Shown one piece after another: positions 1 to 32,000 of a stretch of 32,000 bases of DNA. The notes beneath the pieces are model-generated. The model ran no database searches. It was given only the letters and a program-made list of their open reading frames with translations, and was not told the origin of the DNA. The stretch comes from Carboxydichorda subterranea (GTDB taxonomy: Bacteria > Bacillota > Limnochordia > Limnochordales > Geochordaceae): assembly GCF_035593305.1 (NCBI RefSeq), contig NZ_CP141615.1, forward strand, positions 2,045,722 through 2,077,721, in the 5' to 3' direction. Within the stretch, counting starts at the first letter, position 1. Each line of letters opens with the position of its first letter. The translations under genes were made by a program, and so were the position numbers.

Positions 1-1
1 T

Positions 2-1543
2 GGGGTTGGTACCGTGGATCAGGCACTCCTGGGCGTCCTGCGCGTGCGCCATCACTTCGTGCGGCTCTGGGGGCTGGCCAATCGTACCGTTGTCCTCGAC
101 GAGGTACACGCCTACGATGCATATACCTCGGGGCTCGTCGAGACGTTGCTCCGGTGGCTGAAGACTCTAGGCTCTTCCGCTATCGTGATGAGTGCCACGC
201 TACCAAGATCCCGGCGCAACGCGATCCTCAAGGCGTATGCGGTCGAACCTCCTCACGAGGACGTCCCATATCCTCGAATCACCATCGCTCAGGGTACCGA
301 GGCACGCTCCCTGCAGGTACTGGGGCTTCCGTCAAGGGCTCTGGCGGTTGGGTCTGCTCCGCGAGACCTGCGGGAGCTGGCCCCCCGCCTGCTGGATGAG
401 GTTCGAGACGGAGGATGTCTGGCTTGCATCGTCAACACCGTGGATCGGGCCCAGCGTCTTTATCAGGCCTTGGGCCCGGGAGAGGCCATCGAGGACCAGG
501 GTATCCGGCTGGGCAAACAGGTCGCCGGGATCCCTGTCTACCTCCTGCATGCCCGTTACCCTGCCGCAGAGCGCCAAAAGCGCGAAGAGTTCCTCATTCG
601 GTGCTTCGGAAAGGAGGGCTATGCGACAGGGACGAGGCCCCACCGGGCCGTTCTCGTCGCCACGCAAGTGGTCGAGCAGAGCCTCGACCTGGACTTCGAC
701 GCGATGGTGACCGACCTTGCTCCCATGGATCTAGTGCTGCAGCGTGCGGGGAGGCTTCACCGGTTCGACCTCGCGGCCCTGTCGAAGTACCTTGGCGGGG
801 CGATGGGCTGGTCTCGACCTGCCGCTCACGCCAGCCCACGTCTGTGGGTGGCCGGGCTGGCCGAAGCGCCTCCTGACCTGGAGTCCGAACACTGGGACAA
901 GGTCTACGCTCCGTATGTCTTGCTGATGAGCTGGTGGGCCCTTCGCAGAGCGCAGATAGTGCGCATCCCCGAAGACCTGGAGGCTCTCGTGGAGCAGGTC
1001 TATGACGCCCCCATTCCTGGGAACCTTCCACCCGACATGGCCGCCTGGTTCGAGGAGGCTCGCTCTCTGTGCGAGCGGCAACAAAGCGACCAACGGGCCT
1101 GGGCTCACCACTCGGCTATCAGCAACCCCAGCGAACTCCTGGCGGACGTACCTACGGACATCCTGGCTCTGTCTGACCTGGATGACGACGAGGAAACCCC
1201 GGTCAGCCAGACGCCGCTTACCAGGTACGGGGAGCCCTCGGTGATGGTGATACCCCTCCACAGGGTGGGCAACCGCCTTGCTCTCGATGCTGCCGGCGTG
1301 AGCCCGGCACAAACGGATGAGGTACCGGAGAACGAGCAAGCTCTGAGGCTTTTCTTGCGGTCGGTCAGGCTCGGCCGGCCGGAAGTCTATCGGGCACTCG
1401 TGAAGACTCAACCACCTGCCGGCTGGGCGAGACATCCTCTGCTGCGTCGCATGCGGGTACTCGAGCTCCTGGATGGCAGGGCGAGGATCGGCCGCACGGT
1501 CGTACGGCTCGATCCGGAGCTCGGCGTTGTCTACGAACCATGA
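2..1543 (+). CDS. cas3: Cas3 helicase, type I-E, C-terminal part (5' end lies outside the window)
   Basis: The open frame runs in from the window edge to TGA 1541-1543. It carries DEAH-box motif II (VLDEVHAYD) and motif III (MSATLP), arranged as in E. coli Cas3/YgcB. It sits directly upstream of cse1, as in canonical I-E loci. The HD nuclease domain and helicase motif I are upstream of the window. Confidence 0.9.
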   Translation, partial: GVGTVDQALLGVLRVRHHFVRLWGLANRTVVLDEVHAYDAYTSGLVETLLRWLKTLGSSAIVMSATLPRSRRNAILKAYAVEPPHEDVPYPRITIAQGTEARSLQVLGLPSRALAVGSAPRDLRELAPRLLDEVRDGGCLACIVNTVDRAQRLYQALGPGEAIEDQGIRLGKQVAGIPVYLLHARYPAAERQKREEFLIRCFGKEGYATGTRPHRAVLVATQVVEQSLDLDFDAMVTDLAPMDLVLQRAGRLHRFDLAALSKYLGGAMGWSRPAAHASPRLWVAGLAEAPPDLESEHWDKVYAPYVLLMSWWALRRAQIVRIPEDLEALVEQVYDAPIPGNLPPDMAAWFEEARSLCERQQSDQRAWAHHSAISNPSELLADVPTDILALSDLDDDEETPVSQTPLTRYGEPSVMVIPLHRVGNRLALDAAGVSPAQTDEVPENEQALRLFLRSVRLGRPEVYRALVKTQPPAGWARHPLLRRMRVLELLDGRARIGRTVVRLDPELGVVYEP

Positions 1544-1628
1544 GGTCCCCTCGTGAAGGGGGTGGCCCGTATTTGTGGGCGGCCCGCTGCCGAGGTCGCC
1601 TGATTCCCCACTCCGTGGGGGCGGTCTA
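1542..1628 (+). CRISPR. Degenerate single-spacer mini-CRISPR (repeat 28 nt, spacer 31 nt, repeat 28 nt) with type I-E repeat architecture
   Basis: R1 (1542-1569) is GAGGTCCCCTCGTGAAGGGGGTGGCCCG. R2 (1601-1628) is TGATTCCCCACTCCGTGGGGGCGGTCTA. Both have 5 nt, then a CCCC...GGGG hairpin, then an 8-nt tail. The stems differ by compensatory changes (CCCCT/AGGGG versus CCCCAC/GTGGGG). They resemble I-E repeats recalled from memory: E. coli GAGTTCCCCGCGCCAGCGGGGATAAACCG and T. thermophilus GTAGTCCCCACGCGTGTGGGGATGGACCG. The spacer (1570-1600) is TATTTGTGGGCGGCCCGCTGCCGAGGTCGCC. The unit has the same orientation as the cas genes. Confidence 0.5.
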
Positions 1629-1650
1629 CATAAATACTTCGTTCTCTGGC

Positions 1651-1679
1651 TTGACCGCTCCCAGGCCTGCCTGTAGAAT
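1651..1679 (+). promoter_or_regulatory. Candidate sigma-70/SigA promoter of the Cascade operon
   Basis: TTGACC (1651-1656), a 17-nt spacer, then TAGAAT (1674-1679). Each hexamer matches the consensus at 5 of 6 positions. It lies in the only AT-rich patch of this region (1629-1740), about 75 nt upstream of the cse1 start. Confidence 0.55.
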
Positions 1680-1754
1680 GAGACCGTATTCTTCTTCTCC
1701 CAATGAGTGGTAAGCTCAGCAAAGCCTCTTTGCATAAGTGGGGGAGGCAAGTCG

Positions 1755-3245
1755 GTGCCTCACTTCAACCTGCTGACAGAGCCTTGGATCCCGGTCAGGG
1801 ACCTCCACGAACAACTCCTGCACGTAGGCCTTCGTGACGCTCTCCTGCACGCTCATCGCCTGCGCCGGATCGAAGACCCGTCTCCCCTGGCCGAGGCTGC
1901 ATTTTACCGCCTGCTGTTCGCAGTCGGGCATCGAGCTCTGAAGGGGCCCCGCAGCCTCGAGGAATCCGTTGAGCTCTTCTATCAGGGCCACCTTCCGGAG
2001 GCGCCGTTCGAAGATTACTTCGAAGCCTTTGCCGACCGCTTCGACCTCTTCCACCCGGAGTTCCCGTTCTTCCAGGTAGCGGACCTTCCAACCGACCAAC
2101 CTCTTCCGTGGACGAAGCTGCTTCCCGAGCTGTCATCCGGAAACAACCCCACCCTCTTCGACCACACGCTCGACAGCGCACCTCCGCCGGCCGCCCCGGC
2201 CGACGCAGCCCGGGCTTTAGTGATTCACCAGGCCTTCACGCCAGGCGGGCTCATCAAGAGGATGGGCGTGACCTCGGGCAAGGCGGCGCCGCTCGCAACT
2301 TCGGCCGTCTTCCTCCCGTTCGGGCAAACCCTCTTCGAGACGCTCCTCCTGGGCATGCCCCCATACGACCCCTTCGGTGACGTTCCCATCTGGGAGGGTC
2401 CACCTTACCGCGCCCGTGATGTGGAGGGCCACCGGACAGAAGCAAGCGTGCAGGGTCGCACGAGAGTCTACACGTGGCTCTCAAGGTCCGTACGGTTGCT
2501 GCCGGAGTCCGATGCTGTGGTACGCTATGTCGCCTACGGCCCCGGGGTGCTACCGGTACAAGACAAGCCCTACTGGGATCCCATGTGCGCCTACTCCAAG
2601 GACGACGCAGGCCAGGAAAGGCCTGTGCGCTTGAGTCGGGATCGAGCCTTCTGGCGAGATTTCGAGTCCCTCCTTCCGGGGGACACCCACAGAGTGCCCA
2701 ACGTACTCGAGCAGGCACGCGGCCTTCTGCTCGAGACGGACCGTCTTGCACTGCTGGTGCCTGTGTCGGTACTGGGCCAGGTAACGGACCAAGCTAAGGT
2801 GCTTTCGACACGGCGGGAGACTTACCCGTTTCCCTTGCAGGCCCTCGATGCACACGCCGCAGCGGCCATTCGGAAGGCGGTCAGCGTGGCCAACGAAAGC
2901 GGTAGCCAATTGCGGGCCGCGGGCTATGTGCTGGCCCGGGCCCTTCTCTCTCCCGCGGGTCGTGAGCCTCCGGCGGAGGAAGTGAGCCGTTTGCTCCACA
3001 GTCTCCCCCTCATGTCGTCGTATTGGTCCTCCCTGGAAACGGCGTTTTCGGCCTACCTCGACGACGTGGCCCACAAAGGGGTGGATGAAGCGTACGATGC
3101 GTGGATCGACCGCATTTCGAAGACCATGTGGCTTGCCTGGGAGCAGACCGTGCGGACGGTCGGCACGCATTCGAGGCACCTCAGGGCGATCGAGGCTGGA
3201 GAGCGTCGGTGCGTCGGAGCCTTTGCCGCATTGAAAGGGAGGTGA
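1755..3245 (+). CDS. cse1: Cse1/CasA (Cas8e), Cascade large subunit
   Basis: The ORF spans 1707-3245. The preferred start is GTG 1755, preceded by GGGGAGG (1741-1747) at 7-nt spacing. The N-terminus FNLLTEPWIPVR matches the hallmark CasA N-terminus (E. coli MNLLIDNWIPVR). The size (about 500 aa) and the position after cas3 also fit. Confidence 0.9.
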   Translation: MPHFNLLTEPWIPVRDLHEQLLHVGLRDALLHAHRLRRIEDPSPLAEAAFYRLLFAVGHRALKGPRSLEESVELFYQGHLPEAPFEDYFEAFADRFDLFHPEFPFFQVADLPTDQPLPWTKLLPELSSGNNPTLFDHTLDSAPPPAAPADAARALVIHQAFTPGGLIKRMGVTSGKAAPLATSAVFLPFGQTLFETLLLGMPPYDPFGDVPIWEGPPYRARDVEGHRTEASVQGRTRVYTWLSRSVRLLPESDAVVRYVAYGPGVLPVQDKPYWDPMCAYSKDDAGQERPVRLSRDRAFWRDFESLLPGDTHRVPNVLEQARGLLLETDRLALLVPVSVLGQVTDQAKVLSTRRETYPFPLQALDAHAAAAIRKAVSVANESGSQLRAAGYVLARALLSPAGREPPAEEVSRLLHSLPLMSSYWSSLETAFSAYLDDVAHKGVDEAYDAWIDRISKTMWLAWEQTVRTVGTHSRHLRAIEAGERRCVGAFAALKGR

Positions 3246-3249
3246 TCAG

Positions 3250-3765
3250 GTGGTCGCCACCAAAGCGGAAGAGTTCGTCCGTTTCCTTGAAGGACTGGCC
3301 AGTAACAGGGGCCCTCTTGCAGCTTTAAGGCGCAGCTTGGCCTTCCATCCCGGGTCGTTCGTGCCCTCCTATCCCTATGTGGAGCCGTTCGTGCGCGACT
3401 ACGAAGGCTGGCAGAGGGAAGCGTATTACCTCGTGGCAGGTCTTTTCGCGCTGCATCCCTTCAGCGGCTCGAAGACCCTGCCGGAGGCCATGGCAGAGTT
3501 ACGCATCACGCGCAAGAGCGCGAGCATCGAGGCTCGTTTCGTTGCCCTGCTGGACTCCGATCGCGACCAGCTTCCCGACCGGCTCCGCCACGCCGTGATC
3601 CTGGTTACCCGCTCGCAGAACATGGCCCTGGACTGGGTACGTTTATTGACAGACGTGGTGGAGTGGTTTCGACCCGACCGGAAGATTCAGAGGGAGTGGG
3701 CCAGGGCCTTCTACCGGGCCATGGGCACGCAGCCAACCCCAGCGGAGGAGGCAGTGAAGGTATGA
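3250..3765 (+). CDS. cse2: Cse2/CasB (Cas11), Cascade small subunit
   Basis: A 171-aa ORF lies between cse1 and cas7. GTG 3250 has AAAGGGAGG ending 7 nt upstream. The call rests mainly on size, helical character and conserved position in I-E operons. Confidence 0.8.
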   Translation: MVATKAEEFVRFLEGLASNRGPLAALRRSLAFHPGSFVPSYPYVEPFVRDYEGWQREAYYLVAGLFALHPFSGSKTLPEAMAELRITRKSASIEARFVALLDSDRDQLPDRLRHAVILVTRSQNMALDWVRLLTDVVEWFRPDRKIQREWARAFYRAMGTQPTPAEEAVKV

Positions 3766-4946
3766 ACCTGGTCGAGATTCACATCATTCAAAACGTAGCC
3801 CCATCCAACCTCAACCGCGACGATACGGGCAGTCCGAAAGACGCGTTCTTTGGCGGAGTGCGCCGTGCCCGGCTCAGCAGCCAGTCGCAGAAGCGTGCCG
3901 TGCGCGACTACTTCAAAGCAACCCTTTCCCACGGAACGCTACAGCCAGACGACCTCGCATTGCGTACCAAGCGCCTGGTGGACGAGCTCACGGACCGCCT
4001 CGAAGTCCAAGGCCATTCCCGAGACGAGGCCCGGCGAGTCGCAAAGGCGGCTCTCGGCGGAATGGGACTTGCGGTCGACGACAGGGAGCTGACCCAGTAC
4101 CTCCTTTTCATGGGCCGGCGAGAGATATCCCGGCTCGCCGATATCATCCACGGTCATTGGCAGGTTCTCACCGAAGTCGCTGCGAGCTCTGAGGCCGGCG
4201 ATGGCCAGGCCAAGGCCAAGAAGAAGGCGGCCAAGGCCGCCGTCCCCTCCGACCTCCACAAGGCATTGGAGACAATCCTCGACGGCGGCAAGGCCGTCGA
4301 TCTGGCGCTGTTCGGGCGCATGCTGGCAGACGAGCCCAAGTGGAGCATAGACGCGGCTGCCCAGGTGGCCCACGCCCTCTCTACCCATCAGGTCGACCGC
4401 GAGTTCGACTTCTACACGGCAGTGGACGACCTCAATCCCAAGGAGGAGACCGGCGCCGGCATGATGGGGGATGTCGAGTTCTATTCCGCCTGCCTTTATC
4501 GTTACGCCAACGTGGACCTGGGCCAGCTGGTGCAGAGCCTCCAGGGCGACAGGGAACTTGCGGCCAAGGGCGTTGAGGCCTTCCTGCGAGGGTTCACGCT
4601 CACTTTGCCCTCCGGCAAGCAAAACAGTTTCGCCGCCCATAACTTACCGGGGTTCGTGGCTCTTGTGACGTCCGAAGCGGCTGCGCCGCGCAACCTCGCC
4701 GGTGCCTTCGAGAAACCAGTGCGGGCCCGGGATCGCCGGAGCCTCTCGGGTTTGTCGGTGGAAGCTCTCCTCTCGACATGGGAGACCCTCGACCGGGCCT
4801 ATGGACGTGCCCGGCGCCAGTGGGTCGCCTTGCTCAACCTGACGGATGCAACGGTGAGCTACCACGGGGAGCACGTGAAACCCAGCTTCGACGAAGCCCT
4901 CACAGCAGCGATGGACGGAGTGAGGACGCTGCTGGAGGTGAAATAG
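3762..4946 (+). CDS. cas7: Cas7e/CasC (Cse4), Cascade backbone subunit
   Basis: ATG 3762 overlaps the cse2 stop (ATGA). The N-terminus is MNLVEIHIIQNVAPSNLNRDDTGSPKDAFFGGVRRARLSSQSQKRAVR. This matches the Cas7e signature (SNLNRDD..G.PK...FGG..R.R.SSQ..KR). Confidence 0.92.
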   Translation: MNLVEIHIIQNVAPSNLNRDDTGSPKDAFFGGVRRARLSSQSQKRAVRDYFKATLSHGTLQPDDLALRTKRLVDELTDRLEVQGHSRDEARRVAKAALGGMGLAVDDRELTQYLLFMGRREISRLADIIHGHWQVLTEVAASSEAGDGQAKAKKKAAKAAVPSDLHKALETILDGGKAVDLALFGRMLADEPKWSIDAAAQVAHALSTHQVDREFDFYTAVDDLNPKEETGAGMMGDVEFYSACLYRYANVDLGQLVQSLQGDRELAAKGVEAFLRGFTLTLPSGKQNSFAAHNLPGFVALVTSEAAAPRNLAGAFEKPVRARDRRSLSGLSVEALLSTWETLDRAYGRARRQWVALLNLTDATVSYHGEHVKPSFDEALTAAMDGVRTLLEVK

Positions 4947-5609
4947 GTGCCCACGTTACTCCTGCGACTCCAGGGGCCCATGCAATCCTGGGGAACACGC
5001 AGCCGCTTCGATGAACGTGACACTGCCCTGGAGCCCTCCAAGAGCGGGGTGCTCGGGTTGGTATCCGCTGCCCTCGGGCGGGGGCGCGATGAGGACATCT
5101 CTGATCTGGCAGCCCTACGAATGGGTGTCCGCGTAGACCGCGAGGGTGCGCTACGCTACGACTACCAGACGGCCCAGGAGGTCCTGCGAGCCGACGGGGC
5201 CGGTCTCCAGCCTACCGTGCAGAGCCGACGGTACTACCTTTCCGATGCCGCCTTCCTGGTGGGACTCGAAGGCCCGGACCGGCCCTTGTTGGAAGCCGTC
5301 TACCAGAGCCTGCGCGCCCCACGCTGGACCCTTTTCCTCGGCAGGAAAGGGTACCTGCCCTCTGCCCCTGTGTGGCTTCCTGACGCGCTCGTGGACGCGC
5401 ACCTGGACGAAGCGCTACGGCGTTACCCGCCGCTGGTCGAGGACCTGCCCGAAGTGATCCGCTTCGTGATCGAGTCAAGCAGCGGCCGGCTCTGCATGGA
5501 CCAGCCACTCGCACCCTTCGCACGCCGTCGGTTTGGGGCCCGGTACGTCAGCAGTTTCACTCATCGACGCGAAGAGGTGGGACCGTGTACCTCTCCAAGC
5601 TGTGCTTGA
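4947..5609 (+). CDS. cas5: Cas5e/CasD
   Basis: GTG 4947 directly follows the cas7 TAG, with GGAGGTG 6 nt upstream. The N-terminus LLLRLQGPMQSWGTRSRFDERDT...PSKSGVLGLVSAALG is the Cas5e signature. Confidence 0.92.
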   Translation: MPTLLLRLQGPMQSWGTRSRFDERDTALEPSKSGVLGLVSAALGRGRDEDISDLAALRMGVRVDREGALRYDYQTAQEVLRADGAGLQPTVQSRRYYLSDAAFLVGLEGPDRPLLEAVYQSLRAPRWTLFLGRKGYLPSAPVWLPDALVDAHLDEALRRYPPLVEDLPEVIRFVIESSSGRLCMDQPLAPFARRRFGARYVSSFTHRREEVGPCTSPSCA

Positions 5610-6235
5610 ATCCGCGCCATCCCCTGGCGCGGCGCGATATCTCCAACCCGTACGAGATGCACTCCACTCTCTCCTGGGTGTTCGAGGAGTGCGAGGTCAG
5701 GCGGTTCCTCTGGCGCCTGGAGCGCGGGCGGGATCCTACGAGGCCGACCCTCTTGCTCCAAAGTATCGCCCTACCGCCCTGGGACCGGCTCCAGGCGAGA
5801 GACGGCTACTCTGGCTACCTGCGCGAGGAACCTCAGACCAAGAGGTTCGTTCTGCCCGAGCGCGTACAGGCGGGACAGGTGTTCCGGTTCCGCCTCCAGG
5901 CCAACGCGACCGTTACTCGCGGCGGGAAACGGTACGGGTTGAGAAGCGAACGAGACCAGATTGCCTGGCTCGAACGCCAGGGTGAGCATCATGGGTTCAG
6001 GCTGCTCTATTATGAGGCAGGAGCAGGCACCAGGATTCCCAGTTGTCAGGTCACGTCGGCGGAGCGCCGGGCTTTTCGCAAGCGCCGGCAAGACCCACCC
6101 ATCGTTTTGTGGTCGGTGACGTATGACGGTTACCTCCAGGTTACCGACCCGAGAGGTCTCCAACAGGCACTGGTCAACGGCCTCGGACACGGCAAGGCCC
6201 TGGGCCTGGGGTTACTCTCTATCGCCCCCGCCTGA
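5585..6235 (+). CDS. cas6e: Cas6e/CasE (Cse3), crRNA endoribonuclease
   Basis: The start is GTG 5585, which overlaps the cas5 end by 25 nt. The N-terminus YLSKLCLNPRHPLARRDISNPYEMHSTLSWVF and the C-terminal Gly-rich loop GLGHGKALGLGLLSIAP are typical of CasE. Confidence 0.92.
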   Translation: MYLSKLCLNPRHPLARRDISNPYEMHSTLSWVFEECEVRRFLWRLERGRDPTRPTLLLQSIALPPWDRLQARDGYSGYLREEPQTKRFVLPERVQAGQVFRFRLQANATVTRGGKRYGLRSERDQIAWLERQGEHHGFRLLYYEAGAGTRIPSCQVTSAERRAFRKRRQDPPIVLWSVTYDGYLQVTDPRGLQQALVNGLGHGKALGLGLLSIAPA

Positions 6236-6316
6236 GCTGAGCCGTCTGCCGACGGACTCTGTCTGGGAATGCATGGTGGCGGGCGAGCACCCGCCTGACC
6301 TCCGCCACCCAGCGGG

Positions 6317-6362
6317 GCCCGCATTGGTGCGGGCGCCGCCGAGGGCTGTGATAGCCACAGCC
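6317..6362. terminator. Two GC-rich hairpins between the convergent cas6e and fur genes (possible bidirectional terminator)
   Basis: GCCCGCA-ttgg-TGCGGGC (6317-6334) and GGCTGTG-atagc-CACAGCC (6344-6362). Neither has a clear U-tract. Confidence 0.3.
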
Positions 6363-6851
6363 TCACCCCTCTTGCCGGCCTGGAGCCCCCTCCTGAAGTG
6401 GCCCTCGTCGGTCCTCCCGATCGCGCCCCGCCGCCCGGCACTCGGGGCAGTAGCCGGTGAAGTGGAGCGAATGGTCCACCACCCGGAAACCCGTCTCCGC
6501 CTCGATCCGCCGCTCGAGCGGCTCGAGCAGGTCCTCCTTGAACTCGAAGATCCGGCCGCAGCCGAGGCAGATCAGGTGGTGGTGGTAGTGACCCTTTTCG
6601 AGCCCGAACTCGAACCGGTCCTCCTCTTCGCCCACGTTGAGCCGGTTGGCCACGCCCGCCTGCTCCAGCAGCGGCAGCGTCCGGTAGACGGTGGCGAGCC
6701 CCAGGTCCGGATGCGCCCGCCGGGCGTTCTCGTACAGCTCGAGCGCGCTGAAGTGGCGGTCCGGATGCGCCGCCAGCACCTCCACCACCGCCAGCCGTTG
6801 CGGCGTCACCCGCACCCCCGATGCCTCGAGCCTGCGCCGGGCAGCCTGCAC
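6363..6851 (-). CDS. Fur-family metalloregulator (Fur/Zur/PerR type not resolved)
   Basis: The N-terminus is a winged helix (VTPQRLAVVEVLAAHPDRHFSALELY...ATVYRTL). The metal-site motifs HYHHHLICLGCG and GYCPEC are present. Length is 162 aa. Confidence 0.88.
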   Translation of the reverse strand: MQAARRRLEASGVRVTPQRLAVVEVLAAHPDRHFSALELYENARRAHPDLGLATVYRTLPLLEQAGVANRLNVGEEEDRFEFGLEKGHYHHHLICLGCGRIFEFKEDLLEPLERRIEAETGFRVVDHSLHFTGYCPECRAAGRDREDRRGPLQEGAPGRQEG

Positions 6852-6945
6852 CCGCCCCTCCGCTCCGGAGCCCCCGGGCGTCTGCCCGTGGCGCCGTCGC
6901 GGCAGCCGCGCCGCCCCGGTGCCTCCCGGCTGCGCTCGAGCAGGG

Positions 6946-8475
6946 TCACGAGGAGGAAGTCCCAGGCTCTCCCAGCTCCCGCCTCATCAACTCGCCGACC
7001 GTCTTGGGGTTGGCCTTGCCTTTCGAGAGCTTCATGACCTGGCCCACCAGGAACCCGGCCGCCTGCGCCTTGCCCGCGCGGTAAGAAGCCACGGCGTCAG
7101 GATTGGCCTCGATGGCCTGCCGCACCCAGGCGAGCAGCTGCGCTTCGTCGCCGACCTGCTCCAGCCCCCGGGCCCGCACGATCTCCTCGGGAGCGCGGCC
7201 GCTCTTGAAACTCTCCTCCAGCACCTCTTTCCCGACGTTGGCGGAGATCCGCCCGGCCGAGACCAGGCGCAGCACCTCGACGAGGTGCTCCACCCACTCG
7301 GGGCGCCCGGCGAGCACCCCCGGCTCCTCGCCGGAGGCGCCCAGGATCCGCAGCACCTCGCCCATCACCCAGTTGCTCACGGTCTTGCCGTCTTTCCACC
7401 GCGACGCCGCCTGCTCGAAGAAGCCGGCCAGCGCCGGGTGCTGGCAGATGACCCAGGCGTCGTAGGCGGGCAGCTGCCACTGCTCCATGAGCCGCCGGCG
7501 CCGGGCCGCGGGGAGCTCCGGCAGGCTCTGGCGCACCCGCTCCACGTACGCTTCGTCCAGCGCCAGCGGCGGGATGTCCGGCTCGGGGAAGTAGCGGTAG
7601 TCCTGCACCGTCTCTTTGCTGCGCATGGGGATGGTGGTACCGCTCGCCTCGTCCCATCCCCGGGTCTCCTGGACGATCCGGCCCCCGTCCTCCAGGACGG
7701 CCGCTTGCCGGTAAGCTTCGTAGCGCAGCGCCCGCTCGACGGCCCGCAGCGAGTTGATGTTTTTCACCTCGGTCTTGGTGCCGAGGCGAGTCTCGCCGGG
7801 CCGGCGCAGCGAGATGTTGGCGTCGCAGCGGAGCGACCCTTCTTCCATCTTGACGTCGGAGACGCCGAGGTACTGCATGACGCTGCGCAGCTCCTCGAGG
7901 AAAAGGCGCGCCTCCTCGGGCGTGCGCAGGTCGGGTTGGGTCACGATCTCGATGAGGGGCACGCCGCTCCGGTTGTAGTCGACCAGCGAGTAGCGGCTCC
8001 CGGCGATGGTGGCCGTCGAGTGCACCAGCTTGCCGGTCTCCTCCTCCAGGTGCACCCGGATGATGCCGACGCGCCGCGTCCTCCCCCCGACCTCCACCTC
8101 GAGGTAGCCGTCCCGGCACAGCGGCAGGTCGTACTGCGAGATCTGGTACGCCTTGGGCAGGTCGGGATAGAAGTAGTTTTTGCGGTCGAACTTGGCGTAC
8201 GGCGCGATCCGGCAGTGGAGCGCCAGCCCCGCCCGCACCGCGTACTCCACCGCCTTTTCGTTGAGCACCGGCAGGCTCCCGGGAAGCCCCAGGCAGACGG
8301 GGCAAACCTGCGTGTTGGGCGGCGCTCCGAAGCGCGTGCTGCACCCGCAGTAGATCTTGGACTCGGTCGCGAGCTCCACGTGGATCTCGAGGCCGATGAC
8401 CGCCTCCCACCCCGGCGGCACGCTCGGGGCGGCCTGCGCCTGCGCCGTCGCCTGGGCCGGCATCTGGGCCTTCAT
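6946..8475 (-). CDS. gatB: Asp/Glu-tRNA(Asn/Gln) amidotransferase subunit B
   Basis: The motif [47 protein letters not shown] is present. The start ATG 8475 overlaps the gatA stop (ATGA). The longer ORF reaching 8625 is an upstream extension that overlaps gatA. Confidence 0.95.
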
Positions 8476-10016
8476 CGTGCATCCCCCACCGCTACCCGGG
8501 GCCTTGCTCCCCGTACGCCGCTGGTCTCTTCCACCGCCCGGGCGACGCGCAGGATCTGCGGCTCCCCGAAAGCGGGCCCGATCACCTGCAGCCCGATGGG
8601 CAGGCCCTGCGACGAGAAGCCGCACGGCACCGAGACGCCCGGCAGCCCCGCCAGGTTGACGCTGAGCGTGTAGATGTCGGTCAGGTACATCTGCAGGGGG
8701 TCCTCCACCTTCTCCCCCATGCGAAACGCCACCGTCGGCGCCACCGGGGTGATCAGGGCGTCGACCCTGGCGAACGCCGCCTCGAAGTCGCGCCGGATGA
8801 GCGTGCGCACCTTCTGCGCCTTGAGGTAAAACGCCTCGTAGTACCCGGCGCTCAAGGCGTACGTACCGAGCATGATGCGCCGTTTCACCTCGGGGCCGAA
8901 CCCCTCTCGCCGGGTCTTGGAGAACTGCTGGACGATGTCGTCGCCCGGCACCCGCAGCCCGTAGCGCACCCCGTCGTAGCGGGCCAGGTTGGAACTCGCC
9001 TCCGAGGGGGCAATGATGTAGTAGACGGGCAGCGCGTACGCGAGGTGCGGGATGCGCACCTCGACGATCTGGGCCCCTTCCCTCTCCAGGCGCCGGACGG
9101 CGCCCATGACCGCCTCCCGCACCTCGCCGTCGAGCCCTTCGCCGAAGTAGTCGGGCGAAAGGCCCAGCCGCAGCCCCTTCACGCCCTCTTCGAGGGTGCG
9201 GAGCACGGGCTCGGGGGGCCGGGGCGCCGACGTGGAGTCCAGGGGATCATGCCCGGCGATGGCTTCGTAGACCAGCGCGGCGTCCTCCACCGTCCGGGCC
9301 AGCGGGCCGACCTGGTCGAGCGAGGAGGCGAAGGCGATGAGCCCGTACCGGGAGACCGACCCGTAGGTCGGCTTGAGGCCCACGACCCCGCAATAGGCCG
9401 CCGGCAGCCGCACGGAGCCCCCCGTGTCGGAGCCGAGTGAAAAGACCGCCTCTCCTGCGGCCACCGCCGCCGCCGACCCCCCGCTCGAGCCGCCCGGCAC
9501 CCGGCTCAGGTCCCACGGGTTGCGGGTGACGCCCAGGGCGGAGTTTTCGGTCGACGAGCCCATGGCGAACTCGTCCATGTTGACCTTGCCCAGCATGACC
9601 GCCCCGCGCTCGTCGAGGCGCCGGACGGCCGTCGCACTGTACGGCGGCACGAATTGCTCCAGCATCTTCGAGCCGCACGTCGTGCGCACGCCGGCCGTGC
9701 ACAGGACGTCCTTGCACGCCCACGGGATCCCGAGCAGCAGCTCGGGCCCGCCGGCCGAGCTCTGCAAGCCGGAGGGGCTCGAGGCGGTCTGCGAGCGAGG
9801 CTCCTGCCGCAGCCGCCGCAGCTGCTCGTCGGCAGCGCCGGCCTGGGCCAGCGCCCGGTCGGCGACCACGGTCAGATAAGCGCCGACCGACGGGTCGACC
9901 CGCTCGATCTGGCGCAGGTGCGCTTCGGCCAGCTCCCGGGCCGTGACCTCGCCCCGGCGGAGCAGCCCGGCGAGCTCCCGGATACTGGCGAAGACCAGCG
10001 ACGATGGATCGGCCAT
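8472..10016 (-). CDS. gatA: Asp/Glu-tRNA(Asn/Gln) amidotransferase subunit A
   Basis: It carries the amidase signature ([18 protein letters not shown] and [14 protein letters not shown]). It lies between gatC and gatB. Confidence 0.95.
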
Positions 10017-10025
10017 GGATGCGTA

Positions 10026-10322
10026 CTACCCTTCTTCGATGATGCGGGGCACCCGGAACATGTCCTGCTCCGGCTCGGGCGCGTTGGCCAGGACCTTCTC
10101 CCGGGGCATCGACGGCCGCACCGCGTCCGGCCGCATGACGTTCTGCAGCGGGAGCGGGTAGAAGGTCGGGTCGACCCCTTCGGTGTCGAGCTCCCCGAGG
10201 CGAGCCGCGGCGCTCAGGATGTCGCCCAGCTGCCGGGCGTAGCGCTCCACCTCTTCGTCCGTCAGCTCGAGCCTCGCAAGACGCGCCACGTGGCGCACCT
10301 CTTCCGGCGTGATGCCAGCCAT
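10026..10322 (-). CDS. gatC: Asp/Glu-tRNA(Asn/Gln) amidotransferase subunit C
   Basis: A 98-aa protein beginning ITPEEVRHVARLARLELTDEEVERYARQLGDIL, immediately upstream of gatA. Confidence 0.93.
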   Translation of the reverse strand: MAGITPEEVRHVARLARLELTDEEVERYARQLGDILSAAARLGELDTEGVDPTFYPLPLQNVMRPDAVRPSMPREKVLANAPEPEQDMFRVPRIIEEG

Positions 10323-10345
10323 GTCTCGGCCTTTCCCGCCTTTCG

Positions 10346-13806
<3,461 letters not shown>

Positions 13807-14253
13807 GCCGCTGCTCCGGCGACCCCGGCGGCCGGCGTATCCCCCAGGAAGGGTCGTTCCTACCTGTCTAGGGTCCCAAGACTAAAGACCTATGCGCATG
13901 TAACATTCCTCTCGATCCCATGGCGCTCCTTGTCTGGTCTGGAGGAAGCTTACTGAAACTGTCGAATCGTACCAACGTCCGGGGTAGGGGGTGGGTAGGA
14001 TATCGACCAACAGCCCGAGCCACGCATCTTAGCCTGCTGGACAGCCAGGCCCGGTACCGTCGGAAGCTCCGGGGCGAAGGCTGCGCGGGCATCGCCGCAG
14101 GGCAGTCGAGCCTTCACTCGCTCTCGTCTCGCACACTCCTGCCGCGTCGGCAGGTGACGGTGCGCTCGCACCAGTGGACTCGCCGTGCGGGATTCTCCTT
14201 CCCTCGCCTTACCTCGGCATGGGGGGCTACCGGCCGAAGGGAGGCCTGCGGCG

Positions 14254-15000
14254 GTGCAGGAAGCGTCAGAGTCGCGCGCATCCGCGGCGTTCGGACGGCG
14301 GGCTACGGCGGTTACCAGGGTTGTCCCGTTTCGGTGCCTTGCCGGCTCCACCCGGGAAGCGATGGCGCGTGCGCTGGAGCCCAGGGAGTTGTCGGCGCGC
14401 GAGCGACTGTTCACCCAGGGGATCCGGGCCGACGCCCTGTACCTGGTCGACTCCGGGCTGGCCCAGCTGATTCGCGAGGAGTCGCCGGGCGAGCTTCGAG
14501 TCGCCGGCCTGGTGGGCCCCGGTTGGGTGCTCGCAGCGGGCGAGGTGATGGACGGCCTTCCCTATCGTACGAGCTGCCGTTCGGTGGGACAGGCCCTCGT
14601 GTGGAGGCTCGAGCGGCGGGTGGTACTGGAGCTGGTGGAGCGCGATCCGCGGCTGCGGCTGGCGCTCGCCCTGCTCTCCGGTCGCTCTCCGCACGGGGCC
14701 CCGGCCACGCCGGGCTTGCTCCCGGACGTCGCCGCCGACCCGGCACGTGAGGCGCAACGGGTCGCCGGAGCGGTCCTGCACCTGGCTCGGGTCGCCGGCA
14801 AACTCGACGGGTCCGGCCTGCTGCTGTTGCCGGCAGGCCCGGAGGATCTGGCCTGTCTCGCAGGCGCCAGCGCCGCCGTGGTGCACGAAGCCCTGGCTCG
14901 ACTCGAGCGCCGGAAGGTGCTGGTCGCCCGAGACCCGGCGGGCCTGCGGTTCGATCCAGCACGGCTGGCAGAAGCGGAGACAGAGCAGCAACCCCCATGA
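14254..15000 (+). CDS. Crp/Fnr-family transcriptional regulator (cNMP-binding domain plus C-terminal HTH)
   Basis: The effector-domain pattern is FRCLAGSTREAMARALEPRELSARERLFTQGIRADALYLVDSGLAQL. The C-terminal HTH is PEDLACLAGASAAVVHEALARLERRKVLV. The preferred start is GTG 14254, with GAAGGGAGG (14236-14244) 9 nt upstream. The ORF is open from 14185. Confidence 0.72.
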   Translation: MQEASESRASAAFGRRATAVTRVVPFRCLAGSTREAMARALEPRELSARERLFTQGIRADALYLVDSGLAQLIREESPGELRVAGLVGPGWVLAAGEVMDGLPYRTSCRSVGQALVWRLERRVVLELVERDPRLRLALALLSGRSPHGAPATPGLLPDVAADPAREAQRVAGAVLHLARVAGKLDGSGLLLLPAGPEDLACLAGASAAVVHEALARLERRKVLVARDPAGLRFDPARLAEAETEQQPP

Positions 15001-15099
15001 GGGATGGGAGGAGGCGTTGAAGCCGCTCGGGATTCAAACTCGATGCCTCAGAAGAGTTGGAGCCTCTGAGCTCGTGATAGTTCGAAAGGAGGGCTTCTC

Positions 15100-15573
15100 G
15101 TGAGCCTGTTGCGGAACCGCTGGCGGAAGGTGCTCAAGTCCCTTCGAAACGACAAAGGCTTCACGCTGATGGAGCTCATGGTGGTCGTCGCCATCATCGC
15201 CATCTTGGCCACCGGTGGGTTTGTGGCATACGACCAGTTCGTTCAGCGGGCGGTGAACAGCTCCGCACAGCAGTTTGCGGCCGCACTCCGTACCGCGGTA
15301 CAGTTTTACGAACTGGAGAACAACGCGAGCCCTGCCGATGCCTCAAAGGCGACCACCACGAAGAACCTCTCTGAGGTTGGGCTGGATACAGCGGAGTTGA
15401 CCCTGTTACCCAGTGACGGCTCTGTTGGAACCAAAGCCGGCTTCTGGGTAAACTGCCCTTCCGAAAACGATACGACCTGGAAAGTCACCGCTGTGCGAAG
15501 TGGCCGTACAAGTACCGAGGTCACGGTGACAACGGGCATTAAGCCGCCCTCAGGTGCCTGTAGTCAGGACTAG
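15100..15573 (+). CDS. pilA: Type IV (major) pilin precursor
   Basis: The prepilin motif is KG|FTLMELMVVVAIIAILA (Gly-1, Phe+1, Glu+5). GTG 15100 has AAGGAGGG 6 nt upstream. It is the first gene of the pilus cluster, and its GC content is lower than the flanks. Confidence 0.85.
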   Translation: MSLLRNRWRKVLKSLRNDKGFTLMELMVVVAIIAILATGGFVAYDQFVQRAVNSSAQQFAAALRTAVQFYELENNASPADASKATTTKNLSEVGLDTAELTLLPSDGSVGTKAGFWVNCPSENDTTWKVTAVRSGRTSTEVTVTTGIKPPSGACSQD

Positions 15574-15583
15574 CGCTCTCTAA

Positions 15584-15612
15584 CTGCCGCAGATGTGAAG
15601 TTTGAGCGGCAG
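15584..15612 (+). terminator. Weak hairpin after pilA (possible attenuator between the pilin and assembly genes)
   Basis: CTGCCGC (15584-15590) pairs with GCGGCAG (15606-15612) across a 15-nt loop. There is no U-tract. Confidence 0.2.
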
Positions 15613-15623
15613 GGACCTCGGGG

Positions 15624-17423
15624 ATGGGCAACGCGGTGCGGATCACGGGGCGTAGAGGCCTAGGAGATACCCTGGTCGACCAGGGGCTTGTCACCCCAGC
15701 GCAGCTGCAGGAGGCCGTGGCCGAGCAGCGGCGGACGGGCAAGAGCATCGTGCGGGCGCTGCTCGATCTCGAGCTCGTGAGCCCCGGCCAGATGGCCGAC
15801 GCGCTGTCCGCGTACCTCGGCATCCCGCGTGTTCGATGGGACCAGGTGGAACTCCGCCCCGAGCTCGCCCGCGTGCTGCCCGAGCGGTTCTTGAAAGAAG
15901 GGGTGCTGCCCGTGCGGGTGGAGGGCAGCACCCTCTTCCTCGCCATGGTCGACCCCATGGACGTCATGCTCCTCGACGACGTGCAGGCGGCCACCGGCAT
16001 GCACGTCGTACCGCTGGTGGCCACGGAGCCGGAGATCGAGGTGGCGCGGGGGCAGGTCTTCAGCCTGGCCCTCTCCACCGAGGAAGTCGTCGAGCAAATC
16101 GAGCCCGAGGAAGAGCCTCTCAACGAGCAGGAGCTCATCGACCCCAACTCCCCGGCCGTCCGCATGGTCAACCTCATCCTGGCCGACGCCGTCCAGCGGC
16201 GGGCCAGCGACGTCCATCTGGAACCGCAAAGAGATCGCCTGCGCGTGCGCTTTCGCATCGACGGCCTGCTGCGAGACGTCAGCACGGTTCCCCGCCAGCT
16301 CATGCCGAGCGTCGTCTCCCGGGTGAAGGTCATGGCCGGGCTCGACATCGCCGAGCACCGGCGCCCGCAGGACGGCCAGATCCAGATGCGGATCGGCGAG
16401 GCGCAGGTCGACATGCGAGTCTCCGTCATGCCGACCATCCACGGCGAGAAGGCCGTGGTGCGGTTGCTCAACCGGAGCGCCGGGCTCATCACGCTCGACC
16501 AGTTAGGTTTCCTGCCCGAGGCGCGCCTCCAGGTCGACGAGATGCTGCGCCAGCGCCAGGGCCTCATCCTGCTCACGGGGCCCACCGGGAGCGGCAAGTC
16601 GACGACCCTTTACGCCTTTTTGCAGGCGCTCAACACGCCCGAGCGCAACATCATCACGGTGGAAGATCCGGTGGAGTACCACGTGGACGGCATCACGCAG
16701 GTGCAGATCAATCCCCGGGCCGGCATCACCTTCGCCAACACGCTGCGCAGCGTGCTCCGCCAGGACCCCGACGTGCTCATGGTCGGGGAGATCCGGGATC
16801 AGGAGACCGCGCAGATCGCGGTGCGGGCAGCCCTCACCGGGCACCTGGTGCTTTCGACGCTGCACACCAACTCGGCGCCCGGCAGCGTGGTGCGGCTCAT
16901 GGACATGGGGGTCGAGCCGTACTTGCTGAGCGCCACCCTGGTGGGGGTCGTCGCGCAGCGCCTGGTGCGGGCCGTCTGCCGCGACTGCCGGACGACGGGC
17001 GTGCCGGAGCTCACGCCGGCCGAACGGAGCTTCCTCGGCCCCGCCTATCACGGCGAGCCCCTCGCCTGGGGGCGCGGCTGCCAGGTGTGCGAAGGCACGG
17101 GCTTTCGCGGCCGGGTCCTGATCGAGGAGGTGCTCCTGGTGGACCGGGCCATCCGCGATCACATCGCCGGGCAGCCCTCCGAGGATACCTTGCGGCAGCT
17201 CGCCATGAAGGCAGGCATGAAGACGCTCAAGGAAAGCGGCATCGCCAAGGCGCTGATGGGAATCACCACCGTGGGCGAGGTCTTCCGGGCGCTGTACAGC
17301 CTCGACGAGTGGAACGGCAAGGAACCATGGCAAACCGGCGGCACGGGCGAGGCCGCGGCCGCGCTCGCCACCGCAGGGACTGAACAACCTTCGAGTCTCG
17401 AGGCCGAAGAGGTGCGCCCATGA
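15624..17423 (+). CDS. pilB: Type IV pilus assembly (extension) ATPase, GspE/PilB family
   Basis: It has an N-terminal T2SSE_N/MshEN-like domain, Walker A (GPTGSGKSTTLYA), Asp and His boxes, and a tetra-Cys motif (CRDC...CQVCEGTG). Confidence 0.93.
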   Translation: MGNAVRITGRRGLGDTLVDQGLVTPAQLQEAVAEQRRTGKSIVRALLDLELVSPGQMADALSAYLGIPRVRWDQVELRPELARVLPERFLKEGVLPVRVEGSTLFLAMVDPMDVMLLDDVQAATGMHVVPLVATEPEIEVARGQVFSLALSTEEVVEQIEPEEEPLNEQELIDPNSPAVRMVNLILADAVQRRASDVHLEPQRDRLRVRFRIDGLLRDVSTVPRQLMPSVVSRVKVMAGLDIAEHRRPQDGQIQMRIGEAQVDMRVSVMPTIHGEKAVVRLLNRSAGLITLDQLGFLPEARLQVDEMLRQRQGLILLTGPTGSGKSTTLYAFLQALNTPERNIITVEDPVEYHVDGITQVQINPRAGITFANTLRSVLRQDPDVLMVGEIRDQETAQIAVRAALTGHLVLSTLHTNSAPGSVVRLMDMGVEPYLLSATLVGVVAQRLVRAVCRDCRTTGVPELTPAERSFLGPAYHGEPLAWGRGCQVCEGTGFRGRVLIEEVLLVDRAIRDHIAGQPSEDTLRQLAMKAGMKTLKESGIAKALMGITTVGEVFRALYSLDEWNGKEPWQTGGTGEAAAALATAGTEQPSSLEAEEVRP

Positions 17424-18454
17424 ACGAGACGCTGGATACGTTGCTGCGGATCACGGTAGAGCGACACGCCTCGGACCTCCACCTGACCTCGGGCGTGCCA
17501 CCCATGCTGCGCATCCACGGGCGGCTCGAACCGCTCGACGGATACAAGGTCCTGATGCCGGCGGACCTGGAGGGGCTCATCCGGCCCATCCTCAACGAGG
17601 GGCTGTTGCGCACGTTCGAGCAACAGGGCCAGGTGGATCTGTCGCACGGGGTGCCGGGGGTCGGGCGGTTCCGGTGCAACGTCTTTCGCCAGCGGGGTTC
17701 GTGGGGCATGGCCGCCCGGGTGATCCCGGCCGAGGTCCCGTCGCTCGACCAGCTCGGGCTGCCCCCGGTGGTCGCCGACCTTTGCGGGCGGGTCGACGGG
17801 CTCATCCTGGTGACCGGGCCCACCGGCAGCGGCAAGTCGACGACGCTCGCCGCCATGATCGATCACATCAACCAGCACCGTAAGACCGTCATCATCACGC
17901 TGGAGGACCCCATCGAGTACCTGCACCGCCACAAGATGAGCGTCATCAACCAGCGGGAGATCGGCACCGACACGACGTCGTTCGCGGCCGCGCTGCGGGG
18001 AGCGCTCAGGGCCGACCCCGACGTCGTGCTGGTCGGGGAGATGCGGGACCTGGATACGGTCGCCACGGCCCTGCGGGCCGCCGAGACAGGGCATCTGGTA
18101 CTTTCGACGCTTCACACCCGGGGCGCGGCGGAGACGGTGGAGCGGGTCATCGACATGTTTCCGCCCGAACAGCAGCGGCAAATCCAGCTGCAGTTCGCCT
18201 CGACCATTCAGGCGGTCATCTCGCAGCGGCTGCTCCCGAGGGCGGACGGGCAGGGGCGGGTGCTGGCCTGCGAGGTGATGGTGGCCACGCCGGCCATCCG
18301 CACCATGATCCGGGAGAGTAAGTGGCACCAGATCCCGGCCGCCATCGAGACGGGGGCGCGGTTCGGGATGCGCACGCTGGAGGCCTCCATGCGGGCGTTG
18401 CTGGAGCGGGGGCTCATCGATCCCGAGGAGATGCTGGCGCTCAAGCGGGAGTAG
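17420..18454 (+). CDS. pilT: Twitching-motility (retraction) ATPase
   Basis: Length is 344 aa. Walker A is GPTGSGKSTTLAAM. The PilT signature is AIRTMIRESK (compare AIRNLIRE). The ATGA junction overlaps the pilB stop. Confidence 0.93.
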   Translation: MNETLDTLLRITVERHASDLHLTSGVPPMLRIHGRLEPLDGYKVLMPADLEGLIRPILNEGLLRTFEQQGQVDLSHGVPGVGRFRCNVFRQRGSWGMAARVIPAEVPSLDQLGLPPVVADLCGRVDGLILVTGPTGSGKSTTLAAMIDHINQHRKTVIITLEDPIEYLHRHKMSVINQREIGTDTTSFAAALRGALRADPDVVLVGEMRDLDTVATALRAAETGHLVLSTLHTRGAAETVERVIDMFPPEQQRQIQLQFASTIQAVISQRLLPRADGQGRVLACEVMVATPAIRTMIRESKWHQIPAAIETGARFGMRTLEASMRALLERGLIDPEEMLALKRE

Positions 18455-18493
18455 CGGCACAGCAAGAAGGGGCAGGCGCCGGGAGGGGTTGGG

Positions 18494-19747
18494 GTGTCCG
18501 TTCCCTTCGAGTACAGGGCGAGGGACAAGACCGGGCGGGCGGTCAGCGGCGTCATCGACGCCGAGGACAGCGCGGCGGCGGTACGGCGGCTGCGCCAGGA
18601 AGGGCTCTACGTCTCGTCGGTGCGGCCTGCTTCCAGAGCCGGCGCCAGAGGGGCGGCCGGGCGCGGGGCGGGCGCCGGGGCCGGGGCGCTGGGCGTCCTG
18701 AGCCGGGGGCGCAGGCCCTCGGCGGCCGACGTGGCGCTGTTGTGCAGCCAGTTCGCCATGATGCTCAGGGCGGGGCTGACGGCGGCCGACGGGCTGCGGC
18801 TGCTCGTGCAGCAGACCTCCAACCGCAGGCTGCGCGAGGCGCTCGAGGCAGTGCGCCGGGACGTCTCCACCGGGTCGTCGCTCGCCAGGAGCTTCGGGCG
18901 GCACGGCGACGTCTTCCCCCAGCTGCTCGTGCAGATGGTCGAAGTCGGCGAGGTGACGGGCGCCCTCGAGGAAGTGCTCAACCGCACCGGCGCGTACTAC
19001 CAGCGGGAGCACGAACTGCGGGCCAAAGTGCGGGAGGCCCTCGCCTACCCCACCCTCGTCGCCATCGTGGCGCTGGTCGTGATCAACGTCTTGCTGCTGT
19101 TCGTGCTGCCGACCTTCGTGGGGTTCTTCCGGCAGGCGGGGATGCCGCTGCCCCTGGCGACCCGCGTGCTGCTCGGGGTGCAGGAGTTCACGTCGCGGTG
19201 GTGGTGGGCCGTCGCAGCGGCGGTCGTCGCCGCAGCCACGGCCTTGCGCCAGTACGTGCGCACCCCTCGCGGCCGCCTGGAGCGGGACCGCTTCCTGCTG
19301 CGGGCGCCCATCTTCGGAGGGCTCGTGACCCGCACGGTGCTCGCCCGCCTCACCCGCACCCTGGGGCTCGGGCTGCGCAGCGGGATTTCCATGGTCGAGG
19401 CGCTGCGCGCGGCGCAGCGGGTGGTGGGCAACGAGGCGATGGCCCAGGCGATGGCGGGCGTCATCGCCGGCGTCGAGAAAGGCCAGAGCGTCGCGAAGGC
19501 GATGGCGGCCCAGAAACTCTTCCCCGAACTGCTCGTCCAGATGGTCGCCGTGGGGGAGACCACGGGCAGCGTGGAGGAGATGATGGAGCACCTGGCCACC
19601 CGCTACGACGGCGAGGTGGAGCGGGCGGTCAAGACCCTCATCTCGCTGCTCGAACCCGCCATCATCATCGTGCTGGCCGGCGTGGTGCTGCTCATCGTGG
19701 CGTCGGTGATGCTGCCGCTGTTCCAGTCGGCGGGGCTCGTCCAGTAG
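18494..19747 (+). CDS. pilC: Type IV pilus platform protein, GspF/PilC family
   Basis: It has two T2SSF repeats (LLCSQFAMMLRAGL..., LTRTLGLGLRSGIS...) and three hydrophobic TM segments. GTG 18494 has GGGAGGGG 5 nt upstream. Confidence 0.9.
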   Translation: MSVPFEYRARDKTGRAVSGVIDAEDSAAAVRRLRQEGLYVSSVRPASRAGARGAAGRGAGAGAGALGVLSRGRRPSAADVALLCSQFAMMLRAGLTAADGLRLLVQQTSNRRLREALEAVRRDVSTGSSLARSFGRHGDVFPQLLVQMVEVGEVTGALEEVLNRTGAYYQREHELRAKVREALAYPTLVAIVALVVINVLLLFVLPTFVGFFRQAGMPLPLATRVLLGVQEFTSRWWWAVAAAVVAAATALRQYVRTPRGRLERDRFLLRAPIFGGLVTRTVLARLTRTLGLGLRSGISMVEALRAAQRVVGNEAMAQAMAGVIAGVEKGQSVAKAMAAQKLFPELLVQMVAVGETTGSVEEMMEHLATRYDGEVERAVKTLISLLEPAIIIVLAGVVLLIVASVMLPLFQSAGLVQ

Positions 19748-19759
19748 GGGGCCGGCGAG

Positions 19760-20809
19760 GTGGCGCAACTGGTGGTCGGCATCGACCTCGGGCACAAAGA
19801 GGTGAAAGTCGCGCAGCTGCGGCGCCGCCGGCGCTCGCACCGGGTGGAACGCCTGCTGCGCATCCCCGTACCGGCCCAGGCCATCGCCCAGGGCCGTATC
19901 GAGGCCCGCGAGAGGTTGAGGGACGCGCTCAGGCCCGCGTTCGGCGGGCTGCGCCTGGAGCAGCTCCATGTCGTCGTGGCCATGAAGAGCCCCGAGTTCC
20001 TGGTGCGAACGCTCACCCTGCCGCCCATGCCCCCCGGCGAACTGCGCGAGGCGGCCCGCTGGGAGATGGTCGACCTGTTGCAGCTTCCCCGAGAACAGGC
20101 CGATGACCTCCTGGTCGACTGCGAGGTGCTCGAGCAGCCGGCAGACGGCGAGGCCCGGGTCGGCGTGGTCGCGACCCGGAGGCCCGTCGTCCGGGAGGTC
20201 GTCCAGCTCCTGAAAGAGCTGCGGCTTCCGCCGGAGGTGCTGGAGGTCAACGCTTTCGCCCTGGAACGGGCGGTGCGGCGGCCCGGGCACGTCTGCTACC
20301 TCGACGTGGGCGACGCGTTCACCGAGGTGTACGTAGCGTCGGACGGGCGCTACGAGCTCTACCGGCTGCTGCCGATGGGTTTGGACCGCGTCACGGCGGC
20401 GCTCGCCGAGGTGCTGGGAACCTCCCGGGAGCATGCCGAGGCGGCCCGGCAAAGCGAGGAGCTGGGGACGCTCTTGGAGCGTTCCGGCAGCCACCCGGCG
20501 CTTCGCCGGACGGTCCAGGCGCTCCTGGACGCCCTGGCCCAGACGCTCGAGTACGTGCGCACTCAGGGAGCACAGGCGGCGGGGCCGGGCGACGGGGCCG
20601 TCGACGCGATCGTGCTCTCCGGGGGCGGGGCGCTCCAACCGGGCATGGCGGCCCTGCTCCACGAGGAGCTGGGGTATCCGGTGGAGACGGCCGACCCGCT
20701 CCAGGGCCTGGAGCTTGACCCGCGGGTCGGCGAAGCCGTGGGCGAGGGGCTGGCGCCGCTTTTCGCGCCGGCCGTAGGGTTGGCGCTCCGGGGGGTGGAG
20801 GGGCCGTGA
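19760..20809 (+). CDS. pilM: PilM, actin-like pilus assembly protein
   Basis: The N-terminus is VVGIDLGHKEVKVAQL. The motif LTLPPMPPGELREAARWEM is also present. Size and position before pilN fit. Confidence 0.85.
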   Translation: MAQLVVGIDLGHKEVKVAQLRRRRRSHRVERLLRIPVPAQAIAQGRIEARERLRDALRPAFGGLRLEQLHVVVAMKSPEFLVRTLTLPPMPPGELREAARWEMVDLLQLPREQADDLLVDCEVLEQPADGEARVGVVATRRPVVREVVQLLKELRLPPEVLEVNAFALERAVRRPGHVCYLDVGDAFTEVYVASDGRYELYRLLPMGLDRVTAALAEVLGTSREHAEAARQSEELGTLLERSGSHPALRRTVQALLDALAQTLEYVRTQGAQAAGPGDGAVDAIVLSGGGALQPGMAALLHEELGYPVETADPLQGLELDPRVGEAVGEGLAPLFAPAVGLALRGVEGP

Positions 20810-21414
20810 GAGTCAACCTCATTCCCCCGGAGGACCGGGTCAAGCAGGGCCTGGTGCCGCTGGAGCCGATCCTCGGGGTGGTCGGAGTGTTCTTGGTGAC
20901 GGTGGCCGTCGTGCTGGGCAACTTCAACCAGCAGCAGCTGGCAGAGGCCGAACGGCGGGTCACGTCGCTGCGGCGGGTGGTGGCGGAGCTCCAGCCGTAC
21001 CAGGAGGAGCTCGCTCGGGTGCGAGACGAGACGCGGCGGGTCGAAGAGGCGCTGAAGGCGGGCACGGGGCAAAGCGAGGCACAAGCCGGGGTCAGGCCCC
21101 TCTCGGAGCTGGCGCGGCGAATGGCCGACGCCGCCCGGCGGCCGGGCACGGTGTGGCTGACCCGGCTCGCCTGGTCGCAAGGGCGCCTCCAGCTCGAGGG
21201 ACTCGCGACGGATGCGGCTTCCGTGACCGCCTTCCTCGCACACCTGACGGCGGACGGCGTCCTGCGGCAAACCCAGGGCAGCGTCAGCGCCGAGGGGGCG
21301 GGCGGGGTCGTGAGGTTTTCGTGCGAACTGGCGGTGAGCCCCGCAGGCGAGGCCGCGCCGGGCGCGGCACCGGGCAGCTCTGCCGGGAGCACGGCGGCGG
21401 GTGAGCGACGTTGA
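20806..21414 (+). CDS. pilN: PilN, bitopic pilus alignment protein
   Basis: The start is RVNLIPPEDR (INLLP-type motif), followed by a TM segment (ILGVVGVFLVTVAVVLG) and a coiled coil. The GTGA junction overlaps pilM. Confidence 0.8.
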   Translation: MRVNLIPPEDRVKQGLVPLEPILGVVGVFLVTVAVVLGNFNQQQLAEAERRVTSLRRVVAELQPYQEELARVRDETRRVEEALKAGTGQSEAQAGVRPLSELARRMADAARRPGTVWLTRLAWSQGRLQLEGLATDAASVTAFLAHLTADGVLRQTQGSVSAEGAGGVVRFSCELAVSPAGEAAPGAAPGSSAGSTAAGERR

Positions 21415-22643
21415 AGCTGCGTGCCGGAGTGCGCCTCGGCGGGCGCGTGCCCCTCGCCCCGGCGATGGTGGTCGCCCTCCTCCTGGGCGGCGGCGCCTAC
21501 TACCTCGCATGGTACCGGCCCGTGGCGGTCCGGACGGCGGCCATGCTGGCCGAGGCGAGCCGCCTCGAGGCAGAGGTGCAGGTCCTGAGCCGGGCACGCC
21601 TCGCGCTGCCGGAGGCGGAGCGGGCGCTCCAGGCGCTTCGCGCGCGCCAGGCCAGAGCGGCCGAACGCACGCCGCGGGTGGAGGACCTCCCGCGCGGGGC
21701 GGGATTCGTGTCGAGGGCGGCGGAGGTCGCCGGATTGCGCCCGCTGCGCGTGACGTACTCGCTGCAGGGGCCGGCCGCCCCTGCCCCGGACGCCAAAGCA
21801 GCCGCCGGCGGGGGATCGGTGAGGTTCGACGTGGAGGTGGAAGGGCCCTACGGCGGGCTCGTGAGCCTCGTCGAGACGATGGAGCGAGCGTTCGAGGGGG
21901 TGCAGTTCATCTCCCTCGCCGTGTCGCCCGCGCCACCGCCGGAACCAGCGCGCCTCGCGGCCCATGCGCCGTCCCAGGCGCAGGCCCAGGCCAACGTCCC
22001 GTTCTCGCCGCTGCTTGGGCAGGCCGCAGGGCAAGCCCCGGGCGGGACGCAGCCGGGTGTGACGGCAGGCCCCGGGGCCGGGAGTGAGGCGGCGCTCTCC
22101 GACCGGCTCTCGCAGGTGGCCGCGCTCTTCTCCTACCTGCAGATGCTGGCGATGCAGCAGTCGGGTGCCGTCACCGGGGTGCCGGTGGGGCAGCCGGCGG
22201 GTCCCCTCTCCCCCTCCGCCGCCTCCGGCTCTCCGGCTCCGGAGGTGACCGGCTCGCCGGCCGTCCGGGCGTCCTTGAGCTTCACGGTGGCGGTACGGGC
22301 AGCGGACGACCCGGTCTCCCGGGCGGTGGAGTGGAAGGCGCTTCCCCTTCCCGTAGCGAGCACGACGGGCGGGACGTCCAACCCCTTCGAGCCGTCCGAC
22401 AGGACCGCCGTCGAAGCCAGGCTGGCGCAAGCGCCGAGCCCGGAGGTCCCGGCTCTGCGGGTGACGGGCATCGCCCGGGGCTCCGACGGCTTCATGGCCG
22501 TGCTCGTCGTCGACGAACGCAGCCACCTGGTGCGTGACGGCACCCGCCTCGGACGGCTCACGGTGCGTACCGTGCGCGCCGGCGGGGTGGACGTGCAGGT
22601 AGAGGGCCGGCGGGTGTTCGTTCCCCTGCGCGTGGAGCCGTGA
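21411..22643 (+). CDS. PilO-like protein with an Ala/Pro-rich linker and a C-terminal PilP-like beta domain (apparent PilO-PilP fusion)
   Basis: The TTGA junction overlaps pilN. The N-terminus has a TM segment plus coiled coil (MVVALLLGGGAYYLAWYRPV...LEAEVQVL), as in PilO. The C-terminal sequence LRVTGIARGSDGFMAVLVVDERSHLVRDGTRLGRLTVRTVRAGGVDVQVEG resembles the PilP core. Confidence 0.6.
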   Translation: MKLRAGVRLGGRVPLAPAMVVALLLGGGAYYLAWYRPVAVRTAAMLAEASRLEAEVQVLSRARLALPEAERALQALRARQARAAERTPRVEDLPRGAGFVSRAAEVAGLRPLRVTYSLQGPAAPAPDAKAAAGGGSVRFDVEVEGPYGGLVSLVETMERAFEGVQFISLAVSPAPPPEPARLAAHAPSQAQAQANVPFSPLLGQAAGQAPGGTQPGVTAGPGAGSEAALSDRLSQVAALFSYLQMLAMQQSGAVTGVPVGQPAGPLSPSAASGSPAPEVTGSPAVRASLSFTVAVRAADDPVSRAVEWKALPLPVASTTGGTSNPFEPSDRTAVEARLAQAPSPEVPALRVTGIARGSDGFMAVLVVDERSHLVRDGTRLGRLTVRTVRAGGVDVQVEGRRVFVPLRVEP

Positions 22644-22693
22644 CGGCCCGTGGAAGAGCTTACGGGAAAACGGCAGAAGAGGAGACCGGCAAG

Positions 22694-23932
22694 ATGCGAA
22701 GATCGGGAAGGTTGGCCATCATCGCGCTGGCGTGGGCCTTCGCTCTCGCGGCGGCGACCCTGAACGCCGCAGGTGGCATGGCAGCCGAGGCGGCGGCGCC
22801 GGCAGGCCCGCCGGGCTCGCCGCCGGCAAACGGTACCAGGACGCCTGCTCCCACCCCCGCCGGCCGGGGCGAGCTCGTCGACATGGCCTTCCAGAAGGCC
22901 GACGTGGCCGACGTCTTCCAGGTGCTCGGGGAGCTGGCCGGCCTCAACGTGCTGGTCGACCCGTCGGCGAGCGGCCAGGTGACGTTCTTCCTGCACCGGA
23001 TCCCCGCCATGGACGCCATCGACCTGGTGGCCCGGGCGAGCGGGTTGGGCTACAAGATCGTCGACGGGACGCTCATCGTGGCGGCGCCGCAGCGGCTGCA
23101 GGCACAGTTCGCCCGGGAGGCGGTGGCGACGGTGGCGCTGCGCTACCTGGCCCCCGCCGACGCCGAACGGCTGGTCAAGACCGTCGTACCGGGCATCCAA
23201 ACGGTCGTCGACACCCGGTCGTCGGCCATCGTGATGCGGGGAAGCGAAGAGGACGTCGCCCGGGCCAAGCAACTCCTCGCCCGCCACGACGTGGCCGCCA
23301 TCCCGGAGCTGCAGTTCGACGCCGCTCCCGTGGCAACGGTGCTGCTGGCCCTGGCGAAGGCCGGCGGCATGAGCCTCGTCGTCGAGGGCCAGCTGGCCGG
23401 GACGGTCACGCTCTACCTGCGGCCCGGCACGGCGGTGAAGGACGCGCTCGACATTGTGGCCCGTCAGACGGGGATCACCTATCGCATCGGCGAGGACAAC
23501 CTCCTGGTGGTCACTCCTCCGGGCCCGCAGGCGCTGCAGACCCAGAGCGCCCCTGCGGCGCAGGCCCGGGCCTACGAGCTTCACTTCATCCCCGTCGAGA
23601 CCGCGGCGGGGCTCCTGGCAGCGGCTCTGCCCGACGTGAAGGCCCAGAGCGTGCCCGGCACGAGCGTGCTCATGCTGCAGGGCACGCCGGCGCAGATGCA
23701 GCGGGCGGAGGCCCTGCTGAGGTCGTTCGACCGGCCGTCCGTGCGGGTGGCCGGCATCATGCAGGTCGGCGACGAGCTGCGAGCGCTGGTCGAGATCGGC
23801 GGCCGCAGCTACGTGGTCCGGGAGGGAAGCCAGGTCGGGCCGCTGGTCGTCACGAGCGTCACCAAGGAAGGGGTCACCCTGGCCCTCGACGGGCAGGAGA
23901 TCGCGGCCCCGGCGGGTGGTGCGCTGCGATGA
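22694..23932 (+). CDS. Secreted protein built from secretin-type N-terminal (N0/N1-like) modules plus a PilP-like C-terminal domain, with no secretin pore domain
   Basis: It has a signal peptide (MRRSGRLAIIALAWAFALAAATLNA). GAGGAG lies 9 nt upstream of ATG 22694. An alternative coupled start is GTG 22640 (GTGA with the upstream stop). Its N0-like module (VDMAFQKADVADVFQVLGELAGLNVLVDP...IDLVARASGLGYKIVDGTLIVAAP) is paralogous to the PilQ N-terminus. The C-terminus is VRVAGIMQVGDELRALVEIGGRSYVVREGSQVGPLVVTSVTKEGVTL. Confidence 0.6.
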   Translation: MRRSGRLAIIALAWAFALAAATLNAAGGMAAEAAAPAGPPGSPPANGTRTPAPTPAGRGELVDMAFQKADVADVFQVLGELAGLNVLVDPSASGQVTFFLHRIPAMDAIDLVARASGLGYKIVDGTLIVAAPQRLQAQFAREAVATVALRYLAPADAERLVKTVVPGIQTVVDTRSSAIVMRGSEEDVARAKQLLARHDVAAIPELQFDAAPVATVLLALAKAGGMSLVVEGQLAGTVTLYLRPGTAVKDALDIVARQTGITYRIGEDNLLVVTPPGPQALQTQSAPAAQARAYELHFIPVETAAGLLAAALPDVKAQSVPGTSVLMLQGTPAQMQRAEALLRSFDRPSVRVAGIMQVGDELRALVEIGGRSYVVREGSQVGPLVVTSVTKEGVTLALDGQEIAAPAGGALR

Positions 23933-25773
23933 GCGGCACCGTGCAGGCTGGCAAGTGGTCCCGCCTCGCCGCGGCCGGTCTCGCCCTGCTCGGGCTCGCC
24001 GTGGCTGCGGCGACCGGGGCCCTGGCGGCAGCGCCGGTACCGGGCGCGGGGGCCTCCGGCGAGGGACAGGAGGCGCAGGTGTCGCTCGCCTTTCAAGACG
24101 CGGACGTACGGGAGATCTTCGCGTCGCTGGCCGACGCGGCCGGATGGAACTTCGTCGCGCTGCCCGACCTCACGGGCAAGGCGACGCTCGCGATCAAGGG
24201 CCTGAGCGTGGAGCAGGCCGTCGACATGGTGGCCCGGGCGACGGGGTTCGCGTACGTGCTGTCGGCCAACACGCTGGTGGTGGGCGCCCGATCCTCGCTG
24301 GAAGCCCGCTTCGACCCGGAGGGCGTGCGGCCCGATCGGCCGGCGGCGCCGAAGCCTGCTCCACCGGCGGAAGAGACGGCTACCGAGTTCGTACGGCTCA
24401 ACTACGTGCGGGCGGCGGCCATGAAGCAGCTCGCCACCATGGTTCTGCCGGAGGGGGCCATCCGCGTCGACGAGGCCAGCAACCTGCTGGTGGTGCAAGG
24501 CACGGCGCAGCAGCTGGATGCGCTGCGCCGGCTCGTCGCCGAGTACGACCGGCCGCCGGCCCAGGTGCTCATCGAGGCCCGGGTCGAGGAGGTGCTGGGC
24601 AACGCCACGGAGGACCTGGGTCTGGCATGGCAGCTGCCGAGGGTCGGGGTGTCGCTGGCCCCGCGGTTCGGCTCGGTCAGGCTCGACCCGGAGGAATTGC
24701 TGGCCACGTTGCATGCCCTCGAGGAGCAGGGACGGAGCCGTCTGCTCGCCCGGCCCCAGGTGACGACCATCAACGGGCAGGCGGCCACCATCTTCATCGG
24801 CGACGAGATCCCCATCATCCTCAAGGGGCAGGGCGACGCCCCGGACACGCTGCAGACCATCACAGCGGGCGTGCGGCTGGAGATCACGCCGTTCGTGGGG
24901 AGCGACGGCACCATCACGGCCGACGTGAAGCCGGAGGTGAGCACCATCGCCGGCTACCGCGTGGCCGGCGACCAACAGCTGCCCCAGATCCGGACGCGCA
25001 AGGCTCAGACCCGGATCCGGGTCAAGGACGGCGAGCCCATCGTCATCGGCGGGCTCATCAACCAGCAGGAGAGCGAGACGGTGTCGGGCCTGCCGGTGCT
25101 CAAGGAGTTTCCGGTGCTGGGCGGGTTCTTCTCGACCACCCGCACCGACCAGCAGCAGAGCGAGATGCTCATCTTCCTCATTCCCAGGGTCCTGCCGGGC
25201 GAAGGGGCGACAGCGAAAGCCGAGCAGGGCCAGGCAGGCTCCAACGGGGCGGCGGCTCCGGGAAGTCGGGAGCAAGGGTCGACGGCCGGCGAACGCACCA
25301 GGTGGCAGATGCCGTCTTTCGAGCGCCCGCAGCAGTGGGCCATCCGGCTCGATGCCGCCGGGGCCCAGGAGTCGGCGTGGGAGATCGGGGTCGAACGGCC
25401 CGTGGGCACGGCACAAACGGCGACCACCAGCCTTGTCCTGACTCCGGTCTCGGCGGGTAGCGAAAGAGCAAGTGCCTGGGGCCTGGGTCTCAGCTGGCGC
25501 TGGTATTACCCGTCGTCTCTGGGCGGCGCGTGGTTGGGGCTGGGGGGCGAGGTGATCTGGCCCAACGCCGGGGTGGGCTCGGTGGCAGCCGGCACAGGCC
25601 TGACCGTCGTGAGCATCGAGGCGGGAGCGCGTACGCCCATCGAGCGGGTACCGTTGTTCCTGGAGCCGTTCGTGCGGTGGGTGCCGGCGGTATGGGGCGA
25701 TGCGGCGCTCGTGGAGCTGCCCCGCAGGACGCCGGGCCTGTGGTTGGGTCTCGACGTGGGGTGGGCGTTTTGA
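23929..25773 (+). CDS. pilQ: Type IV pilus secretin with a C-terminal extension of about 190 aa
   Basis: ATG 23929 overlaps the upstream stop (ATGA). A signal peptide and an N0 module (VSLAFQDADVREIFASLADAAGWNFV...) are present. The canonical secretin core is LLARPQVTTINGQAATIFIGDEIPI...IVIGGLINQQESETVSGLPVLKEFPVLGGFFS...SEMLIFLIPRVL. Confidence 0.9.
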   Translation: MSGTVQAGKWSRLAAAGLALLGLAVAAATGALAAAPVPGAGASGEGQEAQVSLAFQDADVREIFASLADAAGWNFVALPDLTGKATLAIKGLSVEQAVDMVARATGFAYVLSANTLVVGARSSLEARFDPEGVRPDRPAAPKPAPPAEETATEFVRLNYVRAAAMKQLATMVLPEGAIRVDEASNLLVVQGTAQQLDALRRLVAEYDRPPAQVLIEARVEEVLGNATEDLGLAWQLPRVGVSLAPRFGSVRLDPEELLATLHALEEQGRSRLLARPQVTTINGQAATIFIGDEIPIILKGQGDAPDTLQTITAGVRLEITPFVGSDGTITADVKPEVSTIAGYRVAGDQQLPQIRTRKAQTRIRVKDGEPIVIGGLINQQESETVSGLPVLKEFPVLGGFFSTTRTDQQQSEMLIFLIPRVLPGEGATAKAEQGQAGSNGAAAPGSREQGSTAGERTRWQMPSFERPQQWAIRLDAAGAQESAWEIGVERPVGTAQTATTSLVLTPVSAGSERASAWGLGLSWRWYYPSSLGGAWLGLGGEVIWPNAGVGSVAAGTGLTVVSIEAGARTPIERVPLFLEPFVRWVPAVWGDAALVELPRRTPGLWLGLDVGWAF

Positions 25774-25864
25774 ACGCGGCCCGGCCAGCGGGACGGGCGC
25801 GGCATCGTCCTGCTGGATGCGGGCAGGTCACGGGCCGAATCCACCCGGAAATGGGGTGAGCCAC

Positions 25865-27226
25865 ATGTGCAACCCCCGATGCAAACAGAGGCCCGGATGG
25901 GCGCCAGGCTTCTCGTCCTGGCGGCCGCGCCGTGCCAGCGGGCGTGATCCCCGCCGCGGCGAAGAGGGCTACTTCCTCGTCATGGCCCTCATCCTCACCA
26001 CGGCGGTGATGGTGATGGCGAGCGGGCTGGCTCTGGTGAGCACAGCGTCTCTGCGGGCCGCCCGGCACGCCCTCGACCGCGCTCGAGCCCTTTACGCCGC
26101 CGAGTCGGGGATGAACGTCGCCATCCACGCCGTGGAGACAGATGCCATCGGCAACGATCCCTGGACCGCGGAGGTCCCCGGCTGGTACAGGGTGACGGTC
26201 AACGGCAAGGACGGCGAGCGGTGCCCGGACATCGCGCGAACGGTCTATGCAGACGGGTGGAGTGGCAGCGTTCACCGAAGGTTCAGCGCGAGGCTGAGGC
26301 TTACGACCACCCCTTTCCCCCGGGAAAAGGTGGTCACTGCTGGGTGTGAGGCTGACTACTTCGATCCGCTCCTGACATTCAAGCCAATAGACCAAATCTC
26401 GCCCCCGCACGGGTGGACACGATGGCCAGGCGGGTCGGTCACGGTCCCCGCTGGAAGCCATGTCGACTACAGGGTCGACGGGCCCCTGTATCTAGGGCCG
26501 GGGACCACGGTCACTGTGTCCCCGGACGCGGCAATGAACCTGTTCATCAACGGCGACCTCTTCGTCGACGACGGCGTAACTCTGAACGTCTCGGCAGGCG
26601 CGAAAGTCAACTTCTACACCTACGGTAGCATTCATCTGGGCGCCAACACTCTTGGCTCCACCGTGCTAGGCAGCAAGCTCAACGTCAATACGAGCGAGTA
26701 CGTGGTGTTTCATGTTCAGCAGGCGCTGACCACAAGTCCAGGCTCGGCGATCGTCGTGACCCGCCCGGAGGGTGATGAGACCGGTGGGGTCGTTTTCGTG
26801 ATGTCGAACGAAGGATCCGGCCCCGCGACCATCTACCCGTACACGAGCATCATTCAGATGATTCTTGATACGCTGACGAACGCGTTGAAAGAGGCCTTCC
26901 CCGAGTTTTCCATAGACCTGTGTAAACTCTTCCGGCCACTATGCTCGCCCCCATCCCAGATGGCCGTTTACGCTCCCACTCGTTGGATTACCGGTGTCTC
27001 CCTCCCTTGGTCGGATCCTAAAGTGAAAGGGTCCTTGGTGGGCCAGGCCATAACTGACCAGTGCAATTCCTTCACCGTCAAGGTACTCATCTTCACGTGG
27101 ACATTGGGCTGTGGCGACAGCTATGGTATGGACGTTTATGCTGATCCCACGTTTAAAAAGTTTCCGTTTACGAACCCATCCCGGATGATATCCGGATCCT
27201 GGAAAGAGGTCCAGGTGGTCCCGTGA
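25865..27226 (+). CDS. PilX_N-like pilus-associated protein with a large beta-helix-like, Cys-containing C-terminal domain
   Basis: The sequence EEGYFLVMALILTTAVMVMASGLALVSTASLRAARHALDRARALYAAESG fits the PilX N-terminal domain pattern (hydrophobic helix, then A.AE.G). The rest has repetitive strand-turn motifs (VTVSPDAAMNLFINGDLFVDDGVTLNVSAGAKVNFYTYGSIHLG). The start is uncertain (25865 or 25817). Confidence 0.55.
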   Translation: MCNPRCKQRPGWAPGFSSWRPRRASGRDPRRGEEGYFLVMALILTTAVMVMASGLALVSTASLRAARHALDRARALYAAESGMNVAIHAVETDAIGNDPWTAEVPGWYRVTVNGKDGERCPDIARTVYADGWSGSVHRRFSARLRLTTTPFPREKVVTAGCEADYFDPLLTFKPIDQISPPHGWTRWPGGSVTVPAGSHVDYRVDGPLYLGPGTTVTVSPDAAMNLFINGDLFVDDGVTLNVSAGAKVNFYTYGSIHLGANTLGSTVLGSKLNVNTSEYVVFHVQQALTTSPGSAIVVTRPEGDETGGVVFVMSNEGSGPATIYPYTSIIQMILDTLTNALKEAFPEFSIDLCKLFRPLCSPPSQMAVYAPTRWITGVSLPWSDPKVKGSLVGQAITDQCNSFTVKVLIFTWTLGCGDSYGMDVYADPTFKKFPFTNPSRMISGSWKEVQVVP

Positions 27227-27654
27227 CCGGACGTGCTCGAAAGCCTAGCGGCTGTCAGGAAGATGGGGTCGAGGGCTTTAGCCTGATCGAAGTACTCGCA
27301 GGAATCGTGATCGTCGCTGTTGCCCTTGGTGGCCTGTATGTCCTGTACAGCACCATCGTCCGGATCGACGCCCACCGGCGCCAGTTGACCGAAGCCACGG
27401 CAACATTGACGTCGACGGCCGAAGAGATCAAGAGCATGCCATGGGAGCAGTTAGTCAGATTTCCCGGTGAAGAATGCCCATCAACCATACCCGTCCCTCG
27501 GGGACTCGCTCTTCGCTGCACGCGACAGGCCGAACCACCCGAAACTGATCTGAAGACCGCCCTATTGGTGAGGGTAACCATCGAGGTAAGGGATCAGGAG
27601 ACGGGCCGATTGGTGGCCGATGTCACATTGCTCCGGGCCAAAGAGGGTTTCTGA
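27223..27654 (+). CDS. Minor (pseudo)pilin with a prepilin-type N-terminal cleavage/methylation domain
   Basis: The cleavage motif is VEG|FSLIEVLAGIVIVAVALGGL. The GTGA junction overlaps the upstream gene. Confidence 0.75.
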   Translation: MTGRARKPSGCQEDGVEGFSLIEVLAGIVIVAVALGGLYVLYSTIVRIDAHRRQLTEATATLTSTAEEIKSMPWEQLVRFPGEECPSTIPVPRGLALRCTRQAEPPETDLKTALLVRVTIEVRDQETGRLVADVTLLRAKEGF

Positions 27655-27660
27655 GCCAGC

Positions 27661-28239
27661 ATGAAAACGCGCCCAGGCACAAGGCTCGGACGTACGGCAC
27701 ACGGGCCACGCGCGTGCCGATGGGCGGGTTTCAGCCTGCTCGAAGTCATGCTCGCAACGGCCATTCTCGGGATCGTCCTATCCGGGCTGGTAGGCGCCAT
27801 CATCGGGCTTGTGCGTCTTGACCAAGTGCTGTCCGCCAGGGCCCGTGCCGAAAGCATGGTCACCGCCGTGCTCTCCCAGATGCTGTACGGCAGCGCGCAG
27901 CGGCCGGGAGTGGTCGCTGCCAGCAAACTCGTCGTCCCCGGCGGGGTCGGCGCCAGCACGGCGCAACTCAAGTACCGCGTCGATACCCCGGGCGGGGAAA
28001 CGGTTTACGACTACGCCTGCGAGGCAGGGGCGCTGACGTTGACCGTCACCTCGGGCGGGGCCACCGCGGTGCGGGAGACGCTGCTCGCCCCCGTCGCAGG
28101 TTTCACGGCGAGTCTACAGCACCTGTCCGACGGTACGCCGGTCGTTCGCATCGAAATCCAGGTCGAGGTGCCCACGCTTACCGGAACGACCGTCTGGAGC
28201 GTGGCCCAGGAGGGGGTTCCGCGCAACGGAGTTTGGTGA
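27661..28239 (+). CDS. Minor (pseudo)pilin with a prepilin-type N-terminal cleavage/methylation domain
   Basis: The cleavage motif is WAG|FSLLEVMLATAILGIVLSGLV. The start is ATG 27661. Confidence 0.75.
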   Translation: MKTRPGTRLGRTAHGPRACRWAGFSLLEVMLATAILGIVLSGLVGAIIGLVRLDQVLSARARAESMVTAVLSQMLYGSAQRPGVVAASKLVVPGGVGASTAQLKYRVDTPGGETVYDYACEAGALTLTVTSGGATAVRETLLAPVAGFTASLQHLSDGTPVVRIEIQVEVPTLTGTTVWSVAQEGVPRNGVW

Positions 28240-28252
28240 CCGTGGCGTAAAC

Positions 28253-29020
28253 TTGCCGGTGGGCCTCGTGATCCCGTTCGTGGCCGTGCTGGGGATGGCG
28301 GTCGGTAGCTTCGTGAGCGCTGCCGTTTACAGGTTGGCTCGAGGCATCACGGTGGTGCGGGGCCGTTCGCGGTGCCCCCACTGCCAGCACGTTTTGGGTG
28401 CCGCGGACCTCGTTCCCCTGGTGAGCTACGTGTGGAGCCGGGGGAGATGCCGCTACTGCGGCGTCCGGATCTCGCCCATGTACCCGCTGCTCGAGGTAAC
28501 ATGTGCGTCAGGCTTCGTGTTGCTGTGGCTGGCCAGCGCCACTCCCGCCATGTGGGTGGTGCGCGCCACGCTCTTCTCGCTCCTCGTTGCGCTCGTGCTG
28601 ACGGATCTCCAGGCGGGCACGCTGCCCGACGCGCTCACGGTGACGGGGCTCATGCTGGCGACAGGATTCGCCGCCGCCGGTTGGTCAGTTGGGCTGAACC
28701 AGGCTCTCGTCGGCGCCGCTGTGGGAGCGGCCACGATTCTGGTCATCGTATGGGCCAGCCGGGGCGGGATGGGCATCGGGGACGCCAAGATGCTCGCCAT
28801 GATCGGGGCGTTCTTGGGGCCGTGGGGGGCGCTGGGAACGCTTGTTTGGGGCAGCTTCCTCGGGAGCGTGGTCGGGGCGGGGCTGCTGCTGACCGGACGG
28901 GCGACCCGCAAGACCAAGCTACCGTTCGGGCCGTTCCTGGCGGCCGGGGCCTTGCTGGCCCAGTGGACGGTGCCCCTCTGGCTGCGGTTCGTTGGACTGG
29001 GAGCTCCCCCTGGCTCATGA
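28253..29020 (+). CDS. pilD: Prepilin peptidase / N-methyltransferase (peptidase A24)
   Basis: The N-terminal Cys pairs CPHC...CRYC are present, followed by multiple TM segments. The catalytic-Asp motif is GMGIGDAKMLAMIGAFLG. The start is TTG 28253 or the in-frame GTG 28259. Confidence 0.9.
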   Translation: MPVGLVIPFVAVLGMAVGSFVSAAVYRLARGITVVRGRSRCPHCQHVLGAADLVPLVSYVWSRGRCRYCGVRISPMYPLLEVTCASGFVLLWLASATPAMWVVRATLFSLLVALVLTDLQAGTLPDALTVTGLMLATGFAAAGWSVGLNQALVGAAVGAATILVIVWASRGGMGIGDAKMLAMIGAFLGPWGALGTLVWGSFLGSVVGAGLLLTGRATRKTKLPFGPFLAAGALLAQWTVPLWLRFVGLGAPPGS

Positions 29021-29120
29021 CTTCGCGCTGAGCGTGCGCTCTCGGCGTCGGGCGGGGCAGGTACCAGGCTGCCCGCCGTATTGGAAGCCTCCGGGGAGGA
29101 ACCGGCGCTACGGGCCGGCG

Positions 29121-29150
29121 AAAGGCACGCTTCTTTTCGAAGCGCCTGGC
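29121..29150 (-). terminator. Hairpin downstream of the radical SAM gene (candidate intrinsic terminator)
   Basis: The minus-strand RNA reads GGCGCUUC-GAAAA-GAAGCGUGCC followed by UUUCGCC. It lies 14 nt after the stop codon. The U-tract is short. Confidence 0.35.
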
Positions 29151-29163
29151 AGCCGAGGTTGGA

Positions 29164-30105
29164 TCAGCCGCCGCGGTCGAACCGCCACAGGCCGGCGGCC
29201 CGGGCGGCGGCGAGCGCGGCCTCGTACTCGGCGCGCGTGATGCGGCGGGCGAGTTCGGGGAAGGCGCGAGGCTCGGCCAGCACGCGACCGGCCGGGTGAT
29301 ACTGGGCCATCAGGTTGACGTACGTGTCCGGCGACAGCTCCCGGGCCACCCACTGCATGATCTCGGCCGTTCCCGCGAGGCCGCCCGGCATGACCAGGTG
29401 GCGCAGCAGCACGCCGCGGCGGGCGAGCCCGTGCTCGTCGATGACGAGCGGGCCTACCTGGCGGTGCATCTCCTTGACGGTCCGGCGGGCTACCTCGGGG
29501 TAGTCGGGCGCCTTGAGCAGGCGGCGGGAGACGTCCGGATCCCACACCTTGAAGTCCGGCATGTAGATGTCGACCACGCCGTCGAGCAGGGCCAGGCTCT
29601 CCATGGAGTCGTAGGCCGAGGTGTTGTACACGAGCGGCAGGCGGAGGCCGCCGCGCACCGCGATGACCAGCGCTTCGAGCACCTGGGGGACGACGTGCTC
29701 CGGGGTGACGAGGTTGATGTTGTGGCAGCCGGCGGCTTGCAGGCGCAGCATGAGGGCGGCGAGCTCTTCGGCGGTGAGTTCCGCGCCATCGCCTGCCTGG
29801 CTGATGTCGAAGTTCTGGCAGAAGACGCAGCGCAGGTTGCACCACGAGAAGAAGATCGTGCCGGAGCCACGCCGGCCCCGCAGGCATGCTTCTTCCCCGT
29901 GGTGCGTAAAGGCGGAGGCGACCCGAGCCAGGCGCCCGGTGCGGCAGGCACGGCGCTGGTCGACCAGGCGGTCGGCGCCGCAGTTGCGGGGGCACAGACG
30001 GCAGGAGGCCAGCGCGGCGACCGCGCGCCCGGCCCGGCGCTCGAGTTCGCCGGACTCGTAGAGCGCCAGGTATGCCGGGTACGAGCTCGGGGTCGCCGTG
30101 GTCAT
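29164..30105 (-). CDS. Radical SAM protein, PflX-like (homolog of pyruvate formate-lyase activating enzymes, COG1313-type)
   Basis: The CxxxCxxC cluster motif is SWCNLRCVFCQNFDIS. An upstream Cys cluster (CRLCPRNCGADR) and the motif HNINLVTPEHVVPQ are present. Length is 313 aa. GGAGGAGG lies upstream of ATG 30105. Confidence 0.85.
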   Translation of the reverse strand: MTTATPSSYPAYLALYESGELERRAGRAVAALASCRLCPRNCGADRLVDQRRACRTGRLARVASAFTHHGEEACLRGRRGSGTIFFSWCNLRCVFCQNFDISQAGDGAELTAEELAALMLRLQAAGCHNINLVTPEHVVPQVLEALVIAVRGGLRLPLVYNTSAYDSMESLALLDGVVDIYMPDFKVWDPDVSRRLLKAPDYPEVARRTVKEMHRQVGPLVIDEHGLARRGVLLRHLVMPGGLAGTAEIMQWVARELSPDTYVNLMAQYHPAGRVLAEPRAFPELARRITRAEYEAALAAARAAGLWRFDRGG

Positions 30106-30459
30106 CCGCCCGGCCCCTCCTCCGGGGGAACGTCTTCACCGCGATCATACCGGCACGCGGCACCGATGAGCCTAACGCCGGGGCCCGAGGTTATCCTCCC
30201 GGCCGGAACGCCGGGTGGCGAACGGCGTGAGTCCGTGCGGGCGCCGGGGCCGTTCGTCGTGAGCGAATCCCGCGTGGCGACATCCCGGTCGAGGAAACGC
30301 CGGCCGCGGCAGCCTGTTACGCGAGTGACGCAGTGCGGACGGCATGAACGAGCTTACGCGGGCCCATGCCGGTGCCAAACGGGGTGTACACCGCCTTGCC
30401 GGGGCTACGTCATTGAGTTACGATTCTCCCGCACCTCGAGGCGAGGGCGGTGATCCCTC

Positions 30460-31620
30460 ATGGTTGAGCAGCCGCCGGGCGTGCCGGCCGAGGCGCTCGA
30501 GCGCTTCTCGGTAGCCGCGCGGAAGGTCGTGCGGCAGGCCACGGAGGAGGCCCGGTTACGTAACCAGCCGGTGGGCCCGTACCACCTGCTCGTGGCCGCG
30601 CTCCTCTCCGAGGAGCTCGCGCCGAAACTGGTCGGCAACCCAACGTGGATGCTCCATCAGGTCATGGCCCTGCTCCCGCCGAAGCCGCCCGAGTCCGAAG
30701 CGCCGGCCGAGCCGCCGGCGCTTTCCGACGAGGCGAAGGAGATCCTGCTCTCCTCCGTGAAGCGGGCCCGGCTGCATGGCTACCCCTTCGTGCTCGTCGA
30801 GCACCTGCTCGTGGCCATCGTGGACCGCCTCTCGTCGGGCCCGGATGCCCCGCTCGTGCAGCGCACCGGTCTCGCCGTCGAGGCCGCCATGGCCCAGGGA
30901 CATTTCACCTCGAAGGCCCGGGAGGCGGTGCGGGTGGCTATGGAAGAGGCCCGCCAGCGCAGCCAGCCCGTTGGCGCTCCACACTTACTCCTGGGCGTGC
31001 TCCGCTCCGATGGTGTTTCGGTGAGAGTCATCGAGGAGAAGGCCCGGCCTCTGCTCGCCGAACAGGTCGCCGCGCTCCTGCCGCCCAAGCCCGTCGAAGC
31101 CGGCGCGGTCTCCGACCCGCCGGGGCTGTCGCAGGAGGCGAAGGAGATCCTGCTGTCCGCTCTTCAGAAGGCCCGGCTCCTTGGCCACCGGTACGTGGGC
31201 ACCGAGCACCTGCTGCTGGCCATCGTCGACCGCTCCCCGGCGTACCCGGAGACGGCTCTGCTTCATCAAGCGGGGCTCACCCCCGAGACCACGACCCAGG
31301 AGATCCGGGCCGTGCTGGAGGGCGGCCCCCGCGATACGGTCGTCAGCGTGCGCCTGGATCAGGCAACGCTGCGCACGGTGGACGCGATGGTCAGGGCCGG
31401 GGTCGCACGCAGCCGGTCCGAAGCGGTCTTCTTGCTGGCTCGCAAGGGCATCGAGGCGCACGGCGAGATCTTCGTGCAGTTGCAGTCCAAGCTCGCGGAG
31501 ATCGAGGCGATCGAGGCCGAAATGCGCCGGCTGTTCGGCGCGGCCGCCACGACGCCGGAAAGCGCACAGAGCCCGCCTACGCCCGGCGGATCGGAGCCAC
31601 CGAAGCCATCAGGCGCTTGA
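30460..31620 (+). CDS. Protein with two tandem Clp_N (Clp R) double-repeat modules fused to a C-terminal ribbon-helix-helix domain
   Basis: Four Clp_N-type repeats are present: FSVAARKVVRQATEEARLRNQPVGPYHLLVAALL, LSDEAKEILLSSVKRARLHGYPFVLVEHLLVAIV, FTSKAREAVRVAMEEARQRSQPVGAPHLLLGVL and LSQEAKEILLSALQKARLLGHRYVGTEHLLLAIV. They are followed by a CopG/Arc-like segment, VVSVRLDQATLRTVDAMVRAGVARSRSEAVFLLARKGIE. Confidence 0.7.
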   Translation: MVEQPPGVPAEALERFSVAARKVVRQATEEARLRNQPVGPYHLLVAALLSEELAPKLVGNPTWMLHQVMALLPPKPPESEAPAEPPALSDEAKEILLSSVKRARLHGYPFVLVEHLLVAIVDRLSSGPDAPLVQRTGLAVEAAMAQGHFTSKAREAVRVAMEEARQRSQPVGAPHLLLGVLRSDGVSVRVIEEKARPLLAEQVAALLPPKPVEAGAVSDPPGLSQEAKEILLSALQKARLLGHRYVGTEHLLLAIVDRSPAYPETALLHQAGLTPETTTQEIRAVLEGGPRDTVVSVRLDQATLRTVDAMVRAGVARSRSEAVFLLARKGIEAHGEIFVQLQSKLAEIEAIEAEMRRLFGAAATTPESAQSPPTPGGSEPPKPSGA

Positions 31621-32000
31621 TGCCGGCGCCCTCGAAGGCCACGGTCAGGATGGCGTCGCGCCGCCCCGACGGGTCGACCGCCACCACCGTGCCCTCCCCG
31701 AAGCTGTCGTGCACGACCCGATCGCCCGGCTTCCAGCCGGGCGCCGGGCCGCCCGCTCCATCGGCAGCCCCCCGCCCTGTGGCCTGCGGGGCAGGCCCTA
31801 TGCTCGCCGCACCCCGGGCTGCCGCCCCGGCGCGCTGCGCCAGGCTGAGCGCCTCTCGCTCCACCCGCTCGCGCGACCACGTCTCGCTCACGTCCTCGAT
31901 GGCCTCCCGGGGCATCTCGTCGACGAAGCGCGACACGGGGTTGGCGACCAGCTGCCCCCACATCACCCGGCTGCGGGCGCACGTGAGGTAGAGCTTCTCC
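31577..32000 (-). CDS. pcrA: ATP-dependent DNA helicase PcrA/UvrD, C-terminal end (start lies outside the window)
   Basis: The minus frame stays open to the window edge. The sequence EKLYLTCARSRVMWGQLVANPVSRFVDEMP is the tail of helicase motif VI followed by the PSRF motif. The Tudor-like C-terminus is GDRVVHDSFGEGTVVAV...TVAFEGAGIKRLMASVAPI. Confidence 0.85.
   Translation of the reverse strand, partial: EKLYLTCARSRVMWGQLVANPVSRFVDEMPREAIEDVSETWSRERVEREALSLAQRAGAAARGAASIGPAPQATGRGAADGAGGPAPGWKPGDRVVHDSFGEGTVVAVDPSGRRDAILTVAFEGAGIKRLMASVAPIRRA

Follow-up and report, generated by a model that had tools for sequence, protein, structure and literature searches.

The window, meaning the whole 32-kb stretch of DNA analysed here, opens with a set of type I-E cas genes on the + strand. 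The first is cas3, recognized by NCBIfam Cas3 matches, of which the 3′ 509 codons are present (positions 14-1543), the 5′ part being cut by the window edge; the full-length gene, encoding 914 aa, is found in a contig (L168) that shares 99.1% identity with the window locus. Next comes cse1/casA (1755-3245), which has a GTG start and a ribosome-binding site GGGGGAGG at 1740-1747 (+), and whose product is 100% identical to Cse1 of Carboxydochorda subterranea. Further downstream are cse2 (3250-3765), cas7 (~3762-4946) and cas5 (4947-5609), supported by gene calls including those of L168, and finally cas6e (5585-6235), compared with PDB 1WJ9/2Y8W. The Cas6e of the window is intact, aligns to Cse3 of T. 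thermophilus and keeps the NPYEMH motif. No cas1 or cas2 gene is found downstream of cas6e, where a Fur-family gene and gatB/gatA are located instead. CRISPR is not mentioned in the paper describing the Carboxydochorda species, and the window has no tRNA genes.

Between the cas3 stop codon (ending at 1543) and the cse1 start (1755) lies a mini-CRISPR unit made of two degenerate repeats and one spacer-like sequence, all read on the + strand. The first repeat, psiR1 (R1, 1542-1569), reads GAGGT CCCCT cgtga AGGGG GTGGCCCG and is composed of a lead (1542-1546), a stem (1547-1551/1557-1561) with its loop (1552-1556), and an 8-nt 5′ handle, GTGGCCCG (1562-1569). It is followed by psiS, a 31-nt spacer-like sequence TATTTGTGGGCGGCCCGCTGCCGAGGTCGCC (1570-1600) that begins with the seed TATTTGTG (1570-1577) and whose own flank, CCG, is derived from the repeat and is not a PAM. 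The second repeat, psiR2 (R2, 1601-1628), reads TGATT CCCCAC tcc GTGGGG GCGGTCTA, with a stem at 1606-1611/1615-1620 (CCCCAC/GTGGGG), a TCC loop and a degenerate tail (1621-1628). The sequence thus reads exactly as claimed in the earlier note, which had described two 28-nt repeat-like hairpin units starting 59 nt apart around a 31-nt spacer, the first beginning within the cas3 stop codon (TGA at 1541-1543, psiR1 from 1542).

This layout is beyond chance. A search of the + strand of the whole window for perfect CCCC-initiated hairpins (stem of at least 5, loop of 3-6) returned three, two of which are psiR1 and psiR2, and the handle-like motif GGG-NTG[GA][AC]CCG occurs a single time on both strands of the window, at psiR1. 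Reading the unit on the opposite strand was considered and rejected, since the reverse complement yields no handle-like tail. The two units differ from each other at most positions outside the stem, and a canonical array is defined by at least three near-identical repeats; TRF and a repeat finder detected no CRISPR array in the window, in agreement with the earlier statement that no other array is visible there. Rfam recognized no family in the window at gathering thresholds, and a permissive scan of 1400-1800 gave a chance snoRNA match only.

The relationship of the unit to type I-E repeats could be assessed on the near-identical strain contig L168, which has repeats, GTACTCCCCACGCGTATGGGAGTGGACCG and GTGTTTCCCACGTGTGTGGGGCCGACCG, just upstream of cas3. 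These repeats have the stem of psiR2, CCCCAC/GTGGGG, and a handle, GTGGACCG, with a 1-nt difference from that of psiR1 (7/8 identical), the organism's canonical repeat being known for this comparison from these two degenerate terminal repeats only. A comparison of psiR1 and psiR2 with genuine I-E repeats, proposed earlier as a check, therefore finds them related.

Orthologous cas3-cse1 intergenic regions contain the same two hairpins, with compensatory changes in the stems. Covariation of the hairpins in related loci, also suggested beforehand as a check, was borne out: 124 of 124 cells pair, double changes are seen in three of the six pairs and none of 500 shuffles reaches this. The two repeats have degenerated in a complementary manner, psiR1 retaining the handle and psiR2 the hairpin. 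In the psiR1 alignment, the invariant columns are G18-G20, T22, G23 and C26-G28; GGGG and the 8-nt handle are kept. This handle is invariant or nearly so across orthologs and matches the 3′ ends of canonical I-E repeats, and in L081, L082, L086, L087 and L048 it does not differ at all from the handle of the canonical repeats found at each locus. In the psiR2 alignment, T5-C9, C11 and G17-G19 are invariant; orthologs keep the hairpin T-CCCC[A/G]C...G[T/C]GGGG, and the canonical repeats of related loci have the same stem as psiR2. Conservation covers the architecture, the handle, the seed and the target, in loci sharing 45-61% Cse1 identity.

A target for the spacer-like sequence is found just beyond psiR2. 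On the minus strand, the target seed TATTTATG (1629-1636, protospacer positions 1-8) pairs with positions 1-5 and 7-8 of psiS and is flanked by AAG (1637-1639; CTT on the + strand). Besides psiS itself, the site running from 1636 to 1629 is the only full seed match on both strands of the 32 kb, and it is also the sole occurrence there of the combined motif sought, AAG followed by TATTTNTG; PAM plus seed arises in 8 of 20 000 dinucleotide shuffles of the intergenic region. AAG is probably the PAM of this Cascade, judging by what is known of E. coli I-E and by its conservation in orthologs. Downstream is a putative σ70-like promoter for cse1 and the Cascade operon (1651-1679, +), with a −35 box TTGACC (1651-1656), a 17-nt spacer and a −10 box TAGAAT (1674-1679); it is a consensus match only, at 10 of 12 positions, where shuffles average 0.0. 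Orthologs have a promoter at the equivalent place; each intergenic region has a single promoter-like site, which coincides with the target or adjoins it. A second regulatory target, for instance at the cas3 promoter, was detected neither in the window nor in L168 nor in the orthologs. Likewise, no dedicated promoter is seen upstream of psiR1 in the window or in the orthologs looked at, which suggests that the mini-CRISPR is co-transcribed with cas3.

In a set of 17 spacer/target pairs from related loci (uncultured Bacillota and Thermus), all 17 targets are located at the cse1 promoter. The adjoining PAM is AAG in 15 of them, AGG in one and AAT in one, this last (L085/L088/L089) being a weaker case in which the PAM-restricted automatic search hit a spurious site and the real candidate has AAT. 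The spacers comprise 14 distinct 11-mers, each with a match in its own promoter target, so that guide and target covary. The numbers of matches among the 17 pairs at positions 1-16 are 17, 17, 14, 17, 16, 4, 17, 16, 16, 15, 14, 4, then 7, 8, 5 and 2. Pairing is thus kept at positions 1-5 and 7-11 and falls to chance level at 6 and 12, a drop that is a Cascade signature. The covariation extends to the sub-clade of the window, where seed and target read TATTTgTG/TATTTaTG in the window, TATTTgCGA/TATTTaCGA in L087 and TATTTtCGAG/TATTTcCGAG in L086.

Taken at the level of sequence, the best explanation, to which a probability of about 0.7 is given, is that psiR1-psiS-psiR2 is a regulatory mini-CRISPR of the CreR type, through which a type I-E system throttles the production of its own Cascade. 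The CreA/CreR-like reading advanced in the earlier note is supported by a CreR hallmark absent from that note, a seed that matches an AAG-flanked site near the Cascade promoter, and by the covariation of spacer and target across loci. The mini-CRISPR would be transcribed as a 3′ extension of the cas3 mRNA. Cas6e (Cse3) cuts at the 3′ base of the repeat hairpin; applied to both hairpins here, this rule predicts a mature CreR RNA of 59 nt (1562-1620, +), a crRNA-like molecule that would consist of the 5′ handle GUGGCCCG, the 31-nt guide and the 3′ hairpin. Having joined Cascade, the RNA would direct it to dock on the minus strand at the AAG-flanked site 1636-1629, 11 nt upstream of the −35 box of cse1. 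As pairing is limited to the seed (positions 1-5 and 7-8), a full R-loop would be impossible and cutting by Cas3 would not be licensed; bound Cascade would impede RNA polymerase, either at the Cascade operon or on its way into it. The outcome would be negative feedback on Cascade synthesis. If the CreR systems already described are a guide, this feedback would be lifted once Cascade is titrated by normal crRNAs or by anti-CRISPR proteins.

Two features set the window apart within the comparative set. Its guide-target pairing, 7 bases, is the shortest of the 17 pairs (8-14 in the orthologs), and 11 nt separate its PAM from the −35 box downstream, so that the target does not overlap this box and promoter occlusion is less obvious; in most loci, the target arm does overlap it. 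Both features speak against the CreR reading, as does the finding of neither a U-tract terminator after psiR2 nor a dedicated promoter. L085-L087 share the displaced geometry. It is proposed tentatively, as a rather unlikely specialization, that in this sub-clade (the window and L085-L087) CreR is a product of the cas3 mRNA 3′-UTR whose docking site abuts psiR2 and pairs over 7-9 bases, forming a minimal-seed, weak-binding rheostat. If so, the docking site would have shifted upstream, to a distance of one helical turn from the −35 box, and control would not act by simple −35 occlusion. Cas3 and Cascade dosage would be coupled because cas3 transcription supplies the repressor guide, and bound Cascade might also stop transcription that runs on from cas3 into the Cascade genes.

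The same two features can be read as signs of decay. The element would then be the relic of a formerly functional CreR mini-array, with a match eroded to 7 nt and a target slid off the −35 box, exerting no regulation, and its hairpins would simply structure the 3′ end of the cas3 transcript. Besides the short match and the 11-nt distance, such a reading can draw on clearly degenerate relatives (L084 and L001), in which the stems are broken and the matches poor. The window, however, has two perfect hairpins, a handle that is 7/8 identical to its own strain's array repeat, and an intact seed and PAM. The displaced arrangement is not peculiar to it but is maintained in L085-L087 with covarying seed and target. 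Moreover, the interval 1542-1639 shows no substitution between the window and L168, whereas the neighbouring linker from PAM to −35 has two. Decay is considered improbable.

Another possibility is a structure that acts at the RNA level only. Positions 1569-1577 and 1629-1637 form an inverted repeat enclosing psiR2, which could act without Cascade as a terminator, attenuator or stability element in cas3 read-through transcripts; the minimum-free-energy fold uses this inverted repeat (z = −2.0), and the position-6 mismatch of the window would be a G-U wobble. Several observations make this very improbable. AAG is conserved beside the arm even where there is no −35 overlap; the position-6 mismatch cannot wobble in L009, L048 and L128, and positions 6 and 12 are at chance level. 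In most loci, the arm lies over the −35 box, beyond a terminator-like psiR2 with its T-tract (in L009, L082 and L086, the psiR2 hairpin with its T-rich tail scores as terminator-like), and hence would not be on the same RNA. Finally, a purely structural role leaves the identity of the handle to canonical repeats unexplained.

That the unit represents CreA in an addiction module resembling CreTA, in which the targeted promoter drives a small toxin or cargo gene located between target and cse1, agrees with the shared anatomy of published CreA elements and with a conserved ORF of ~70-85 aa found between the targeted promoter and cse1 in Thermus relatives. This Thermus ORF, however, has no Pfam match and is missing from the sub-clade of the window, where the predicted transcription start is no more than ~70 nt from cse1 and neither an ORF preceded by a ribosome-binding site nor an obvious small gene is seen in 1686-1754. 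The idea is very improbable, although a toxin RNA without coding capacity might escape notice in the sequence. Equally improbable is an ordinary minimal array with one immune spacer against a mobile element, or a set of chance hairpins or a plain cas3 terminator. A 31-nt spacer is of canonical length and GC-rich hairpins are common after stop codons, but an exact match to the first 20 nt of psiS is absent from IMG/VR, the two repeats are not identical and have decayed in the complementary manner of CreR, and the conservation described above holds at 45-61% Cse1 identity. A plain intrinsic terminator was rejected for the window, as scoring of 1300-1900 gave no terminator-like site and psiR2 is not followed by a U-tract.

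Regulation by a CreR-type mini-CRISPR at this locus would extend RNA-guided Cas autoregulation, known from CreR and regulatory mini-arrays, to deep-branching thermophilic Bacillota and to Thermus-type I-E systems. The 17 guide/target pairs form an unusually clean data set, offering evolutionary in vivo evidence on the pairing needed for Cascade to bind without cutting. Within it, the window variant, with its 7-nt seed, displaced target and guide fused to the cas3 3′ end, would represent a lower limit that surveys requiring at least 10 bp would miss. For annotators, the locus is probably to be regarded as self-repressed, and its guide may serve as a natural minimal model for the design of thermophilic CRISPRi.

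Among known systems, the more distant counterparts are CreA and tracr-L. CreA, from the CreTA module of the type I-B system of Haloarcula hispanica, is summarized in two studies as a degenerate single-spacer CRISPR that guides Cascade to repress a promoter by seed-only pairing, without cleavage (bioRxiv 10.1101/2023.03.10.532045; PMC10120712). The window element resembles it in being a single-spacer degenerate CRISPR with seed-only pairing at a promoter, for which repression is proposed; it differs in subtype (I-B versus I-E) and in that CreA represses the toxin gene creT, whereas the window shows no toxin candidate. In type II-A systems, tracr-L is described as a natural non-canonical guide that autorepresses Cas9 through a match of ~11 bp to the effector's own promoter (PMC10120712). 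The parallel is a non-canonical guide matching the promoter of its own effector; tracr-L however serves a class 2 single-protein effector and derives from tracrRNA, while the window has a mini-array predicted to be processed by Cas6e.

Closer parallels come from type I-E itself. In Salmonella enterica, CreR is encoded by a degenerate mini-CRISPR upstream of casA, in which psiR1 conserves the 8-nt 5′ handle, psiR2 the 3′ handle, and psiS has partial complementarity to a site that adjoins AAG in the region of the casA promoter; the resulting autorepression depends on Cascade and gives way under crRNA load or in the presence of an anti-CRISPR protein (Liu et al., bioRxiv 10.1101/2023.03.10.532045). 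Both elements are degenerate mini-CRISPRs with a split between handle and hairpin and an AAG-flanked target at the Cascade promoter. The Salmonella guide, in contrast, matches over 15 consecutive nt and the window guide over 7 (positions 1-5 and 7-8), and the window element, known from sequence alone, abuts the cas3 stop, is co-oriented with cas3, has no promoter of its own in view and targets a site one helical turn upstream of the −35 box. A survey by Shmakov et al. reported that ~19% of bacterial I-E loci have a long intergenic region between cas3 and cas8e and described, in I-E and I-F1 systems, mini-arrays of two repeat-like units that target the cas8 promoter next to a canonical PAM, with a mismatch noted at the sixth position (PMC10120712). 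The window element shares the niche, the two-unit layout and the PAM-flanked target in the cas8 promoter, and its 7-nt match falls below the threshold of the survey, which required at least 10 bp; neither Limnochordia-like Bacillota nor Thermus is mentioned in the main text of that study. As I-E regulatory mini-arrays located between cas3 and cas8e and targeting the cas8e promoter are already published (bioRxiv 10.1101/2023.03.10.532045; PMC10120712), the window element would be one more member of an established class, here in a bacterial lineage new to it.

The window encodes, at 14-6235, a co-directional type I-E gene set from Carboxydochorda subterranea (Bacillota, Limnochordia); the encoded Cse1 and the species' NCBI protein show 100% identity. 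The set comprises cas3 (from 14, truncated on its 5′ side by the window boundary), cse1 (1755-3245), then cse2, cas7 and cas5, and finally cas6e (5585-6235), at which the operon ends, neither cas1/cas2 nor a CRISPR array being found downstream of cas6e in the window. The degenerate mini-CRISPR described in the earlier note between cas3 and cse1 was recovered exactly on re-reading: the cas3 stop codon TGA (1541-1543) is overlapped by a first repeat, R1 or psiR1 (1542-1569, GAGGT-CCCCT-cgtga-AGGGG-GTGGCCCG), followed by a 31-nt spacer, psiS (1570-1600), and a second repeat, R2 or psiR2 (1601-1628, TGATT-CCCCAC-tcc-GTGGGG-GCGGTCTA). The + strand of the 32-kb window has only three perfect CCCC-initiated hairpins, R1 and R2 being two of them, and the handle-like motif GGG-NTG[GA][AC]CCG (the handle is the 8-nt 3′ tail of a repeat) occurs once when both strands are searched, at R1; the two repeats are therefore no chance feature of G+C-rich DNA. 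Between R2 and cse1 lies a strong sigma-70-like promoter, TTGACC(1651)-17 nt-TAGAAT(1679), the putative Cascade operon promoter Pcse1; no terminator-like site was scored near this promoter and the mini-CRISPR in the window. An 11-nt inverted repeat (TGGGGGCGGTC / GACCGCTCCCA, 91% complementary, 1616-1626 and 1653-1663), not seen in the relative L087, joins the 3′ half of psiR2 to the -35 region. Downstream of cas6e, a convergent Fur-family regulator gene on the minus strand (6363-6848, within 6236-7100) is followed by gatB, gatA and ligA; the same position holds an array in relatives L086 and L087 and cas1-cas2 in L084. Two G+C dips (0.60-0.63 versus ~0.70, at 15624-17423 and 25700-27226) coincide with type IV pilus-type genes, whose products are a PilB/T2SSE ATPase and a protein bearing a PilX N-terminal domain.

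The contig of a near-identical strain, L168 (99.1% identity over 6.4 kb), reaches 1.4 kb farther upstream and carries, just before cas3, two degenerate I-E repeats in + orientation with a 33-nt spacer between them (GTACTCCCCACGCGTATGGGAGTGGACCG and GTGTTTCCCACGTGTGTGGGGCCGACCG; 31-120 of L168, ~1.3 kb before the window begins). This contig starts 30 nt ahead of the first repeat, and L086 and L087 have arrays of 6-18 repeats ahead of cas3. The pair looks like the degenerate, promoter-distal terminus of a genuine array, as in these two relatives; alternatively, it may be a second mini-array. Because L168 carries I-E repeats before cas3, the repeat comparison proposed in the earlier note does not point to an unrelated genomic repeat.

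Loci with Cse1 relatives were gathered from genome contigs, metagenome contigs and exact-protein look-ups. The closest, from uncultured Bacillota (Cse1 identity 53-61%), have in common the layout cas3 - ~200-280 nt - cse1...cas6e, with the mini-CRISPR directly 3′ of the cas3 stop codon, as in the window; the element is also present in several Thermus loci (L009, L048, L105, L107, L108, L128 and L158). In alignments of psiR1 and psiR2, the former retains the 3′ part of the repeat, GGGG plus the 8-nt handle [G/A]TG[G/A][A/C]CCG, and the latter its 5′ part, T-CCCC[A/G]C...G[T/C]GGGG, with a degenerate tail. Wherever a canonical array shares the contig, its handle is that of psiR1, namely GTGGACCG in L081, L086 and L087, GTGAACCG in L082 and ATGGCCCG in L048, other Thermus loci having ATGGACCG instead. 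The hairpins of orthologous cas3-cse1 gaps proved conserved and covarying: in an alignment of psiR1, psiR2 and canonical repeats that was manually stem-anchored, and is thus fitted to the stem, pairing holds in 124/124 cells, three of six pairs are changed on both sides (pair 5 is A-U, G-C or U-A) and the observed covariation was attained by 0/500 shuffles. Spacers measure 30-33 nt in the window, L080, L081 and L085-L087, and 19-20 nt, ~12 nt (two Cas7 steps) less, in L082 (8098-8117), L092, L093 and the seven Thermus loci (for instance 9742-9760 in L009 and 8182-8200 in L048). The short-spacer loci show a T-rich tail after psiR2, scoring as a terminator. Thermus loci L002, L003, L005 and L007 have a short cas3-cse1 gap without mini-CRISPR and a conserved imperfect palindrome (e.g. 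ATCCGTCAGCGGATGTCGG) ~60 nt upstream of cse1. This palindrome, likewise found just upstream of cse1 in L048, may be a site for a protein regulator.

The 5′ end of the window's spacer (TATTTGTG) matches the minus strand from 1636 to 1629 (TATTTATG) at positions 1-5 and 7-8. On the minus strand this target directly follows AAG, the PAM canonical for type I-E, which reads CTT on the + strand (1637-1639); 11 nt separate this PAM from the -35 hexamer downstream of it. The flank of the spacer itself is CCG, repeat-derived. The window has no further full seed match besides this target and the spacer, and when the intergenic region was shuffled with dinucleotides preserved, PAM plus seed arose in 8/20000 cases. 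The PAM-flanked site that best fits the spacer seed lies, in each of the loci, on the minus strand at the sole promoter-like site upstream of cse1, and the loci's contigs contain no second target site. The 17 spacer/target pairs comprise 14 distinct spacer 11-mers, each matching its own target, and for positions 1-16 the matching pairs number 17, 17, 14, 17, 16, 4, 17, 16, 16, 15, 14, 4, 7, 8, 5 and 2 (n = 17): positions 1-5 and 7-11 stay paired, 6 and 12 match no more often than by chance, and past 12 pairing is lost. This pattern is that expected of a Cascade flipping out every sixth base; a sixth-position pattern was noted earlier for I-F1 mini-arrays (PMC10120712). Of the 17 PAMs, 15 are AAG; the other two are AGG (L081) and AAT (L085).

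In most loci (class A), the CTT of the PAM and the -35 box share bases (cACTTGACA). In class B, formed by the window, L085, L086 and L087, the PAM stands 10-13 nt upstream of the box, and the target, just downstream of psiR2 and directly adjoining it in the window, L086 and L087, pairs over a shorter length (7-9 nt). The window match is the weakest of the set, as would suit the main alternative, a decaying relic, which we consider unlikely. Class B pairs are conserved and covarying (spacer / target: TATTTgTG / TATTTaTG in the window, TATTTgCGA / TATTTaCGA in L087, TATTTtCGAG / TATTTcCGAG in L086), and window and L168 differ by 0 substitutions over 1542-1639 (98 nt covering mini-CRISPR, target and PAM) and by two, at 1642 and 1644, in the 11-nt linker between PAM and -35 box. 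It is very improbable that the region acts purely as an RNA stem or attenuator, since the PAM is conserved and the position-6/12 pattern is present, and a plain stem is at odds with the non-wobble position-6 mismatches in L009, L048 and L128. Slighter still are the chances of a CreTA-type module (CreA being its antitoxin RNA), for which the window offers no toxin candidate, and of an immune single spacer or mere chance, which are contradicted by conservation and by the lack of exact IMG/VR virus matches to the spacer's first 20 nt.

From the observed anatomy, repeat relatedness, conservation, guide/target/PAM covariation and position-6/12 pattern, the mini-CRISPR probably encodes a CreR, a Cascade-guiding regulatory RNA. 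It would be transcribed together with cas3, since in all loci psiR1 starts inside the cas3 stop codon or at most ~25 nt away, and in five loci no promoter-like site was scored upstream of psiR1. Cas6e would cleave at the 3′ base of each stem to give a 59-nt RNA (8 + 31 + 20); in the window's Cas6e, which aligns full-length with T. thermophilus Cse3, the NPYEMH motif is preserved, with its catalytic Tyr and His. Once loaded into Cascade, this RNA would direct PAM- and seed-dependent binding beside Pcse1, without R-loop completion or Cas3 licensing, and the Cascade operon would be repressed, with relief when crRNAs or anti-CRISPR proteins sequester Cascade. The mode of repression in the window's class B geometry is the least certain step: repression could be steric, exerted immediately ahead of the -35 box, or could result from a roadblock to read-through from cas3, given that the crRNA's pairing partner would be the non-template strand. 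In Thermus loci, a small ORF lies between the targeted promoter and cse1 (L048 8330-8570; L105 3034-3291; L009 ~9863-9946), and may be a cargo gene controlled by CreR. Those of L048 (MEAALDAMMKF...) and L105 (...WARVNERQRERRLLLQTGSLDEPDMI) are homologous, ~70-85 aa long, with W..ER.RER...L.TG.LD in common and no Pfam match; that of L009, at the equivalent place, is shorter (~27 aa).

Degenerate mini-CRISPRs encoding CreR have been demonstrated in types I-B, I-E and V-A, repression and its relief having been shown experimentally for the Salmonella I-E CreR (bioRxiv 10.1101/2023.03.10.532045). In a computational survey, ~19% of bacterial I-E loci had mini-arrays, typically located in long cas3-cas8 intergenic regions and with AAG-flanked targets in the cas8 promoter (PMC10120712). 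As far as sequence goes, the window element displays every feature of this regulatory class and thus probably belongs to it, which supports the CreR/CreA-like interpretation of the earlier note. The advance over known systems is modest: the element comes from a different lineage, is fused to the 3′ end of cas3 and co-oriented with it, has a 7-nt seed match, under the 10-bp threshold of the survey, and has its target one turn away from the -35 box.

Follow-up and report, generated by a model that had tools for sequence, protein, structure and literature searches.

In type I-E CRISPR-Cas systems, degenerate mini-CRISPRs whose guides direct Cascade to a cas promoter are an already known and experimentally validated kind of element, and the element described here is not a new category. 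Mini-arrays between cas3 and cas8 occur in ~19% of bacterial I-E loci (Shmakov 2023, bioRxiv 10.1101/2023.03.03.530964 / PMC10120712). Their distal repeat is degraded, and their predicted targets lie at the cas8 promoter next to a canonical PAM, with a mismatch noted at position 6; some of the I-E examples are read as transcribed in the direction opposite to cas3, and Thermus is not named in the text of that study (PMC10120712). In the case of Salmonella enterica, the type I-E CreR (Liu 2023, bioRxiv 10.1101/2023.03.10.532045; later crlRNA) is a degenerate repeat-spacer-repeat unit situated between cas3 and casA/cse1, with a 5' handle in psi-R1, a hairpin in psi-R2, and no associated toxin gene. 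The 5' end of its guide matches an AAG-PAM site upstream of the first Cascade gene over a length too short for interference. With its 15-nt match and AAG PAM, this CreR represses PcasA 8.6-fold via the E. coli Cascade, and the circuit is sensitive to crRNA load as well as to AcrIE8 (bioRxiv 10.1101/2023.03.10.532045). In CreTA (CreA + CreT) of the Haloarcula hispanica I-B system, a degenerate mini-CRISPR guide with ~11 nt of PAM-flanked partial complementarity brings Cascade to a promoter, which is thereby repressed. As cited in bioRxiv 10.1101/2023.03.10.532045, tracr-L (Workman et al. 2021) is likewise a natural non-canonical guide, with ~11-nt complementarity, through which the effector autorepresses the cas9 operon promoter; there, the effector is a class 2 single protein and the guide is derived from the tracrRNA, so that the parts are not homologous. 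Phages mimic the guides of such regulatory mini-arrays.

The locus examined here shares the arrangement of the Salmonella CreR, but differs in the extent and placement of the pairing. In Salmonella, 15 consecutive nucleotides are paired, whereas 7 of the first 8 are paired in this locus. Its mini-CRISPR abuts the cas3 stop codon and leaves no room for an intergenic promoter of its own, and its target directly adjoins psi-R2, at a distance of 11 nt from the downstream -35 box. By family, the repeats are Thermus/Bacillota-like rather than enterobacterial. Compared with the mini-arrays of Shmakov 2023, the distal repeat is similarly degraded, but the element is co-directional with cas3, and its 7-8 bp of pairing and 69%-identical first repeat probably fall below both thresholds of that pipeline, which demands 16 bp or more of repeat match and 10 bp or more between spacer and target. 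Compared with CreTA, the subtype is I-E instead of I-B, the promoter targeted is that of the cas operon itself, and no toxin gene is evident between the targeted promoter and cse1, although Thermus-type relatives have an ORF of 71-85 aa at this position; the ~11-nt pairing length of CreA equals the consensus pairing length of the family to which this locus belongs. The features that distinguish the locus, as read from its sequence, are that only the seed is paired, that the target lies one helical turn upstream of the -35 box, and that the unit sits directly at the cas3 stop codon.

The window, a stretch of 32 kb from Carboxydochorda subterranea, carries a type I-E operon on the plus strand in the order cas3, mini-CRISPR, and cse1-cse2-cas7-cas5-cas6e. 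The 3' part of cas3 (helicase-nuclease, 1-1543), recognized by the NCBIfam Cas3 models, ends with the stop codon TGA (1541-1543) inside the first repeat-like unit; the full-length gene is present in the near-identical strain L001 (Logan contig, 99.1% identical). cse1 (1755-3245) begins with GTG behind the ribosome-binding site GGGGAGG (1741-1747), and translation from 1755 gives a Cse1 of 496 aa with 100% identity to that of Carboxydochorda subterranea. It is followed by cse2 (3250-3765), cas7 (3759-4946), cas5 (4947-5609), and cas6e (5585-6235), and all five proteins of this Cascade operon (1755-6235) are NCBIfam equivalog matches above the cut-off. Neither cas1-cas2 nor a CRISPR array was found 3' of cas6e in the window (Tandem Repeats Finder and direct-repeat searches for the array). 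In L001, however, the degenerate tail of a CRISPR array with the repeat GTACTCCCCACGCGTATGGGAGTGGACCG is located ~90 nt upstream of cas3, and the upstream order in relatives is cas1-cas2-array-cas3 (L006) or array-cas3 (L088, L090). This array tail, together with the gene order of the relatives, indicates that the I-E system is probably complete, with the array and the adaptation genes upstream of the window. The paper describing Carboxydochorda does not mention CRISPR. Beyond the operon, the stretch 6236-8700 contains a fur-family gene convergent with cas6e (6363-6851, minus strand), followed by gatB, gatA, gatC, and ligA, likewise on the opposite strand. Two neighboring genes farther along share a 57-nt stretch that is 84% identical (16560-16616 and 17798-17854) and encodes the Walker-A-type motif GPTGSGKSTT; these genes are probably paralogous secretion or pilus ATPases and have no relation to the mini-CRISPR.

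The cas3-cse1 intergenic region of 211 nt holds a repeat-spacer-repeat unit that sits inside the cas locus and outside the true array, which lies upstream of cas3 in L001. The two repeat-like units are 60 nt apart. The first degenerate repeat, psi-R1 (1541-1569, plus strand), overlaps the cas3 stop codon and comprises a hairpin (CCCCT/AGGGG) followed by a predicted 8-nt 5' handle, GTGGCCCG, which equals the canonical GTGGACCG of relatives at 7 of 8 positions in the alignment with the array repeats of L001 and relatives. Counted by hand on the alignment, psi-R1 is identical to the array repeat at 20/29 positions. The spacer-like guide, psi-S (1570-1600, plus strand; 31 nt), starts with TATTTGTG (1570-1577), and its complementarity to the target is limited to the first 8 nt. 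The second degenerate repeat, psi-R2 (1601-1629, plus strand), keeps the hairpin CCCCAC/GTGGGG, the predicted 3' handle, and has a degenerate 3' tail, GCGGTCTAC. Except for the G/C runs of the hairpin, which form the invariant alignment columns, the two repeats have little in common. This asymmetry, in which psi-R1 retains the 5' handle and psi-R2 retains the hairpin, fits the CreR/CreA rule (bioRxiv 10.1101/2023.03.10.532045), and both the handle/hairpin block of psi-R1 and the psi-R2 block are kept in the alignment of the closest relatives. The DNA copy of the guide itself (1570-1600) is flanked by CCG and lacks a PAM, as in normal arrays. The unit at 1541-1629 was not reported as an array by the tandem-repeat or direct-repeat searches of the window, and a permissive Rfam search of 1300-1900 returned one spurious lncRNA as its sole match.

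Just downstream of the spacer, the reverse complement of 1629-1639 reads AAGTATTTATG, that is, a predicted AAG PAM (1637-1639, minus strand; CTT on the plus strand) followed by the seed target TATTTATG (1629-1636, minus strand). The target matches guide positions 1-5 and 7-8, with position 6 (G versus A) as the sole mismatch within the first eight, and guide positions 9-13 are mismatched throughout. An 11-nt linker (1640-1650) separates the PAM from the -35 box of the predicted cse1 operon promoter (1651-1679, plus strand), which consists of TTGACC (1651-1656), a 17-nt spacing, and TAGAAT (1674-1679). This is the single sigma-70-like site in a promoter scan of 1300-2000, where 0.1 would be expected, and it leads through a 5' UTR of ~70 nt into cse1, with no separate gene evident between them. 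Two SNPs distinguish the window from L001 in the intergenic region, at 1642 and 1644, and both fall within the linker. Every coordinate and sequence given for this arrangement in the initial annotation, which had pointed out the PAM-flanked seed match, its collapse beyond position 8, and the distance of the PAM from the TTGACC hexamer, is borne out by these checks.

The match is short, AT-rich, and was found post hoc, and the spacer has a normal length (31 nt), as would be expected if the unit were an ordinary one-spacer remnant of defense against a mobile element with a fortuitous seed match beside the promoter. Nowhere else in the window, however, does the spacer have as good a seed-type match as at 1629-1639. 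The combined PAM and seed pattern AAGTATTTNTG occurs once in the 32 kb on both strands (64 kb of sequence) and is absent from 100 dinucleotide-preserving shuffles of the window. When the 153 nt downstream of the spacer (1602-1754, psi-R2 included) are shuffled, AAG plus the seven seed positions appears on either strand in 42 of 300,000 shuffles (1.4e-4), and in 187 of 300,000 when four permissive PAMs are allowed. The PAM and seed match thus exceeds chance even with post hoc searching generously allowed for. In addition, compared with the array repeat, both repeats of the unit show strong degeneration, the PAM-distal part of the spacer has no exact match in viral contigs, and, in the closest relatives, the seed is invariant and the remaining spacer is unconserved. 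Counting the window, 19 non-redundant loci have this arrangement, with covariation. A defensive remnant is therefore extremely improbable. Pure chance is excluded by the local statistics and the recurrence across loci, and the main weight is carried by the recurrence, above the local estimates.

Loci encoding Cse1 relatives were gathered by looking up exact proteins and by scanning genomes and metagenomes. A free search for inverted matches over 420 nt upstream of cse1 gave many GC-rich matches by chance in the cas3 coding sequence, and the mini-CRISPRs were instead located by the handle-like motif GG[AGT]TG[AG][AC]CC[GA] shortly after the cas3 stop codon. In these homologous I-E loci, with Cse1 45-61% identical, the mini-CRISPR follows cas3 directly. 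Including the window, 19 non-redundant loci have a spacer whose first ~11 nt match a minus-strand site beside the -35 box of cse1, with AAG as the PAM in 17 and AGG and AAT in one each. AAG is the commonest I-E PAM and goes with repeats ending in G (PMC8482600); the array spacers of L120 and L088, searched against phage genomes in near and distant modes, yielded no protospacers from which the PAM could be inferred. The extent of pairing varies among the loci. In L006, 14/14 nt are paired and the AAG overlaps TTGACA. In L092 and L093, 11/12 are paired with a mismatch at position 6, and in Thermus composti and T. scotoductus, 10/11 are paired with the same mismatch, all with AAG. L004, with AGG, is mismatched at positions 6, 12, and 14. 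Most relatives pair ~10 effective bp, with the PAM and the -35 box overlapping (cTTGACa).

Counted over 17 non-redundant loci, guide positions 1-5 match in 17, 17, 14, 17, and 16 loci and positions 7-11 in 17, 16, 15, 15, and 13, whereas position 6 matches in 4 and position 12 in 5, the 25% level expected by chance. Positions 13-18 match in 6, 7, 4, 3, 3, and 2 loci, so that pairing stops near position 11. In type I-E Cascade, each sixth guide base is flipped out (PMC5904413), and this 5+1 periodicity corresponds to the pairing pattern expected of Cascade and is unlike that of an RNA helix. The sites in these 17 loci were picked by their score over positions 1-5 and 7-11. When they were re-selected with 12 equally weighted positions on both strands and with the PAM ignored, the same site was recovered in 14 of the 17 loci, with AAG in 12, AGG in one, and AAT in one; the exceptions were L005, L110, and the window, whose own site is not the top match by this measure. 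Guide and target change together. Across the 19 loci, 82.7% of the cells are paired, compared with 36-48% when the partner is slid by 1-3 columns, and double changes are found at 11 of 14 guide-target positions. The covariation score, calculated on sites chosen as best matches, is 0.587, compared with 0.213 +/- 0.031 in shuffles (0/500 reach it) and 0.12-0.15 in the slid controls. The initial annotation had named the absence of conserved seed-target pairing in orthologous loci as evidence that would count against it; the spacer and the target instead co-vary, and the comparative data support its proposal of a binding-type guide of the CreR/CreA kind at the cse1 promoter.

The same complementarity could also be read as an RNA-level element, in which 1569-1577 would pair with 1629-1637 in the read-through RNA, enclose the spacer and psi-R2, and modulate Cas6e processing or transcript stability without DNA targeting. 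The inverted repeat 1569-1577/1629-1637 was recovered independently. In favor of this reading, the stem is present in the minimum-free-energy fold of 1536-1650, and many spacer/target mismatches in the family would be G-U wobbles in RNA. The fold, however, is no better than that of shuffled sequences (z = -1.44), and the stem is missing from the centroid structure. The wobbles do not discriminate, because rG:dT pairs are equally possible in a crRNA-DNA hybrid. Furthermore, it is specifically positions 6 and 12 that are left unpaired across the family, and the pairing ends at ~11, for which a helix offers no reason; the pairing always begins exactly at spacer position 1 and always lies beside the promoter; the adjacent AAG is kept even where it is apart from the -35 box; and the distance between the two arms varies from 53 to 165 nt. 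An RNA element acting without DNA targeting is accordingly very unlikely. Mini-CRISPR anatomy, PAM-flanked seed complementarity, promoter-side position, and evolutionary maintenance are all apparent from the sequences themselves, and together they point, with high confidence, to an element of the CreR type under selection.

Four loci, L090, L169, L170, and L088 (L088 = L089 = L168), are the nearest relatives of the window, with Cse1 54-57% identical to its Cse1. In this subclade, the PAM is located 10-11 nt upstream of TTGACC/T. All four relatives have gaps of 10 nt, so the 11-nt gap of the window is ruled out as a recent accident of one strain. The linkers are similar in length but unconserved in sequence in the window and the four relatives (CGTTCTCTGGC, CGCGGCGGTC, AGTTACCCTA, CGTCGACCCC, and CAAGAACGTC), and in the subclade alignment TTGAC is invariant and the -10 block partly conserved. 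Paired guide positions are 1-5 and 7-8 in the window, 1-5 and 7-9 in L090, 1-5 and 7-10 in L169, and 1-5, 7-8, and 10 in L170. L088 has an AAT PAM and 13/15 positions paired, with mismatches at 5 and 12. The window, L090, L169, and L170 have the seed TATTT, the target AAATA, and the CTT in common without any change, whereas substitutions have saturated the linker and the remainder of the spacer. None of these four loci pairs at position 6 (G/A, G/A, T/C, and T/A), and the T:T of the window at position 7 corresponds to C:C in L090, L169, and L170, which is a compensatory change. For most of the 19 loci, TT is common to the CTT of the PAM and the -35 hexamer, and PAM conservation is there partly promoter conservation; the PAM is separate from the -35 box solely in the five subclade loci. 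Since the two are physically apart in the subclade, conservation of the PAM there is independent evidence for selection on it.

These data bear on whether the element is a vestigial CreR, in which a functional ancestor has had its pairing eroded to the bare seed and its site pushed away from the -35 box, such that Cascade may touch the site but does not regulate cse1 in any meaningful way. Most relatives pair ~10 effective bp directly on the -35 box, compared with 7 at a distance of 11 nt in the window, and seed-only binding is transcriptionally inert in E. coli (PMC5904413). The element has also clearly been lost in some relatives: in L091, the spacer is deleted between two repeat remnants, with the target and the -35 box retained, and L096, L097, L171, and L174 have no mini-CRISPR. 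On the other hand, four divergent loci (Cse1 ~54-57%) keep the seed, the PAM, both hairpins, and the linker of 10-11 nt in intergenic DNA that is otherwise saturated. Together with the compensatory change from T:T to C:C at position 7, this conservation indicates continuing selection on the pairing instead of decay, and a vestigial state is unlikely. For the thermophilic Bacillota-type clade formed by the window, L090, L169, and L170, it can tentatively be suggested that selection keeps a guide with 7-9 effective bp and a PAM 10-11 bp upstream of the -35 box, a possibility that is still doubtful. In several of the loci that lack the element, cas3 and cse1 almost abut.

The preferred reading is autoregulatory: the guide of this degenerate one-spacer CRISPR probably steers Cascade to its own promoter and thereby limits its own production, as in CreR-type mini-arrays. 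The mini-CRISPR would be transcribed in the cas direction, either together with cas3 or from a start inside it, and probably as the 3' end of the cas3 transcript, because a promoter scan of 1300-1650 found no promoter-like site preceding it. From the anatomy of the repeats, Cas6e would be expected to cut at the two hairpins and release a crRNA-like RNA of ~60 nt, composed of the 5' handle GUGGCCCG, the 31-nt guide, and the hairpin of psi-R2. Cascade loaded with this RNA would recognize the AAG PAM at 1639-1637, with guide positions 1-5 and 7-8 paired to the plus strand at 1636-1629, and would sit on 1605-1639 via a seed-only R-loop. As the pairing ends after position 8, no full R-loop would form and Cas3 would not be licensed; cleavage is not expected, because interference in E. 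coli requires >18 bp of pairing (PMC5904413). The bound complex would instead act as a DNA repressor or a roadblock that lowers cse1-cas6e transcription, whether it hinders RNA polymerase at the promoter's upstream margin or stops polymerases that read through from cas3. Cascade would in this way limit its own abundance by negative feedback, which competing crRNAs or anti-CRISPRs would lift, as shown for other CreR elements.

Whether such binding is strong enough to matter can be weighed from both sides. An AAG PAM with 5 seed bp is enough for in vivo Cascade binding in E. coli, but in the same organism, off-target binding through the seed alone does not detectably alter transcription, and R-loops of partial length are unstable (PMC5904413). 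The 7 effective bp of the window are fewer than in any experimentally validated CreR/CreA (11-15 nt), the target lies off the -35 box with its PAM 11 nt upstream, and a thermophilic host disfavors a short AU-rich hybrid. That the element measurably represses cse1 in C. subterranea is, accordingly, proposed with moderate confidence. The location of the site one helical turn upstream of the -35 box and the 7 effective bp suggest that any repression is probably weaker than in most relatives and that the feedback in this lineage is probably weak or finely tuned.

If the element is functional, seed-only Cascade binding can regulate transcription with fewer base pairs than the 11-15 bp shown so far, contrary to the inert off-targets of E. 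coli, and the mechanism might be occlusion of the UP element/alpha-CTD or a roadblock to cas3 read-through, not masking of the -35 box. Since the guide is apparently the 3' end of the cas3 transcript, the Cascade level would follow cas3 transcription. The subclade suggests that the bare seed may be the lower limit of regulatory pairing, which bears on the number of seed-only chromosomal sites that Cascade could regulate, and the element is a useful natural test of minimal pairing for Cascade-mediated regulation. The natural variation among the related loci displays the pairing rule of Cascade very cleanly in vivo, with 5-nt segments, a free sixth base, and a functional length of ~11 nt. CreR-type autoregulation of Cas proteins would extend to deep-branching thermophilic Bacillota (Limnochordia) and to Thermus-type I-E systems. 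For annotation, such elements will escape screens with a 10-bp minimum match.

Several minor features of the promoter region and of the related loci were also observed. A second inverted repeat, 1616-1626/1653-1663 (TGGGGGCGGTC/GACCGCTCCCA; 10/11 complementary), has one arm in the 3' half of psi-R2 and the other in the -35 region, with the target site between them; this repeat is not kept, by eye, in L090, L169, and L170 and is possibly due to chance. In the 5' UTR of cse1, ~23 nt at c. 1690-1712 (CTTCTTCTCCCAATGAGTGGTAA), with an out-of-frame ATG at 1703, are missing from the four subclade relatives. At guide position 6, the commonest combination among the 19 loci is G in the guide and T in the target strand (8/19), in which an rG:dT wobble is possible; candidate explanations are a bias of mutation, conservation of an ATA motif upstream of the -35 box, and a weak role of position 6 in initial binding, as proposed for E. 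coli. The ORF of 71-85 aa that Thermus-type relatives have between the CreR-targeted promoter and cse1 is conserved (MGQWLP.EELS...RVNERQRERRLLLQTGSLDEPD.I) and unannotated; it lies at 3034-3291 in L107 and is also present in L156, L159, L109, L110, L042, L131, and L019. No Pfam or PADLOC match was obtained for this ORF, and it could be a cargo under CreR control, such as a regulator or a CreT-like factor.
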